From a virus: a DNA stretch of 64,000 bases. Location: positions 96,001 through 160,000 of IMG/VR virus record IMGVR_UViG_3300025133_000022; one strand, given 5' to 3'. The stretch's first letter is position 1. The number at the start of each line of letters is the position of its first letter. Both the position numbers and the translations under genes were made by a program. Below are positions 1 through 64,000 of the stretch, in pieces. Below the pieces are notes generated by a model. It was not told the DNA's origin. It worked only from the letters and a program-made list of their open reading frames with translations, and made no database searches.

Positions 1-1
1 T

Positions 2-1036
2 ATTATCGCCCTGTGTGATGTAAAAAGCCAATGGGTTGGTCGCACAGATAATCTTCGTGAAGAATTGCTGTCCAAAAAAGCTATCAATTATCATATTCTA
101 ATTGTAAAACTGCTCGACGATGACATAAAAGTTAGCTCGGCAGCATACAATAAATGGCTTCAAGAATGTGAGCTTGAAGGCACACCTACTTTCAAGCTAA
201 GCGACTACGAAGGCAAATCCATAAGAGGCCCTGCAGCTTCACCAAAGACAAGAAATAAAAAAACCGTAAAGAAAGTTTTCAAACTGAAAGCCGACACCTT
301 TGTTTCTCATGTTAGCGCACCAAGTGACAACTATGAAACATACACCGCAGACTTGAAAAACGGTAGCGGGATATGGATGGAAATCTACACATTTCGTCCA
401 GTGCTTAGCACTAATGCGATTCTAAAAGAACAGTTGAGCAACTTGCGTGCCATCGGTATCGATTTGTCTAAAACAGATATCATTGCTGTAAAAACAAAAG
501 AGAAAGAAAAAGTTGGCAAAAAATGGACTCTGTTTGAAGACTGGTACGAGAGCAAGCTTAGTCAATTTGTTAAAAACAGCCCCGATATCGACAAGCTTCT
601 GAAACTTCAAGCTGTCAAACAGTCTGTCAATGAAAGAGCAAGGTACAATTACAGAAATCGCGCAAACAGTCTTGTCAATATTGGCGGATTGCCAAAGACC
701 CATACGCTAGTTAAGTTTTTCAATGAAGTCTGGGAAACCCTAGACGCAAGTGGACAAGCTGACATAAATGAACAAAAGAGACAGAAAATTATCTACAATG
801 CGATTAGTGCATTGCCAGATGACAAACGACCAAAATCAAGCTATAATTTGTATGAAAAACGAACTGCAATTGTAGAACTTTACCCGATGCTTCAACATTC
901 ACAAGTGTTTCAAATCGGGTATTGGGGAGACGGATATTACAAGTCCAACCCAGCCACAGCTGGCGCCATGCCAAAAGACGAAGCAACAAAAGTTGCAGAA
1001 TATATACAACTTGTAGACAAAAGTAAGGAAAAATAA
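2..1036 (+). CDS. rIIA: rIIA-like protein, C-terminal part (5' end outside window)
   Basis: Frame is open from base 2 (IIALCDVKSQW...). Its stop overlaps the ATG of a clear rIIB (TAATG). The call rests mainly on synteny. Confidence 0.6.
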   Translation: MIALCDVKSQWVGRTDNLREELLSKKAINYHILIVKLLDDDIKVSSAAYNKWLQECELEGTPTFKLSDYEGKSIRGPAASPKTRNKKTVKKVFKLKADTFVSHVSAPSDNYETYTADLKNGSGIWMEIYTFRPVLSTNAILKEQLSNLRAIGIDLSKTDIIAVKTKEKEKVGKKWTLFEDWYESKLSQFVKNSPDIDKLLKLQAVKQSVNERARYNYRNRANSLVNIGGLPKTHTLVKFFNEVWETLDASGQADINEQKRQKIIYNAISALPDDKRPKSSYNLYEKRTAIVELYPMLQHSQVFQIGYWGDGYYKSNPATAGAMPKDEATKVAEYIQLVDKSKEK

Positions 1037-2022
1037 TGATCCCAAGAATTATCACTAACACAACAGTCACCATCCACCTAGAAGGTGACATTATCTCAGC
1101 CAATGCTCAGCATCCAGCATTTGATCAAATCAGAGAAGCAGCCTTGGCACAGGATTGGAATCAAGTTCGCACACTAACAAACGTAAGTGAAGCTATTAAA
1201 GTCTGGTCTGACAATGAATTTGAAATCAATGACGACCAGGTTCTATACAATGGAACTCCGGTTCCATCAGAACTTGAAAAACGCATTTTGGCTTTCGTAG
1301 AAAGCAAAGTTGACTTTAGCCACCTGTTGACTTTTTACCGCAAGCTAATCAAGAACCCAAGCCGCAGGTCTGTCCAGCAACTCTACAAGTTTCTTGAGCA
1401 TGAGTCTATTCCAATCGGAGAAGACGGGTGCTTCTACGCATACAAAGCTGTCCGACAAGACTGGATGAGCTACGGAGCTGACAGACGCACTGGCGAAAGA
1501 CAACTCAACAAGATCGGCATGACACCCACCATGCCTAGAAATGAAGTCGACGACGACCCTACTCGTGGTTGCTCTTATGGCTTTCACGTTGGATCCCTTG
1601 CCTATGCTAGTGGCTTCGGCGGCGGCGGCAGCAAGTTGCTTATCTGTCGTATCTCACCTGAAAACGTAGTTAGTGTCCCGCATGACTGCGCGCACCAAAA
1701 ACTGCGTTGCAGTAGCTACACAGTTGTACAAGAATACGTTGGCCCTCTTCCAGATACTTTCTGGAGTCCAAACCAACCTGACTATGACGATGGTGTGTTC
1801 GAGAACTCTCCTACAGACACTCGCATTGCCAGTATCCAAGCAGAGATGGAAGAGTCCGAAGACCAGCTAGAGCGCCTGCAGACAGCGCTAGAAGCTGCAG
1901 AAGACGCTGAGGTAGGGCAGACAGTACTAAACGGTCTGCTGAACGCCATGACGGATGTTGAAGGCATCCTTCAGCGTCTAGAAACAGATCTAGCTAGCTT
2001 AAATGAGCCCTACGAGGGTTGA
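1036..2022 (+). CDS. rIIB: rIIB-like protein
   Basis: Motifs KNPSRRSVQQLYKFLEH, GCFYAYKAVRQD, MPRNEVDDDP, CSYGFHVGS and ISPENVVSVP are typical of rIIB. Confidence 0.9.
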   Translation: MIPRIITNTTVTIHLEGDIISANAQHPAFDQIREAALAQDWNQVRTLTNVSEAIKVWSDNEFEINDDQVLYNGTPVPSELEKRILAFVESKVDFSHLLTFYRKLIKNPSRRSVQQLYKFLEHESIPIGEDGCFYAYKAVRQDWMSYGADRRTGERQLNKIGMTPTMPRNEVDDDPTRGCSYGFHVGSLAYASGFGGGGSKLLICRISPENVVSVPHDCAHQKLRCSSYTVVQEYVGPLPDTFWSPNQPDYDDGVFENSPTDTRIASIQAEMEESEDQLERLQTALEAAEDAEVGQTVLNGLLNAMTDVEGILQRLETDLASLNEPYEG

Positions 2023-2039
2023 TTCACAACCCTAAAAAC

Positions 2040-2072
2040 AAGGGTCGGGTCCTACGGGACCCGGCCTTTTCT
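2040..2072 (+). terminator. Rho-independent terminator
   Basis: AGGGTCGGGTCC-TACG-GGACCCGGCCTT followed by TT-CT. It is a GC-rich stem with a cUACGg tetraloop just after rIIB. Confidence 0.9.
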
Positions 2073-2128
2073 AATTAAGAAATCAAATGGAGCAACACTC
2101 TGAACCCATTCAGCCATCAGGAATCTAA

Positions 2129-2452
2129 ATGACACATAGCATGTATATTAAGACTAAAAACTATTCCAAATGCAAAATCGTTTACGAAATCCACAGTCAC
2201 TACATCAAATTCGACATCCAAGAAACAACCAACGACACTTGGAAGACAGTCATCAAAGGCAGTATCAAGTGGGATGGCTGCAGCAACTTTAAATACAAAG
2301 ACACCACTCATTACTGCGGCTTCGCAGAAGCTCAACACTGGCTGGACATTCTACACTGCTGTTACTACATCTGTGAACAGGAGATGCCTGGCTGGGATAG
2401 TCTGGGCGAAGAATCCAGCTGGCCAGAAGGATACAAACGACATGACGCTTGA
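2129..2452 (+). CDS. hypothetical protein
   Basis: 107-aa ORF, coupled to the next ORF. Confidence 0.65.
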   Translation: MTHSMYIKTKNYSKCKIVYEIHSHYIKFDIQETTNDTWKTVIKGSIKWDGCSNFKYKDTTHYCGFAEAQHWLDILHCCYYICEQEMPGWDSLGEESSWPEGYKRHDA

Positions 2453-2732
2453 TGAATTGCAAATTGTAGCAGATACAGCATGGATTACGCTGGGACCCGA
2501 TGGCTTTGGAGTCGTAGTTGCTAACGAGCCTTTGCTTGATGGGTTTAGAGTTGAGGTGACTGGTTTCGAAGGAAGTACTATGTACCACTTCTCAGAAACA
2601 GTGTCACGATACAAAATAGAACAACGACGAGGGAACACTCGTTACAATTACATTCGAGAAACAGTAGCTCGCATTCGCAAAGCTATTACTGATCTACGAA
2701 CATCCCAGATCTTACAAAATCTGGGAGAATAA
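2442..2732 (+). CDS. hypothetical protein
   Basis: Start re-set to ATG 2442 (MTLDELQ...), which overlaps the previous gene and has an AAGGA RBS upstream. Confidence 0.65.
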   Translation: MTLDELQIVADTAWITLGPDGFGVVVANEPLLDGFRVEVTGFEGSTMYHFSETVSRYKIEQRRGNTRYNYIRETVARIRKAITDLRTSQILQNLGE

Positions 2733-2763
2733 TCGCCGGCGGGCAGTAAACGCAAGGAGAAGC

Positions 2764-3051
2764 ATGACTGAAGAGCAAATTGATATCATCATTCGTACGC
2801 TAACTTCCTCTCTTCCTGACATGAATTACACTGTCGCATTTGACCTTGGCGACCAAATGCTAGCTGTAGCTGTTTGTGCTAGACACAAAGACACTATCTA
2901 CATGGTCACAGACCAATCGTCACGCATGAGAATCAGAGCAGAACACAGCAACAGAATTCAAGCATATGTAAACCACCTTACACAGGTAGTAACAGAACTT
3001 TACAAAGAGCTGGCAGAACAAATTATACTAGAGGGCAGCCACAATGAGTAA
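2764..3051 (+). CDS. hypothetical protein
   Basis: AAGGAG RBS; 95 aa. Confidence 0.7.
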   Translation: MTEEQIDIIIRTLTSSLPDMNYTVAFDLGDQMLAVAVCARHKDTIYMVTDQSSRMRIRAEHSNRIQAYVNHLTQVVTELYKELAEQIILEGSHNE

Positions 3052-3274
3052 CTGGAACAACGACTCAACCAAAGACGAACTGCAAGCCGAACTTGTCCGA
3101 CTAGAAAGACTGCACGAACGAAACAGATCCAAGTACCTAGAACTGCAAGCCAAAGTTAAGAAATTACAAGCAGAAAACAAAGAACTCAAAACCAAACTAG
3201 GCAAAGAGCAAGACGCCAATCTCGATAAAAGCACCCTGCATTTTTCGGATCTGTTTGGAGGTTTTAAATTTTGA
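3044..3274 (+). CDS. small coiled-coil protein
   Basis: Heptad-like LQAELVRLERLHERN...LQAKVKKLQAENKELKTKL; overlaps its neighbours. Confidence 0.7.
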   Translation: MSNWNNDSTKDELQAELVRLERLHERNRSKYLELQAKVKKLQAENKELKTKLGKEQDANLDKSTLHFSDLFGGFKF

Positions 3275-4599
3275 GCAACTTCGTACACTTGCACATGCAC
3301 ACCGAATACAGCACACTCGATGGCATCAACAGGATTGAAACTCTGCCCGACCACATCATAAGCTTGGGTCAGAAAGCCGTGGCTATCACAGACCACGGCA
3401 ACATCAGCGGCAGCTACAAATTTGCCAAGAGCTGTAGAGCCAAGGGCATCAAGCCTATCATTGGCCTAGAAGCCTATTACACTCCACATGACGCAGCAGT
3501 GCGCGAACTAGACGATCTGGGAAAGAGGTACTATCACATGGTGCTCCTGGCCAAGAACGGAGTAGGCTTGAAGAACCTCCGATGGCTAAGCACCAAGGCG
3601 TTTACTCAGGGCTTCTACGCGAAGCCACGATTGGACGATCGCATCATTGCTGATCACTCAGAAGGCATCATTGCTACAAGCGCATGCCTGGGAAGTAGGA
3701 TCAGTCAGCTGATTCTAAACGACCGTAAGGTCGAAGCAGAAAAAATGCTACTGCACCACAATGCGATATTTAAAGACAGCTTCTTCATCGAAGTACAGTT
3801 ACACCCCATGGGTGAGCAACAGCTAGTCAACCAAGTGTTGTTAGACATTGCGAAGAGGCACAGTCTGCCGCTCATCCTTACAAACGACTGCCACTACACT
3901 CACGAGCAAGACAAACTGCTGCACGAAAAGGCACTATGCATGAGTACTAATGCCAAAATGAGTGATCCACCATGGGACCCTGAACGCAAAGCCAAGGGTC
4001 TTACTGGAAAGACCCGATTTAGTTTCGGGCCCATCGATGTACATGTAGCACACCATGACTGGATGTGGAAACATGCACAAGCTCAAGGAATTCCCTATGA
4101 AGCAATTAGTAACACTGCTGCAGTGGCAGACAGTATCCGTGATGATCAATACTTCATGGATATTCGTAACAGATATCCCCGCTATCAGCATGTTGACACT
4201 GGGGAAACTAGCTGGAACGCTTTAGAGTACTTAGCAAAAGAACTTCTTTGGAAAAAAATGAACGGTCAAGTACCAGAAGTCTATCGAAATCGCATGGATC
4301 ATGAACTTGGAATCATTAAAAAAATGGGGTTCTCTGACTATTTGCTTATTGTTCATCAATTTTTAGAAGGGGCTCGGAAAGAAGATGTCTTTATTGGTCC
4401 AGGTCGAGGTAGTGCTGCCGGAAGTCTAGTCAGCTACGCACTGGGTATCACCCAAGTGGATCCAATCAAATACGGACTTGTATTTGAACGTTGGCTTAAC
4501 TACGGTCGTGCTGCTCAGCCAATTTTATTTGACCAACACATGGTGCAGCAAATCAAGAGCATGACACCTGTAAAAGCGCCATGCTCTCATAGTCATTAA
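3271..4599 (+). CDS. dnaE: DNA polymerase III alpha (DnaE), N-terminal fragment: PHP domain plus start of palm
   Basis: TTG start after a GGAGG RBS. Motifs HLHMHTEYSTLDG, TDHGN, GLEAY, YHMVLLAKN, SACLG, TNDCHY, GPGRGSAAGSLVSYALGIT and FERWLNYGR. Stops 29 aa later, before PDIDID. Confidence 0.95.
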   Translation: MSNFVHLHMHTEYSTLDGINRIETLPDHIISLGQKAVAITDHGNISGSYKFAKSCRAKGIKPIIGLEAYYTPHDAAVRELDDLGKRYYHMVLLAKNGVGLKNLRWLSTKAFTQGFYAKPRLDDRIIADHSEGIIATSACLGSRISQLILNDRKVEAEKMLLHHNAIFKDSFFIEVQLHPMGEQQLVNQVLLDIAKRHSLPLILTNDCHYTHEQDKLLHEKALCMSTNAKMSDPPWDPERKAKGLTGKTRFSFGPIDVHVAHHDWMWKHAQAQGIPYEAISNTAAVADSIRDDQYFMDIRNRYPRYQHVDTGETSWNALEYLAKELLWKKMNGQVPEVYRNRMDHELGIIKKMGFSDYLLIVHQFLEGARKEDVFIGPGRGSAAGSLVSYALGITQVDPIKYGLVFERWLNYGRAAQPILFDQHMVQQIKSMTPVKAPCSHSH

Positions 4600-5318
4600 G
4601 TAGGTATGGCAACCCAGCCATCTCGTACAGTGAAAGTGACACTCTTTACATAGCCTGAATTGTCATGAAACATAACTCTTGCATCATTGGGAGCAGTTAT
4701 GCTTCCGATGCTTAAGCTCATTGTCTCCTGGCTTAATATATTCTCATCGGAATCAAGAAGGCATGCCATCACGGAAACTTCTGCTGCAGAATCTACATAC
4801 CAGTAGACTAGCAATGCAGAAGGCTCCGTGCTTTGTTCGTCATCCCCACCGGAGCCAACATTACCGACACCACTGGTAATCGAGGCTTCCCAGTCACCTC
4901 CACTGTGTTTGAAAGCCCAAGCGTTAACCCAGGTCGTGCTAAACTTTAAACCTATCCCAATGGCGGCATTAGACCATGTCCCAGTAATATCACTTAAATT
5001 CAATCTAGTGATGTACATAAACTGATCAGCATCCCAAGTGCCGTCAACACCTGGGTCAAGCTGCACGGCTAAACTTTGACTTGAAAGAACTGAGTGTGCT
5101 GTAGCGTTTGTGGTCAGGGTATTCGAAGTACCGAGACTGCTACTATCAAGTGCCCCTTGGGTATCGGTGATAGTGTTGCCAACAAGATCTCTGTTTGAAA
5201 GAGTGGCCGCTGGGCTTCCACCCCCGCCAGAAGCAGTAGTATCATTAAGAGCCTCTCCTGAGAGAGGCCCTCCACCAGTTACTGTAACTTGTACCTTACT
5301 ATTGGTTGGACCCGACAT
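4596..5318 (-). CDS. hypothetical Ser/Thr/Gly-rich, beta-rich protein (possibly virion-associated)
   Basis: 240-aa ORF, third of a tightly packed - strand trio inside the dnaE break. Confidence 0.75.
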   Translation of the reverse strand: MSGPTNSKVQVTVTGGGPLSGEALNDTTASGGGGSPAATLSNRDLVGNTITDTQGALDSSSLGTSNTLTTNATAHSVLSSQSLAVQLDPGVDGTWDADQFMYITRLNLSDITGTWSNAAIGIGLKFSTTWVNAWAFKHSGGDWEASITSGVGNVGSGGDDEQSTEPSALLVYWYVDSAAEVSVMACLLDSDENILSQETMSLSIGSITAPNDARVMFHDNSGYVKSVTFTVRDGWVAIPT

Positions 5319-5321
5319 GCA

Positions 5322-5729
5322 TCACCAACAAACGATAGTGATCGTACTGCCAGAACTCAGACTTAAGGCATCAATTTGCAAACTAGCAACATTTAAACCT
5401 TCTGCAGTCTCAAGAACAGTACTCCCAGTGCTTTGATAACTAGGAAAGCCACCAGCCCAAATCTCAATAATAGGGTTGTTGTAGATCCCATACATTTGAT
5501 CAGTCTTGCTAAAAGCTTCATCAGCTCGACGCTTCTTATGAATGCGTTGGAGATTGTTCAGCGTGTAGTCAATTGTGTCGGCAGCATCTGTCATGATGAA
5601 TTGTAGACGCCTTGCTGGGCGTCCAAGAACATTGGTGAAATCAATTTGATCACCAGCAGCAACTGCAGTAATCTCAGCACTTCGCTGAGAGCTTGGAATA
5701 GATTTGGAAACAGGCGTATAAGTTGCCAT
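5322..5729 (-). CDS. hypothetical protein (possibly virion-associated)
   Basis: 135 aa with a strong TAAGGAG RBS. Confidence 0.8.
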   Translation of the reverse strand: MATYTPVSKSIPSSQRSAEITAVAAGDQIDFTNVLGRPARRLQFIMTDAADTIDYTLNNLQRIHKKRRADEAFSKTDQMYGIYNNPIIEIWAGGFPSYQSTGSTVLETAEGLNVASLQIDALSLSSGSTITIVCW

Positions 5730-5731
5730 CG

Positions 5732-5749
5732 TAAAACTCCTTAAGGATT
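5732..5749. repeat. 18-nt dispersed repeat, copy 1 (stop codon plus RBS junction)
   Basis: TAAAACTCCTTAAGGATT is identical to 46491-46508 and contains the palindrome TCCTTAAGGA. Confidence 0.85.
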
Positions 5750-6235
5750 GTTAATGATTAGTGGTGCGGAATCATAATGCACATCAACAAAACCAACTGG
5801 AGTCCCAGTCATTTTCGCTGTTGCTTGCAAAAAGAAATAATCGCCAGCTTCAGTAAGCCGCGCATCTTCACTTGTAAATGAAAAATTGGCAAAACCGCCA
5901 TCGCCAGCACCACCTGCAAGAGTACAGGTAGCAATACGAACAAATGCAGCATTGCGAAAGCGATATATTTCAAGATCATACTGCCCACCACTGCCATCGC
6001 TCATTAAATGAAAGTGAATGCTAGACATACGAAGAGCACTATCGACTCCAACACGGCCATAATTCGCAGCAGCAGCCCAGCTAAAAGTATTTGGTTGCCC
6101 AAGGACCGAATCTTTATCAACAGGATCGTTAAACCATTCAACCCCAGGCTGATAGGCAAGGGCAGTCATACTAAAACGAAGCTCACCAATAGTGTTTCCG
6201 TCAATAGTAATTCCTGTCATATAGTCAACAGGCAT
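5741..6235 (-). CDS. hypothetical beta-sandwich-like protein (possibly virion-associated)
   Basis: 164 aa with a GGAG RBS. Alternating beta-strand pattern (SIHFHL, YDLEIYRF, DYFFLQA). Confidence 0.8.
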   Translation of the reverse strand: MPVDYMTGITIDGNTIGELRFSMTALAYQPGVEWFNDPVDKDSVLGQPNTFSWAAAANYGRVGVDSALRMSSIHFHLMSDGSGGQYDLEIYRFRNAAFVRIATCTLAGGAGDGGFANFSFTSEDARLTEAGDYFFLQATAKMTGTPVGFVDVHYDSAPLIINNP

Positions 6236-6243
6236 CGAAACTC

Positions 6244-6262
6244 CAAATTATATTTAATATTA
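6244..6262 (-). promoter_or_regulatory. putative -10-only/late-type promoter for the inverted three-gene cassette
   Basis: On the - strand, TAATATTAAATATAATTTG lies directly upstream of the GGAG RBS. It contains TATAAT and a TATAAATA-like TATTAAATA. No -35 was seen. Confidence 0.35.
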
Positions 6263-6295
6263 CCCACATCACCAACCGGGAGACCGAGCAAATCT

Positions 6296-7480
6296 ATGAA
6301 AAAACTAATTAACAAAATCAAAACCCACTATAACCAAAACCGATTGGCACTTGTCGATCAAGATTTTCTATCCTTTGAAGAAGATCTTAGCACAAATCAA
6401 GATCTAGAGCTAGTAGAACTAGCCCTAACACATAATCTCAAATTTGTAGAAAACCCAACCAATAGCATCATCTTGTACCTAACTGGTCTTACTGACCAGT
6501 TCGACAATGAGAAAGCTAGAGCTGACACGAGAGGTGGCTCTCCCCCTGACATTGACATCGACTTTGAAGCCCTTGGTAGAGACAAGGCGGTCGATTGGGT
6601 GGTTGAAGAGTGGGGGCGAAATCATGTTGCAAACATTATGACCCAAGGCACCTTTAAGCCCAAGAGTCTTACAAGAAGATTTTTCAAGATCACTGAGGGA
6701 GACCAAGAAGTCATGAGAGAAATCCTTCGAATGATCCCGCCCCCACACTTTGGCAAAGAACCAAAGTTAAAAGAAATCATTGAAGGTAACAAAGACAAGG
6801 GCTATGTAGCCCATCCAGAACTAGCTACTGCTCACAAGTACAAGGAATGGTATGAATTCACCAAGAAACTGGAAGGAATGGTTGCTAACTTTGGCATCCA
6901 CGCAGCTGGAATCGTTATCAGCGACTTCCCCATCCCAGACACCATTCCCTGCTGGAAAAACAGCAAGAGCGAATTCATTACCCAATACGACATGCACGAA
7001 GTTGAAGAACTAGGAAGCATCAAGTTTGACTTCCTGGTAATCAACAATCTAGACATCCTGAAAGAATGCGTACGACTTATTAAACTAAGACACAACATCG
7101 AATACGATATTTATAATGTGCCTGACGGAGATGAAAAGGCTTACGAACTCATGGCTCAAGGACTGCTAACCGGCGTCTTTCAAATGGAGACCAGTGGATC
7201 AGCCAAAAAACTGATCCAACGCATCAAGCCTACCAACTTAGAAGAACTTAGCGACATTAACGCATTGAATCGACCTGGACCAATGGAAGCAGGTCTAGAC
7301 GAAGCCTATGTAGTAAACAAGACCAATGGCTACGCTCCCAAGGACATGCCTCCTGCTCTTGCAGAAATTCTAAAAGGAACCTATTGGACTCTGGTGTATC
7401 AAGAGCAAATCATGCGACTGGTATCCGAACTGGCAGGATTCACGCTTCAAGAGGCAGATGACGTTAGACGAGCAATGGGT
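6296..7480 (+). CDS. dnaE: DnaE second gene, exon 1 (catalytic palm, thumb, part of fingers)
   Basis: ATG 6296 with GGGAG upstream. Motifs PPDIDIDF, GIHAAGIVIS, TQYDM, IKFDFL, GVFQME, ALNRPGP, LVYQEQIM and EADDVRRAMG. Confidence 0.93.
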
Positions 7481-7508
7481 TGACAACACTTTAGCATAGC
7501 GCTATGGT
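7480..7508 (+). promoter_or_regulatory. sigma70-type promoter for the intron endonuclease
   Basis: TTGACA (7480-7485), a 17-nt spacer, then TATGGT (7503-7508). Confidence 0.7.
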
Positions 7509-7526
7509 ACTTCATACAAGGAGTAC
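7507..7526 (+). promoter_or_regulatory. RBS-sequestering hairpin upstream of endonuclease ATG
   Basis: GTACTTC-ATACAA-GGAGTAC pairs over the GGAG Shine-Dalgarno. The ATG is at 7529. Confidence 0.65.
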
Positions 7527-7528
7527 TT

Positions 7529-8320
7529 ATGCAAACCAAAATCACAGATGAAAAGAAGCTAGAAATTGCTCTAGCTTACCAGCAGGGTCAAAGTACAATA
7601 GAGATTGCAAACAACTACGGCTGCTCGACTACCATAGTTTACAGAGCTCTGAAACTGCTTGAGACTCCTAGGAGAACTGGTGGCCATCAGCCACCAAACT
7701 TCAAAGATACTTACTTTGACCAGATCAACACAGAGGAAAAAGCCTACTTCCTAGGCTTAATCATCGCAGACGGAAGCGTATGTCAGCCCTCCAGGGGCGG
7801 TCAAAAAATTTTCCAGTTGGAACTCCTTGAGCAAGACAACAAGCTCATTGCCCAACTCTGCCAAGAACTCCAATACCCTCTGTCCAGGATTAAAACTTAC
7901 CAGCGAACAGGCAGATCAGCTACAAGCAAAGTCTCAATTACCTCAAACCAACTAGCTAAAAGCCTAGCAAAATACGGAGTGGTTGCAGACAAAGCCCCTT
8001 GGACTGAACTACCCACAATAGACGCAAGCCTGATGAGACATGCTCTTAGAGGACTGTACGATGGCGATGGAAGTATTGCCAAGTACAGACTCGTACTGAC
8101 AGCAGGCAACACAGTGATTCTAAACCAAGTGCGTGACCATCTGATCAGCACCTTAAGCCTGAATCCAAAAGCCATTAGAATCTACAAAACAGGAGAAAGA
8201 GCCTGGGCTCTTTCTATCAACAGAAAGCTGGAAAGACAATCTGTGATGAAGCACCTCTACCAAGATGCTTCTGTCGCTATGCAAAGAAAAGCCCGCTGGC
8301 TGGGCAACCAGTCAGAATAA
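7529..8320 (+). CDS. intron-encoded LAGLIDADG homing endonuclease with N-terminal HTH
   Basis: Two motifs, AYFLGLIIADGS and RHALRGLYDGDGS. N-terminal HTH-like YQQGQSTIEIANNYGCSTTIVYRAL. Confidence 0.92.
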   Translation: MQTKITDEKKLEIALAYQQGQSTIEIANNYGCSTTIVYRALKLLETPRRTGGHQPPNFKDTYFDQINTEEKAYFLGLIIADGSVCQPSRGGQKIFQLELLEQDNKLIAQLCQELQYPLSRIKTYQRTGRSATSKVSITSNQLAKSLAKYGVVADKAPWTELPTIDASLMRHALRGLYDGDGSIAKYRLVLTAGNTVILNQVRDHLISTLSLNPKAIRIYKTGERAWALSINRKLERQSVMKHLYQDASVAMQRKARWLGNQSE

Positions 8321-8545
8321 CCATTCCGTGAATTCAGAGAAAGCCCAGAGGTGGGTAACCCTGAGCCAAGCTGTAGAGGAATCTACAGAAGGTGCAACGA
8401 CTAGTGAATACAATCCAGAACGGATTATGAATCACCACGAGCGCGGAACATCCCAAGCGGATGAAGATATAGTCTGAGCTACGCCAATAGCCTAAAAAGA
8501 AAGCGTAGAAGCTCAGGATAAAGAGCCTGAGCGATAACAACACTG

Positions 8546-9907
8546 AAAAAGAAAGTCTCCGTGCTGGAGAAGTACAGAGACCCCTTCATTAAAGGCTGTG
8601 TAGACCACAATATCAATAAGCAATATGCAGAAACTCTTTGGGACGACACTCTACTTGGTTTTGCTAACTATTGCTTTAACAAGTCCCACAGTCTGGCATA
8701 CAGCGTCATCACCTACCTTTGCGCTTTTTTCAAAGCACACTACCCTACTGAGTTCTTCACCTCGTTGATGACTATCCGATCTCAGGTGATGCAACCAAAA
8801 CTATGGGCGCAGAAAGCGCCCCAGTTCGTTAGCGAGGCCAAGAAGATGGGAGTACGTGTTCACGCACCCTACATCCAGAAGTCCAAACTTGGCTTCACCA
8901 TTGAAGACGATGAAATCTACTTTGGTCTCAATGCCATTAAGCAAGTAGGAGTAACAGCTTGCCGAAGCATTATTGCTGCAAGAAAGCGGGGAAACTTTAA
9001 AGACATCTGGGACTTTTTAGCTCGAGTCAACAGACAGAAAGTTACCACCAGAACCTTTGAGGCCCTGGTAAGAGCGGGTGCGTTCGACCGCATGGGTTAC
9101 CTACGGTCAGAACTACTCGAAAAGACTAAAGACATCTATTCATTCTTCAACAACAACATTGAATATGAAGAAAGAATCCAAAATCATAAAATTAGAGCAG
9201 CTGAAAATCAAAAAAAAGATGCACGCCGTACAGAAATTCAAAAAGAAATCAAGAATGCTAAAACACTTATCAAGCAAATGAAAAAAGAAAAGCTGAATGT
9301 GCCTGCATTTCTACAACATGCTGCCGACTATGACAAAAGATTAAGAAACGTAAGACAACAGATTCGTGCAACCGGGTTAAAGCCAGAAGAAACATTGTCA
9401 GGAAAAGACCTACAAGAGTATAACGAATCTTTGACTCTTCGAAAAAAACCAGAACTCAAGTTGAAAGACAAACCAATTCAGCCAGAGCTTACTAGAGTTA
9501 GAGCTGTAAAGATAAGCGTCGCAGAATTAATGGAACAAGCAGATTTCATTGGATGCTATCTTCATGACCATCCAGCTCCCGTCTTGTATCCAGATACTAC
9601 CCGCATTGCCAACGCACAACAAGGTGACTACCTAGGCATGGCAGGGCAAATTACCAACTGGAAGCAAATCAAAACCAGAAAGGGAGATGACATGGCTTTC
9701 GCCCAGATGGGCGACGGTACTGGTCTCGCAGAACTAATAATCTTTCCATATGTGTACAAAAGACTCAAAGCCAGTGGTAAACTACCAGAGCCAAGAGATA
9801 TTGTTCGGGTTAGATGTGAAGTAGAAACAGCTGGAAACGAAGATAGCGAAGAAAATGGTGAAATTAAAGTCATCGTTAAAGATATCGAAGTCTACCAGTC
9901 CAAATAG
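8546..9907 (+). CDS. dnaE: DnaE second gene, exon 2 (fingers, HhH, OB fold)
   Basis: Begins KKKVSVLEKY after the splice. Motifs FANYCFNKSHSLAY, YPTEFF, IYFGLNAIKQVG, FEALVRAGAFD, FIGCYLHDHP and OB-fold KTRKGDDMAF. Confidence 0.93.
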   Translation, partial: KKKVSVLEKYRDPFIKGCVDHNINKQYAETLWDDTLLGFANYCFNKSHSLAYSVITYLCAFFKAHYPTEFFTSLMTIRSQVMQPKLWAQKAPQFVSEAKKMGVRVHAPYIQKSKLGFTIEDDEIYFGLNAIKQVGVTACRSIIAARKRGNFKDIWDFLARVNRQKVTTRTFEALVRAGAFDRMGYLRSELLEKTKDIYSFFNNNIEYEERIQNHKIRAAENQKKDARRTEIQKEIKNAKTLIKQMKKEKLNVPAFLQHAADYDKRLRNVRQQIRATGLKPEETLSGKDLQEYNESLTLRKKPELKLKDKPIQPELTRVRAVKISVAELMEQADFIGCYLHDHPAPVLYPDTTRIANAQQGDYLGMAGQITNWKQIKTRKGDDMAFAQMGDGTGLAELIIFPYVYKRLKASGKLPEPRDIVRVRCEVETAGNEDSEENGEIKVIVKDIEVYQSK

Positions 9908-9915
9908 GAGAGAAA

Positions 9916-11019
9916 ATGAGTACATACAGATGGCGTCCGCAAGAAGAGCGTCTCCTTCAGACGCTCCTGCCTACGAATAGCTACAGGGAAATCTCTGAGC
10001 AGATCAACCGTAGGCACGACAAAGGAATCACCGGATTCCCATGTGAACGCACAGACGAAGCAGTAAGGAAGAAGTGTATCCGCGAAAGCTGGACTCCACA
10101 GTCCTGCACAGGCTTCAGTGAAGCAGACCCACATGACAAGCGCTGGGACCAGCTCCGAGAGATCCAAGAGCAGTACAAGGCCCAGGGCACAGAGAAGCTG
10201 CGAGGAGTAATCGGTGAAGACAAGATCACTACCAAGATCCTGTCTCTTAGTGACATCCACTTCCCGCTTGCACGTGAAGATCTCCTTGCGCAGATCGTCA
10301 GAACGCATGCAGATGCAGATGTAGTCGTAGTCAACGGTGACCTCATGGAGGGTTACATCTTCAGCACCTTTGCAAAGAATAGAAGTATTGCAGCACTAGA
10401 TGAATACCGTGCAGCATTCCTGTTCATCAAGATGCTGAGTGAACGTTTCCCCAAGGTCATTCTTGTAGACGGAAATCACGACATCAGAGCCGGTAGAGCT
10501 CTTAAGTCTGCAGGATTCGACAAGGACGCAAGTCAGATTCTACGTCCAAATCTGATGGCACGCCTTGCCAATGGCGAACTGCTCGATAAGAGTGGACTTC
10601 TCCTTGAAAAGTTGGATTTCAGTAATGTTATCTACGAACCCCGTGAGAGCTGGTTTGTAAAGGTCGGAAAGACCCTCTTCGTCCACCCTCATGGACGTGG
10701 CGGCAGCAAGCCAGGCCACACCGTAACGAATCATGGCGATAAGCTCATGAGACGATACGAAGACAACGAAGTTGATTCGGTAGTATGCGGTCACACGCAC
10801 AAAATCTACAAGGGCATCATCAATGGCAAGCTATACATCGAACAGGGATTCCTTGCTGGCATTCTAGCTTACTTGCACAGCCCCAAGAGCGACTCCCGCT
10901 TCAACTACCAAAATGGCTATGCAGTCATTTACCAGGACGCTGATGGAAACACAGATTTCAATCTCAGCGGCCCTGTCTACATGGGCGAAAGCCTACCGCC
11001 AAAAAAAGAAGCACTATAG
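9916..11019 (+). CDS. calcineurin-like metallophosphoesterase with N-terminal helical/HTH-like domain
   Basis: Motifs SDIHFP, NGDLME, DGNHD, FVHPHG and CGHTHK. Confidence 0.88.
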   Translation: MSTYRWRPQEERLLQTLLPTNSYREISEQINRRHDKGITGFPCERTDEAVRKKCIRESWTPQSCTGFSEADPHDKRWDQLREIQEQYKAQGTEKLRGVIGEDKITTKILSLSDIHFPLAREDLLAQIVRTHADADVVVVNGDLMEGYIFSTFAKNRSIAALDEYRAAFLFIKMLSERFPKVILVDGNHDIRAGRALKSAGFDKDASQILRPNLMARLANGELLDKSGLLLEKLDFSNVIYEPRESWFVKVGKTLFVHPHGRGGSKPGHTVTNHGDKLMRRYEDNEVDSVVCGHTHKIYKGIINGKLYIEQGFLAGILAYLHSPKSDSRFNYQNGYAVIYQDADGNTDFNLSGPVYMGESLPPKKEAL

Positions 11020-11027
11020 GAGTGAAA

Positions 11028-11396
11028 ATGAGTAGAATTCTAGGACCTGATGGACAGCCTGTCAGGCCTCAACGACAAATTCCAGATGAAGTAATTATAC
11101 ATCATCTAGGAGACCATGATGGACGACTTAACGCACTAGCAGCCCAGTCTGTACATATGGGAATCATGGTAGAATATCTGGTTGAACAACTAGGTACTCT
11201 GTTACCAAATTTCGATCTTGACCCAGAAGAATTTGCAGAGTTTCGTAAACGCAGATTTGAAGAAATGCAAAACGAAGCAAAAGCAATTGAAGAAGCTCGA
11301 GCCAAAGCCGTTGCAGAGCAGGCTCAGAACCAAGCAGATTTTCCAGACTTGGATCTAGACGAAATTGATGACGGAGATATTAAACCTAATGGGTGA
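11028..11396 (+). CDS. hypothetical protein with acidic C-terminus
   Basis: AGGAG RBS; ATG 11028 preferred over GTG 11022. Confidence 0.75.
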   Translation: MSRILGPDGQPVRPQRQIPDEVIIHHLGDHDGRLNALAAQSVHMGIMVEYLVEQLGTLLPNFDLDPEEFAEFRKRRFEEMQNEAKAIEEARAKAVAEQAQNQADFPDLDLDEIDDGDIKPNG

Positions 11397-12594
11397 CTGG
11401 GCTTTCGTAGAGCATGCCACCAAGCAGCTCATGCGAGGACGCTCAGGTGATTCAAAAGGACCAACCTTCTGGCCTTCAGAGGCCAGTGCAACCTACGTAA
11501 ATGATGAAGGGAAAGAAATAACTGTTGGGAAATGCCGAAGAGCAATATTCTTCAGGTATCTTATTGACAGTTATAAATTCTTTGAAAAGTACAAAATCTG
11601 GCGACCTCTAGTTGAGAAACTTAAGAAGGAGTCAAAACCTGTAGACCGCTACATGCTATGGATCTGGGCAGCCGGCAACCAAGCTGAAGACTTCCTAATT
11701 GAACAAGCAAAGAAAAGCGGCATCTACGTAGACGAACAAGTCCCAGTGTATATCAAGTCCCACAGAGTATCAGGTAAGAAAGACATTGAAGTTCACAACC
11801 CAGAGACAAGTAAGCTAAGTATCGTAGAGGCCAAGAGCGTCTACGGCTTTGGAGCTAACACAGTACTCGGAACTGAATCCCAAAGAAGGCGAGGATTCAT
11901 GGGTGAACCAAGAGAAAGCAACCTGATGCAGATTGCTCTCTATCATTGGTGGTCCGCCAGTTTGGATGCCGCCTATGAAGAGAGTCGTCTAGTGTACATC
12001 GCAAGAGATACAGGTAGGTATGCAGAATATCTAGTACGTACCATCGATGAAGACGGTACAATTCACATTGAATATAGACCCTGGCACCCAAACAAGGGAG
12101 CATGGACACGAGTAGCATTCACCATCAATCATTTACTAGATAGCTATGAAGCCATCCAGTTAGCTGTTGATAGTGGGCGAATTCCACCAAGGGACTTTGA
12201 CATATCGTGGAGTAAAGAACGCTTAGATCAAACCTTCAAAGCTGGAAAACTAAGTAAAGGTGAAGCAGACAAGTATGTAAAAATCGAGGCACGCAAGGCT
12301 GAGAACGCCTGGATTGCCGAGATGCAAAACCTTGACGAAGATGACCATATGATCACCGCAGCAGAAGAACGTCCAGATATCTTGCTGGCACCAGTCACCA
12401 AGCAACTGGCTAAGTTTCGTGCACATGAAGACATGGGGGCAAGTTACAACAAAGATAAAGCAAAACTTGTTAAAATGCTTCGAGCTGTCAAACCTAAAAA
12501 AGAACTGATGCCTATTGAAAAGGGTGATTGGCAGTGCAGGTTCTGCAAGTTTTCACCAACTTGCTACTTTGATGAAAATTCTGAGGAAAAATAA
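11389..12594 (+). CDS. Cas4/RecB-like PD-(D/E)XK exonuclease with Fe-S cysteines
   Basis: WPSEAS...CRRAIFF, GNQAED, SGKKDIEV, IVEAKS, QIALY and C-terminal CRFCKFSPTC. Start could be 11365-11389. Confidence 0.8.
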   Translation: MGDWAFVEHATKQLMRGRSGDSKGPTFWPSEASATYVNDEGKEITVGKCRRAIFFRYLIDSYKFFEKYKIWRPLVEKLKKESKPVDRYMLWIWAAGNQAEDFLIEQAKKSGIYVDEQVPVYIKSHRVSGKKDIEVHNPETSKLSIVEAKSVYGFGANTVLGTESQRRRGFMGEPRESNLMQIALYHWWSASLDAAYEESRLVYIARDTGRYAEYLVRTIDEDGTIHIEYRPWHPNKGAWTRVAFTINHLLDSYEAIQLAVDSGRIPPRDFDISWSKERLDQTFKAGKLSKGEADKYVKIEARKAENAWIAEMQNLDEDDHMITAAEERPDILLAPVTKQLAKFRAHEDMGASYNKDKAKLVKMLRAVKPKKELMPIEKGDWQCRFCKFSPTCYFDENSEEK

Positions 12595-12858
12595 ATGAAT
12601 ACATTCTTCTTCGTTAAGGTAAGACTAGGAAAAACACAAGGGCGCCGAAGCTGGAGCTTCGGACCCTTTGTTCAATTTGAAGACGCAACTCGCCTTCTAG
12701 ACCATATCCCAAAACTCATTATAGGAATGGGTTCAATTCCAAATCGATATACAATGACAATTGAAGAACGCCACTTGACTCAAGGCAAGTGGGTCAAACT
12801 TAATACAAGAAGTAAACTTACAGTTAGTGAAAACATGGTAGTAACAGAATCTAGATGA
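12595..12858 (+). CDS. hypothetical protein
   Basis: 87 aa, tightly packed with its neighbours. Confidence 0.65.
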   Translation: MNTFFFVKVRLGKTQGRRSWSFGPFVQFEDATRLLDHIPKLIIGMGSIPNRYTMTIEERHLTQGKWVKLNTRSKLTVSENMVVTESR

Positions 12859-13901
12859 CACATATATTAGACAACAAAACATTAGCAGCCGACGATGTGC
12901 TATGCGTACCAGCCATGGGAATCCTGCCCAGCAGGTCTGATGCGAAGATAGCGCCGTTTATCTACAGCGCCCCTATGGACACGGTAACAGGCTACACCTT
13001 AACCAAAGAGCTTGTTGAGCTGGGTCACTTCCCCGTGGTTAGTAGAGCTTTAAAACGAGATGAATGGTTGCGAACCTTAAGAGAATTCGCAGGTCACCCA
13101 CAGGTCTTCTTTGCGATCGGTCTAGACCGAAATCAATTAAAAAACCTAATAGATACACTGATAGAGATGGAAATTGACAAGCCAATTAACTTGGCAATTG
13201 ACATTGCTCATGGAGATATGAAGCAAGCTCACGAACTGGCTGCCTATCTTTCAGAACTGGGCATTTGCCGCTTTATTATGAGCGGTAGTATCTGCACTCC
13301 TTCAGCTGCAATACGAGCTACAATGAATGGCTGCACTCACCTGCGAGTTGGTGTCGGTCCAGGCAGTGTATGCAGCACACGATTAATGACAGGTTGTGGA
13401 TATCCTCAGCTTAGTGCAATCTATCAAATTGCCAAGCTGGGGCCACGTGCCCAAATCATTGCTGATGGAGGAATCAGAAACTCTGGCGACGCAGTCAAAT
13501 ATCTTGCAGCTGGAGCCAACGGAGTTATGCTAGGCGGTCTTTTGTCAAAAACAGTAGAAGCTACTGGGTGGGAGTTTGTTGGGTGGGAGCAACCGCCTAC
13601 AGACGGCACAATATCTTTCCCTATGCCAAGCCCAGAACCCATCTATCAAAAGAACTTTCGAGGGCAAGCAAGCGCATCATTCATGCGCGAACATGGAAAA
13701 ACTCACGCATGTCCTGAAGGCATAGAGAAAACTATCACCTGGGAAGGTGACAAGTTAAAACATACAGTTAAAAGTTTTGAAGCTGGTATAGCCGGTGGCA
13801 TAAGTTTGCTTGGCCTTACTAGCATTGAAGAACTTGGTCCTGAAACTGTAGAAATGGTGCAGGTCACCAACAGTGCAATCTTGGAAGGAAAACCACAATG
13901 A
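12855..13901 (+). CDS. IMP dehydrogenase / GMP reductase family enzyme (no CBS domains)
   Basis: APMDTVT, DIAHG, GVGPGSVCSTR (catalytic Cys), IIADGGIR, GANGVMLG and PEG. Confidence 0.9.
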   Translation: MTHILDNKTLAADDVLCVPAMGILPSRSDAKIAPFIYSAPMDTVTGYTLTKELVELGHFPVVSRALKRDEWLRTLREFAGHPQVFFAIGLDRNQLKNLIDTLIEMEIDKPINLAIDIAHGDMKQAHELAAYLSELGICRFIMSGSICTPSAAIRATMNGCTHLRVGVGPGSVCSTRLMTGCGYPQLSAIYQIAKLGPRAQIIADGGIRNSGDAVKYLAAGANGVMLGGLLSKTVEATGWEFVGWEQPPTDGTISFPMPSPEPIYQKNFRGQASASFMREHGKTHACPEGIEKTITWEGDKLKHTVKSFEAGIAGGISLLGLTSIEELGPETVEMVQVTNSAILEGKPQ

Positions 13902-14110
13902 TCAAAACGGTAGATATTGCATGGACTTTTACTTTTTCAACAGAGGTAGAAGTGGAAGTAGATGACGAGCTGGACGAAGAAACAGCTGATGCAGACGCAA
14001 TGAAGAAGGCAGACAATCTGATGCGGGATATGACCTTGCGTCAAGTAATCAACTACCTTTGCATTGACGACTGCTCTGCAGACAATTTCGAAACCACAGA
14101 TGTATACTAG
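13898..14110 (+). CDS. small highly acidic protein
   Basis: 70 aa with 19 Asp/Glu. Confidence 0.7.
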   Translation: MIKTVDIAWTFTFSTEVEVEVDDELDEETADADAMKKADNLMRDMTLRQVINYLCIDDCSADNFETTDVY

Positions 14111-14120
14111 GAGATAAAAC

Positions 14121-14924
14121 GTGAAAAGCATTTGGGTCGCAGGAGACTTCTTCTACGACGAATTCAACATCGGTAGGTACCGGGGCGAAGGGCCCCGGTT
14201 TCTAATTGATGAAACAGTAACCAGACCTGGAGGAGCCGCCAACACACTGGCGAATGCACGGGCAATCTGCAGAAATTCTGCGATCAAATGCCAAGCCACA
14301 GGCTACTCCCAACCAAAGGTCTTACGTCGTTGGATTCAAGACGACAAAACCATTTTCGAGTACTGGGACTACCAAGGTGGTGTCACAGACCCATGGGAAA
14401 TCTTAAACAAGAAAGACCCCAGCTTTCATGGTGCCAGGGAATTCAATACCCTAGTAGTTAGTGAATACAACAAAGGGTTTAGTAAATGTGATGTAACAAA
14501 CGCAGCGGTATTCGACCTGCTTGTTGTGGATAGTAGGTACAAGACGGCACCGATCAAGGAACTAAAGCATTTGACCCAAACAAGTATCTGGCGCTGCACA
14601 GGTACAGAATACAATGAAAGGTGGGCTGAGCATTTCGACTGGGTGGTTCACACGAACCACGCTGAGAGAATCACAGTGTTCCAGCCCAACGAACAAGACA
14701 CCATTGGCAACTTATCAGCACAGATCGATGTGCCTGAACTAGATATTGTAGACCCAGTAGGCGCTGGCGATACGTTCACTGCTGCACTGGCTGCACATCT
14801 GACAAATGCTGGGGTAGTTGAATTCGAAACCTTGGTTAATGCTACTCGCTTCGCAGTTGCAGCTGCGCAGAATGCATGTGCAAAAAAATTCACAGCAAAA
14901 ACAGACGTACGATTGGAGAAATAA
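14121..14924 (+). CDS. PfkB-family sugar kinase, HldE/RfaE (heptose-7-phosphate kinase) domain-I-like
   Basis: WVAGDFFYDEF, RPGGAANTLAN and DIVDPVGAGDTF match the RfaE kinase pattern (GD.m.D, GGA.NVA.N, DV.GAGDT). Confidence 0.8.
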   Translation: MKSIWVAGDFFYDEFNIGRYRGEGPRFLIDETVTRPGGAANTLANARAICRNSAIKCQATGYSQPKVLRRWIQDDKTIFEYWDYQGGVTDPWEILNKKDPSFHGAREFNTLVVSEYNKGFSKCDVTNAAVFDLLVVDSRYKTAPIKELKHLTQTSIWRCTGTEYNERWAEHFDWVVHTNHAERITVFQPNEQDTIGNLSAQIDVPELDIVDPVGAGDTFTAALAAHLTNAGVVEFETLVNATRFAVAAAQNACAKKFTAKTDVRLEK

Positions 14925-17390
14925 ATGTACATTACGAACAAAGAAGAATTAGTAGACGAATTAAAGCCACGCCTTCGTGAATATCTTACAATGATGCTAG
15001 GCGCCGAAGCACAAAAAAAGCAGTTTTGCTGCTATGTACATCAAGAAAACACACCCAGCATGGCATACAACCCAAAGACCGGCTTCACCACCGTTCATTG
15101 TTTTGGTTGTGGTGTAAGTCATGACATCTTTGACGCATGTGAGGAGCTAGAGGGACTGCCTGCGCGTGGATCTGACTGGATTACACAAACGCTACCCCAC
15201 TTGGCGGAAAAGCTAGGTGTAGAAGTACGCCTCGGAGAAGCAAGCCCCACCGATCGAGCTAAAGGCAAATTATATAAACTATGCTCAGACATTACCAAAG
15301 TTTTAAGTGGTACCACATCTCATATCAAGTACCTACAGGAACGGGGCTGGTCTGACAAGTATTTGAAATTTGGCAACATTCCAATTGAAGACTTAAAAAG
15401 TCAACTAATAGAAATGGGCTGGAGTCACTCCGACTTGGACACCAGCCTGATGATCGAAAGCAGTCGACAGCCATATTTTGGAGAAGACATGTCTATGACG
15501 GTAGTCATTGAAGACTACCGTGGGCGTCCTATCGGATTTCAAAGCAGAAGAATAGAAGGCAAGCCCAAATACATCAACACTCCAGAAACTCTTATCTACG
15601 AGAAGAGAAAAACTCTTCTCGGTCTTAATACCGCACTTAAGCTAGCACGCCATCAAGGACTCTACATCGTCGAAGGACCTGGTGACTTGGCGTCACTTCA
15701 TCGTGCCGGTATTGAAAACGCAGCAGCTCTATGCGGCAGTAGCTTTACAGCTGACCATCTACAGCTACTCAAAATGCTAGGTATCAGGAGAGTGTACTTT
15801 GCACTGGATTGGGAAGAGAGTGGCTACAAGGCTGTCCACAGAATCTTAAAGGAAGAACTTCGGTTTGCCCCAGGTGTGAGTTGCTATGTAGTGGCAGCTC
15901 CAAAAACAGGAGAAAAAGATCCATGCGACTTCATCAACAGTCTCAATATTGATGAAGCTGAAGTAGCGTGGAGCACCTTAAAAAAGATTCCTGCTTTTGA
16001 CTGGGTCATAGATAGAATCGGTGAAAACAGCACACCTGAAGACCTGTGTGAAGAGATGGTTCCAATCATCGCAAGTGAGGAAACCGCTGTACGTCGAGAA
16101 ATGTTCGTCGCCAGTCTTGCGCGCCAAACTGGCATCAGTCATCAAGCCATTGATCAAGATGTTCGGAACATTCGTGACGGAAAAACCAAAGAAAGAAACG
16201 ATAGGCACCTAGCTGCTGGAGAACAATATATCCGCGCACTGCGTGATGAACCTGGTAACGCACAATCACTTCTAGCCGAATATGAATCCAATATAGAGTA
16301 TATTGAAAAAGAATTCGGAAAGAACACGATTGGCGTTAACTATCAACTCAGCAAGTACGAAGCACTTCAAGAAAAACGCGCAAGAGAAGCAGAGGCTGGT
16401 ATCGTTGGTGAATTCACTATGGCTCACTACACTCAGTTCAAAGAAGCTTTCTCAGGAGGTGCCACCTGGACTGATGGTGTACTCGTGTACTTTGGTGGGC
16501 GAGAAAATAGCGGCAAAACCGCTACCGTTATTGGGCTGGCTATGGACATTGCGATTAACGATTCTGACGCCATCGTATTGATGCACTTTACTGACGATTC
16601 GTTTGCACAGGTCGAGCCACGACTTAAAGCAAATATTGGCTTAATGATCAAAAACCCTGGGGACCCAACCCTTACTATTGGTATGACTAACAACCCTGTC
16701 AGATGCGAAACACCTGAAGAAAGAGCATGTTACTTTGCTGCAGATGAAAAATTCAGACAACTGATTGCAGATGAAAAACTAATCATCCTAGATATGGAAG
16801 ACGGCAGCACTCTCAGTACGTTGGAAAAAAACCTTCGGCACATCCGACGTAAGCATCCAGAAAGAAAGCTATTTGTAGTTTGTGACAACACTCACAACTA
16901 CATGGACTACCTTCAGCTGGACCAACCTACTCGTATGACTAGGATTTCTAATACTCAAAAGATGCTTACCGGCAAGTACCATTGCGCTATCTTCGCAACT
17001 GCAGAATATCGCAAGAACGCAGCCAGCGACTCCAGTAAGATGAAGCTACCAACCAACGATGACCTTGCAGACGCAAGAGCATTGAAGTACCGTCCCAACG
17101 CTATCATTCACGTCTACAATGACTTGAATGACCGCATGGATGATGCAGAAATTTTCTGGGAAAGCGATCACCAACGAGGTGAGCGACTACCTCGACTCAT
17201 GTTAGTAGTGTCTAAAAACAAAATCAGCAAATACAAAGACAAACTCATGATGGATCTTGACCCAGTCACTGTTTGTCTTCGCGAATACGATACGAATAGA
17301 GCCAGAGAAGAATCTGAAGAATTCTTCGAGAAAAAAGAAAACGGTGAAATCACCGTACAAGATGGTGTGATCGTAGAAGCAGACTGGTAA
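14925..17390 (+). CDS. primase-helicase fusion (Zn finger, TOPRIM, SF4/DnaB-like helicase)
   Basis: CCYVH...HCFGCG, KYINTPET, IVEGPGD, FALDWEESG, KDPCD, Walker A GRENSGKT, DNTH and IIHVYND. Confidence 0.9.
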   Translation: MYITNKEELVDELKPRLREYLTMMLGAEAQKKQFCCYVHQENTPSMAYNPKTGFTTVHCFGCGVSHDIFDACEELEGLPARGSDWITQTLPHLAEKLGVEVRLGEASPTDRAKGKLYKLCSDITKVLSGTTSHIKYLQERGWSDKYLKFGNIPIEDLKSQLIEMGWSHSDLDTSLMIESSRQPYFGEDMSMTVVIEDYRGRPIGFQSRRIEGKPKYINTPETLIYEKRKTLLGLNTALKLARHQGLYIVEGPGDLASLHRAGIENAAALCGSSFTADHLQLLKMLGIRRVYFALDWEESGYKAVHRILKEELRFAPGVSCYVVAAPKTGEKDPCDFINSLNIDEAEVAWSTLKKIPAFDWVIDRIGENSTPEDLCEEMVPIIASEETAVRREMFVASLARQTGISHQAIDQDVRNIRDGKTKERNDRHLAAGEQYIRALRDEPGNAQSLLAEYESNIEYIEKEFGKNTIGVNYQLSKYEALQEKRAREAEAGIVGEFTMAHYTQFKEAFSGGATWTDGVLVYFGGRENSGKTATVIGLAMDIAINDSDAIVLMHFTDDSFAQVEPRLKANIGLMIKNPGDPTLTIGMTNNPVRCETPEERACYFAADEKFRQLIADEKLIILDMEDGSTLSTLEKNLRHIRRKHPERKLFVVCDNTHNYMDYLQLDQPTRMTRISNTQKMLTGKYHCAIFATAEYRKNAASDSSKMKLPTNDDLADARALKYRPNAIIHVYNDLNDRMDDAEIFWESDHQRGERLPRLMLVVSKNKISKYKDKLMMDLDPVTVCLREYDTNRAREESEEFFEKKENGEITVQDGVIVEADW

Positions 17391-17423
17391 ACCAATCAAC
17401 AAAAGAAAAACAAAAGAAAAATA

Positions 17424-18095
17424 ATGAACTTACTAAAAATCGGAACCAACACAAAATTAGGCAAGGGTATCGCGGGCTTTTCGCTGCCCGCGATATCAAC
17501 TTGTCCAGGACGCACAGCATTGTGTGAAGGAATTTGTTATGCAACAAGCGGATTTTTCCGTTTTAGGAACGTACGTACGTCACTACAGAGGTCTCTTAAG
17601 GCTGCTGGGGATGATGGATTTGCCACTATCATCAGCAGTGAAATTAGCAGGAGACGAAGCATTAAAGCGGTGCGCATTCACCCCGCTGGTGACTTCTATA
17701 GCGTTGAATATATCAACAAGTGGATTAAAATCGTTACAGACAACCCCAATACCAGCTTCTGGGCTTACACCAGAAGCTGGAGAGTCCCCAAACTTGTCCC
17801 AGGACTCAAGGAGCTCGGAGAGCTCCCCAACATTGAACTCTTCGCCAGCATTGACGAAGAATCAGGGCGCCAACAGAAAACAGAGAAGAGCACAGCAGCT
17901 AGAACTCAAAAGGTTTCTAAAGTCCCTCCGAAGTGGCTCCGCACTGCGGACGTTGTCGATAGCTGGAAAGAAGTAGACAGCACCTACGTCCAGTGTCCTA
18001 ATCTAAAAAATAAAACCATTACGTGTGCTAAGTGCACGTACTGTTTTAAGCCCGCAGGAGGCAAGAAAATGAACGTAGTCTTCACCAAACACTGA
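17424..18095 (+). CDS. Gp88-like Cys-rich (putative Fe-S) phage protein
   Basis: FSLPAISTCPG...CEGICYA, RIHPAGDFYS, FWAYTRSW and C-terminal CP...CAKCTYC. Confidence 0.75.
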   Translation: MNLLKIGTNTKLGKGIAGFSLPAISTCPGRTALCEGICYATSGFFRFRNVRTSLQRSLKAAGDDGFATIISSEISRRRSIKAVRIHPAGDFYSVEYINKWIKIVTDNPNTSFWAYTRSWRVPKLVPGLKELGELPNIELFASIDEESGRQQKTEKSTAARTQKVSKVPPKWLRTADVVDSWKEVDSTYVQCPNLKNKTITCAKCTYCFKPAGGKKMNVVFTKH

Positions 18096-18102
18096 GGAAC
18101 TC

Positions 18103-18369
18103 ATGAACGCAACCGAAGCAAGAAGACTCCAAGATGCTTTCTTTATGAGCCAGCAGCTCGACATGGATAGCATCCTGTCCGAAATCAAGAAAAAAGCTGC
18201 TCAAGGCTACGACAGCATTAGCATCGATGTTGCCAGCATCGACTCCAGGGCCGTAGCCAGAATCGTAAAACAAACCACAATCAAACTACAGAACCTAGGG
18301 TTCACCTGCAAGTACCACGCACATAGTGGACGCAACGAAACAACAAGATACATAGAGGTCACCTGGTAA
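18103..18369 (+). CDS. hypothetical protein
   Basis: GAGG RBS; coupled to next ORF. Confidence 0.7.
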   Translation: MNATEARRLQDAFFMSQQLDMDSILSEIKKKAAQGYDSISIDVASIDSRAVARIVKQTTIKLQNLGFTCKYHAHSGRNETTRYIEVTW

Positions 18370-18695
18370 TGTACACAATTACAATCTTGACCAAGAGTGG
18401 CAACACAGCCATTCACAACGTCAGCGAATACGTATTCCAGTCATTCAAGGATTGGTTAATTGATGGAGAAGGCACAGCCAAAACGAACAGCACAATGTTC
18501 CAAGATGGCCTTCCAAACAATCTCAATAACGGCTACCATCAGAAGCCATGCAACATCTTCCTGTTCTCCGATGGAGCAATCCAACGGGACAACATCGATA
18601 CCATTAGCTGGGGAGAACTAGTCAAGCAGCCAGCGACAGTACCGCGTCAACGTATCGAAATGCTTGACAAGCACCCTGACGCGGTGAGCAATTGA
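18369..18695 (+). CDS. hypothetical protein
   Basis: TAATG overlap with the previous ORF. Confidence 0.7.
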   Translation: MYTITILTKSGNTAIHNVSEYVFQSFKDWLIDGEGTAKTNSTMFQDGLPNNLNNGYHQKPCNIFLFSDGAIQRDNIDTISWGELVKQPATVPRQRIEMLDKHPDAVSN

Positions 18696-19015
18696 GCAAA
18701 CTAGAAGACGCAGGGTGGGATGCCTTCCGAAACGAAGGCATGCTTTGGTGGATCAACAGGATCCTACACACCTTCGGGTGGAGTATCATCATGTCCTACG
18801 ACGAGCAAAACAACTTCATCAAAGCATTCCCAGCCAGAACAACTTGGCTGGACTTCGATGAAGAAACCAATAAGCGCAGACTCAAGCAGTTTCAAAACAA
18901 GGGTAGTGTACCAAACCCCAACGCCCTCACTGAAACAGCAAAACAAAAACAGTCGGTAGATCCGACAGGAGAAACAAATGAGCAACACATTAGAAACCAG
19001 AAGTATACCAAGTGA
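18692..19015 (+). CDS. conserved-looking phage hypothetical protein
   Basis: TTG start. WDAFRNEGMLWWINRILHTFGW...FPAR resembles a recurring phage family (from recall). Confidence 0.6.
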   Translation: MSKLEDAGWDAFRNEGMLWWINRILHTFGWSIIMSYDEQNNFIKAFPARTTWLDFDEETNKRRLKQFQNKGSVPNPNALTETAKQKQSVDPTGETNEQHIRNQKYTK

Positions 19016-19535
19016 CCTTAAGGTTGGAGATCGACTCAGTCGAGTCAGCTACATGAAGATTCTTGGCAAGAGGGGTAACAACTTCTCTGTTGAGAACGAA
19101 GAAGGTATGACCTGGACCGTCGCTGGCTCTATCCTTCAAAACGAAGCCTTCAGCGCAACTCAATTCACTAAGGAACGCGAGGTATCTCGTACTGAAATGG
19201 TTGAGGCCCTTGAAAGCGCTGGTGACAGTGTCTTCACCGTCGTGTTTGACAAAAAGGTTAGTCAGAAATCCATCGCTCAAGAAATCACTGACCTTCAAGC
19301 AGACGAAGAAGGCTTTCAGACTATGAGCAAGCGAGACATCAACAAGTTGGCCAAAACCCTACTAGCAGGTACAGAACGGCGCCTTGTCGGCTATCTAGCA
19401 AGCACTGAGCCAAAGATGGGTCGCAGTACCGTAGTTGATCTTGAGATCGCCACAGATAAGCACAGGCTTCGTCTCGTGGACCACAGGACCATCAAGGAGC
19501 TAGTGCTTCGTAACGTTCGTTACACACTGAAGTAG
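18978..19535 (+). CDS. hypothetical protein (SH3/WYL-like beta fold possible)
   Basis: AGGAG RBS; VFTVVFDKK...RRLVG...VVDLEI...RLVDHRTI. Confidence 0.75.
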   Translation: MSNTLETRSIPSDLKVGDRLSRVSYMKILGKRGNNFSVENEEGMTWTVAGSILQNEAFSATQFTKEREVSRTEMVEALESAGDSVFTVVFDKKVSQKSIAQEITDLQADEEGFQTMSKRDINKLAKTLLAGTERRLVGYLASTEPKMGRSTVVDLEIATDKHRLRLVDHRTIKELVLRNVRYTLK

Positions 19536-19539
19536 TCCA

Positions 19540-19815
19540 ATGGCCAGCACACCAGCATCAGTCGTTAATCACGCTGTGGTGGAGCTGACCGGACTGGGGA
19601 GGAAGCTGTCGTTCACAGTGATCGGCAGCGACTCCCCAGAGCTCCCTCCGGGGAGCTCTTTCGTTTGCCCAGGCCATGTGTGGTCTGCAGCATTCGCCGG
19701 CAACCACCCGCACGTCAAGTGCGATATCCAGCCAGGACACGTCTACTTCGTAGGCAAGCTAAAGACATTCTGCGCACAGAATGCATGGGGCAGAGAATGG
19801 AGACCATTTAGATGA
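19540..19815 (+). CDS. hypothetical protein
   Basis: 91 aa in a tightly packed run. Confidence 0.6.
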   Translation: MASTPASVVNHAVVELTGLGRKLSFTVIGSDSPELPPGSSFVCPGHVWSAAFAGNHPHVKCDIQPGHVYFVGKLKTFCAQNAWGREWRPFR

Positions 19816-20090
19816 AAACCACACCACTAGGCGAGACCTTTACCGGCGTCCTCGAATTCGACGGCGGCATGTACAACAACAGGAGTAGTTGGCTTGTAGT
19901 CAACAGTGACAATCCAAACGTCGCCCCAGGCATGCGATGCCGCGCCATGAACAGCAGACTTGAAACCCTCTTTGAGGGCAAGAGAAAGAACTACAGCTTT
20001 GGCACCGCGCCCAATGGGCGCTTATTTATCACGGGTCGCTTCAAGACCAGGATGCTATACGGCAGTGCCCTCACGGTGCCTCATGCTTAA
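19812..20090 (+). CDS. hypothetical protein
   Basis: GGAG RBS; 92 aa. Confidence 0.65.
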   Translation: MKTTPLGETFTGVLEFDGGMYNNRSSWLVVNSDNPNVAPGMRCRAMNSRLETLFEGKRKNYSFGTAPNGRLFITGRFKTRMLYGSALTVPHA

Positions 20091-20325
20091 AGAAGACGTA
20101 TTTAAGATCGCGCGGGAAGCGTGTGCGGAAAGTCCTTGCTGGCTAAGAGTGAGCACAGAGTACTCTGGAAAGTTCATCAAGCTGCAAGTTGTTCATCACG
20201 CGCCTCACAAAAGCATACAAGATAGCATTACCATGAGCATCGACCCAGCTTGGGAAAGAGAGTTCATTGTCAAAAGCATTACAAGCACTGTCGACAGGTT
20301 GATTAAATATATTGGAAACAAATGA
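20083..20325 (+). CDS. hypothetical protein
   Basis: Start re-set to ATG 20083, overlapping the previous stop. Confidence 0.55.
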   Translation: MLKEDVFKIAREACAESPCWLRVSTEYSGKFIKLQVVHHAPHKSIQDSITMSIDPAWEREFIVKSITSTVDRLIKYIGNK

Positions 20326-20537
20326 CACTAAGCGAATTAAAAACACGACTTGAAGAAACTGATCAAGAACTCATCAGGGCAACAACTGATGATATGGTTG
20401 TTGACGAAATGTTAGCTCAAGCAAGCAGTATTAACAACAGTTGCATAAACGATATAGTCGACTTCCTGCTAGAAAGTGGCTACCAAATTAAAGAATTGGT
20501 AGAAAAGTTAGAAAGTACAGGAGTGTTGAATGCATGA
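20322..20537 (+). CDS. small acidic helical protein
   Basis: 71 aa; ATGA overlap. Confidence 0.65.
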   Translation: MTLSELKTRLEETDQELIRATTDDMVVDEMLAQASSINNSCINDIVDFLLESGYQIKELVEKLESTGVLNA

Positions 20538-20841
20538 CATGCTAGGTAAGGTAATCGCTAATGGTGATGTAGTTCTGTTCCTCAAGGACGGGTACCACGG
20601 CGCCAGTCACATGGTGGGTGTAGTTGAACGCCAGACTCCTAAGAGAGTGCGGGTCTTCGCTGCCCCTCTACCACAGAAGAAAGACGACTGGGTTCCTAAG
20701 AGCACTAGCAAGACACCAGGCAAGCTCCTGGTTGTGACAGGAGCTACTGGAGTTGTTGGCCATCCTGTTACTCAAAAACTAATTGCGTTACTCAAGGAGA
20801 GTAAAGATGAAAATTCACGAAGCAATTCCTCACGGACTTGA
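20530..20841 (+). CDS. hypothetical protein (KOW/SH3-like N-terminus)
   Basis: DMLGKVIANGDVVLF...VGVVERQTPKRVRV. Confidence 0.65.
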   Translation: MHDMLGKVIANGDVVLFLKDGYHGASHMVGVVERQTPKRVRVFAAPLPQKKDDWVPKSTSKTPGKLLVVTGATGVVGHPVTQKLIALLKESKDENSRSNSSRT

Positions 20842-21049
20842 AGAGCAAGTCAAATTCGTGGGAACTATAAGGTTGCTGCAGGGATATACAATTATCGACA
20901 TCGTCGATCTTCCAGACAAGCATCCAGGCAAAAGCATTTACGCTGAGGACCCTGCTCGCGGGTGGGCCTTTACCTACCTGTATAAAAGCATGCTAGAGGA
21001 AAACAGGCGAATCATTCATGCAATCACAAAGGAGAGTGAGTGTGAGTAA
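20807..21049 (+). CDS. hypothetical protein
   Basis: AAGGAG RBS before ATG 20807. Confidence 0.65.
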   Translation: MKIHEAIPHGLEEQVKFVGTIRLLQGYTIIDIVDLPDKHPGKSIYAEDPARGWAFTYLYKSMLEENRRIIHAITKESECE

Positions 21050-21302
21050 CCTGGTCCTAACGGCAAGCCAAGCAGCAGAAGCCAACTTGTGTTGGGGCGG
21101 CACCCTCACTGAAGAATCTCTCGTAATTAACCGCCTGGCAGCTACTGTCAGTTACCTTTATAAAAAACTTGAAGACAGACCCTTGGGTCTGGACAAAGAG
21201 ACTATTGCAAAAGCCATCAACTCCGAACTGGACTGGCTAACACTCGACCAATGTCGTTATGCAGCCAACTGCGTAGTAACGGCAATCCAAGAAGAAGGAT
21301 GA
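21042..21302 (+). CDS. hypothetical protein
   Basis: GTG 21042 with AAGGAG upstream. Confidence 0.6.
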   Translation: MSNLVLTASQAAEANLCWGGTLTEESLVINRLAATVSYLYKKLEDRPLGLDKETIAKAINSELDWLTLDQCRYAANCVVTAIQEEG

Positions 21303-21305
21303 AAA

Positions 21306-22169
21306 ATGAATATGAATAAAGAAATGGCACTTGAGCAATGGGGCAAGCCCCAAACAGTAGACAGGGACGGCTTCGTACGCCTTGTAGACTACATGGGCAA
21401 CGATACAGCTATCACAGATGCTGCACGAGTTAGTTACGGAGCTGGCACCAAGACTGTTCGAGAAGACACTCAGCTACTACGATTCCTGATGCGTAACGAA
21501 CACTTTAGTCCGTTCGCCATGTGTCAGGTGAAGCTGCACGTACGCTTGCCTATCTTTGTGCATGCGCAATTTGTCAGACACGACAGGTTCCATTGGAATG
21601 TAATGAGCGCCAGATACTCTGAAATGCCTACTAAGAGTTGGCAGCCTGGAGTAAAAGACATACGCGGGCAAGGCAAAGGTAATAAGCAGGTTGGAAACGG
21701 TAAGATGAGCTGGGATGAACAAAACAAAGCCCAGCTAGACATCTCAAATGCCTACCATGTGGGCAGGCTAGCCTATAAGACACTTCTTAAAGATGGAGTG
21801 TGTCGAGAACAAGCGCGAACCGTACTTCCCATGGGTCAGTACACAGAAGCATACGTCACAGCCAATCTGGGTGATTGGCTACTGTTCCTGAAAGCAAGAC
21901 TGAGTTCCCATGCTCAGTTAGAAATCGGGTTATTCGCCGAGGCTATCTTCAAAATGTTCAAAGACCTGTTCCCCGTCACTATGGAAGCTTTTGCTGACTA
22001 CCAGCTGTGTGGAGTAAAAATGTCTGCGCAGGAAATGGAGTGGATTCGTGATGCCCTCAGCCCAATGGTTGAAGTGCTTAAGGACAATCCAAGCACCAGA
22101 GCCAACAGCCTCTCCGGGTCTATCAAGAACAAGAGAGAACGCCTTGACTTCTGGAGAAAGATCACGTGA
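21306..22169 (+). CDS. thyX: flavin-dependent thymidylate synthase (variant motif)
   Basis: DAARVSY, HFSPF, RH...SARYS, REQARTVLP, HAQLEI. Confidence 0.9.
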   Translation: MNMNKEMALEQWGKPQTVDRDGFVRLVDYMGNDTAITDAARVSYGAGTKTVREDTQLLRFLMRNEHFSPFAMCQVKLHVRLPIFVHAQFVRHDRFHWNVMSARYSEMPTKSWQPGVKDIRGQGKGNKQVGNGKMSWDEQNKAQLDISNAYHVGRLAYKTLLKDGVCREQARTVLPMGQYTEAYVTANLGDWLLFLKARLSSHAQLEIGLFAEAIFKMFKDLFPVTMEAFADYQLCGVKMSAQEMEWIRDALSPMVEVLKDNPSTRANSLSGSIKNKRERLDFWRKIT

Positions 22170-22411
22170 CACTCGAGGACTTTAATGAAGCCTGGAGCAC
22201 CTACTGCCGAGAAGCTTCTGCATTAGCCTCCAGGTATTCAGGACAATCAAAGACCGAGCACTTACTCAATCAAATGTATTGCGAGTACGCGACACTGCAC
22301 CAGAGATTTATCAAGCAAGGCTGTAGCCTAGCCTTCATCTGGCCTAGGTTCCATGGAGTCGACAAGGCTAGCTTTGAACTGATGGTAAACCCTGTGCGGA
22401 CTCACGAATAG
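22166..22411 (+). CDS. hypothetical protein
   Basis: GTG overlapping the thyX stop. Confidence 0.6.
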   Translation: MTLEDFNEAWSTYCREASALASRYSGQSKTEHLLNQMYCEYATLHQRFIKQGCSLAFIWPRFHGVDKASFELMVNPVRTHE

Positions 22412-22419
22412 GAAAAACA

Positions 22420-22866
22420 ATGGATAGCAAACAAATCGACAACGAATTAAAAAAAATTGAGAGAGAAATCAAATACCTAAAACGTTTACTGGAAAACAGA
22501 AGATTCTTATCTGAATCACCAAGTGTGGTTTTAAGCGAAACCAAAAACAGACTTGAGTCAGCAGAATGTCGCAAAGCCAGCTTACTCCAGCAACCAGAAG
22601 CAAAGACTTTCCAAAAATCTATCACTGGGTACAAAATCACAGCTACTAAGGAACCCGTTCAGTGGGGTCCTATTGAGATTAACAGCGAGCAAAAGCGAGA
22701 CCCTGACTTGATTAAAATATACTTCAAGCAACGAGGTGCAAGTAAGAACGGGAACGGCTACAAGCGTGGAGCTGCTCTAACTCTAACTGAAGAAGCACTG
22801 GAAAACTTGATGAGCCACATTCCAGAGCACGGAACCTACCCTCATCTACGACTAGAGAGACAGTAA
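22420..22866 (+). CDS. protein with N-terminal ValRS C-terminal tRNA-binding coiled-coil arm plus unknown domain
   Basis: ELKKIEREIKYLKRLLENRRFLSESPSVV...RLE...KASL matches the ValRS arm pattern E..KIE.EI......L.N..F....P..V. Confidence 0.7.
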   Translation: MDSKQIDNELKKIEREIKYLKRLLENRRFLSESPSVVLSETKNRLESAECRKASLLQQPEAKTFQKSITGYKITATKEPVQWGPIEINSEQKRDPDLIKIYFKQRGASKNGNGYKRGAALTLTEEALENLMSHIPEHGTYPHLRLERQ

Positions 22867-23168
22867 TGACTAAAAAAACACTCATTCTAACTCCTATTAG
22901 TGGTGCTGACGGGCAGTTAATTCAAGTAGGAGACAACATTGTCTGTACTAGAAAAAACAGTGGTGTTTTGTTTTTTGGCATATATCAGGGATTCACTACC
23001 TCTGACAGCACTAGTCGCAAACAGTATGACTTCCCTAACAACATCAATAGAAGCTATAGATTCTATTATAAATGGAATACGTATGATCATGAGTACATCT
23101 GTGAAAAGGAATGGTGTTTGCCAAACTCTGTAGTAGAGCCAAAAGCCAGAAGAATGTTGAAAAGATAA
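22866..23168 (+). CDS. hypothetical protein
   Basis: TAATG overlap; 100 aa. Confidence 0.65.
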   Translation: MTKKTLILTPISGADGQLIQVGDNIVCTRKNSGVLFFGIYQGFTTSDSTSRKQYDFPNNINRSYRFYYKWNTYDHEYICEKEWCLPNSVVEPKARRMLKR

Positions 23169-23180
23169 ACAAGTGAGAAA

Positions 23181-23738
23181 ATGAAAACCATTGTAATTAA
23201 TCTATTTGGAGGTCCGGGTGCTGGCAAAAGCACCCTAGCCTCCGAGTTGTACGTGCTGATGAAACGCCAGGGCCTATCAGTTGAGCTCGTACGAGAGTAC
23301 GCAAAAGACTGGGCATACCAAGACAAGCACATCGACACCCTGATGAAACAAACATACATCCTTGCCAAGCAAGCTCAACGAGAGTCCAGCCTGTATTGGA
23401 AAGTGAAGTACATCATCACCGACTGCCCTATGGCTCTGAGTGGATTCTATGCTCAAAAGTATCTTGGTACACCAGCCATGAGCGTACTGATGCTGGAATT
23501 CCTACGAGAAGCTGAACGCGCAGATATTAAGCACGTGTACTTCCAAGTACCAAGAAAGAAAGAATACAACCCAAATGGCAGGTACGAAAACGAGGCTGAT
23601 GCTATCGCTATTGACCAAGAACAAGCCACATACTTCGGGAACTTCTTCAACCCCATAAAACTGGAGGGACCAGACAACGAGTTGGCCCTCCAGATCTATC
23701 ACACACTAAGGATTCAAGAACAATGCACGCAATGCTAG
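23181..23738 (+). CDS. P-loop NTPase/kinase, NadR/AAA_28-like
   Basis: INLFGGPGAGKST, ELVREYAKDW, IITDCP. Confidence 0.8.
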   Translation: MKTIVINLFGGPGAGKSTLASELYVLMKRQGLSVELVREYAKDWAYQDKHIDTLMKQTYILAKQAQRESSLYWKVKYIITDCPMALSGFYAQKYLGTPAMSVLMLEFLREAERADIKHVYFQVPRKKEYNPNGRYENEADAIAIDQEQATYFGNFFNPIKLEGPDNELALQIYHTLRIQEQCTQC

Positions 23739-24253
23739 ATATTGAGACACTGGGTACTGGTCCAGACGCCCCTGTGCTTAGCGCAGCAGTTGTCTTCTTT
23801 GACCCAGAAACAGAAAAGACATTCGAACAGGCAAAATTCATATTCAATGTAACTTTGCAAACTACTCGAGTCATTGATTTCACCACCGTCACATGGTGGA
23901 TTAACCAAAGCCCAGAAGCCAGAGCTCACTGGATGAATGTAAAAGAATACAATACCCTCGAACAATTCGTGCAGTTTTGCGAAACCCATAGCAAAGTAAC
24001 TTGGTGGGCTAACAGTCCAGCATTCGATGAAGTTATCATGAGCTCGTTGCTCCGTGACGCTGATGAACGAGTTCCTTGGAAATTCTGGACCTGGCGTGAC
24101 GTCAGAACCATTAGGAACTTCCTATTCAACCAAACAAAACCAAACAACAATAACGTGCACGACCCTCTAGCAGATTGTCTTGCTCAGATCGAACTTGTGA
24201 ATAGGTTTTATGCTCAGCAAGCCATGGTAGCCATACTCCAGGAGCAAAAATGA
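23723..24253 (+). CDS. 3'-5' exonuclease (DEDD, RNase T-like / exonuclease VIII N-terminal type)
   Basis: MLDIETLG, WW..QS.EAR, WANSPAFD, WRDVRT, HDPLADC. Confidence 0.85.
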   Translation: MHAMLDIETLGTGPDAPVLSAAVVFFDPETEKTFEQAKFIFNVTLQTTRVIDFTTVTWWINQSPEARAHWMNVKEYNTLEQFVQFCETHSKVTWWANSPAFDEVIMSSLLRDADERVPWKFWTWRDVRTIRNFLFNQTKPNNNNVHDPLADCLAQIELVNRFYAQQAMVAILQEQK

Positions 24254-24855
24254 TTGTACAACACAGCATTGGAAGCGGATTTGTTCCACAAATCACAAGC
24301 ACAATGATCAATAAATTCGAAGTAGTTCATGTAAAGAGTTTTACTCAAGACAGTGCTAAAGAATTTGCAGAAGCCATCGCGAGAGCATGCGAAACAGGTC
24401 AAACCTTCATCCCGGTAGTTGTTAACAGCTATGGTGGTCAAGTCCATGCGCTTATGTCCATGATAGATACTATGGAGGCTTGCAAACTTCCCATCTATAC
24501 GATCGCACAAGGTGTGGCTATGAGTTGCGGTAGCTTTCTTCTAGCTTTTGGCGATCAGCGTTACTCTACTCCGAATAGTACTATTATGATTCATAGTATT
24601 GCTCTTGGAGCCATGGGCAAACTAGCTGATATTGAAAGCAGCACTGCACACGGACGTGTGCTTAGCACTAAGTTATGGAGCAGATTAGATCGACGTTGCG
24701 GACAAAAACAGGGTTTCTTTGAAGCTCTTATGAAAAACAACGAAAATGCTGACCTGTACCTAACAGCCAAGCAGGCAAAGAAATTCAACCTGATTGACAA
24801 GGTCAAGACTCCAGCTGTTCAAATAACAGCTACAGTCACCTATAAATTCAATTGA
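24250..24855 (+). CDS. clpP: ClpP-like protease subunit 1 (triad intact)
   Basis: VNSYGG, AMSCG (Ser), IMIH (His), DLYLTA (Asp), NLIDKV. Confidence 0.85.
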   Translation: MIVQHSIGSGFVPQITSTMINKFEVVHVKSFTQDSAKEFAEAIARACETGQTFIPVVVNSYGGQVHALMSMIDTMEACKLPIYTIAQGVAMSCGSFLLAFGDQRYSTPNSTIMIHSIALGAMGKLADIESSTAHGRVLSTKLWSRLDRRCGQKQGFFEALMKNNENADLYLTAKQAKKFNLIDKVKTPAVQITATVTYKFN

Positions 24856-24861
24856 GGAACC

Positions 24862-25431
24862 ATGAAAGAACTACTTAAGAAAGCCATCGCAAAACTAAAC
24901 TCGATTGTTAATAAGCCAACTGGCCCAACAGTCGAAGAATTAATCGCAGACGGCATTAAACAAACAGCAACAAGCTTCAGTGACTCTTATAGTGAAAAAC
25001 AATCACTACTACGCTCTGCTTCACGCCATGCTAGTTTTGCAGGCACAGACATCAGACTGTATATTAGTGATGCGCCATTCGACTTAACGAAGTACACCAC
25101 ATACGAAACCTACAGCACAGCACAATCTATAAGGTGGAATATTGGCCCCAACGACGCAATGGCCAATGGTGTTGTCAAAAGTATTAATTTTGGAAGCTTA
25201 CCACCTGACATTGAAGAGAAATATTTAACAGTTTTTGGTGTCAATGAATATGGTGACTACTCTGTTATTGCTGCCTTTAGAATAGAAAAAGTTACACAAA
25301 TGAATTCTCAGACCTCTGTCGACGATCTCTTCTTAGAACGAAACGTCATGTGGGTTGGCGAATACCTTCGTAATTCGGTAACACAAACAGAAAACTGGTC
25401 AAAAAGGAGTGACAATGACACCAGAAACTAG
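24862..25431 (+). CDS. hypothetical protein with tail-tube-like motifs
   Basis: SFAGTDI, NEYG and SVDDL..E resemble large-myovirus tail-tube proteins (recalled consensus). Confidence 0.5.
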   Translation: MKELLKKAIAKLNSIVNKPTGPTVEELIADGIKQTATSFSDSYSEKQSLLRSASRHASFAGTDIRLYISDAPFDLTKYTTYETYSTAQSIRWNIGPNDAMANGVVKSINFGSLPPDIEEKYLTVFGVNEYGDYSVIAAFRIEKVTQMNSQTSVDDLFLERNVMWVGEYLRNSVTQTENWSKRSDNDTRN

Positions 25432-25891
25432 CGGATGGAAAAACTATTGGCTTGATGTCAGAAGCCCACTGGCACCCAAAGAAGCAATTGTACTGCATAC
25501 AGACAAAGATCCACATGTAGCCACAGAGGCAATTATAAACGGCTTGTGTGCCGGACTCGCTATACCAAAAAAAGTAGATAAGTGGTGGGGGTACGAGCTA
25601 CACTTTCGTAACGACGATTTGTATTGTATGAAACTACTACACTTCGAGCATGGTGGCTGCACCAGCATGCATTTTCATGTAGGCAAACATGAAACTCTTT
25701 TGGTCGTAAGCGGAGTCCTTACAGTAGAAACCATACACAACAAACAAAGTGTCTTCAGGAGACTAGGGCCTGGGTCGGCCCTAGTCACGCCACCAGGATT
25801 TATACACAGGCTTATTGCTGCAGAAGGTGCGGTGGATATAATTGAAGCCTCAACAAAAGACCATGATGACGACAGTGTAAGAATCGCATAA
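25415..25891 (+). CDS. cupin (mannose-6-phosphate isomerase / sugar-nucleotide-associated type)
   Basis: KKVDKWWGYE, YCMKLL, TSMHFHVGKHET, PPGFIHRL, IIEAST...DDSVRI. Confidence 0.82.
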   Translation: MTPETSGWKNYWLDVRSPLAPKEAIVLHTDKDPHVATEAIINGLCAGLAIPKKVDKWWGYELHFRNDDLYCMKLLHFEHGGCTSMHFHVGKHETLLVVSGVLTVETIHNKQSVFRRLGPGSALVTPPGFIHRLIAAEGAVDIIEASTKDHDDDSVRIA

Positions 25892-25942
25892 CCTTTTCGA
25901 AAGAACGTATTGTCATCAACATAATCAAATGAAGGAGAGAGA

Positions 25943-26260
25943 ATGATCTACAAAAAGAAACACAGTGAGGTGCAAGGCCTCTGGTGTCGCAAGAATAAAG
26001 TATTCTATTATTTTGAATCAGGAGTACACAGCATCAGAAATCCTCTTGATCGCATCAAGAACACCCTAGTTAGTCGAGGGCTCTTGGCGTGGGACATAGA
26101 GGGGACTAAACTCCACGAAGAGCCTGTAGTAAGAATGAGCTGGGCAGAAGCTGAGGAGCGCGGATACAAGGCAGAAGCAATCTACTTTAGCTCACATATC
26201 AAAGCACAAGTTGAGATGGCTCAAGGTGGCAAGAAACCAACCAAGAATCCGTGGGGCTAA
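25943..26260 (+). CDS. hypothetical protein
   Basis: AAGGAG RBS; 105 aa. Confidence 0.7.
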   Translation: MIYKKKHSEVQGLWCRKNKVFYYFESGVHSIRNPLDRIKNTLVSRGLLAWDIEGTKLHEEPVVRMSWAEAEERGYKAEAIYFSSHIKAQVEMAQGGKKPTKNPWG

Positions 26261-26262
26261 TC

Positions 26263-26496
26263 ATGAACAAACGACAGATTCGAGCACTTGAGGCAGCAGG
26301 ACGATGCACACTATTTGCTATCGAAGACCTAGAGCAAGAGCTACTTGTAATAACGGAGCGAAAAAAACAAATTGTCCAACTGTTAAGCGAAAGGAGAGAG
26401 GAGCTTGCCCTCCTCTCTGACAAGGTATCGCTTAATTTAACTGCACCTACTTGGGTGTCCAGAACAACAACAAATGAACCTAAACCAAAGACTTAA
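26263..26496 (+). CDS. small coiled-coil protein
   Basis: ATG 26263; LEQELLVITERKKQIVQLL. Confidence 0.55.
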   Translation: MNKRQIRALEAAGRCTLFAIEDLEQELLVITERKKQIVQLLSERREELALLSDKVSLNLTAPTWVSRTTTNEPKPKT

Positions 26497-27355
26497 GTAC
26501 CTTGGTGGACTCATCTTGCTTATTTTGATCTTTAGCTCAGGTTGGCTCTTGCGAGGCATATCAGCAGACTCCAACATAGAGAGTCTGCTGAAGAACCACG
26601 AGATCGAATTGCAAAAAATCAAAGTGGTCCACACACGTAACAGTACATTAATTGAAGAACTAGAGGTTGCTGGTGCTAATCGTGCTGTATTGCTTGATGA
26701 AATCGCTAGTCTGAAAAGCAAGCCTACTGAAATCAGATACATCACCAAGGTAGAAACAATCATAGTGGGCGAACCCACGTTCGTCACCACAGAGTTGCCA
26801 GAATCACACACGTTCCGCACCGATATCGGTCTTGCCGTAGCTGAGTTTTCAGTTGAAGGTGAAAACGATCAGCCGGAGTACGTGTTCGACACCGCTGACC
26901 TCAAAATCGAAGCTGACTTCGTCATTGCTGAGCACGATAGCGCACTTAGCCTACGAATCACCAGCGACCTAGAACCAGGCACCCAATATGAGGTGCCAGT
27001 GGATGAACTAAATGTCAAACACATCAAAGAACAAAAGCTCTTCGACCCCCATGTCCTGCTGGGAGGAAGCATCTCGGCAGGCACAGGAACGATTGGACTG
27101 GCACCTCATGTCGGTCTGTCTCTCCTGCATGCTAGAAGGGGACTCGATCTGGTGCAAATCCGGCTTGGATCTACCGGCGAGCGAACAAATAGCACAACTG
27201 GGAGTGAGTCTAGATTTTCTATCGGGCTCGACCCAGTACTCTACAACATCGGTGACAGCCTGCCTGTCCTCACCAACTGCTGGCTCGGCGGAGGAGCCAC
27301 CATTGACACCAGCGGGCAACTTAGCGGAACCCTCAGTTTCGGTGCCAAACTCTGA
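26474..27355 (+). CDS. membrane-anchored protein (N-terminal TM, coiled coil, C-terminal amphipathic beta-strands); spanin-like candidate
   Basis: TM LGGLILLILIFSSGWLL; C-terminus WLGGGATIDTSGQLSGTLSFGAKL. Confidence 0.6.
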   Translation: MNLNQRLKYLGGLILLILIFSSGWLLRGISADSNIESLLKNHEIELQKIKVVHTRNSTLIEELEVAGANRAVLLDEIASLKSKPTEIRYITKVETIIVGEPTFVTTELPESHTFRTDIGLAVAEFSVEGENDQPEYVFDTADLKIEADFVIAEHDSALSLRITSDLEPGTQYEVPVDELNVKHIKEQKLFDPHVLLGGSISAGTGTIGLAPHVGLSLLHARRGLDLVQIRLGSTGERTNSTTGSESRFSIGLDPVLYNIGDSLPVLTNCWLGGGATIDTSGQLSGTLSFGAKL

Positions 27356-27485
27356 GTACGTTAGCTTCAGCAGCGTCGACATCAAAGCTATCATGGACGG
27401 AAAGGTAGTCGGGGTGTTGCAAGAGATCAAGTACGGCACCCGCGAACCAGTGGGTATTTGGAGGATGAATGAAGATCATAATTGA
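27342..27485 (+). CDS. 47-aa ORF resembling a tail-tube N-terminus
   Basis: GTG start overlapping the previous stop; YVSFSSVDIKAIMDGKVVGVLQEIKYGTREP. Confidence 0.45.
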   Translation: MPNSEYVSFSSVDIKAIMDGKVVGVLQEIKYGTREPVGIWRMNEDHN

Positions 27486-27786
27486 AATCGACGACAAGGG
27501 AGCAGGCACCTACCAGCAAGACGACGAAGAACCACGTCCATGCACCATGACCAACATGAGCCAAAGCACCGAAGTCAAGCCAATTCACATGTTGGGCTCA
27601 CCAGCTGCTATTGAGTTCCTGAGGAGTCCCAACATGCAAGTTGACCTAAGCCTTCATGTCAGTCTTCCACGTCCTGAGAAAGCTACTCCGCTCCCAGAAA
27701 AGACTGCTTGGCCCCCTGCACAGACTGAAAGCGTCTGGGGCTACCGCAACTACTGCGACTGTGGGATCTGTTACGAGGAAGAGTAA
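27469..27786 (+). CDS. hypothetical protein
   Basis: GGAGG RBS. Contains PIHMLGSP...FLR and C-terminal CDCGIC. Confidence 0.65.
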   Translation: MKIIIEIDDKGAGTYQQDDEEPRPCTMTNMSQSTEVKPIHMLGSPAAIEFLRSPNMQVDLSLHVSLPRPEKATPLPEKTAWPPAQTESVWGYRNYCDCGICYEEE

Positions 27787-28526
27787 TGATGGCGACAGGC
27801 GGACAAGCCTTATCTGAAGAGCGGCTGAGAGCATACTTTAAATGCTCTCAGCTATTTTACTTCGGAGGCACAGCAGAACCTAACTTGCCAAACAAAATGG
27901 CTCAGATCGCTGTGGAATATTACATGAGCAGCAAGCTCAGAAGCCCACAACGTGACAGAGCCTACCTGGTAAGTAAAGCTATTTTGCATGCAGCCAAACT
28001 CTGCAACTTAGACACCAAATATCTGGTTGGCCAACAGCAACAACTGGTTAACCGTACAACCCTGTGGCTTGATGAATTCTTGAAGCTATTTAAAGCAAAC
28101 ATCTACTATCCAGTAACAGGACCTCTGCCTTGGCGAAAAACAATAAGTCGAACAACTATTGATCTAAAAATCAGCGGCATCTTCAGAACAACAAAGAATC
28201 AAACGCTCCATGTAATTTCCTTCAGTCCGTTTAGCGACAGGCAGTCACAAGTAAATGATCCAATTCTACATCTCAAAACACAAGCACTGCAGAACTTTGT
28301 AAAGAACCACCCATCGCGCCCACGAACAACAGTGCATATGTTATGGGTGCAAAGAAATGGAACACTTGGTCATGATTTTATTACTAGCAAATCAATAAAC
28401 CCAGACTATGCAGATGCAATCACAAGAAAAATAAAACAAGCAGAACAAGGAGACTACATACCTTTGCTTCCCTGCCCTTACCAATGCGCCTTCAAAAGCA
28501 AGTGCTACCCAGGAGAAAACAAGTGA
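27786..28526 (+). CDS. degenerate PD-(D/E)XK / AddB-Cas4-like fold protein
   Basis: N-terminal LSEERLRAYFKCSQLFYF and C-terminal CPYQCAFKSKC. Catalytic acidic residues are not evident. Confidence 0.5.
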   Translation: MMATGGQALSEERLRAYFKCSQLFYFGGTAEPNLPNKMAQIAVEYYMSSKLRSPQRDRAYLVSKAILHAAKLCNLDTKYLVGQQQQLVNRTTLWLDEFLKLFKANIYYPVTGPLPWRKTISRTTIDLKISGIFRTTKNQTLHVISFSPFSDRQSQVNDPILHLKTQALQNFVKNHPSRPRTTVHMLWVQRNGTLGHDFITSKSINPDYADAITRKIKQAEQGDYIPLLPCPYQCAFKSKCYPGENK

Positions 28527-28825
28527 ATACCTTTGGTACTAAATTTATTATCATATCCGATATTGTCCAACCAGTCCCAGGCCTGGCTATAGGCAACCCA
28601 CCTGAACGAGTCATTCACCATGCTACAATTAAGCGTGGGTTCCAAGAATATGTAGTTCTGGCTTCAGCAACATCTGAAAAACTATACCTAAACAAAGTTG
28701 AACGCAACAGAGCTACCTTCGTGCTTCAAGCCATTGAAGACGATGAAGAATACAAGGATCTTGTGGCGTTTCTGACAGCATCAGGAATCTTCAATATGGG
28801 AGGTCCAAAAAAGTATGGCAATTAA
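28523..28825 (+). CDS. hypothetical protein
   Basis: GTG 28523 with an AGGAG RBS. Confidence 0.65.
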   Translation: MNTFGTKFIIISDIVQPVPGLAIGNPPERVIHHATIKRGFQEYVVLASATSEKLYLNKVERNRATFVLQAIEDDEEYKDLVAFLTASGIFNMGGPKKYGN

Positions 28826-29237
28826 AAGCAGATGGACAAACCAATTCAAGACTCTAACCAATCAATCCAAATTTCACGAAAAGGTACGCGCCATCCTGCA
28901 AGCAGACACTCTTCTTCGAGGCTTCAGTTGCTACCAAGAAATCCCCGTAAAGGATCTCTGTGAAAACTACCCCGACAACCATTACTTTGATTGGTATATT
29001 GAAGAACTGGGCACCGTAGTTGAGCTCCACGGAGCTCAACATTATAAAGTAGTTAATCGTGGCAATGTCTCGTACGAGCAAGCTCAACAAGACTTTCGTG
29101 GTATCCAATCACGTGACAAAAAGAAAAAGGCTGCTGCATTAGCAGCAGGTCTTAAATACGTAGAAGTCTCCTATAAGGAGTACGCAAAAATAAATGCAAC
29201 CAGATTCAAAGAGTTGCTATTCGAGGTAACAGCATGA
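28815..29237 (+). CDS. Vsr/DUF559-like endonuclease
   Basis: YQEIP, YFDWYI, VELHGAQHY, RDKKKK, LKYVEV. Confidence 0.75.
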   Translation: MAIKSRWTNQFKTLTNQSKFHEKVRAILQADTLLRGFSCYQEIPVKDLCENYPDNHYFDWYIEELGTVVELHGAQHYKVVNRGNVSYEQAQQDFRGIQSRDKKKKAAALAAGLKYVEVSYKEYAKINATRFKELLFEVTA

Positions 29238-29899
29238 AGCTCACATCAATTCTATCGAACGATACACCAGAAGAAATGGAAGATGGAGATGTTCTGTCAG
29301 CCCTGTTCGGCAGCACATCTCCTGGTTTCTGGCCAGGCGTTCCATCATTCTATGGCGTAGAAAATCGCGCAGTGCTAATCGCTGGAGAAATCAACGAAGT
29401 AGTAGCCAATAGTGTCATCGCCCAACTGCAACAACTACAAGCAGAAGATCCAGAAGCCCCTATTAGGGTATATGTCAACACTGTCGGAGGCGACGCGGCC
29501 AGTGGCTTCGCTCTGTATGACTGGATGCGTTGCTTAAGTACGCCAATTGTCGGAATTGCATATGGGCGCTGCAGCTCTGCAGGACTACCCATCTTTATGG
29601 GAGCTGACTTGCGATTCAGCACTCCTCGCTGTCGTTTCTTCTACCATGAAGTAGTTGGAGGCATGGGGGTAGCTTCTAGTGCTGAACTTGAAGAAGCATC
29701 CCAAAACTATACCTGGTGTCAAGAAACCATGAAAGATATCTTGATGACCAGATGCAAGAAAATCAACAAAACTTCATGGAAGAAACACTTTGCAGGCAAA
29801 ACCAGCTTCCATTTTGGTACTAAGTTTGCTTTAGAAATGGGCATTATTCATGACCAACTTATAGAAATTAAAAAGAAGGTCACCCTCGAGAAGGAGTGA
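29234..29899 (+). CDS. clpP: ClpP-like protease subunit 2 (catalytic Asp apparently absent)
   Basis: RAVLIAGEI, IRVYVNTVGGD...GFALYD, GRCSSAG, FFYHE, EMGIIHD. Confidence 0.8.
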   Translation: MKLTSILSNDTPEEMEDGDVLSALFGSTSPGFWPGVPSFYGVENRAVLIAGEINEVVANSVIAQLQQLQAEDPEAPIRVYVNTVGGDAASGFALYDWMRCLSTPIVGIAYGRCSSAGLPIFMGADLRFSTPRCRFFYHEVVGGMGVASSAELEEASQNYTWCQETMKDILMTRCKKINKTSWKKHFAGKTSFHFGTKFALEMGIIHDQLIEIKKKVTLEKE

Positions 29900-29902
29900 A
29901 GA

Positions 29903-30277
29903 ATGGCTAGTAGAGGAAGAGGAGCCCGAACAAAGGGCTTCCAATTTGAAAGAGACATTGCTAAAGCCTTCTCCGATACAACAGGAGAAGAATTCAAACG
30001 AGGACTTGGTCAAACAAGAGGGGGTGGGGCTGATGTGCCCGATGTGCTTCCGGCTTGTGGCGTACTCGCTGATCTCATTCATATCGAATGCAAAAGACAA
30101 AAACTATGTAGTATCAAGGGGGCAATGAAACAGGCCGTCGCTGATATCGGCGAATTTACCAAAGTCCCCATAGTGGTAACAAAAGACGATCGCAAGGAAA
30201 CGCTTGTAACAATGAAGTTTCAAGATTTCTTACCAATGTTCAACGCCTGGTTGCAGAACCAAAAACGAGAAACGTAA
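29903..30277 (+). CDS. Holliday junction resolvase (Hjc-like PD-(D/E)XK)
   Basis: RTKGFQFERDIAK, GGADVPDV, HIECKRQ. Confidence 0.8.
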   Translation: MASRGRGARTKGFQFERDIAKAFSDTTGEEFKRGLGQTRGGGADVPDVLPACGVLADLIHIECKRQKLCSIKGAMKQAVADIGEFTKVPIVVTKDDRKETLVTMKFQDFLPMFNAWLQNQKRET

Positions 30278-30957
30278 TGTTGTACAGGATTCTACCTACT
30301 GATTCTAGAGCTATGCCACTGGACTGTACATCTAGAGATTTCGCAATGGAATACCTTGCTTGTAGATTGAATCCAAAACAATCAACAAACAAACTACATG
30401 CATTAGTTATGCCATTTTTTGACCACTGGGTACGCATGCTGGTAGAGCCAGCGTACCCAAAAGATCTTAACTACATCGCCCTATGTCGCAGACTATGCTA
30501 CAAAAGCGAAGACCCGACAGAATTGCTACATTATTATATTAATTGGGCAAACAGAACAAGTTCTGTAAAAGAAGAACTTGTTTTTCTATTCTTTGAAAGG
30601 CTTCGTAACCTTAAATATTATCCAAAACTCGCAAGTCCAAAAATGGCCGAATACGTCATCGCAATGGACTTTCGCAACTATCTAAAAGATAGAATCGTCA
30701 GTAGTGTTAGGCACCCCATTGACATTCCCAACCCTGAGCTTACATTCAACTCGTTAAGAGTTGAAGACACACATCCAGATTACCTACTTCTAAAAACTTT
30801 AGGATTAGATGCCTGGGAAAGCTATGTGCTTGAATTATTGAAGCTGGGCATGAACACAATGGAAATCAGTGTGCTAACAAGACTGCCTAGAAAAACTTTT
30901 GCCAAAGAGGAAAATCAAATATGGCTCAAACTAAAACACAGATGGCAGGAAGCGTAA
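30277..30957 (+). CDS. hypothetical protein with C-terminal HTH-like segment
   Basis: LDAWESYVLELLKLGMNTMEISVLTRLPRKT resembles a sigma-region-4/LuxR-type HTH. Confidence 0.6.
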   Translation: MLYRILPTDSRAMPLDCTSRDFAMEYLACRLNPKQSTNKLHALVMPFFDHWVRMLVEPAYPKDLNYIALCRRLCYKSEDPTELLHYYINWANRTSSVKEELVFLFFERLRNLKYYPKLASPKMAEYVIAMDFRNYLKDRIVSSVRHPIDIPNPELTFNSLRVEDTHPDYLLLKTLGLDAWESYVLELLKLGMNTMEISVLTRLPRKTFAKEENQIWLKLKHRWQEA

Positions 30958-31421
30958 GTAACCAACAAGCGCTAGTGAAACGCCTGCTCGGAAACAACAA
31001 ACCTAAACCTACCAAAACAATTATTCCAGGTGGGCAAAACATCCTAGATGAAATCAGCCAAAGCATGCTTGAGCGCGCATTGTTAACCTATTTGCGACGT
31101 CATCGTTACTTTGAAAACTTTAAACTTTCTTTTGCTAAGGACCCAAAAGAATTAGATCTACAGGTTGAGAAAATCCAAAGTTTCCCTTATGACGGCAAGT
31201 ACGCCATTTGGGAATTGCCAGCTCAAGGCAAGAGATGGCTTGCTGAACAACTCGCAAAGATCCTAGTATCTCAAAAACTCGTATATATCGAAGCCCGATA
31301 TGACGGCCTATACGTAGCAACTGAAAAAGCCGAAACCAAATTTGGTCCCGGCACTGAGCAATGGGAACCTTTCTATGAAATGCTCCCAGCACGCATTAGT
31401 GAATACGCAATAGCACGATAA
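30921..31421 (+). CDS. hypothetical protein
   Basis: Last + strand gene before the terminator. Confidence 0.7.
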   Translation: MAQTKTQMAGSVSNQQALVKRLLGNNKPKPTKTIIPGGQNILDEISQSMLERALLTYLRRHRYFENFKLSFAKDPKELDLQVEKIQSFPYDGKYAIWELPAQGKRWLAEQLAKILVSQKLVYIEARYDGLYVATEKAETKFGPGTEQWEPFYEMLPARISEYAIAR

Positions 31422-31425
31422 GTTT

Positions 31426-31453
31426 AAAAAGACCTCCTTTACGGAGGTCTTTT
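31426..31453. terminator. bidirectional Rho-independent terminator at the strand switch
   Basis: AAAAAGACCTCC-TTTAC-GGAGGTCTTTT lies between convergent genes. Confidence 0.9.
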
Positions 31454-31670
31454 AAGTTAAGGGTTCTTCCTCAATAGACTCCACCCTAGACTCCAGTGAG
31501 CTAACTGTACTCCTGACATCTGCCATCTCAGTTTGTTGAATTGTTGTCAATTGATGCATTTGACTCATAGTCAAATAGTGCTCAGCTGCTACCAGCATAT
31601 CATTAATTGTTTCTTCAATCTTGGTCAGCCTAGCTAAAAGCCGATTGTATTGTTCGCTACTTACTGCCAT
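31452..31670 (-). CDS. small coiled-coil protein
   Basis: ATG 31670 with an AGGAG RBS. Confidence 0.7.
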   Translation of the reverse strand: MAVSSEQYNRLLARLTKIEETINDMLVAAEHYLTMSQMHQLTTIQQTEMADVRSTVSSLESRVESIEEEPLT

Positions 31671-32020
31671 TGTTGCTCCTCCCAGTGTTGTTCCCAAAAC
31701 GCTAAAGCAGACATCCCTTTGTCATCTACATAAAGCTCAGCGCTAGGTTTCCCAAAATAAATTTCATCGAACTCAAAGCCCCAAGCCCCAAGCTGCTCAA
31801 ATGTAATTGCAGCCACCTTGGCTTGCGCTGCACCCACATTACCATGAGCACTACCCATGCCGCGAGCCGTTTGGATAATAACAGTATGTCCTTGCTTTCG
31901 CATACTGCTTAGTATGTTGGCCGCTCCAGGAAGCGGCTGACACCTGGTGTAATCTGTACCCGCAGGGCCAGGCACATCGCCATCACATAGCGTACCGTCT
32001 AAATCAAAACAAATTCTCAC
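31661..32020 (-). CDS. HAD-superfamily phosphatase (capsule-biosynthesis type)
   Basis: ICFDLDGTL, IIQTARG, YFGKP...YVDDK. Confidence 0.85.
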   Translation of the reverse strand: MRICFDLDGTLCDGDVPGPAGTDYTRCQPLPGAANILSSMRKQGHTVIIQTARGMGSAHGNVGAAQAKVAAITFEQLGAWGFEFDEIYFGKPSAELYVDDKGMSALAFWEQHWEEQQWQ

Positions 32021-32586
32021 AGTCGAATTCTCCCATACCCACCAAGCTCAATCTCTTCTCTATAAGCAGAAGCAACAAGACCCCAGCTTGCAGGGTTGTA
32101 CAGCTCCTTGTACCCGCGTCCCGGTCTCTCCGAATTGGTTTTTAGCACAGATTTTATTTCTATTGGAAGTCCAACACGTTCAAAAATTTCAGGCCATGCA
32201 GTCTTAAAATCTTCGTATCGATAGATCTTGTCTACACCACGAACAATATGCGCGCTCTTGACCACCATTAAATTATCAACATCTTGTACCCATTCTCCAA
32301 ACGGCATGATTCCACGATAAGGAAAAAGGTGTGTGTGCCACCAGTGATAATAACTTGCTACCTGATCCCATGGATTCCTTAAAAAGCCAACGGCCCAATA
32401 ATCACTAGCCTGTGGGTAAGTAAGTAATGCTTCACGATACGAGCTATGCTTACTTAGATCTACCCCCTGCATTCGATTGCAAAAGTCTCCTTGCCCAAGT
32501 AAGGGGCTCACTGCAAATTCAATACTAGTAGTGGCTGTCCTAGGGGAAGCCACATATACAAACTTATATTTATGACTAACGATCAT
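32017..32586 (-). CDS. sulfotransferase family 2 protein
   Basis: MIVSHKYKFVYVASPRTATTSI (5'-PSB-like), FLRNPWDQVASYY (3'-PB-like), IYRYED. Confidence 0.8.
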   Translation of the reverse strand: MIVSHKYKFVYVASPRTATTSIEFAVSPLLGQGDFCNRMQGVDLSKHSSYREALLTYPQASDYWAVGFLRNPWDQVASYYHWWHTHLFPYRGIMPFGEWVQDVDNLMVVKSAHIVRGVDKIYRYEDFKTAWPEIFERVGLPIEIKSVLKTNSERPGRGYKELYNPASWGLVASAYREEIELGGYGRIRL

Positions 32587-33182
32587 TTTAGTTTCCTTAC
32601 CACCACTTCGATAGAATACTCTCCGCCACTATGAACGTGAGGTGGGCTGTCTGGCCTCTCTTGCAAGGTTCTAGCACTCAGAACCTTGTAGTTCATGCCT
32701 GGAGCAAGGGGGGCGAGCTGCTGTCCAAGCCAATGGACCAGCCCTATCGTATGAGGTAGCTCATAAAAATCTAACAAATAAAACCGCTTATGGTCACCAT
32801 TCCAACGACTTGGTAATGCCCGCTTCTTTTCATACAAATCTCGCTCAGGTACCATAATAATCATGTAACCACCTGGCTTAAGAATGCGCCACCAATTTTT
32901 CATTGCTGTTTCAGCATCTTCAATATGCTCAAGAAGATGACTTGCATGCACGTAGTCAAACTGCTCATCAGCAACATTTCTCATGAGAGTTGCGTCGCCC
33001 TGACCATGAATCATATCAAACATATATACTTCACCACCAGAATCAACAGGGTCAAAGCCACAGCCAATATCAATGCCCAAGCCTTGGCAATAGCTCTTAA
33101 AGAAGCCTTCGCGCTCTCTACGTGCATGAGCTTTTGTAGTTTCGTGCGGTTCCCGATTAAAATGAAAGTTGTATTGGGTCAT
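32583..33182 (-). CDS. class I SAM-dependent methyltransferase
   Basis: GIDIGCG, FDYVHASHLLEH, WWRILKPGGYMIIMVP. Confidence 0.88.
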   Translation of the reverse strand: MTQYNFHFNREPHETTKAHARREREGFFKSYCQGLGIDIGCGFDPVDSGGEVYMFDMIHGQGDATLMRNVADEQFDYVHASHLLEHIEDAETAMKNWWRILKPGGYMIIMVPERDLYEKKRALPSRWNGDHKRFYLLDFYELPHTIGLVHWLGQQLAPLAPGMNYKVLSARTLQERPDSPPHVHSGGEYSIEVVVRKLK

Positions 33183-34198
33183 AATAGTCTCGTGTACTGA
33201 TTAAAAATATCGTCTACCCTGATGTCCTTTAAGCATTTGAGCCCAAAAGGGCAAACTCTATACCAGCAAGGACAACAGTCTAAATGTAGACTCTGAATAG
33301 GTACGTGTGTTGGGTAATGTTGTGTGCGCGCCTGGTGTGGAATAGGTCCAAAGATAATAACACTCTTCGCACCTACGGCAGCAGCCACATGCATAGGCCC
33401 GCTATCCGGACCAACATACACATTGGCTTGCCTAATCAAAGAAGCCATCTGCCTTACTGTCGTTTTACTATAGTTGACTACATTTGGATGATCCTTCCAG
33501 GTTTTGATTCGCTGATTGAAATCAAAAACCCAGAAGATGGTTTGCTGCTGTTTTTCAGCAGCCATCTGCACAAGCTCAATATACTTTTCAGGAGGCCAAG
33601 ACCTCCTGTGTTCTTCACTGTCTACATGTAAAGCTACGACAGGGCCTGCATGCCCTGCACGAACCGCACCAGCCCAAGTAGCTTCAGCAGCCACTTCGTG
33701 ATAGCAAGGTACTGGGTGCTGCAAGTAGGGGATACCTAGACGTTGCTTAAACCAGTCGATACGTCCCTGGGTGCCATGCACTTCAACATTCATGATGTTT
33801 TTGTTGGCATTGCCAACGTAATCATATCTGCTCTCAGTCAACTGACTGATATTCACATGCTCATCGATCCAAGGACAATGCCTAACAATATCATAATAGA
33901 TGTCACCAGATTTACCCTTGCCTTTTCGATAGTAAGCTAAAGCTAAATGACAGTTGGGGAAAGTCTCTTTGATCTGTCGCAGAGACGGCAAAATCATAAT
34001 CTGATCCCCCAGACCGCAAAGTTCCTGGACAACGCATATCCGTCCTTCTGGATGCTTACGTAAATAAGCCCACAAGTGTGGAGTGCGTTTAGGAACAGAA
34101 ACAGCCTTGATGTCTCTACCCTTCCTTACCTTCTGCTTCTTAAGCAATGCGCGTCTCATAAGCCCTCCTGATCTCTGCAGCAACTGACTGAACTTCAA
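33179..34198 (-). CDS. glycosyltransferase family 9 (ADP-heptose transferase-like)
   Basis: GLGDQIMILPSL, RRSWPPEKY, YVGPDSGPMHVAAAVG, FGP, CCPCWYRVCP...KCL. Confidence 0.9.
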   Translation of the reverse strand: MKFSQLLQRSGGLMRRALLKKQKVRKGRDIKAVSVPKRTPHLWAYLRKHPEGRICVVQELCGLGDQIMILPSLRQIKETFPNCHLALAYYRKGKGKSGDIYYDIVRHCPWIDEHVNISQLTESRYDYVGNANKNIMNVEVHGTQGRIDWFKQRLGIPYLQHPVPCYHEVAAEATWAGAVRAGHAGPVVALHVDSEEHRRSWPPEKYIELVQMAAEKQQQTIFWVFDFNQRIKTWKDHPNVVNYSKTTVRQMASLIRQANVYVGPDSGPMHVAAAVGAKSVIIFGPIPHQARTQHYPTHVPIQSLHLDCCPCWYRVCPFGLKCLKDIRVDDIFNQYTRLL

Positions 34199-35111
34199 TA
34201 TTCTTCATGCACTTAATATCGTAGGGACACTTACTATACCAACAAGGTGCACAAGCTGCTCCAGAAGTAATAGCCTTATGAGAAGGGTAGTAGTTGATAC
34301 GCGAACCAGGAGGAATGCTGCCAAACAGCACTACACTCTTGGTGCCCAGGGCACCAGCAATATGCATAGGTCCGCTATCCGGACCAACAAATATATCTGC
34401 ACGCTGAATCCAAGCACCAAGCTCTCGAATCGAACAGCAACTGATATCTTTACAACTGTCAAATCTGTTCCATCTCTGATATTTTTGATTAAAATCAGCA
34501 ATCAAAAATTTAATAGGAAGATCAGACAATTGCTCAACAAGCTCCAAATATTTAGCTATAGGCCAACATCGTTTCTCTTCGTTGGATGCTGTGTGAAGAA
34601 GTACATAAAAGACCCCATTGTGAGGAACTGCTTCGCTAGATTCTACCTGGTAGAACGGACGCTTGGACTTGAGGCTTGAGAAACCAGCAGCCCTGGCAAA
34701 TAAATCAATTCTGTTCAACTCGGGCAATCCAGAATGCTCATATCTTAGACATACAGAACTAACATTAAGAACAAAATCATAGCTGCCGCGCTGAACATAT
34801 CTAGCGTCAACGATACTGTCAACAAAGGGTGCATTTCTTACTAGCTGGTGGTAAACACCACCACCAGTCGTATGCATATCAATTGCAAAAGTTAAACTCA
34901 CCTTCGGAAAAGATTTTTTGATCTCACGCAGGACGGGAGTCAACATCAATACGTCACCAATCCCTCCAACCTTCCTAACAATACAAACTTTTGCATTAGG
35001 TTTCTTAAGCAAGAACTGAGCAAGACGAATCTTGCCTCCAGGACCTTGGGCCCGAGGTGTAGGCCTGGCAGTCCTTTTACTCAACAGTGATCGTCGAGCA
35101 ATGGAACGCAT
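34140..35111 (-). CDS. glycosyltransferase family 9 (ADP-heptose transferase-like), paralogue
   Basis: GGIGDVLMLTPVL, KRCWPIAKY, FVGPDSGPMHIAGALG, CAPCWYSKCP...KCM. ATG 35111 overlaps the upstream TGA. Confidence 0.9.
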   Translation of the reverse strand: MRSIARRSLLSKRTARPTPRAQGPGGKIRLAQFLLKKPNAKVCIVRKVGGIGDVLMLTPVLREIKKSFPKVSLTFAIDMHTTGGGVYHQLVRNAPFVDSIVDARYVQRGSYDFVLNVSSVCLRYEHSGLPELNRIDLFARAAGFSSLKSKRPFYQVESSEAVPHNGVFYVLLHTASNEEKRCWPIAKYLELVEQLSDLPIKFLIADFNQKYQRWNRFDSCKDISCCSIRELGAWIQRADIFVGPDSGPMHIAGALGTKSVVLFGSIPPGSRINYYPSHKAITSGAACAPCWYSKCPYDIKCMKNIEVQSVAAEIRRAYETRIA

Positions 35112-36829
35112 CAGCGATACCAAACAACTTGAAGTGCAACAAGCCCAACGTCATCAGCCCAATCATCATCAGCATGAGCTACATCTCTGCTAACTTTAAT
35201 ATTAAGAAGACCTAGCGAACTACCAGTCAAAACAATTACTGGCCATTCGAGCACAATTATATTATCAATATGAGCTATGTTGAGAAGTGTTGCGGTCTGG
35301 ACCAGGGCAGCATCCCAACCTGGATCAATGAGTTGTTTATGAGCAATAGTAGAGGGAGTGCCAGTGCCAGTGCCCACTTGAACATTTATGGCAACCCCAG
35401 CCCCGCCTGGGTATGCACCGCCATTGGGGCCTAAAAGAAAAGAAGCAATAATTTTAACACGCCGTGGCGTGTCGTTGTTCTCGTCCAGCGGGATGGGTAC
35501 GGTTGTATACGCGTTCTCTTGCACCTGATTGTCAAAGTTGCGCATCTGCACAACATAATCGCTCATCTCATATGTATCAAGAGAAGGTCCGCTATCAGCT
35601 GCAAACTTTAAAAATTCAGCAGCTCGAACAGTAGTATGCCCAACCTCAAGTTCTTTAACAATACCATCTCTAGTGATTTGAGCATTGCCATCAGAGCCAT
35701 CACTATTCTGATAATACAGCTCCACATCTGCACTAGTGCCATCTGGACGAGTGTTAAGACGCCCTACACCAGCAGACGCAGCAGGACCAACAGTACTAAC
35801 TGCCATCTCAAGCCAAGTATCAGCTGCAAGAGAAGCTCCAGTAGAAGTCAGTTGTCCAGCAACCGTCGAGGTGCTATCAATCCACTCAAGCAAAGTGCCT
35901 AGAGGAGTGCTGGTATCATCTTTAACTCGAATGGCACCAAACGAATTTGTAAGTTGTAAGTTCCCGGCAGTGCCAACAGCGCCACCGTCATAGCCATCCT
36001 GAAGCGTATCAACCAAAGTGCGTTGATCAAGCTTCCAGATAGCCTCTTCTAAGGAATCGCTATCTGCAATATCTGCGAGAGTACCACCATAAGCACTGTA
36101 ATCTGGACTACTGTCAACTGAGCTATCCATACCAGTGAAGGTTTGAATAGCTGTCAGATCGGCAGGCAGGCCATCAACAACAGTCTGGTCAAGTGTAGTG
36201 TCAATAGTAATCTCACTAAGAGCGACAATCAAAGATAAAGCAGGGTACGAATTGGCATATGTGTTGCCTGTGCTAGGGAAGCCACTAAAGAATGCCCCAA
36301 CAGCATCCAGGGCCTGACTTACTGAATAAGATAGGTTGGGTAACCCATCGCCATCAAGAGTGTAGTTGGGCCCCATAGTGTCATACGCAATCTGCTTCAA
36401 ATCTAAAACATTGCTCTGAATTAAAGACCGAAGTTCAGTATCATCATATTCATCAGAATCTAATGCTTGTTGGATTTCATTCTCCAACCTGGCAATCTCA
36501 GCAAGGAGGACATCAATAGTCTCCTTGACCGTGCGAGCGCGCGCCTGATCTTCTGTCCAATATGCTTCAGCATCTGCTGCTGTCGCATGAATGCTTGTAT
36601 AGATAACATTGCCAGACAAACCGTAATCAAGCGCATTAAGGTCTTGCTCGCTGCTTAAAACCTGGACTAATTCCTTGTAGACTGTATTGAGCTGATATAC
36701 AATCGCAGCAATATCTTTTCTCACATTGTCTGCAAAGGCTGCTCGCTCAACTTCAGTACGCATGCGCCCAGTGTTTGTACCACTGCGTTGAACAAGAGAT
36801 TGGAGTTCGTCAGTTAGTTTACCGGCCAT
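35111..36829 (-). CDS. putative virion structural (tail-fibre-like) protein
   Basis: Acidic and Gly/Thr-rich, with a beta-rich C-terminus. Lies within the tail operon. Confidence 0.6.
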   Translation of the reverse strand: MAGKLTDELQSLVQRSGTNTGRMRTEVERAAFADNVRKDIAAIVYQLNTVYKELVQVLSSEQDLNALDYGLSGNVIYTSIHATAADAEAYWTEDQARARTVKETIDVLLAEIARLENEIQQALDSDEYDDTELRSLIQSNVLDLKQIAYDTMGPNYTLDGDGLPNLSYSVSQALDAVGAFFSGFPSTGNTYANSYPALSLIVALSEITIDTTLDQTVVDGLPADLTAIQTFTGMDSSVDSSPDYSAYGGTLADIADSDSLEEAIWKLDQRTLVDTLQDGYDGGAVGTAGNLQLTNSFGAIRVKDDTSTPLGTLLEWIDSTSTVAGQLTSTGASLAADTWLEMAVSTVGPAASAGVGRLNTRPDGTSADVELYYQNSDGSDGNAQITRDGIVKELEVGHTTVRAAEFLKFAADSGPSLDTYEMSDYVVQMRNFDNQVQENAYTTVPIPLDENNDTPRRVKIIASFLLGPNGGAYPGGAGVAINVQVGTGTGTPSTIAHKQLIDPGWDAALVQTATLLNIAHIDNIIVLEWPVIVLTGSSLGLLNIKVSRDVAHADDDWADDVGLVALQVVWYR

Positions 36830-38841
36830 TAAATTACTCTCACTTTAAAAGAATCGATTCGTGGAGTCTGTCCCTCATCACTTGTACTAAGCAGGGCCTT
36901 CACGTATAGCTGATTGGTTTCACTAGACTGCACAGTCCAACTTGGACTATATTGCTCATCCAACCAAGAAGCATCGGTTTTGTCAACCTTAACTTTAATG
37001 TACCAGTTCTCGTCTCCATCTTCAACAGTGAACATTCCGTAATACAAAGAGTCACCTGGCTCCGAATAAGCAAATTCCTCAGGAGATCTGTAAACCATCA
37101 ATTTGCCAAAATACTGATCTGCCCCTTGGTATATTTCCTCACCAGAGAAGCTATCAGGATACACATAGCCTTCAACAAGATATCTGTGATTGTATGGATA
37201 AAGTGGGTCAGCTCGCTCTAAGGCATCAACAGAGGTGAGACCTGCGCTCACCTCTGCCCAGTTGCTATCTGAAGTAGCAAAAACCGTATAGCCAGACGGC
37301 AAAAACACAAGCCCACTCACGAGGGAGCCATTAATATGCGCACTGGTGTCACCAAGATCCAAGTACCTGCCATCAGGATCGTCAACATATAAAGTTGTGC
37401 TGTACTGCTGAGTGCTCTCTTCAAAGACCCAGCCAGCCGCAACACCAAGAACCTCTGCGTACCGATCGACAGGTACGTTGCGCTTAATTACAAAGCTGTT
37501 AACAGGGACATAGTTGGTCCAGTCAGCTAATACATAGGTATTGAGCACTGCTTCCGTTTGAAAATCTACATCCTCCATACCATCTACTGCTTCAAGAATA
37601 GCTCCGCTAGCAATAGAATCGTCTATAAAGCTTAAACTTTGGTCAGATGTTCCGTCACCAAAAGAAATAAAATTACCAGAATCGGCATCATGCGAAACGC
37701 CTACCCAATCTTCACCATCTTGAGAAAGGTAAAAACTTACAGAAGTGTTATCAGGTTCCGCTACACACGCACTCATAGTTGCCTTAGTGAAAAATACCGG
37801 ATTGCCTGTATCATCAATGACATCATAAGGACCGCAAACAAGAGTGCTGCGACGACTAGGTTTAAAACCATCAGCATACATCTTGATAGAATCTAATGAA
37901 AAGATATACATGTAGCTGTTCTTGTTAGGACTTGTACTATCGGCAGCATCCTTAGAAAAAGTCAACTGAATTTTCCTAACACCATCAAGTCCAATTTGGT
38001 ACGACATCTCAGAAGTAGCCTGTTGTTCAACAGGCTCAAGAGCTGACCAGCTACTACCATCAAGACTATAAAAACAGCTACTAGTCATTTTCTTATTGAC
38101 AGACACTGGCAAGCCATTAATTCTTAAATCACCCACATAGGTGGGTTCAGGCAGTTCGAGCGTTATTACCAACGTTACGCGTGCCTGCTGTTCCTTAGTA
38201 TAAACGATGTACTCCCAAAGAGTACCATCGTCTTTCTTGAGAGAGCTGATTGGGCTGCTCGCTCGCACGCCAACTATATTGGCAGTACCAGCACTAGTAG
38301 CATTCAGTTTCAATTTGTCCAAATCTACAGGAGTGTAGCCTGTTCGACCTAATGTAGTGTACCCAGCCTCAACCGTAGCATTGCTTAGACTATGATTGAC
38401 ATAAACTTGAGTATCGAAAGTCTCCTCAACGCCAACTGTGAAAGCATCAGCAGCACCATTCAAAAGCAAAAGGTTATCAAGTCTCGACTCTGTTTGATCA
38501 AGCAATCGACCAACCCGACGAGCAGTGCCGTAAAAACCCTTATGCGAATCTTCAAGCTGCTGAATGAGATTATCAAGACGCTCACTAAGAGTTGTGGCGT
38601 CATCCCACATAGCAATTCTATTGGTGTTCTCAACACCAGCACTGCTTATGCCTTTAAACCTGGGTCTTTCTAAATCAAACCCACTTACGCCAACAATGTC
38701 TACAGTTGGGTAAGCTTGCTTTTCCTTAAAGAAAAGCTGGTTAAGCTCAGCGTCAGTGGGGCTGCGTTGGTTTTCGCTTATAAAGCGCTGTACTGCACGA
38801 CGCCTAAGCGTCTTGCTGTAAGATTCTGAAATTGGCATCAA
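36829..38841 (-). CDS. virion structural protein (helical N-terminus plus jelly-roll domain)
   Basis: 670 aa; paralogous motifs with the next two genes. Confidence 0.7.
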   Translation of the reverse strand: MMPISESYSKTLRRRAVQRFISENQRSPTDAELNQLFFKEKQAYPTVDIVGVSGFDLERPRFKGISSAGVENTNRIAMWDDATTLSERLDNLIQQLEDSHKGFYGTARRVGRLLDQTESRLDNLLLLNGAADAFTVGVEETFDTQVYVNHSLSNATVEAGYTTLGRTGYTPVDLDKLKLNATSAGTANIVGVRASSPISSLKKDDGTLWEYIVYTKEQQARVTLVITLELPEPTYVGDLRINGLPVSVNKKMTSSCFYSLDGSSWSALEPVEQQATSEMSYQIGLDGVRKIQLTFSKDAADSTSPNKNSYMYIFSLDSIKMYADGFKPSRRSTLVCGPYDVIDDTGNPVFFTKATMSACVAEPDNTSVSFYLSQDGEDWVGVSHDADSGNFISFGDGTSDQSLSFIDDSIASGAILEAVDGMEDVDFQTEAVLNTYVLADWTNYVPVNSFVIKRNVPVDRYAEVLGVAAGWVFEESTQQYSTTLYVDDPDGRYLDLGDTSAHINGSLVSGLVFLPSGYTVFATSDSNWAEVSAGLTSVDALERADPLYPYNHRYLVEGYVYPDSFSGEEIYQGADQYFGKLMVYRSPEEFAYSEPGDSLYYGMFTVEDGDENWYIKVKVDKTDASWLDEQYSPSWTVQSSETNQLYVKALLSTSDEGQTPRIDSFKVRVI

Positions 38842-41813
38842 GTAAACCTAAAAGCAAAAAGGTTGAACAGGGGAGTAAAATAATCTCGAAGGCTTTGCAA
38901 ACTGGTTTCACCATCTTGTTTTGCCCAAATGACTTTTACTAATCTATTGATCTGCTTTAAGCCCTCTGTTCGGACTTCCACAGAATTAGTCGAGCGATCA
39001 TATGAATATCTTTTGATTTCACGACCTATATTATACGCCACTTTATGAGAGCTTGCTTTGTATTGCACTGTCGCGTTTGACTGAAGATCACTACCACCAT
39101 AAAAAACTCCATTGCGATAGTCTACAGAATATTTGTTTTGAGGTTCAAATTCGGGATCTTGATAATAGTAATAGATACTAATACCTCCATCAAGAACGCC
39201 ACCAACACCTACCCAGACAGTTACACTACCATCTGAATCGACATGATAGTCGCCGGTACTAACAACAGCACTGGCCAAAGACTTCTTATTGGAAAAGAAT
39301 GCAGTATCACTAAACAGTACTTCAAACCCTTCATACCAGAGAGCACCTGCCGCAAGCTTGAAAGTAACAATGCCAGCAGTGTCCTCGGTTAAAGCCGTAA
39401 CTTCCTTATCCATAGTGACTAGACCAAGAAACTCAGTTTTCCCATCTTGGAAAACAACTTCCTCAGGATCTCCATCAGCATCAAACATACTGTCAGACAC
39501 AAGCAAACTGCCCTTGACAACGTAATCATAAGACAAAGTTAATGCATCAGAAGCGGTACCAATACTCGCGTTGCGAGTTTCGAATACGCCAGTCAGCGGA
39601 TTTATCCGCTTAGATAAACTGCCACCCACAGTGTCGGTAGCTTCTTTGGCTTGAAAAGCCGATGAAGATATACGAAGCCCCCATGGACGTACGCTTTCTT
39701 CAGAATAAACAATATCAAAATTATCCTGAGATAATTCCTGGCCCGCCTGATGTGGAAAGGTTGCACGCACAGTATCGGAATCAAATTCGCTATTTAACCA
39801 CAAAATGCCATTCACGCTATCTAACATGTAGCCATTAGAAGTAATAAGCAAGTCCGTTCTGCTAGTCACTTCAACGTAAGTCACTCCATTAGAACTTGTC
39901 AAACTAAAGGAATCGTCCTCAATATTTGTTACGCCAAGGTCAATAACCTTTTTGTCCCTGGGTAGTAGTTTAGTTATACGCCCACTAGACCGAGGGTGGT
40001 AGGTAATATCAATATTGTCCTTGTCAGGATCAAACAGCAATTCCATCCGATGGTAAAAACCATCAGCCCTCTCCTCAAACAACATACGCTCTTCTTCGAA
40101 AACAGCTGCAACCCGAGCGCCATCAGCAAGATCGCTGCTGAAAATCAATTCAGTAAAATCATCAGAAAAGCTCCACTCATTAGCGCCAACAACACTGTCG
40201 TCCTCTTGGTAAGTGTATTCAACTCGATTGACATACACAAACATTTGGTTTGGTCTCAAACCACTTTCAACCACAGGGAAAGGCAACTCAATTCGACTAG
40301 TTGTACCTGTACCAGTACCAAGAAGAACTCTACGTAATTTACCACCACGCCTCGCAATGCGTGGCTGCATAACAAAGACATCGCCACGAGCAGGCGTTTC
40401 AGGTAAAGCAAATGTAGCAGGACTCTTAAAGCGACTAGCAGGTCTCATGAAATGATTCACTTCTCTCAAGCCACTAGCAACGGGAAGAAAGCTAGCAGCA
40501 TTTGCTAATGCGTCGTCATCCCTAGAAAGCGCAAGACGCCACAACGCAGTAGTCTCAGTTCCCTCCATAAGGACACTTTGACCAATCCCGTCATCAACAT
40601 TTTCTAATTGTACCCAACTCTCACCACCATCAAAACTCATTTCTACAAGCGCATCAAAAAGTTCAGGAGCCGGCGGCCAAACACTGACAACAGGAATCGC
40701 TGCATACAGGCCATTGCGAATATCGCGCTCAACAGAATTGATGCCACCCTGACTGCTATATTTAAACTTATTAACTGCAATGTTCTCTAACCCCACAGCA
40801 TACCTGCGACGACTAGTAGCACTACCATTGTTGCTAGCAACTTTAATCAAGTAGTTGTAACTTTGCTTAAGTTTAATAGTAATAGTTTTTGTCTGAACAG
40901 GAAGAAAACTCAAACTCCATTCGCTATCGTTTCCTGCAGACTTAACTGCCAAACGATCAGGGTCCAAACTACCAGCAAGATCTCTAATGCCAACAGTACT
41001 ACCCGCACTTGTAAAGATAATGTCCTCAACAGCAAAGCTGTAGGACTGTCCAATATTCAGAGGAGTCAATGTGATGTTGTTCACAACATCAACCTTGCTC
41101 AACTCAAGAACAAGACTCAATTCAAGCGGACCACTATCTAATCTTTCGTATTCAAACCAATTGTTAACATCGCCATTTATTGCATACTCAGGAGAAATGT
41201 TGTTCGTAGTCACAGCCTCGTCAGAATTGCCTGACTGACCATTGGACCCACTGCCGATAGCAATGCTTTTTACAGACAGACTCTGCCTGCTCGAGACAGG
41301 CAGAGTTAGCACCCCCTGAGCAGTGTCAGCATAGCAACTATCAGTGCTGGTGAATTTAGTGTCTAAATTATCTAAATTCAAGAAGTGCTCGCTCAAAACA
41401 AACCTAGCTTCCTCTCCATTCCAGAGAGCGAGAGTTGCTCGCTTCTGTCTAATGCGTTTCATTTTCCCTAGCAAATCCGTCAAAACGTATTGTTCGCTAT
41501 TGTAATGATCAACAAAAAGCTGAGTAAGTTTTCGAAGTTTAGAAAGCGACACCTTCATCTGGTAAACGTACTGACTGTAAAACTCGTCATAGTTATCATA
41601 TTCTGGATAATCTCCAGGACGCAGTTCTTGAAGTTTGTAATCAAGATCAAGAAGACGCTCAAGCAATACAACTGCCCTAGCCTCAATAAGAAGTTTGTCT
41701 TCGTGAGTTTGTGCTGCTCTTCTCAGAACGATAAACTCGCCAAGAAAATCTTTCAAAGCCTCCACTTCGGCAAGATAGCTTTGACTGACAGTTGAATTAA
41801 TTGACATGTTCAC
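38838..41813 (-). CDS. virion structural protein (helical N-terminus plus jelly-roll domain)
   Basis: 991 aa; discoidin-like YAINGD..WFEY...LVLEL...VNNITLTP...TKTITIKLKQ. Confidence 0.7.
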   Translation of the reverse strand: MNMSINSTVSQSYLAEVEALKDFLGEFIVLRRAAQTHEDKLLIEARAVVLLERLLDLDYKLQELRPGDYPEYDNYDEFYSQYVYQMKVSLSKLRKLTQLFVDHYNSEQYVLTDLLGKMKRIRQKRATLALWNGEEARFVLSEHFLNLDNLDTKFTSTDSCYADTAQGVLTLPVSSRQSLSVKSIAIGSGSNGQSGNSDEAVTTNNISPEYAINGDVNNWFEYERLDSGPLELSLVLELSKVDVVNNITLTPLNIGQSYSFAVEDIIFTSAGSTVGIRDLAGSLDPDRLAVKSAGNDSEWSLSFLPVQTKTITIKLKQSYNYLIKVASNNGSATSRRRYAVGLENIAVNKFKYSSQGGINSVERDIRNGLYAAIPVVSVWPPAPELFDALVEMSFDGGESWVQLENVDDGIGQSVLMEGTETTALWRLALSRDDDALANAASFLPVASGLREVNHFMRPASRFKSPATFALPETPARGDVFVMQPRIARRGGKLRRVLLGTGTGTTSRIELPFPVVESGLRPNQMFVYVNRVEYTYQEDDSVVGANEWSFSDDFTELIFSSDLADGARVAAVFEEERMLFEERADGFYHRMELLFDPDKDNIDITYHPRSSGRITKLLPRDKKVIDLGVTNIEDDSFSLTSSNGVTYVEVTSRTDLLITSNGYMLDSVNGILWLNSEFDSDTVRATFPHQAGQELSQDNFDIVYSEESVRPWGLRISSSAFQAKEATDTVGGSLSKRINPLTGVFETRNASIGTASDALTLSYDYVVKGSLLVSDSMFDADGDPEEVVFQDGKTEFLGLVTMDKEVTALTEDTAGIVTFKLAAGALWYEGFEVLFSDTAFFSNKKSLASAVVSTGDYHVDSDGSVTVWVGVGGVLDGGISIYYYYQDPEFEPQNKYSVDYRNGVFYGGSDLQSNATVQYKASSHKVAYNIGREIKRYSYDRSTNSVEVRTEGLKQINRLVKVIWAKQDGETSLQSLRDYFTPLFNLFAFRFT

Positions 41814-43917
41814 GAACCTTTAGGAAGTAAGACAGCAGAACGGGTGTCAGATACGGATTTACACTGTCTGCACGGCTAACAATCACTGTCTGAATCGTAC
41901 CAGAAGCAGCCTTAAGCCTTCTGCCAAACACTACTCTGCCACGCTTCAAATTCACCCCAGGCCTTCTGCTGAGTTGCTGATTCCTTAACACCCTGTAGTC
42001 TACATAGTAGATTTTTGTACTATCAAGATTCGTAAAGCGAATCTTAAAGAGACCAGCTTTGGCCTTAGTATACAATGTATTCCATTGTCGATCACGCGGC
42101 CACTCTGTTAGCCAAGTCGCACCACGATTAAGAGAAACTTCATAATCAATACCAAGGGTAAGTAAGTCAGATTCTTTGTAGACACTGAGAGGCGCATCCT
42201 GTTCTGCCTCTAAGTACACATATGGGGCAACCTTAAAATCATTAGAGTGTAGAAGCGAATAGCCATCTACATCCAAAGGCTTAAGAATCAAATTCTGACT
42301 GTCAGCGACATACCACTCTTCTGAAGAAAAGCTATTAAGCATCCCGTCCTTGCCTGGACCAGCAATGCTAACAATCCTATCAGTATTCTTGACGGCCACA
42401 CCTCTGTCGTCAAACCCATGACCGTCTTCAAAATACATAAAATGCCAATAACCAATCCAGTTTCCTGCTGTCCAGTTGGTTTTGTTCTTGACATTCCATC
42501 GCAAATCCGGAAACAGTTTAACTTTGGCTTCATTGTCAAAGAGAGGTAAAAACTCTCTTTGTGTTCGTCTGGCGTCAGGAATGGGAATCAAATCATAAAG
42601 CGCCCGGCCACCTTCAGGGGTTGTTAAATTAATACCAAGGTATCGTTCCAACAAAACCTCTCCCTCATTTAAGAAGAAAGTAGTACCATAGGTTTTGCGC
42701 TCATTAGAAATCTGAATAGTTTCAACCTGATCACTAAAACTACAGCCAACAGGTCCTGTAGTTTTGACAGGCTGACTGCGAAAAACTCCAAGATTCTCAT
42801 ACTGGCGCAAAGCGCAACGCACACTCTCCAAAGAAAAGTCATATACTCTGCCTTGAATTTCAGAATTGTTTTCAGTTAGTAACTGACTCCATCCGGCACC
42901 ACGTAAAATCTTATTTAACTCACGAACACGAAGGTCGCCAGTATCGTAGTGGGTTCGTGTCACAGGGGCATACTGCGTAAACTTCACCTTCATATATTTA
43001 GTTCGAATAGGCTCAAACAGCACAGTAAGCTCAACTTCATTAGCAAGCTCAACTTCAGTGAGCTCAACTTCTTCGCCGGCTTCGTTAAGGTAAGTAATAG
43101 CCTGAATGTACACAGTGCTGTGTCCCAGCGGACGTACATTCAGCATATTAACAAGCTGCATGCTTGCAAATTCTAACAACAAAGTGCAGTAGCTAGAAGT
43201 GTGATTGTATTTACGACTAGTCTTATCATAATCAGTCCTCACAACCACATGACGAAAAACCCTGTCTTCTCGAAGAAGATTGTTTGGAGAGTTACTAACA
43301 ACAGGTTTTGTGGTGTCACCCACATCAGTTTCTTCTCCAACGAGAACAACATTAATAATTGGAACCTGAACCTCAGTTCTTAATGGCAGAGTTACACCAG
43401 TGCCAGAAATTACATCTGCAATGTTATCTGCCTGAAATGGCAAGCCGGTTTTGTAATCAACAAGCCAGTCTTGATTGTCATATGCCAAACCAGCGTCTTG
43501 AACACGCACAAATGAATTGTAATGAACCTGACTGTACCTACCATTAATCTTAACTTCCTCTTCTGTTGTGTAGGCGTCAAGCGCCAGTGCCTCGCGTTGC
43601 AAATCATCTAGAATAGCAAAATTCTTTCTACTGCTGAGCTTGATCTCTGCTTCAAGTCCTTCACCAGTACTAGCCGCAGCACTAATCTGCATTTTTGTAT
43701 CACGAATGTAATCCGCCCAAATTCTAGCATCAAGAGGAGAGCCAGGGTTAACAGGCGGGAAAGCAGGCTCAAGTCCACGCAAAGCCAGCACCGCTTTAGT
43801 GCGACGCTGAGCTTCAGCTTGGCTAAATTGAACATGTTGCTCATCAAGAGCGCGGCGTTCAGCCGCAGCACGTACATACTTACCAGAATCAAATGCTTCT
43901 TTTACTTGGATGGGCAT
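41797..43917 (-). CDS. virion structural protein (helical N-terminus plus jelly-roll domain)
   Basis: 706 aa; LLLEF...VNMLNVRP...RTKYMKVKFTQ. Confidence 0.7.
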   Translation of the reverse strand: MPIQVKEAFDSGKYVRAAAERRALDEQHVQFSQAEAQRRTKAVLALRGLEPAFPPVNPGSPLDARIWADYIRDTKMQISAAASTGEGLEAEIKLSSRKNFAILDDLQREALALDAYTTEEEVKINGRYSQVHYNSFVRVQDAGLAYDNQDWLVDYKTGLPFQADNIADVISGTGVTLPLRTEVQVPIINVVLVGEETDVGDTTKPVVSNSPNNLLREDRVFRHVVVRTDYDKTSRKYNHTSSYCTLLLEFASMQLVNMLNVRPLGHSTVYIQAITYLNEAGEEVELTEVELANEVELTVLFEPIRTKYMKVKFTQYAPVTRTHYDTGDLRVRELNKILRGAGWSQLLTENNSEIQGRVYDFSLESVRCALRQYENLGVFRSQPVKTTGPVGCSFSDQVETIQISNERKTYGTTFFLNEGEVLLERYLGINLTTPEGGRALYDLIPIPDARRTQREFLPLFDNEAKVKLFPDLRWNVKNKTNWTAGNWIGYWHFMYFEDGHGFDDRGVAVKNTDRIVSIAGPGKDGMLNSFSSEEWYVADSQNLILKPLDVDGYSLLHSNDFKVAPYVYLEAEQDAPLSVYKESDLLTLGIDYEVSLNRGATWLTEWPRDRQWNTLYTKAKAGLFKIRFTNLDSTKIYYVDYRVLRNQQLSRRPGVNLKRGRVVFGRRLKAASGTIQTVIVSRADSVNPYLTPVLLSYFLKVREHVN

Positions 43918-43919
43918 AC

Positions 43920-44372
43920 TTACTCCAATTTAAGATCAATAAAAAACCTACGAGCAAGCGCACCGGGTGGAGTCTCGAACTCCACAGTAAACGTAGCACT
44001 ATCACCAGCATTAAGATCAATAAATGGAATCTTGGTTCTGTAAGTACCACCAGCGCTTCTAGTAACATATCCAATAAAGGTACTATCGTTTTGGGGAAGA
44101 GTTAATTTTAGCCCACCCTGAGCAACAAGACCCAGATCAGTTTTACTACCCCAAGTCATAAGATCTTGATAATCAGTATGAGGTGGATAATCTGCAGGAT
44201 TATCTACATCTCCAACACTAGTTGCCGGAACAATATACATCCCAAGACCAGTGAGATCACTGTCGCCTAGATTAGTGACAGTGATCTGGACCACAGTTCC
44301 ATTTAGAACCTCTGGATCATAAATAGTTTCACCATCAGAGGTGCGAACGAAAATCAAATCTTGAGCACTCAT
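43920..44372 (-). CDS. putative structural protein (Ig-like beta sandwich)
   Basis: 150 aa; QITVTNLGDSDL...LNAGDSATFTVEF. Confidence 0.65.
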   Translation of the reverse strand: MSAQDLIFVRTSDGETIYDPEVLNGTVVQITVTNLGDSDLTGLGMYIVPATSVGDVDNPADYPPHTDYQDLMTWGSKTDLGLVAQGGLKLTLPQNDSTFIGYVTRSAGGTYRTKIPFIDLNAGDSATFTVEFETPPGALARRFFIDLKLE

Positions 44373-46489
44373 GATGCCACCTTTACTGCAATACTGTGAG
44401 TTCGAGGGTACAGGATAGTTTGACCTCGAACTTGTTCTTCAACTCGTACGGTGTAGTATACCACTTCACCAGCAACAATGTCTTGATCAGCGTAGCTCAT
44501 GGTAGCTGGCGTTGAAGAGCCAGCTACGCTGTAGACCTCCACCCACTCACCTACAGGATTGGTGCGTTTGTAAAGCCTGTAGGTGAGGTTCCTTCCTTCC
44601 CAGGTCCACTCAAGGTCTACGCGTTGCGTTACCGTACTCCACCCACTCAGGTCCACTTTAGGACACTGCCACTCAATGACAGGAAGACAACTACTGTCTA
44701 AGTGTTGGACAAGTAGTTTTTCTGCTTTTGATTTTGGCAATACTCCTCCGTAGTCATTTCGAAGGCTCAGGGGAGCCTTCAGCACAACGACTTTGTTTTT
44801 TGGAACCTCTTGCCCTTCCTCTCCGTACATGACTGCGCTTTGTAAAATGCGCGGGTTCGCCAGTAAAGCTTCTTTAAGTGTGTCTGGGCGCAAAGAACCA
44901 CCTTTAGCTCTTACGTCATAGAGGGTCATGTCTTCCTTATCGTCTAGATTCAAAAGAACTACTTCAGCCAAGATTCCATATGCTTTGCTATTGCTGTAGC
45001 CAGCAACATAATTATCCACAAATGTCTCAGTTTCAACATCAGAAATATATTTAGAACCAATTATACTATTTGCATTATAATTACCATCAGCATCTAAAAG
45101 TTGTAAATTTTCATGACCAAACCCTAGGGCTTGACTGCATTCTAAAATCACACCGTTCTGATCTACTACAAGATGATGAATTGCCTGATCGTCTGGATCG
45201 ACATCGGGAACCATATAGAAAACGATCATCTTGCCTAACACACTCTTATTAAAGAGAGGATTGAGATTGTACCCAACGTATTCGTAATCGTCTGCTTTGT
45301 AATAGTATTGAGCAGCAAGCTGATAGCTTGGGTGCATTTTTGTAGATAGGGCTACAAATCCACCCTCATTATCCCAGCTTCGAATCTGGTCTGATTCATA
45401 AAATACATCAGTGTCACTATAGCGTGTGCCACCAAGAGCACTGTCAGTAGTAAGCACGCGCAGCAAATTGTTTTCAAAGTCACTAATAAACAACACAAGA
45501 TGCAGTCCAGTGTCAGGGTCAATTGCAAGACCTCGACGCGTACTCGAAAGCACACGTTCATTTACCCAAAGCATCCTTTCGTAAGGACTGTATATATATG
45601 GCTTATAAGGAGCATAGTTCTGTTGGTCATACTCAGGCACATAGTATCTTCGTACCGCGCCATTGGTGACAGTAGTAATGTCACCTGCACTAAATCTTAA
45701 ATACCATGGATCTTCAGGGTCTCGGCCGCTAGGCAGACGAGGCTGAATCAACGAATGTTCAGTTGGGCGGCTATACCAAGTACTACCGCTATTCAAATAG
45801 AAAGTGTAGCCGCTGGTGTTTCTCTCTTTGCTATACACAGGATAGTCAAGAGTAAGGCGACCAGTGTCAAGATCAATATCTTGCCAGTCGGCCTCTTTGG
45901 TTACCACAACGGGTCCAAGTAAATTATGACTACTGTTGCCATCACTGTCAGTACAGGTGATGAAAAACAATGTGTACGCTCCAGTATCAGGGTCAAAGAA
46001 ATTCCTAAAATTGGTATACAAATTACCACTTTCTAAATCTAACAAATACCCACTATCAACTTTTTGCAAGTTGCCACGACTAACGACTTCTACCTGACAG
46101 CTAACAACACCTGCAGGTAATATATGCCGCCAAAACAATGGTCGCTTTTTTCCTCGAACATCAACACCAAGCTTATTAGTAATAAGAATCTCAGAGTATT
46201 CGCTGGCCACAGCCGTAGCTGTCGTGGCAGCCCACTCTTTTCGAACCTCAGCGTTCTTGTCACTGTTTGCGACAATGCCATAGGTGCGGTTGGCGACCTG
46301 CAAGTGCCGCCAACTATCTAATTCAGGATTCTCAAGATAGTCAAGAGCAACTGCCACTGGCTTGATGTCATCCAAGTACCGGAAACGTTCGACACGCTGG
46401 TGGACATGGCTAACCAATTCAAGAACAATGGTCTGAGCCTGATCGTAAGAACCGCCACTTGCAATCAACTCAAGTGTAATCTCAGCCAT
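44369..46489 (-). CDS. putative virion structural protein with C-terminal FnIII-like segment
   Basis: 706 aa; VDLEWTW...YRLYKR...YADQD..AGEVVYYTVRV. Confidence 0.7.
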   Translation of the reverse strand: MAEITLELIASGGSYDQAQTIVLELVSHVHQRVERFRYLDDIKPVAVALDYLENPELDSWRHLQVANRTYGIVANSDKNAEVRKEWAATTATAVASEYSEILITNKLGVDVRGKKRPLFWRHILPAGVVSCQVEVVSRGNLQKVDSGYLLDLESGNLYTNFRNFFDPDTGAYTLFFITCTDSDGNSSHNLLGPVVVTKEADWQDIDLDTGRLTLDYPVYSKERNTSGYTFYLNSGSTWYSRPTEHSLIQPRLPSGRDPEDPWYLRFSAGDITTVTNGAVRRYYVPEYDQQNYAPYKPYIYSPYERMLWVNERVLSSTRRGLAIDPDTGLHLVLFISDFENNLLRVLTTDSALGGTRYSDTDVFYESDQIRSWDNEGGFVALSTKMHPSYQLAAQYYYKADDYEYVGYNLNPLFNKSVLGKMIVFYMVPDVDPDDQAIHHLVVDQNGVILECSQALGFGHENLQLLDADGNYNANSIIGSKYISDVETETFVDNYVAGYSNSKAYGILAEVVLLNLDDKEDMTLYDVRAKGGSLRPDTLKEALLANPRILQSAVMYGEEGQEVPKNKVVVLKAPLSLRNDYGGVLPKSKAEKLLVQHLDSSCLPVIEWQCPKVDLSGWSTVTQRVDLEWTWEGRNLTYRLYKRTNPVGEWVEVYSVAGSSTPATMSYADQDIVAGEVVYYTVRVEEQVRGQTILYPRTHSIAVKVAS

Positions 46490-46490
46490 T

Positions 46491-46508
46491 TAAAACTCCT
46501 TAAGGATT
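46491..46508. repeat. 18-nt dispersed repeat, copy 2 (stop codon plus RBS junction)
   Basis: TAAAACTCCTTAAGGATT is identical to 5732-5749. Confidence 0.85.
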
Positions 46509-48734
46509 AATATCATATCCAGCAGTGCCAGCCGAAGCCACAATAAGCAAGATCTTGACATCAACAGCTATGCTGTCGACAGGGTCACCACTAGTAAAGA
46601 ACCTTTCCCAATGGAACGCTTGTGATGCATTGCCTTCTGCAGAAATACAAATATGAATCTGATTGCCACTAGTAGTTCCGTCATCTCTTTGCAGGTAAGC
46701 TATAATTTTCTCACCTCCGCCATCTTCAGTACCAAAGCGCCCGGCGCCGCAAGTATACCACTTGTTAAGAAAACTAGCATGACTGCTTTTAACCTGAATC
46801 GTATAGCCTAGAATTGCATTCACTCCTTTCTCGTCAACGTACTGATTGACTAAATAAGAAGGAATATCAATGTTTTGTTGCCAATGTTGCACATCGTCAA
46901 TTTGAGACATTGCTGCATCAGCAGTAGCCTCAAAGGTCACGTCTTGTTGTGAAAAGTACAGGAACTGAACATTTGGACAAACCCAAGCATCGTTATCAAC
47001 AGATCCGGTTGAAGTAGTTGTAGCATAAGCATAAGAATGACTACCATCAGTATCGCCATTTTGATGAGAACCATTCTCTTCAATAGACCAAATTGGAAGC
47101 TGATCAGTGCTATAGGCACTCGCAAGAGGGCCAGCTATGACACTGTCTTGAGCAATAGCACTATTAATAGCATCAACATGTCCAGCAAGAGCCTCAATCG
47201 ACACAGCCGGCTTATTAATAACCCCAGTGCCAGCAGCATGTGGATCACCAGTACTATACTCAACAAGTAAGCCGCCACGAATGGTTACATCTCCACCATC
47301 TGCGTCCAAGACAATGTCATCAGCAGCGACAATGTTAACAGAACCTCCAGTAGACTCGAGGTTTAGCGAACCGGGAGCCTTGAGGTATCCGGCAGTACTT
47401 TGGTTGTAGAGTCTTGGACCAAGCAAATCACCAAAATAAAGACTATAGCTAAGCCCACTACTGTCATAATATCCACCTGGACTAGCGCCAGACTTGCCAA
47501 TTACCAAATGACCTCGTAAGACGTTCTCATCATTCCAGTCGTTTTCACTAGCATGATAACCATACCTGTGCAGATACTGAGGAGCATAGTTGCCTTCGAT
47601 GTTAGATTTGGTAAAACCGCCCTGACTTCCCCAAGGGCCAACAGTCCAGTCAGTAATACTAGTTGCAGGAACCATTGGTTCTCCAAAGTTCCTATCATGT
47701 GCATGACGACTCTTTCTGCGAAGATCGTCAATAGCGGTTGTGATGTCAGTACCTACAGTAATAATACAAAAGATATCACCGCGATCAACTTCGGTAGTGA
47801 TATCAACACTACCGATAGTTAAACTTGTCGGACTATCATAAATGTATTCTGCACTGTCATAAACCTCACCAGTAGTCCAATTCTTCAGAAGAACAAACCC
47901 TTCCGGGATGAGCTCTCCAGAAGTATAAGTTGTAGTGATTACTTGAGGAAGTGTAAGCTGTTCACCATAATTAGGGTCTGCGTCACTCAAAGATGTAGAA
48001 CTCATATCAACATCAAACTGCGCATGAGTAACTGTAGGAAGACTGATAGTTCTTCGACCTTGAGCATCTGGCGGAGAACTTATGGTACAGCCAGTCCCAC
48101 CAGCAGATAGCTGATTGGGACCAGGAATGACATTAAAACGCCCCCCTTCGTAATTTGGCCCACCAAACCAGCTGTCGCGACTAATGGCATATGTGACAGT
48201 GCCAGGATCAATAGTATCAGTAGCTTGAGTAGTGTAAACACGCCCAAGACCATCTACGTAATAGTCACCCACAGTAATCATAGCGCCAACAGCCTTGAGG
48301 TTCTCAAAGGCTTCTCCAGTACCGCTTTTAGTAAAGCTCACACTTGCAGTGCTCCTCGGAGGGTATCTAAGAGAAAATTCAGTAACATTTGAAGGTACCG
48401 GTTCGGTAATTTCCAAATCATTACCAACAATCATTGGGTTAAGCGCACTAGCAGGTCCAACAAGCCTTGCTAAATTCACAATATCTAGAGAGCGCGTTTC
48501 AGCATTGCTGAGAACACTGCCACCAGAACGACCGTACGCCATAGACAGCCGTGCACTTGTTGCACTGCTGTAAGGATAGGATTGACCATGAATATCGCCA
48601 ACAGCTCTTTCAAGCTGTTGGCTTGCATTCTTTAATTGAGCAACAATACTATTTAGTTTTGCTGCTGAAGGAGTTTCACCTTCAACGAAGGTCGTAAATA
48701 CGTTGACCCCTTGCTGTAATTTGTCAGCCATCAA
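46500..48734 (-). CDS. putative virion structural/tail-fibre-like protein
   Basis: 744 aa; N-terminal FVEGETPSAAKLN...LERAVGD; Ser/Thr/Gly-rich. Confidence 0.7.
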   Translation of the reverse strand: MMADKLQQGVNVFTTFVEGETPSAAKLNSIVAQLKNASQQLERAVGDIHGQSYPYSSATSARLSMAYGRSGGSVLSNAETRSLDIVNLARLVGPASALNPMIVGNDLEITEPVPSNVTEFSLRYPPRSTASVSFTKSGTGEAFENLKAVGAMITVGDYYVDGLGRVYTTQATDTIDPGTVTYAISRDSWFGGPNYEGGRFNVIPGPNQLSAGGTGCTISSPPDAQGRRTISLPTVTHAQFDVDMSSTSLSDADPNYGEQLTLPQVITTTYTSGELIPEGFVLLKNWTTGEVYDSAEYIYDSPTSLTIGSVDITTEVDRGDIFCIITVGTDITTAIDDLRRKSRHAHDRNFGEPMVPATSITDWTVGPWGSQGGFTKSNIEGNYAPQYLHRYGYHASENDWNDENVLRGHLVIGKSGASPGGYYDSSGLSYSLYFGDLLGPRLYNQSTAGYLKAPGSLNLESTGGSVNIVAADDIVLDADGGDVTIRGGLLVEYSTGDPHAAGTGVINKPAVSIEALAGHVDAINSAIAQDSVIAGPLASAYSTDQLPIWSIEENGSHQNGDTDGSHSYAYATTTSTGSVDNDAWVCPNVQFLYFSQQDVTFEATADAAMSQIDDVQHWQQNIDIPSYLVNQYVDEKGVNAILGYTIQVKSSHASFLNKWYTCGAGRFGTEDGGGEKIIAYLQRDDGTTSGNQIHICISAEGNASQAFHWERFFTSGDPVDSIAVDVKILLIVASAGTAGYDINP

Positions 48735-51181
48735 ACGGCTCCTTGTAAGCTAAACTGGTTAATTCCAGATGCTGCGGGATTAATTGTAATGAAATTTGCA
48801 CCATCAAGCCCAGCACCTATATTGAAATCTTCAGTAATAAAAGTCCATCCATACGGAATTGGCAAAGCACCACTGCTGTCTACGCCAGTCAGAGTGTTTG
48901 GTAATTGCAAACGCAAACGCACATCATTTGACGTGATGAGTCTACCCGTATATGGATCACGACCGTAAGCACCACAACGTACCTCGCTTGGTGCAATGAT
49001 AACATAAGCACCTAGATTTGTTTCATCATCCGCTGGATCTGGAACTCCCAACAGCCTGTTTTCAAAAACAAGGGTGTTGCCTTGCACAGCAGTGGGCCGC
49101 ACAGGCATATAAGCTCCAGCATTACCAGTAATAGGATGCTGAGCATCAAGTGTATATTCATAAAGAATTACACGAGCACCTCTCTTAAGAGCACTATCCC
49201 ACTCTACGGCTTCTTGTTGAAACAACCAAGCAGGTTGAGTGCCAGAAATCCAACTAGCACTAGGGTTAACCTCAAGAAAGAAACGCACGTAAGGTTCACT
49301 ATTGCCATCGTACTGTAGTTCTGCCCACCTGACAGGAAGGCTTCTACGAACTCCAGAAGAATCCTGCAAAAGCAAAGTCCCTTTATTGTAGTCATCAGTA
49401 TGCTTCATGTACACATCAGCATAACCCAAGCCATGAGGTTCTGTTGCGCTTCCAAGCGCAACCACATCAACCCTATTGCCAACAGTTCCCAGCACAGGAT
49501 CATGCTTCAGAATTTGAAACACCCACACTTCGCTTGGCACAACAGTAGTAGTAAAGTTCACAGTCATATGCGTGTCTGCACCGACATGTTCTGTTTTCGT
49601 AACTTCCATAATGGCGTCATCATTGCTATATGGAGCATTGTAAAAACAACTAACTTGTCCAGCAGTATTACTTTCGGCAGTATAGCTGCTTAAGCTTCCA
49701 TTCAGCTGTCCAGTCCCACTCTTGATGTAAATAGTCAAATCAACATCTTCTACAGGGTTTCCAGCAGCATCGAAACCAGTGGCAGTCAGTTTGCTAACAT
49801 CTGTTCCATAATAAACAGGTCCAAATAGATTTGCGCCAATAAGCGGACTATCACTGGTAAGAATAACTTCAGCTAAATTCGAATCTTGACTAACTATCTG
49901 TACGATATTATTGGCTTTAGTATTGCGTAGAGCACGAACATCAAGCCAAGTGCTATGATTAGCTGTGCGCAAATTATAGTCGGTGACCTCGTAGTCAACA
50001 CGGGGGACTGCTTTGTATTTTACATACCAGGCATCAGTAGTGTGCAGACCATGCTGTCTGTCACTAACAATAGTACCCTTGGTGTGGTCTTGAGCAATTG
50101 TGTTATTGAACCCACGCACACAATTAGTAAAAGCATCGCGTGTTTTGCCAAGGTAATAAATTTCTTCACTACCAATAACAACAACACCCTGCTCGGGGTA
50201 ACTGTCTAAATTTTCACTAATGGTAATTCGAATTTCAACATCATAAGCTTCTACCGTTTCCGCAAGCACAAGCGAAGGAGCTTGGTATCCTCCGGTGTTT
50301 ATAGTACCTAAATCATAGTTGACGCTAAAATGCTTATCAACAGGAGAGCTAAAGTTCAAAGAAGGCTGCTCTTCCCATGTGGTTATGTTTCCAGACGAAT
50401 CGATAGAAACCAATTCAACAGAGCCTTGAGATAAAGGGAAATACTGAAGAAAAAGCGGACGACCCTCACGAAGACCATCATATTGATGCTCCCAGCTTTC
50501 CAAAATATCATCCACGGTACTATATTCTGCCCCCACCTGAATGCTCATGTCTTGGTTAAAATACAAGACTCCATCTTCAACAAGCATCTCTCGTTTACGT
50601 ATTTCGACCTGACTCCAATCAGCAGGCAAGCCGTCATTTAATTCAAGTCGGGCACCATTGGTAAGAGCACCGGTAAAAGCAGACACAAGTCTGGCTTCTC
50701 TAATACTAGAGATTTCATAAGTATCTAAGCGCTTGTAAAGTGCTGCACTGACGCTGTTGTGCACAGCGTCAGTGCGCAAGCGCAATGCAGTTCTACCATT
50801 CACGTCCCAATCTGCTGATTCTGAATAGGAGTAGTCTGAATAGAGATTTCGATAATCCCAATAGACACTAAAACCACCAACCGAATATCGAGGCGTCCAG
50901 CTAAGATCGTCGCCTAGAGGCATATGAACAATGCTGTCATACTGAATGCCATCAAGCACGCCGCTTTGCCAATGCGTCAATTTAGTACCATCAAGAAGAC
51001 CAACTGCGTGACCTCCTACGTGCGTCAAGTATCTGGTGTTGTTGCGAGTGCTAGATGAACTTGTTCTTCTGTTCCATACCCAGCCTTCAATATTTTCTGA
51101 CTGAATGCCAGTCAGAGGGACTGCTTTGTCAGAAGTAGACACATAGTTGTCAACCTCAAGCACAATCTCTTGATAATCCAT
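48731..51181 (-). CDS. putative baseplate/tail protein with Big-1-like Ig domain
   Basis: 816 aa; SKLTATGFDAAGNPVEDVDLTIYI...ESNTAGQVSCFY. Confidence 0.65.
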   Translation of the reverse strand: MDYQEIVLEVDNYVSTSDKAVPLTGIQSENIEGWVWNRRTSSSSTRNNTRYLTHVGGHAVGLLDGTKLTHWQSGVLDGIQYDSIVHMPLGDDLSWTPRYSVGGFSVYWDYRNLYSDYSYSESADWDVNGRTALRLRTDAVHNSVSAALYKRLDTYEISSIREARLVSAFTGALTNGARLELNDGLPADWSQVEIRKREMLVEDGVLYFNQDMSIQVGAEYSTVDDILESWEHQYDGLREGRPLFLQYFPLSQGSVELVSIDSSGNITTWEEQPSLNFSSPVDKHFSVNYDLGTINTGGYQAPSLVLAETVEAYDVEIRITISENLDSYPEQGVVVIGSEEIYYLGKTRDAFTNCVRGFNNTIAQDHTKGTIVSDRQHGLHTTDAWYVKYKAVPRVDYEVTDYNLRTANHSTWLDVRALRNTKANNIVQIVSQDSNLAEVILTSDSPLIGANLFGPVYYGTDVSKLTATGFDAAGNPVEDVDLTIYIKSGTGQLNGSLSSYTAESNTAGQVSCFYNAPYSNDDAIMEVTKTEHVGADTHMTVNFTTTVVPSEVWVFQILKHDPVLGTVGNRVDVVALGSATEPHGLGYADVYMKHTDDYNKGTLLLQDSSGVRRSLPVRWAELQYDGNSEPYVRFFLEVNPSASWISGTQPAWLFQQEAVEWDSALKRGARVILYEYTLDAQHPITGNAGAYMPVRPTAVQGNTLVFENRLLGVPDPADDETNLGAYVIIAPSEVRCGAYGRDPYTGRLITSNDVRLRLQLPNTLTGVDSSGALPIPYGWTFITEDFNIGAGLDGANFITINPAASGINQFSLQGAV

Positions 51182-52053
51182 TACTCACCCCAGCCAAGCG
51201 GGTGTGCAGCAAGAACTTGATTCCACAGCAACCCCCCATTGCTATTTAGCAGCAAAGGCTCGAGCTCGCCAGTTTCATCAGAAACTAAAAAGTTTTTGGT
51301 TTCGTAATCCAAATCAACATCATTAGCAAACTGCACACGTATTGGTTGCCAATAAACTCTATGCGGAAACTCACCATAACGATAATATGCAGTGCCAGCT
51401 TGAACATCGTAGCTAATGACAACGCCTTCGTCATAGTCAATCCAATAGTCACCAGATTCAGTAACCTGACCTTTAGTATCCTTCAAATCTTGGAATACAG
51501 AAAGGTTACTAAACCACATCTCCTTAATGTGTTTATCAGGCATAGCGTTTTGAAAGCTACCAAAAAGCTGCCTCGCGCTATGCATTTTAGTTGTGTTTCC
51601 AATTCTAAGATGATTCGATTTCAAATATTCATCATAGTCATCAAGCAAAGTTAAACTAAAATACAGGCTGCCAGTAAAGGCAGCCACTATATCCTCAAGC
51701 CACTTGTTTTCTAAAAGAGAGACCTCGAAATCAAGCGCTTCGCTCTCATGATCATGATAGGCTCGCAGCCAGGTGCTAGTAACCTCCACATGCGGATCTA
51801 GAGCCACGGGTAAGTCTTCTGAATCAAGCACAAGTTCGATATCAAAAACAGGAAGTTCAAACTCTCCTGCCTTTCTGTTCGTATGTCTAATTAAGCTCTG
51901 CCCAGAAGGATCAGAGGGGTCTCGCGCCTCAAGCAACAAGCGTCGTCTATAATCAGACAAAAGTTCCTCGGGGAACCTCTCCAAACCATGCCTGAGGCCC
52001 AGCTCATCAAGACCCACAGGCATCAAAGTCTCTTCAGGTGTATATGTACCCAT
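51181..52053 (-). CDS. putative baseplate protein
   Basis: 290 aa; LDELGLRHGLERFPEE...YRRRL resembles baseplate J/I-type segments. Confidence 0.6.
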   Translation of the reverse strand: MGTYTPEETLMPVGLDELGLRHGLERFPEELLSDYRRRLLLEARDPSDPSGQSLIRHTNRKAGEFELPVFDIELVLDSEDLPVALDPHVEVTSTWLRAYHDHESEALDFEVSLLENKWLEDIVAAFTGSLYFSLTLLDDYDEYLKSNHLRIGNTTKMHSARQLFGSFQNAMPDKHIKEMWFSNLSVFQDLKDTKGQVTESGDYWIDYDEGVVISYDVQAGTAYYRYGEFPHRVYWQPIRVQFANDVDLDYETKNFLVSDETGELEPLLLNSNGGLLWNQVLAAHPLGWGE

Positions 52054-53651
52054 CAGTAACTAACCTCCACTTGGCTATACTGAGAACGCAACAGCACTTG
52101 ACCAAGCCGTACATCTGCAAGCCAGACATCTGCCACTTCTTCAAATAAATATACCTTGGTTGCGTCAGCTACTGCAACATATCCTTCTTTACTGAAAGAC
52201 ATACCTATTGGGTTCAACACAGTCGTATCAATTGTTCTTTGAGCAACCAAACGACTAGCCAGTACGGCAGTCGTACTTGTAGTAGTGTCTCTGGAAGTGA
52301 CGGTTGTGCAACTGTACTCCCATTGACCCACCTGATCGTACTCAGTACTAAATCTAAAATCATTCCAGGTATTCTCAGCACGCTGAGCGTCTGGGTTGGG
52401 TGCAACGATCCAGGCTGCAGTTGTGCCCCAAGTGGTCTTATCTGTCTGCAAGTATTCAATCGTTGCGTCAGGTGCTAGACGCTTGATCTGGATCTTGACA
52501 ATACCATTCCTATTGCGAACAAAATCAGTATAAACGAATTCAGCATCTCCGAACTTTACTCGATGACGAAGAGGTACCAGCTCCAAATGGGTTCTCGGCG
52601 TTTCAACATCAGCGCTCTCTACATAGTCAAACGTCGAGAGCTCATGATCATAAACGTGCAACCTCCCCTGGGCATCCAAGACATACAGCTTGGATGTCTC
52701 ATGATTGATCGCCAAATCAATTGCTGTGTACGGGTCTCCAGAAGAGTCCAAAAGGACTACTTCAGCCAGGATCTCAGTGTTGTCCGGAGCTACAATCGAC
52801 GGCCGACGGTATTCTTCGCCAAGCTTCAACCGCTCTGAACTATATTCGACGTAAGAATACGTAATGCTATCAACTACCTGAGTAGATAGTGACAGTCTGA
52901 GCTGACCCTCAAAATCATCAAAAACAGCAGATCTGTAAGGATCTGTTTCAAAAGCGTTTTGCTGAGCAAACCAACTAACTATAGTGTCACCATCGAAACC
53001 TTCAAGAACAATCTCGGTAACAGTTTTAAAAATATTACGTGTATAAAACACGCCATCATCAAGTATCCGAATGTACTCTCTGCACTTCCTGTCGTTTTCG
53101 TCAGTGCCAGCAACCTGTACAACATGCCTGCCAGTGTACTCTCTGTCTTGAGTAGCATTAGATCGGCTATAAAAAGTACTGTTTTCTACTACAATGCAAA
53201 GCCTTTCTGGCTTTGGTGGATCAGTTGTGACGTGCGGAGAATTGCTGTTCCAAACTTGAAAAGTTGAGTAAGAGAAATCTGTCACCTCAAGAAGACGATC
53301 TGGTGGCGCATGCAGAAATTCAACAACTTCTGCAACTCGACTACAAGTATAATCAACATTACTATCGGTCCCAACTACAGTTGGATACGAATATTTAGAC
53401 ACGCCAGGACTTGTGCTGGTTTTCGGATATAAATCTTCATCACTCAAACCAAAAGCCCAAATTCTACCTACACCCAGATATTTCTTAAGGAGTCTAAAGT
53501 CTTGAGAAACATTAACACTGGTAATGGTTTGCTCTTCAAGCATCTCTGAGAAAGTACCAAAAAACCTTTGAGCTACGCTACTGGGGTCTCGTCTAGCCTT
53601 AGTCCAGAGAGGAAAGCTATTGGCAATTTGCTGTGTTCTAAAACCACTCAC
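52053..53651 (-). CDS. putative baseplate wedge/tail protein
   Basis: 532 aa; directly downstream of baseplate J. Confidence 0.6.
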   Translation of the reverse strand: MSGFRTQQIANSFPLWTKARRDPSSVAQRFFGTFSEMLEEQTITSVNVSQDFRLLKKYLGVGRIWAFGLSDEDLYPKTSTSPGVSKYSYPTVVGTDSNVDYTCSRVAEVVEFLHAPPDRLLEVTDFSYSTFQVWNSNSPHVTTDPPKPERLCIVVENSTFYSRSNATQDREYTGRHVVQVAGTDENDRKCREYIRILDDGVFYTRNIFKTVTEIVLEGFDGDTIVSWFAQQNAFETDPYRSAVFDDFEGQLRLSLSTQVVDSITYSYVEYSSERLKLGEEYRRPSIVAPDNTEILAEVVLLDSSGDPYTAIDLAINHETSKLYVLDAQGRLHVYDHELSTFDYVESADVETPRTHLELVPLRHRVKFGDAEFVYTDFVRNRNGIVKIQIKRLAPDATIEYLQTDKTTWGTTAAWIVAPNPDAQRAENTWNDFRFSTEYDQVGQWEYSCTTVTSRDTTTSTTAVLASRLVAQRTIDTTVLNPIGMSFSKEGYVAVADATKVYLFEEVADVWLADVRLGQVLLRSQYSQVEVSY

Positions 53652-53658
53652 TTAAACC

Positions 53659-54882
53659 TCACGTATAACGAATACTAAGAGTTCCTAAATCAGCATACTC
53701 ATCTTCATCCATTGAGTAATACGAATTCTCTAAGATATCTCTCTCTGTAGTAAGCCCACTGCTAGGACCTTTTCGAATATAAACAGTTTCAAAAACCTGC
53801 TCAGGCTTGCCAAGATTAGTAAACCTAATGGTTCCACCAGCATAAACACTGAGTTCACGAGTGGCAGCTTTCAAATCTATAGTTCCGCCAATACCTTGAC
53901 TGCGAAAATGGTTTCTAAGACCACGACGTACGCTGAGCTCAAACTGACGTTTTTGAGAAGTAGTAAGAGAACTAGTGGTCGCGACTTCCATCTCGATATC
54001 TAAAAATACACTAGTTGGTGCAACTGCACGAAGCAGTGCACCTGGACCTTGAATCTCATTCAAACGAGCCTGCACACCTCTAATCGTATTGTTGTTACTT
54101 TGATTCTCAGGACCAACAACAACAACACCTACAGTGCCAACACCAAAATAACCATTTATAATTCTTGTATCCAGCACCCCTGGTACACGTAAACTTTGTA
54201 AATGTAGTTTAGAATTGTTAGAACTAGCCAAAGTATCATATCTTCGGCTTAGTCTAAAACGATAATTTCTGTCATGCTCTCTTGGGCGTCCATTCAAGAT
54301 AGAATAAAAATTGGTCACCAAAAGGCCAGTGCCAGCACTATAGCTAGAAAAGCTATGGTTGATTAGCATGCCACCACCAAGATTGCTATTGTTACCAGAA
54401 GCAACGGCTCGCACAGGTACAAAGCCTACAGACCTGCTAGCAAAGAGGGTAACATCTGCAGTGGTTCTGTATCTGATAGAAGCACCAAGGTCATTTTCAT
54501 TCTCATTGGAAAAGATTTCGGTACCAGCAGGAATCGAAATATCAGCACTAGCGTTCACACTGCCAAAATCACCACTACTAACGTAGAAAGCTACATTCTG
54601 ATCTCTTTTCTCCGAAAAAGAATAGGTTTCTGCAAATCTAGGCAACCCCATATCTTGTCCAAGCTGATCAAGTTGCTGGCCTTTTGCAGTACTGATCTGA
54701 TTAGCATAAAAAGCTTTGTTTGCATCATTCCGTGCAGCAAGAACTTGATCAACAAATACGCTAATAAGCGTATCTGTTTTGCTGTCAGCATCAAAATCAG
54801 TAATGCCAGTACGACGAGTAAGCTTGTCTCGGAAATCTCTAGCCAGCACTAAGCTGTTGGTTCTCTCAGGTAATATTGCCAT
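53659..54882 (-). CDS. baseplate J-like (gp6/gp47) wedge protein
   Basis: GITDF, STAKGQQLDQLG..MGLPR, G...E.D..YR.RL, VPGV, GTVGVVV. Confidence 0.88.
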   Translation of the reverse strand: MAILPERTNSLVLARDFRDKLTRRTGITDFDADSKTDTLISVFVDQVLAARNDANKAFYANQISTAKGQQLDQLGQDMGLPRFAETYSFSEKRDQNVAFYVSSGDFGSVNASADISIPAGTEIFSNENENDLGASIRYRTTADVTLFASRSVGFVPVRAVASGNNSNLGGGMLINHSFSSYSAGTGLLVTNFYSILNGRPREHDRNYRFRLSRRYDTLASSNNSKLHLQSLRVPGVLDTRIINGYFGVGTVGVVVVGPENQSNNNTIRGVQARLNEIQGPGALLRAVAPTSVFLDIEMEVATTSSLTTSQKRQFELSVRRGLRNHFRSQGIGGTIDLKAATRELSVYAGGTIRFTNLGKPEQVFETVYIRKGPSSGLTTERDILENSYYSMDEDEYADLGTLSIRYT

Positions 54883-55313
54883 CAGTTTCTCAAACTCACT
54901 TTGTTGTCTGTAAGGCTGTAACTGATAACCAGTTGAGTTGCCTCTCTAGTACCCGTGGGTTGGACTTGTACAAATGCCGCAAGTTGCGTTTTGCTAATTG
55001 GAAACACTTGAACTGTAAGCTCGTTAGGAGAAAACAACCCTCCTCGGACGAGCTCGTTAATAATAACAGTCTCCATTTCAGCTCCAACTTCAGGAGTGTT
55101 TGGACGTCCAGCAAATTGTTTTAAATCTGCCCCTAACTGAGAATTATTTTTCCAATCGCCTTTCGTGCTTTGTAATTTGGCTTCAATCTTCTGCAAGGCA
55201 GACTGCAAATTCTCTTCAGAAGTATCTTTAAGATCTGTGTCACGAGAATCAAGCATAAAATCACCAGAATCAATCCAGCGAAAATCATTCATACGCCGTA
55301 GTTTAGTACTCAT
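54882..55313 (-). CDS. gp25/W-like baseplate wedge (sheath initiator) protein
   Basis: LQSALQKIEAKLQSTKGDW...GADL..F.G...I..EL pattern; lies upstream of baseplate J. Confidence 0.78.
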   Translation of the reverse strand: MSTKLRRMNDFRWIDSGDFMLDSRDTDLKDTSEENLQSALQKIEAKLQSTKGDWKNNSQLGADLKQFAGRPNTPEVGAEMETVIINELVRGGLFSPNELTVQVFPISKTQLAAFVQVQPTGTREATQLVISYSLTDNKVSLRN

Positions 55314-55681
55314 TAGAAACCTGCCATGCTGGTAGCAATAGCGGCTACCTGCTGAATGGTAGGGAGCTGCTCAAGGAGCGGAGGGACAATGATTTGATTT
55401 GGAAATGGTGTAGCCACAGTGCTTGGAATCATAGTCAGAGGCCAAGGAAGGTCTTGAATCATGCCGGCGTATTTCATATTGTGACTTAAGCCTTGAATAT
55501 TTATTCTAGAAGGAGTGCCGCCAGACAGGGTTAAGCTATCTTCCTTAACTCCAATAAAGCTTTTACCACCTACACCAATGCGCACTTCACCAGGGTCCCC
55601 AAGCAAACTGATGTGAGCTTCCACATCCCCAGTTTCGCTCCAATAACTCATGCGCCATGTTTTTTGCGGTCTCGTACTCAT
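55313..55681 (-). CDS. putative baseplate spike-associated protein
   Basis: Short beta-repeat-like stretch; position between hub and gp25. Confidence 0.5.
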   Translation of the reverse strand: MSTRPQKTWRMSYWSETGDVEAHISLLGDPGEVRIGVGGKSFIGVKEDSLTLSGGTPSRINIQGLSHNMKYAGMIQDLPWPLTMIPSTVATPFPNQIIVPPLLEQLPTIQQVAAIATSMAGF

Positions 55682-56106
55682 ATAAAACTCACTACGTCAA
55701 AGACACCAGTACCACTGCTATTTCGCAGCGGCTTAGTAGGCTCACCTAACAGCACAAGGCGTCCCTCTTCCGGTCGAAGTCCATTATACATGATTGTACC
55801 TCGAACACCTTCTAAAAGAACAGCATTTCCATGAGTCTTTAAAATCTCAGCTTCACTAGCCATAAAGGGGACATAGAATTTCCTTTTAGATCTTAAAGCT
55901 TGGACCTTAGCCACCATAGTGCCAGGCTCTCTTTTGACAAGATGTGCAATTTCTGCAGGAACTCCATCCTTATCAAGTGCATCTGCATCATAAACCTGCA
56001 GTACCACTACCTCAATAACAGTACGCCCAAGTGCTTGAGGGCGCTTGGATAGCAATCTGTTTTGTCGAATTCGCTCCTGTAAGGCATTCCCTGGAATAAC
56101 TGACAT
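55678..56106 (-). CDS. putative baseplate protein (OB-fold-like)
   Basis: 142 aa; TAATG overlap with the hub gene. Confidence 0.55.
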   Translation of the reverse strand: MSVIPGNALQERIRQNRLLSKRPQALGRTVIEVVVLQVYDADALDKDGVPAEIAHLVKREPGTMVAKVQALRSKRKFYVPFMASEAEILKTHGNAVLLEGVRGTIMYNGLRPEEGRLVLLGEPTKPLRNSSGTGVFDVVSFI

Positions 56107-59100
56107 TAGCTCTCCCCTGTTAATTCAGCATAAAGCTGTTTGTTTTGATTCCAGACATCACTGTTTGCATCAAAAGTTCTTTTCAAATGTTCGTTTCTGC
56201 GCCAAGCGTGCTTGCCGTAGAGTCTCCAAATATCTGTAAGATCTCTAGTGCCGTCTAAAGTATCTTCAACCCAGCGACCAAGATCGCCCTTGAAGTTATT
56301 CCAAATCATACTAGGGTCAGTTAAATTCACACCACTAACAATTGGGTTCCCATTCTTCATAAGAGGGACAAGCATAATGGAGTCACCACGAAGAGCCTGC
56401 AAGAAGAGAATTGGACTGCCTAAAAGCCAAGTGAGTGATGGAGTAAGCCTGTTTCCAGCGAAAACAGCTCCACCGGCACCCAATATACCCATGACCCCCA
56501 TGGCTGTGCCACTTTGCATGCGCAAGAACTTAGGAACAGTTTTCCCAGCAGCTCCAAATACCCAAGGAATACCCTTGAGAGCAAGAGCACCTGTAGCAAC
56601 ACCGAGAGCGCCGCCAGTAAACTGGGTCAAGCCCCTTTTGACACTTCCAAGCTCATCCTCAATCTCCCGAATCTCTTCTAAATCACTTTTTCCAGTCTTC
56701 GGATTAGCAAATGGATCAAATGGTCGCAATTCAGCAGCTCTTTCTTCCAGATATTTGCGATATTCTGTAGCTGCATGTGGGGTTCCTAAATCTAAGGCTC
56801 CTTGCAAGCTACTTGAATCGTTTCCAGCACCAAATCCAAGAACCCAGTCCAAGAACCGAAAGCGTGCACCTGGATCTGTAGCACCAAGACCTTCATACTG
56901 ATCCTCAACATCTCTAACAGCCAGTGCAGCAACCTTGATGGCTTCTAGAACTGGCCACGAACTAGTTTCATTAGCTATTACCATTGCAGATGGTTTTATC
57001 TCACTGATAAAACCAGTCTCATGACTGAACTGATGTACAATCTGTTCGACTTCGAAAGGTCCTACCATGTCATTGTAACTATCAGACAAGATTCCAACAT
57101 CCCAAGGACGAATTCTTGGATTACCAAGAATTACAATCTCACCTCGATACATTTCTCGCATGGTGTGAAGCAAGGAACCAACACCATAACGCATAGCCAT
57201 TTGGTATCCTCGCACATTGTAGCTTGGCTGTAATGGAAGGACCCTTAAGTCATGCTCCGGTATGAAAGCATGTGCTTTAAACATGGCGCTAGACGCCGGC
57301 GAATCTCCAAACTTTGCGTTTTCTTCAAAGTAAGTGACATCAACAGCATTATGCACAGCATTTTCGCTACTCATTAAGCCATTCCAAACAATATCATGCT
57401 CACTAGTTACGCTATGGTAGCGTCTAAAAGGTTTGAAACGCAGGTTCAATGCTCTTAGATACTCCTTCATCGCTCTAGGTGTATATGTCAGCTGAGACAA
57501 GCTGCTTTTTATTTTGTCAACATCAACAGGATCTGTCTCGTAAACTGTTCCCGTTGTGATTTCAACGGGAACAGACTGCTGTGTGGCAGGATCATTTACA
57601 TAAACGGTATTTGTTACCATATCATTAGCGCTGTTGCGATCAACACTAGCAGCAACAATAGCCTCTTCATCTAGGTTCGCATCAAAATCTTCAAGAAGCA
57701 GACTTGTATAACCATCGTCAACAACATCACCATACAGTCTGCGATATTCATTCATGTCAACAGAGCTATTTCCAAGAACCTCATTTAAATCATTTGCTCT
57801 GCGAACAAACTCATTATCTCCTGGCTGACTCCAGTAGCGCTGACTTGGAACTCCAAAGAACATCGTATACCTAAACGCATGACCATAAGGTCTTGCAGCG
57901 TAAATCCAGCCTGGGTGCCGTAAGCTCATTTCATGAAAAACGTCCCAAATGGTTGTACTAATCAATCGAAAACTACAGGAAGCTGGCGCAACTCGCTTAT
58001 CCAGTGCAGGTTTGTTGCCAAACCAACGTGCAGCTTGGTAGCCAAGTTCGTCATCTGTGACAAATGCACTAACACCAGTTTTTACCACCCACATCTTCAT
58101 ATCTTCCCAGACTTTTGTCCAAGACTTATCATAAATTTCCATATAGTCTTTTGGGTGTGGGGGAAACAGATTGTCATCTTGAGGACTGAGAAATAGCGAA
58201 ACTTGCTTTTGTCGAAAATAAGCTTTAATCCTACCAACAGAGGCATCGTAAAGCTCACTAAATGCCCAATCAAGACCAGCAAGAGGCAGGGCTGAAATAG
58301 AAACGCCACCAACCAGCAAAGGCGCGCGATACCAAATACCACCCCAGACTCTAGAGATAGGTTTGATACCAACAGAACGCAACAATCCAACGCTTTGGCC
58401 AGCAATTTGTTGCATTGGGTGACTCATCCACTGACCTTTAAGTACTAAGTTCGCTATTTCAGCATCTGCTTTAGCAAGAGCACGAGCTGCATCGTCAATA
58501 GAACCTACTGCAGCTCTTCGAATCGCATTTGCCTGAATTCGCTGACTCTCTCTAACTAGCGCTCGACCGGCAGTGCCACCAGCATCACGCAAAGCCATTC
58601 CGCGTAAAGCCTGCTGGTTCTTAACAAGTCGACTAACAGCCCTAATGTCTGCTTGCACAACTTTGTTTGCAACAGTAGTAGCAACACCAATACGCTTGCC
58701 AACAATATTGGTAAGGGCACTGCGATAAAACGCAGTGCCAGGCCCATTGACCCCAAGCGTACCAAGCCACTTGGATACCCAGCTGAAATTTTTCACACCT
58801 CTGGTAGCAACAGCTCCAGTTCTTGCCAGACCTGCAGCAGGACGCAGAAGGCGACCAACACCTGGAATCCTACCAAGAACTGCAGCACCACCAATAGCAA
58901 GAGTCGCCGTGATGATCGGATTGTTTAACATCCAGTCAGTGACCCTGTTCGTCGCTTTGAATGCGCCTAAGAAACCTTTGCGACTGTAATCAACGAAATC
59001 CAATCGAGCATCCTGACCCTCACCAACTTGATACAGTTGGCCAAACTCCCATCGCCCAAAATGCTGAAGTTCTGGCTCCAACATCATGGCTCCTAGGAGC

Positions 59101-62100
59101 TGGTGAGTAGTCGCAAATGCACGACTGTCGTTAGCCGCACTGGTTCCCTTTATGGCTTGCTGCAATTCGGTACCAAAGCTTTGAACAAGAATTTCTGCTC
59201 TATCTCCACCCTGATTCCAAGTGACGTCTACGACACGGCCGTTAATCAAAACTTCTAGCAGATCAGGATCATTGCTATAGCCAACTCTTAGCTGTACATT
59301 TAGTCCTGGTCGAAGAACCAAAGCGCCAAAAGGTTGGTCAAGAGCACTTCCCTCATTGACAGAATCTCCACTAAGCTTACTAGCTTCCCCTGGAATATTA
59401 ATTTTGCTGGAATCTGAAAAATAGTCCAAATCTACAACAGCATCACGCTTGGTGCCATCCAGAGTGCCAGCTACGTTTAGTAAACTAACGACAGCATGAT
59501 CAGCAGGACTTTTTCTATTCTGCTCAACAGTAAAACTAGTTACGCCATTATAGCTGAAGAAATCATCAAAGTTGAGAAGCCGACTCTCAAACTCATCTTC
59601 TTCAACAAAGAAAAGCTTAAAGGTAGGATAAGCCCGAGACATTCTGCGCTTGCGACCGAAAATATCATTAGCACTATTCAAAGCCAGCTTGTTTAGCGAC
59701 TCTTTATTGAACCTATGAGAAGGGTCGGATTCTCGCTCAACAAGTGTACCCCTTAACCTGTCTGCTAAATTCTCAGGAATTTCTTTCTGGTCAAGATAGC
59801 CACTACGACTACCAAACATCTGATCTACAGATGCTACTGCATCCTGAAGCTCATTATATTGAGCCGCAGTAACACGACGCGGATACTGTACCCCGCCACC
59901 CTGACCAAAAGCACCTTCAAAATTACTTAAACGTACATCTTCTACATGGACACTGGACAGAGCTTTGGCTTCTTCTATTGAGATTGACAATTCTGGTTTG
60001 GTTGAATCCTTCTCAGTCCCCATGCGTGCTTCTTCAGCTTCACTCTGCAATGCATCAACAGCATTAGTGATATTGCCAATATGCTCTGAAATCGCTTCGG
60101 TACTTTCAGGATTGGGATAAAACGGAAACCCTGTTGCGCCTTTTTTTCCAGTGTCCGTAGCCTCAGCATTGTAATACTGAGGTAAACTAATGCGATCGTC
60201 CGTAGCTGGCTCCTGTACGTACCTGTCACCACTAGGCTCATAGGAACCACCGCTCTCAATCTTCTTCATGGAGTTGTAGCAATTGCTAACAATATCACCC
60301 ATAACATCTTGAATAGCAGTAATTACAGTTCTGTTGTGCGCATCTCCATCTTCATACATGTTCCACATATAAAAATCAGGAGGGCAAGCAGCAATATCTC
60401 CGTAATACGGATGATGCGGTAAGTCCATATCAGGTAATGCGGGAGAGCCCTGAATGCGCGCTCGCTTGTTCACACGACTGAGCCCCTGAAGGCCAAACGC
60501 CTTCAGGACGTCATAATCATTAAGCAAATCACAAGCGTAGCGTGCAAACAAGCTTTTGAAATATTCAATCTTTTTACTTTCTAAACTGGCTTCTGCGTGC
60601 CAAATAAATGGTCCTCCAGGAGGCCAAATGCCCTCCTGCTTATTAAAAAAGAACCAATCCCAAGACGCTCCATCTGGTAGTAAGATAGGAACAGCAATCT
60701 GCCCTTTGGGAATGTCAGATGGCTGAGCAATACCGATATCTTGGTTTTCCTTACTAGCCTCACGAATATTGTCGCTTGTAGTACCACGCTCAGTCATAAC
60801 GTACTTTGGCATATCGAAAAATCTATCAAACTGAAAATCACCACAACTTGCAGCTGTTTTCTTAAGCTGCTCAGTCGTACTTGCAAAGACTGGAGAGCCA
60901 CCCTCTCCAGCAACAGTACCAAGTATATCGCCAAAGATAGTGCTACTCACATAGGACTTGAAACGCTCTTCTACAAGATCTCTAACTGGCAATTGCCACA
61001 TATAATTGTTAGCAATATCAGTTAGAACGTCATCATGCATCTCAGCCCAAAAATCAGCGTAGATACCACGATCACTATCATTCCATTGGCCAAACTTAGT
61101 TTTTAACGCCTTGTCACCACCATTGACAACAGTTGCCCATATAAAACTTACAGGGCGCTCGACAATAGTGCCAAGAGCACCCCAGCCAACCAAACCACCA
61201 GCATAGCCTGCTCCAAAACCTGTCTGTAGTTTTTTCAAATCAACAGATGTCAAACCGTTCTGCGGATGCCACTGTAGCCAATTTTGATTTTCTACCAAGT
61301 GTTCTACAACAGCACCAGTCGCAAGCGACTCTTCTAGAGGTTTTGTTTGATTAGAAGAACTGGGTCCAGGATATGGATTAACAGCAGCAACAGTAGCTAA
61401 GTAGAGCTGATAGCCCTTGAAAAGATTTGGCTGCACAGGTAGCTCGTAGAGTTCGTCCTGCACAAAATCAATAGTATTCCCGCCTGCCTGCACTGTGCCA
61501 TAAGCAAGTTGGTCGTCAGACTCAGCAAGAATAGCACTAGCAGTCTGAATTGTCTTATGAATCATTGTCCAATAGTCAAGAATCTTCTCCATCGGAACTT
61601 TACCAAGAACTTGCGTATCTTGGCTTGCCTGAAGAAGAGCACTAATGTCAAATTCCTTAGGGGTAATGTTTTCATCCGGAACTGAAGAAGCTGTAGGGGC
61701 AGCTACAGGTCTGCCCTCCTTGGCCACTTGGGCGTAAGCTGCTCTCCAAGCATCGCCTTGATGCCCACCGGCACCACCGCTTTGCGGAACACCACCAAAC
61801 ACCTGGTCTAAGGGAACTGCGTTCAAATTAGAAAAGATAGAGGATTCTGGCAAAGATGTGCCAGCACCAACAATATTGCCAATACTGTCTGGGCCATTAG
61901 CCAAAGAACTGAAGTCATCGCCAAAAATAATCCAGTCATTATCACTCTTGTCTCTGTAAAGAGCCACATTATCATCTTCTACCAAGAGTGGCGATGTGAC
62001 GTACGACAATTCGAACTGACCAAATTCATCCGACTCTTGGCGATATGTGTTAGCACCAGCAAGCTGAGCAATGAGTACTTGCTGAAGTAACTCAGCTGCC

Positions 62101-64000
62101 TCATCTTTGAAAGCTAATTTGTAAACTGCATTTAAAACTTTAGAATATGCAACTTCTAAATCCTCTACTGCAGGAGCTGTACCATTAATAGCCTCACCAA
62201 CGTAAGGGTTAGTTTCAGACAGTTCAATAGTATGACAACTCATGCCAGGATGTCCTTGCACAGTCATACTGTTACTACGAGTAACCATAGCACGCCTAAG
62301 GACTTCGATATCTGCAATTACTGGCTCTTCACCAGCTTCCGTGACGTTGTTGTACGTAGCAATCTGAATGTCATCAGGAGAGAAAGTACCCAAGAGCCTA
62401 GTAACAAAACTATCCACAGCGACACACCAACTATCCGTAATGCCACGAAAGTTACGTGCATTCGCATGCAGCAACCCTCGCATCGCAAGCAGCACTTCAG
62501 TCTGCTTGCTGACACCTGCAAGTCTTTGTGTGCCACTACCCTCGAAATCCACAGAGCAAAATTCGAAACTGTAAAACGGCTCAATGCTACCCAAATGCTG
62601 TTGGGTAGGAAACTCATACCCAAGAATAGGAATATTTGCCACTATGTGACGAAGACCGCCAGCAACAGCAGTGAGAACAGTAGGGTCAGAATAAAAGCCT
62701 TTTTCAAGTTGTTCTTCGTTTCCAGGCCCAACTAAAAGCTTGTGGTGCTTCCACCACACATTAGTAATCTTGCTGTCACGATCATAATACAGCCAACCGT
62801 CTCTCCAAAGATTGTCTAAGATCTGACCAACAGACTGAAGCTCTTCGTTGCTGATATTGCCTTCTTTTGCTTCTTCTGCAATGTCTTCCTTGACAGTTGT
62901 TTGAGTAGGAGTTGTGAAAGAAGGGCTGGCAGTTAGTTCATAACTTCCAGCAACACTGGTCTCCAAAGGACCACTTAAGTCCACGGGGACCATGCGACTA
63001 GAACGTTTCCAATCCTCTTTTAAAGCTGGAGTACCAGTCCATGGCGGATCAATACCTACTCCAAGATCTTCACTTTCCCAATATTCAAAATGAAGATGAG
63101 TTTGGTAATGCCAAACACTACTTCTCTCTCCACTTGGATTGTCCCAGAAATTCTGATTAGAAGTTCTGGATATGTACTGATATCCATTAGAGCCAGAGGT
63201 CAGATATTCTTTTCTAGCTTCTACTATAGCATTGGCTTTAAATGCTTCATTCATAGGGCCACTACCACTCATCCAGCCAATGAGTGTTCCGGCAGGAATC
63301 TCCTCTGTGGCGTTAAGTGAATTCATTGCGGCTTCAGAAACACCACCAAGATGCATATACATACTCAGGTTGTTCCCATGAGACATTTGTATATAATTGC
63401 CCGCACTAGGAGCTTCGACATAATACCAAGCATTACGATACTTGATAGATTTAACAAACGAGCCAACGGGGAACGTTTCCCCAAATTCTCTAGTGACATT
63501 CGCTCCTCGAAAATTAACTTCTGGAACGATAGCCTTGATGCTGACTTCAAAATCTTCCTGATCGAAAGGCAACGAAGTAAGCTCTGTGTCATTCAAGTAC
63601 GCAAGTTTCCAACTCCCACCACTAGAAGAATCCGTCAATTGAATATGACTGACAGTACCTGCCTCAACAGCATAAATAGGCACTAAGACGTCTGGCTTAT
63701 TTCGATCACGATCACCTGCACCAATGTCAGTACCCCAGTGCATACTTCCACCAGTTGGGCGGCCTGCCAAACGAGATCGAGTAGCTGCAGAACGCCAATG
63801 GACAGTATCTGTAACGCGCACTTCATCAACAGGCATGGGTACATCTTCGTTAGAGTAGCCTACTGGTGACACACGAGGACTGCCATCTTTACCGAGAGCG
63901 CTACTGAAACGTCTACGTACTTTAACTCTGTCTACATGAAAAGTGTCAGTGGGATCAAAACGCAATTCCCAACCATCTACCTCAGTACCACCTGCGGACG
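56106..64000 (-). CDS. giant baseplate hub / tail-associated lysin with M23 peptidase domain (5' end outside window)
   Basis: More than 2619 aa; the frame stays open to the window edge. M23 motifs HWGTD, YMHL and HLHFE. Hub-like RAYPTF, PGLNVQLRVGY...NGRVVD...VQSFGTEL, and GNPRIRPWD...YNDM.GP.EVEQIVH.FS.ETGF. Confidence 0.8.
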   Translation of the reverse strand, partial: SAGGTEVDGWELRFDPTDTFHVDRVKVRRRFSSALGKDGSPRVSPVGYSNEDVPMPVDEVRVTDTVHWRSAATRSRLAGRPTGGSMHWGTDIGAGDRDRNKPDVLVPIYAVEAGTVSHIQLTDSSSGGSWKLAYLNDTELTSLPFDQEDFEVSIKAIVPEVNFRGANVTREFGETFPVGSFVKSIKYRNAWYYVEAPSAGNYIQMSHGNNLSMYMHLGGVSEAAMNSLNATEEIPAGTLIGWMSGSGPMNEAFKANAIVEARKEYLTSGSNGYQYISRTSNQNFWDNPSGERSSVWHYQTHLHFEYWESEDLGVGIDPPWTGTPALKEDWKRSSRMVPVDLSGPLETSVAGSYELTASPSFTTPTQTTVKEDIAEEAKEGNISNEELQSVGQILDNLWRDGWLYYDRDSKITNVWWKHHKLLVGPGNEEQLEKGFYSDPTVLTAVAGGLRHIVANIPILGYEFPTQQHLGSIEPFYSFEFCSVDFEGSGTQRLAGVSKQTEVLLAMRGLLHANARNFRGITDSWCVAVDSFVTRLLGTFSPDDIQIATYNNVTEAGEEPVIADIEVLRRAMVTRSNSMTVQGHPGMSCHTIELSETNPYVGEAINGTAPAVEDLEVAYSKVLNAVYKLAFKDEAAELLQQVLIAQLAGANTYRQESDEFGQFELSYVTSPLLVEDDNVALYRDKSDNDWIIFGDDFSSLANGPDSIGNIVGAGTSLPESSIFSNLNAVPLDQVFGGVPQSGGAGGHQGDAWRAAYAQVAKEGRPVAAPTASSVPDENITPKEFDISALLQASQDTQVLGKVPMEKILDYWTMIHKTIQTASAILAESDDQLAYGTVQAGGNTIDFVQDELYELPVQPNLFKGYQLYLATVAAVNPYPGPSSSNQTKPLEESLATGAVVEHLVENQNWLQWHPQNGLTSVDLKKLQTGFGAGYAGGLVGWGALGTIVERPVSFIWATVVNGGDKALKTKFGQWNDSDRGIYADFWAEMHDDVLTDIANNYMWQLPVRDLVEERFKSYVSSTIFGDILGTVAGEGGSPVFASTTEQLKKTAASCGDFQFDRFFDMPKYVMTERGTTSDNIREASKENQDIGIAQPSDIPKGQIAVPILLPDGASWDWFFFNKQEGIWPPGGPFIWHAEASLESKKIEYFKSLFARYACDLLNDYDVLKAFGLQGLSRVNKRARIQGSPALPDMDLPHHPYYGDIAACPPDFYMWNMYEDGDAHNRTVITAIQDVMGDIVSNCYNSMKKIESGGSYEPSGDRYVQEPATDDRISLPQYYNAEATDTGKKGATGFPFYPNPESTEAISEHIGNITNAVDALQSEAEEARMGTEKDSTKPELSISIEEAKALSSVHVEDVRLSNFEGAFGQGGGVQYPRRVTAAQYNELQDAVASVDQMFGSRSGYLDQKEIPENLADRLRGTLVERESDPSHRFNKESLNKLALNSANDIFGRKRRMSRAYPTFKLFFVEEDEFESRLLNFDDFFSYNGVTSFTVEQNRKSPADHAVVSLLNVAGTLDGTKRDAVVDLDYFSDSSKINIPGEASKLSGDSVNEGSALDQPFGALVLRPGLNVQLRVGYSNDPDLLEVLINGRVVDVTWNQGGDRAEILVQSFGTELQQAIKGTSAANDSRAFATTHQLLGAMMLEPELQHFGRWEFGQLYQVGEGQDARLDFVDYSRKGFLGAFKATNRVTDWMLNNPIITATLAIGGAAVLGRIPGVGRLLRPAAGLARTGAVATRGVKNFSWVSKWLGTLGVNGPGTAFYRSALTNIVGKRIGVATTVANKVVQADIRAVSRLVKNQQALRGMALRDAGGTAGRALVRESQRIQANAIRRAAVGSIDDAARALAKADAEIANLVLKGQWMSHPMQQIAGQSVGLLRSVGIKPISRVWGGIWYRAPLLVGGVSISALPLAGLDWAFSELYDASVGRIKAYFRQKQVSLFLSPQDDNLFPPHPKDYMEIYDKSWTKVWEDMKMWVVKTGVSAFVTDDELGYQAARWFGNKPALDKRVAPASCSFRLISTTIWDVFHEMSLRHPGWIYAARPYGHAFRYTMFFGVPSQRYWSQPGDNEFVRRANDLNEVLGNSSVDMNEYRRLYGDVVDDGYTSLLLEDFDANLDEEAIVAASVDRNSANDMVTNTVYVNDPATQQSVPVEITTGTVYETDPVDVDKIKSSLSQLTYTPRAMKEYLRALNLRFKPFRRYHSVTSEHDIVWNGLMSSENAVHNAVDVTYFEENAKFGDSPASSAMFKAHAFIPEHDLRVLPLQPSYNVRGYQMAMRYGVGSLLHTMREMYRGEIVILGNPRIRPWDVGILSDSYNDMVGPFEVEQIVHQFSHETGFISEIKPSAMVIANETSSWPVLEAIKVAALAVRDVEDQYEGLGATDPGARFRFLDWVLGFGAGNDSSSLQGALDLGTPHAATEYRKYLEERAAELRPFDPFANPKTGKSDLEEIREIEDELGSVKRGLTQFTGGALGVATGALALKGIPWVFGAAGKTVPKFLRMQSGTAMGVMGILGAGGAVFAGNRLTPSLTWLLGSPILFLQALRGDSIMLVPLMKNGNPIVSGVNLTDPSMIWNNFKGDLGRWVEDTLDGTRDLTDIWRLYGKHAWRRNEHLKRTFDANSDVWNQNKQLYAELTGES

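Follow-up and report, generated by a model that had tools for sequence, protein, structure and literature searches.

How does a phage whose sole DNA polymerase gene is broken through the palm build an active site? The question is raised by an uncultured marine phage with a genome of 192.5 kb (completeness 100% by CheckV), a 64,000-nucleotide stretch of which, called the window here, carries dnaE spread over three ORFs: F1 (3271-4599), F2 (6296-7480) and F3 (8546-9907). A preliminary description made from the letters of the window alone had placed the gene in two fragments between 3271 and 7483. The break between F1 and F2 stands, but the extent does not, as the TGA at 7483, with which F2 ends, is the first codon of a group I intron, and coding resumes at 8546-9907. 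Besides this intron, that description had overlooked the possible duplicate nature of the F2 leader and a palm split already published for a minimal Pol III alpha.

A dnaE gene in three open reading frames

The features of the locus, by position in the window, are the following.

3271-4599, plus strand: dnaE-N (F1), 442 aa, TTG start; PHP domain and first half of the palm, then a 29-aa tail and a stop
4510-4596, plus strand: F1 tail, 29 aa; conserved start [AGS][AGS]xP-(I/L)(I/L)F-xxx-M, probable helix, Cys/His-rich end PCSHSH
4596-5318, minus strand: gap ORF A, 240 aa, Gly/Ser/Thr-rich, of no known family; no counterpart found in the gaps of relatives
5322-5729, minus strand: gap ORF B, 135 aa; belongs to a minus-strand family of ~120-137 aa
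5741-6235, minus strand: gap ORF C, 164 aa, of no known family; homologue in the gap of relative L003
6296-7480, plus strand: dnaE-C exon 1 (F2), 395 aa, ATG start; leader, GSPPDIDIDF, rest of the palm, fingers; ends RRAMG
6296-6535, plus strand: F2 leader, 80 aa, acidic and helical, preceding GSPPDIDIDF
7481-8545, plus strand: group I intron, 1065 nt; RF00028, 62.9 bits, E 1.6e-14
7529-8320, plus strand: LAGLIDADG homing endonuclease, 263 aa, in the intron between the 5' splice site and the guide sequence
8546-9907, plus strand: dnaE-C exon 2 (F3), 453 aa; FNKSH region, HhH domain, coiled insert, OB fold

The domain order of the C family is kept across the ORFs (PHP, palm, fingers, HhH and OB, the last three as PF17657, PF14579 and PF01336). 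A single catalytic polypeptide is not encoded: a stop at 4597-4599 and a new start at 6296 are separated by opposite-strand genes, and this holds clade-wide. In C-family polymerases FERFLN-x-PDIDxD is contiguous, and the GRGS motif and the catalytic aspartates form one active site; here GRGS lies on the F1 protein and PDIDID on the F2 protein. The gene has two distinct breaks, one between F1 and F2, which runs through the palm and involves no intein, and one between F2 and F3, which is the group I intron.

F1 matches the PHP family PF02811 at residues 6-178 (E 1e-44) and PF07733 at profile positions 3-102, and its palm motifs GPGRGSAAGS and FERWLNYGR are followed by the tail and the stop. Nine residues, H6, H8, D17, H42, E67, H89, C139, D206 and H208, which we take from established knowledge to be the PHP metal ligands, are invariant in nine of nine sequences (alignment A1). 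Pfam, translation and alignment thus agree with the preliminary description of F1, in which PHP ligands, both palm motifs and the 29-aa tail had been noted. Against Thermus aquaticus Pol III alpha, F1 aligns to residues 6-240 and 380-464, the second of which is matched by sequence at F1 residues 335-419. F2 takes up PF07733 at positions 97-259 and adds the finger domain PF17657; D85, D87, D89 and D245 (KFDFL) of the C-subunit are invariant in 103 sequences. In the alignments of relatives GPGRGSAAGS, the nine PHP ligands and PDIDID are all invariant. The start of F2 at 6296 and its 80-aa leader are as first described, but the ribosome-binding site attributed to it is only a weak candidate (GGGAG ~14 nt upstream), and a promoter-like site at 6225-6254 scored no better than chance.

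The intron between F2 and F3 scores 62.9 bits against a gathering score of 50 and covers the full RF00028 model (1-253), with a 5' exon ending in U (GGU) and an intron ending in G (GGU/UGAC...CACUG/AAAAAG, slashes marking the splice sites), a guide sequence GCCCG at 8291-8295 and a catalytic core at 8257-8493. Its endonuclease has an AAGGAG ribosome-binding site of its own and matches PF14528, PF14527 and the endonuclease family phrog_4645 (E 9e-41). Joining the exons restores the frame as RRAMG/KKKVSVLEKYR, the same sequence as in seven intron-less relatives and in the uninterrupted homologue P0244, and gives 848 aa, compared with 849 aa for P0244 (88% identity over exon 1). F3 itself matches PF14579 (HHH_6), PF01336 (OB) and phrog_405 at positions 753-1054. 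We conclude from these matches that F2 and F3 are exons of one C-subunit gene around an intron predicted to be self-splicing.

The complete 192.5-kb genome holds no contiguous dnaE elsewhere, which the preliminary description had considered as a case against a split enzyme, nor a second dnaE, PolA or PolB (no match to PF00136). The split DnaE is the sole DNA polymerase of the phage.

Conservation of the break and content of the gap

A search for homologues with the same break, which had been proposed earlier, found it in nine of nine related split loci examined (L003-L010 at 55-64% identity, L023 at 86%), with gaps of ~0.3-2.9 kb. At least 118 stand-alone N-subunit clusters (415-508 aa, 56-86% identity) end in FERFLNxGR and a tail, and ~70 PHP-less C-subunit clusters (~780-876 aa, 41-88% identity) start with the same leader. 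All single-chain DnaEs found are at 43% identity or below, and the search for longer homologues returned, near 60% identity, only N-subunits that carry inteins. Tails become as short as 16 aa in the clade, and at least three Cys or His occur among the last 15 aa in 83 of the 118 stand-alone N-subunit tails. The invariant residues of tail and leader are spelled by two to five synonymous codons, including CGN/AGR and AGY/TCN switches, which shows that both are selected at the protein level. Compared with the contiguous Zemlya gp55, F1 covers residues 1-414 and F2 residues 378-732; since the halves overlap on a single-chain homologue, nothing is missing that joining would have to restore. Judging from these comparisons, the break between F1 and F2 is real and old.

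The gap is filled by the three minus-strand ORFs, in agreement with the earlier account of opposite-strand genes between the halves. Searches against Pfam, PHROG, NCBIfam and PADLOC assigned none of ORFs A-C to a family and found no recombinase gene in the gap, although the ORFs may include a nuclease of a new type; the protein-atlas neighbours of ORFs B and C are viral hypothetical proteins, those of ORF B falling in viral hypothetical clusters only. The ORF B family (~130 aa) is present in the dnaE gap of six of ten loci: ORF B is 82% identical to the gap gene of L023 and has matches in L003, L005 and L007, and the gap gene of L006 is linked to it only by way of the L007 gene. For ORF C, modelling suggests a beta-sandwich fold. 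Gap gene content is unrelated between sub-clades, and by this comparison the three opposite-strand genes are variable cargo.

A probable two-chain polymerase and its rivals

We think it quite probable that the polymerase is a non-covalent heterodimer of two chains that are never joined, with one active site formed from both; from the sequences we infer that the chains associate, that the active site is composite, and what tail and leader do and where they come from. The PHP proofreading domain would come with the 442-aa N-subunit, together with the half of the palm that binds the nucleotide (GRGS, FER). The group I intron would splice from the mRNA to give an 848-aa C-subunit, which would contribute the three catalytic aspartates, the fingers, the thumb/beta-binding region, HhH and OB, and non-covalent association of the two would create a single active site across the subunit interface. 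The tail of F1 and the acidic, helical leader of F2, both clade-specific, would probably aid docking. The DNA between the two genes would serve as a cargo site for small genes and, because the cargo is on the opposite strand, the C-subunit gene would need its own promoter.

The leader bears both on the origin of the break and on the strongest rival. In a model of P0244 (pLDDT 91; leader blocks 82-94), whose fold matches 5LEW, 2HPI and 2HNH with Z of 21-23, structural alignment equates the span from residue 14-26 to the catalytic strand with that from residues 316-325 in E. coli alpha, 336 in Mycobacterium tuberculosis, 386 in T. aquaticus and 855 in PolC, a placement possibly biased by single-chain DnaEs in the alignment behind the model. 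The element so aligned is the one that F1 residues 335-419 match by sequence. The leader may therefore have arisen as a second copy, since decayed, of the palm segment at the end of F1, with marginal sequence support: hhalign of leader against palm segment gave P 0.004 over 14 columns in the right register, HMM searches for the duplication scored no better than shuffled sequences, and leaders alone had no match among DnaE profiles. If so, fission could have proceeded by tandem partial duplication and then complementary decay; if the leader does sit at the palm entry, it and the F1 segment would be rivals for the same place.

The same placement, at the palm entry of solved Pol III alpha structures, could also mean that the C-subunit is self-sufficient, with the leader as its palm entry, and that F1 acts on its own as a PHP exonuclease or proofreader, keeping its half-palm only as a remnant for docking. 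A proofreading subunit apart from the polymerase is normal, as in E. coli epsilon, and N53, P54, N56, S57 and R75 of the leader are conserved. Yet the leader has neither GRGS nor FER, the motifs in contact with the incoming dNTP when Pol III alpha forms a ternary complex, and a remnant would hardly be expected to keep both motifs invariant, as F1 does in more than 100 clusters at 56-86% identity; with the placement possibly alignment-driven as well, we regard two independent proteins as unlikely.

Rejoining by an unrecognised mechanism, which the preliminary description had offered beside a heterodimer, is not supported. Atypical split inteins with short N-parts are known, and inteins do occur elsewhere in the N-subunit of this clade (P0094, P0123-P0127). 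Phage-like dnaE loci can, moreover, have split inteins with free-standing genes between the halves (PMC2677866). However, a split intein of cryptic or atypical type, or some other device for protein ligation, made up of tail and leader is very unlikely. No Hint or intein Pfam family matched F1, F2 or six leaders alone at E up to 10, with a library that detects the inteins of the clade members just named, so the absence of an intein from either half, as first described, is borne out. The first tail residue is A, G or S, leaving no conserved nucleophile, the leader ends G-G/S with no Asn before the would-be C-extein, and the two together come to only ~110 aa, less where tails are shortest; linker residues are kept in both halves, so that excision would give an abnormal junction. 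Reunion of the halves in RNA or DNA, whether through an intron that escaped detection, trans-splicing, translational bypass or removal of the DNA between them, would be in keeping with the group I intron 1 kb downstream in the same gene and with another inside PD/IDID in L003 (89.8 bits). We consider it highly improbable, as Rfam searches of 4400-6650 at E up to 10 gave nothing but one chance snoRNA-like hit, although Rfam models miss some introns, and gave no match in the gaps of L003, L006, L007 and L023; tail and leader are selected as protein, and the gap has neither related content between sub-clades nor a detected recombinase gene. A pseudogene or a misassembly broken by recent insertion is scarcely credible: an essential gene interrupted by 1.7 kb of opposite-strand ORFs invites that reading, as does the lack of CDS annotation in GenBank for the equivalent region of Cellulophaga phage phiST, but the same break recurs in many assemblies made independently from different samples, neither half is damaged and both are conserved, and no alternative polymerase exists, in line with the earlier argument against a pseudogene. 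The non-covalent heterodimer, by comparison, is strongly favoured by the conserved break, tail and leader, the synonymous codons, the overlapping halves and the lack of another polymerase.

Building on the heterodimer, we offer a wider scenario tentatively, at slightly less than an even chance. The two-chain active site would be clade-wide and would have arisen by tandem duplication of ~80 aa of the palm and complementary decay; leader and His/Cys-rich tail would act as a clasp or placeholder that controls assembly, and the gap would be a conserved landing site, usually with an antisense ~130-aa gene possibly linked to the polymerase.

Significance and comparison with known systems

In the literature we found no C-family replicative polymerase demonstrated to work as a pair of chains with a shared active site. 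Among metagenomes the arrangement is common, the window adding a well-documented example with an intron, and its annotation is affected, as the halves are labelled 'DNA polymerase III alpha', 'PolC' or nothing. If the two-chain enzyme is real, DnaE naturally tolerates a split between FERFLNxxR and PDxDxD, a site of use in designing polymerases that are split or that assemble conditionally; the locus would also illustrate cleanly how a gene can undergo fission through duplication and decay, and would show that cargo genes and introns can persist stably in a replication gene throughout a phage clade.

Single-chain DnaE/Pol III alpha enzymes with an active PHP domain (T. aquaticus 2HPI/3E0D, M. 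tuberculosis DnaE1 5LEW/7PU7, E. coli 2HNH/5FKU) have the same domains, order, and catalytic and PHP motifs as the phage enzyme, but in one polypeptide, whereas the phage has two, broken between FERFLNxxR and PDxDxD, with an added tail and 80-aa leader. The cultured marine phage phiST (HQ634192) has its dnaE broken at the same point: ORF1 ends in FERFLNSGR and a 57-aa tail, and ORF2 starts 1 nt after the stop and reaches PDIDTDF after 19 aa. Its halves are 24-30% identical to those described here, and differ in having no genes between them and a short, unrelated leader.

Split genes whose products are not rejoined include the family B polymerase gp43 of T4-related phages, Aeh1 nrdA split by mobE, T4 topoisomerase genes 39/60 and Methanothermobacter PolB; a split family B polymerase in a chimallivirus is reported in a bioRxiv preprint (10.64898/2026.09.30.755723). 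In all of these an essential enzyme consists of two non-covalently assembling proteins, as is putatively the case for the phage DnaE. They concern another polymerase family or another enzyme, however, and while phage gene breaks are often linked to mobile DNA, the break described here has no recognisable homing endonuclease, and its C-half may carry a decayed copy of the end of the N-half.

Cyanobacterial dnaE also lies in two genes, which Wu et al. in 1998 reportedly found to be rejoined by a split intein at the FNKSH site. Fractured genes from metagenomes likewise have split inteins, with a free-standing gene between the halves (Dassa et al. 2009, PMC2677866). Both have full Hint motifs and other split sites, whereas the phage gene has no intein motifs and no nuclease was detected in its gap.

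The nearest published counterpart comes from group 2.2 jumbo phages, whose minimal Pol III alpha is divided between an N-terminal protein that binds NTP and a C-terminal one that binds Mg and template (Iyer et al. 2021, Viruses 13:63; PMC7824862), halves predicted to reconstitute one enzyme without an intein (Iyer, Anantharaman, Krishnan, Burroughs, Aravind 2021). A palm split is therefore already on record for a minimal Pol III alpha, and our phage shares the division of the catalytic module, with NTP binding on one side and Mg binding on the other. The jumbo-phage enzyme, however, is a stripped-down core without PHP or other domains, its halves lying far apart in the genome and accompanied by a family B polymerase, whereas here a full-length DnaE, from PHP to OB, is encoded by genes 1.7 kb apart across a cargo gap and is the only polymerase of its phage.

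The polymerase gene and its intron

A complete C-family polymerase was found by Pfam and PHROG profiles spread over three plus-strand ORFs (3271-9907), in a source record of 192.5 kb that CheckV rates as 100% complete. We refer to these ORFs as F1, which encodes the N-subunit, and F2 and F3, the two exons of the C-subunit gene; they match positions 41-440, 441-745, and 753-1054 of phrog_405 (DNA polymerase) in that order. Profile searches and translations placed the catalytic motifs, the 29-aa tail ending F1, and the 80-aa leader opening F2 where the preliminary description had put them, and the three minus-strand ORFs it reported in the gap between F1 and F2 (4596-5318, 5322-5729, and 5741-6235) are present.

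Polymerase ORFs and intron-encoded gene in the window
3271-4599, plus strand: F1, 442 aa, PHP domain and Pfam DNA_pol3_alpha positions 3-102
ATG 6296 to 7480, plus strand: F2, DNA_pol3_alpha positions 97-259, finger domain
7529-8320, plus strand: LAGLIDADG endonuclease gene, 263 aa (phrog_4645, E 9e-41)
to 9907, plus strand: F3, HHH_6 and OB fold

The dnaE gene had been described as broken into two pieces, with its end at 7483. The break stands, but the gene is in three pieces, the last two joined by intron splicing, and 7483 is not its end, because the TGA there belongs to an intron and the polymerase continues past it into F3. A group I intron of the ordinary kind accounts for this second break, with an RF00028 match at 8257-8493 (Rfam, 62.9 bits, gathering score 50), and seven relatives are uninterrupted at the site, where ...RRAMG-KK(K/D)xx-VL... 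runs across. The 5′ exon ends with GGT at 7480, the following TGA codon being already intron; the last intron bases, ...CACTG, reach 8545, and AAAAAGAAAGTC opens the 3′ exon at 8546. Joining the exons places RRAMG directly before KKKVSVLEKYR and gives a product of 848 aa, and in the closest relative the C-subunit is a single uninterrupted ORF of 849 aa (P0244, 88% identity over exon 1). The endonuclease gene has the 5′ splice site on one side and, on the other, the guide sequence GCCCG (8291-8295), which, from a reading of the sequence, can pair with exon UGGGU.

In the related locus L003, another group I intron with a LAGLIDADG gene (10555-11588; RF00028, 89.8 bits at 11322-11537) interrupts the C-subunit gene, separating PPD from IDID within the catalytic motif. 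Some 40 residues into F3, at or close to FNKSH (where the cyanobacterial split intein sits), relatives are interrupted again by 0.9-5.5 kb of candidate intein or intron sequence; the L003 insertion has a LAGLIDADG-like match. Outside the window, its own genome has a second, weaker RF00028 match (G000:C1:79556-79738) that, at 45.3 bits, falls short of the gathering score (50).

Insertions in the F3 region of relatives
L003, 12727-13665
L006, 11075-16657
L007, 11053-14252

The replication block around dnaE is conserved (window 1036-2022 and flanks; 1872-7407 in L023, the closest related locus), in the order RecA-like gene, large unknown gene, rIIB-like gene, ATP-dependent DNA ligase, two 96-aa genes, and the N-subunit gene, followed by the gap, the C-subunit gene, and a metallophosphatase such as an Mre11/SbcD gene would encode.

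Conservation of the break between the subunits

Judged by comparison of sequences, the break between F1 and F2 is real, old, and clade-wide. We compared eight IMG/VR relatives (L003-L010, 55-64% identity) and L023 (86%). F1 stops shortly past FERFLNxGR in all nine, and a homologous leader restarts the C-half in 8/8 relatives with sequence past the gap. Between the F1 stop and the point where the reading frame or gene of F2 begins lie about 0.33 to 2.9 kb, and in L006 the two lie in one frame with stops between. The more distant L011-L013 (38% identical) have a contiguous gene, which reads FERFLNAARTDAMVDVDLDF.

Homologues with the same break, found at 9/9 split loci, also make up many N- and C-subunit clusters. 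The best 120 near-length F1 matches from a collection of 5.8 billion proteins are all stand-alone (353-762 aa), and 118 of them (56-86% identical) run through FERFLNxGR, then [AGS][AGS]xP(I/L)(I/L)F...M and a tail of median length 30 aa. Among longer matches, those near 60% identity are only intein-bearing N-subunits (about 800-817 aa, without a finger domain), and true single-chain DnaEs are all at most 43% identical to F1. Searching with F2 returned about 70 PHP-less clusters (about 780-876 aa, 41-88% identical) that cover 97-100% of it including the leader; below these were single-chain DnaEs at no more than 38%, with the leader uncovered. No cultured relative above 41% identity was present in the phage collection searched, and Rossellomorea phage phiT1 and Bacillus phage G have dnaE broken at other places. 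The split arrangement is common in metagenomes.

A misassembly that had broken dnaE is poorly supported, with the same break at every split locus compared. So is a pseudogene: the earlier argument against one holds, as the break is clade-wide and the alignments of the clade keep GPGRGSAAGS, the nine PHP ligand positions, and PDIDID with the third Asp invariant. A search of the whole 192.5 kb for a contiguous dnaE elsewhere or another DNA polymerase yielded no second DnaE, PolA, or PolB.

Tail, leader, and the proposed two-subunit polymerase

Two other explanations would have the halves rejoined. Protein splicing is poorly supported, as a profile library found no intein or Hint family in F1, F2, or isolated leaders, and inteins are detectable in this clade when present, since the same library finds them in P0094 and P0123-P0127. 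In these homologue clusters, a LAGLIDADG-bearing intein sits inside the N-subunit (762-817 aa) and the usual tail is still present. The first tail residue is variable (A, G, or S), and the leader ends in GG before S, without Asn. Rejoining at the RNA or DNA level is likewise poorly supported. Rfam, searched over the window's gap with E values allowed to reach 10, returned a single chance snoRNA-like match (E 6.9), and the gaps of four relatives held no Rfam family. By codon comparison, the invariant leader residues are R, D, D, L, E, K, N, P, N, S, I, L, F, R, and G; together with the tail-start residues they use 2-5 synonymous codons (with CGN/AGR, AGY/TCN, and CTN/TTR switches), so that selection acts on the protein and not on the RNA. 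Tail and leader therefore appear to be translated, and nothing seems to require rejoining.

With the contiguous DnaE from Streptomyces phage Zemlya as reference, F1 covers residues 1-414 (up to and including FERFLNPERVSMP) and F2, from its residue 53 to 395, covers 378-732, so the two halves overlap without a hole. The non-covalent heterodimer first proposed is supported by these overlapping halves, the conserved motifs, and the lack of another DNA polymerase, and the sequences fit a non-covalent two-subunit polymerase with a composite active site. Its biological interest is that a C-family active site shared by two chains is not known to have been demonstrated.

The N-subunit tail (4510-4596 in the window) usually ends in a Cys/His cluster such as PCSHSH or CTHKHKCSCSH, and 83 of 118 tails have at least three Cys/His within the last 15 residues, which suggests a putative metal-binding knuckle. 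No conserved Cys/His partner for it was seen in the leader, which is acidic (median net charge -5). An acidic leader and a His/Cys-rich tail hint at possible electrostatic or metal-mediated docking.

As for where the leader came from, BLAST and MAFFT carry the F2 alignment into it, setting NPxNS-IILY-xxGLTD against GSAAGS-LVAY-xLGITD of single-chain enzymes. Comparing the clade alignments of C-subunit exon 1 and the N-subunit with hhalign found nothing, HMMs of contiguous DnaE segments against leaders did no better than shuffled sequences in either direction, and leaders alone matched no DnaE profile or anything else relevant in Pfam or PHROGs. A single hhalign match was in the correct register (14 columns, P 0.004), and the F1 tail gave nothing significant against the catalytic-strand region. 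The sequence statistics for a leader that would be a duplicated palm segment are weak.

Structure prediction bears on the same question. A fold of P0244 from 103 sequences had a mean pLDDT of 91, with a confidently helical leader (averaging 82-94 per 10-residue block across residues 1-70). Aligned structurally with solved chains of Pol III alpha (Z 18-23; ranges known only by their first and last aligned residues), the model matches from its residue 14-26 onward. The counterparts are E. coli alpha 316-325, M. tuberculosis DnaE1 336, T. aquaticus 386, and PolC 855, which stand 60-75 residues ahead of the catalytic aspartates. By sequence, F1 residues 335-419 match T. aquaticus 380-464, so in the model the leader occupies the place of the F1 end, as both correspond to the same stretch. 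The alignment behind this fold held single-chain DnaEs aligned over the leader and may have steered the model; against this, a clade-only fold of F2 from seven sequences, poor overall (pLDDT 56), gave the same leader helices with confidence. On balance we lean slightly toward tandem duplication of a palm segment as the origin of the leader. Fission would have followed this duplication by complementary decay, with GRGS/FER retained by F1 and the aspartates by the C-subunit. If so, the leader cannot keep the palm place once F1 docks, and it may serve instead as a clasp or placeholder.

Gap genes and comparison with known systems

The three gap ORFs have no match in Pfam, PHROGs, NCBIfam, or PADLOC, no recognized nuclease among them to tie the split to a homing endonuclease, and no paralogues in this genome; their protein atlas neighbours are viral hypothetical proteins only. 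Gap content varies among relatives: the L023 genes are 81, 137, and 709 aa long, the contig carrying P0019 has four, and L008-L010 have unrelated plus-strand ORFs. ORF B (135 aa) is a member of a family of minus-strand genes (about 120-137 aa) that recurs in the gap.

ORF B family, all minus strand
window, 5322-5729
L023, 9639-10052
L003, 9797-10207
L007, 9364-9753
L005, 9293-9664
L006, 9404-9766 (linked to the family solely by way of its match to the L007 gene)

Where the gap is shortest (three loci), a gene of this family stands alone, and the family may represent the first insert or have a functional link to the polymerase. With the cargo genes running antisense, the C-subunit gene must be transcribed from a promoter of its own; a scan of the gap gave one promoter-like site (6225-6254), at chance level, and somewhat more terminator-like sites than in shuffles, none at the F1 stop.

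Functional analogues exist among split family B polymerases and other fragmented phage genes. We found no literature account of a full-length intein-free split phage DnaE, and a 2026 survey of bacterial polymerases does not treat one. The dnaE of the cultured Cellulophaga phage phiST (L021, HQ634192, 2319-5922) breaks where the window's does, giving two adjacent ORFs (stop 3899, ATG 3901), but its tail and leader differ from the window's. The phiST record annotates no CDS at dnaE, and its locus-tag numbering skips one number. Cyanobacterial DnaE and metagenomic "fractured genes" differ in being rejoined by split inteins, at other sites (PMC2677866). The closest published case, from group 2.2 jumbo phages, is a "minimal" Pol III alpha that is likewise split, into NTP-binding and Mg-binding proteins, but lacks PHP and the other domains, is encoded at distant loci, and occurs beside a family B polymerase (PMC7824862).
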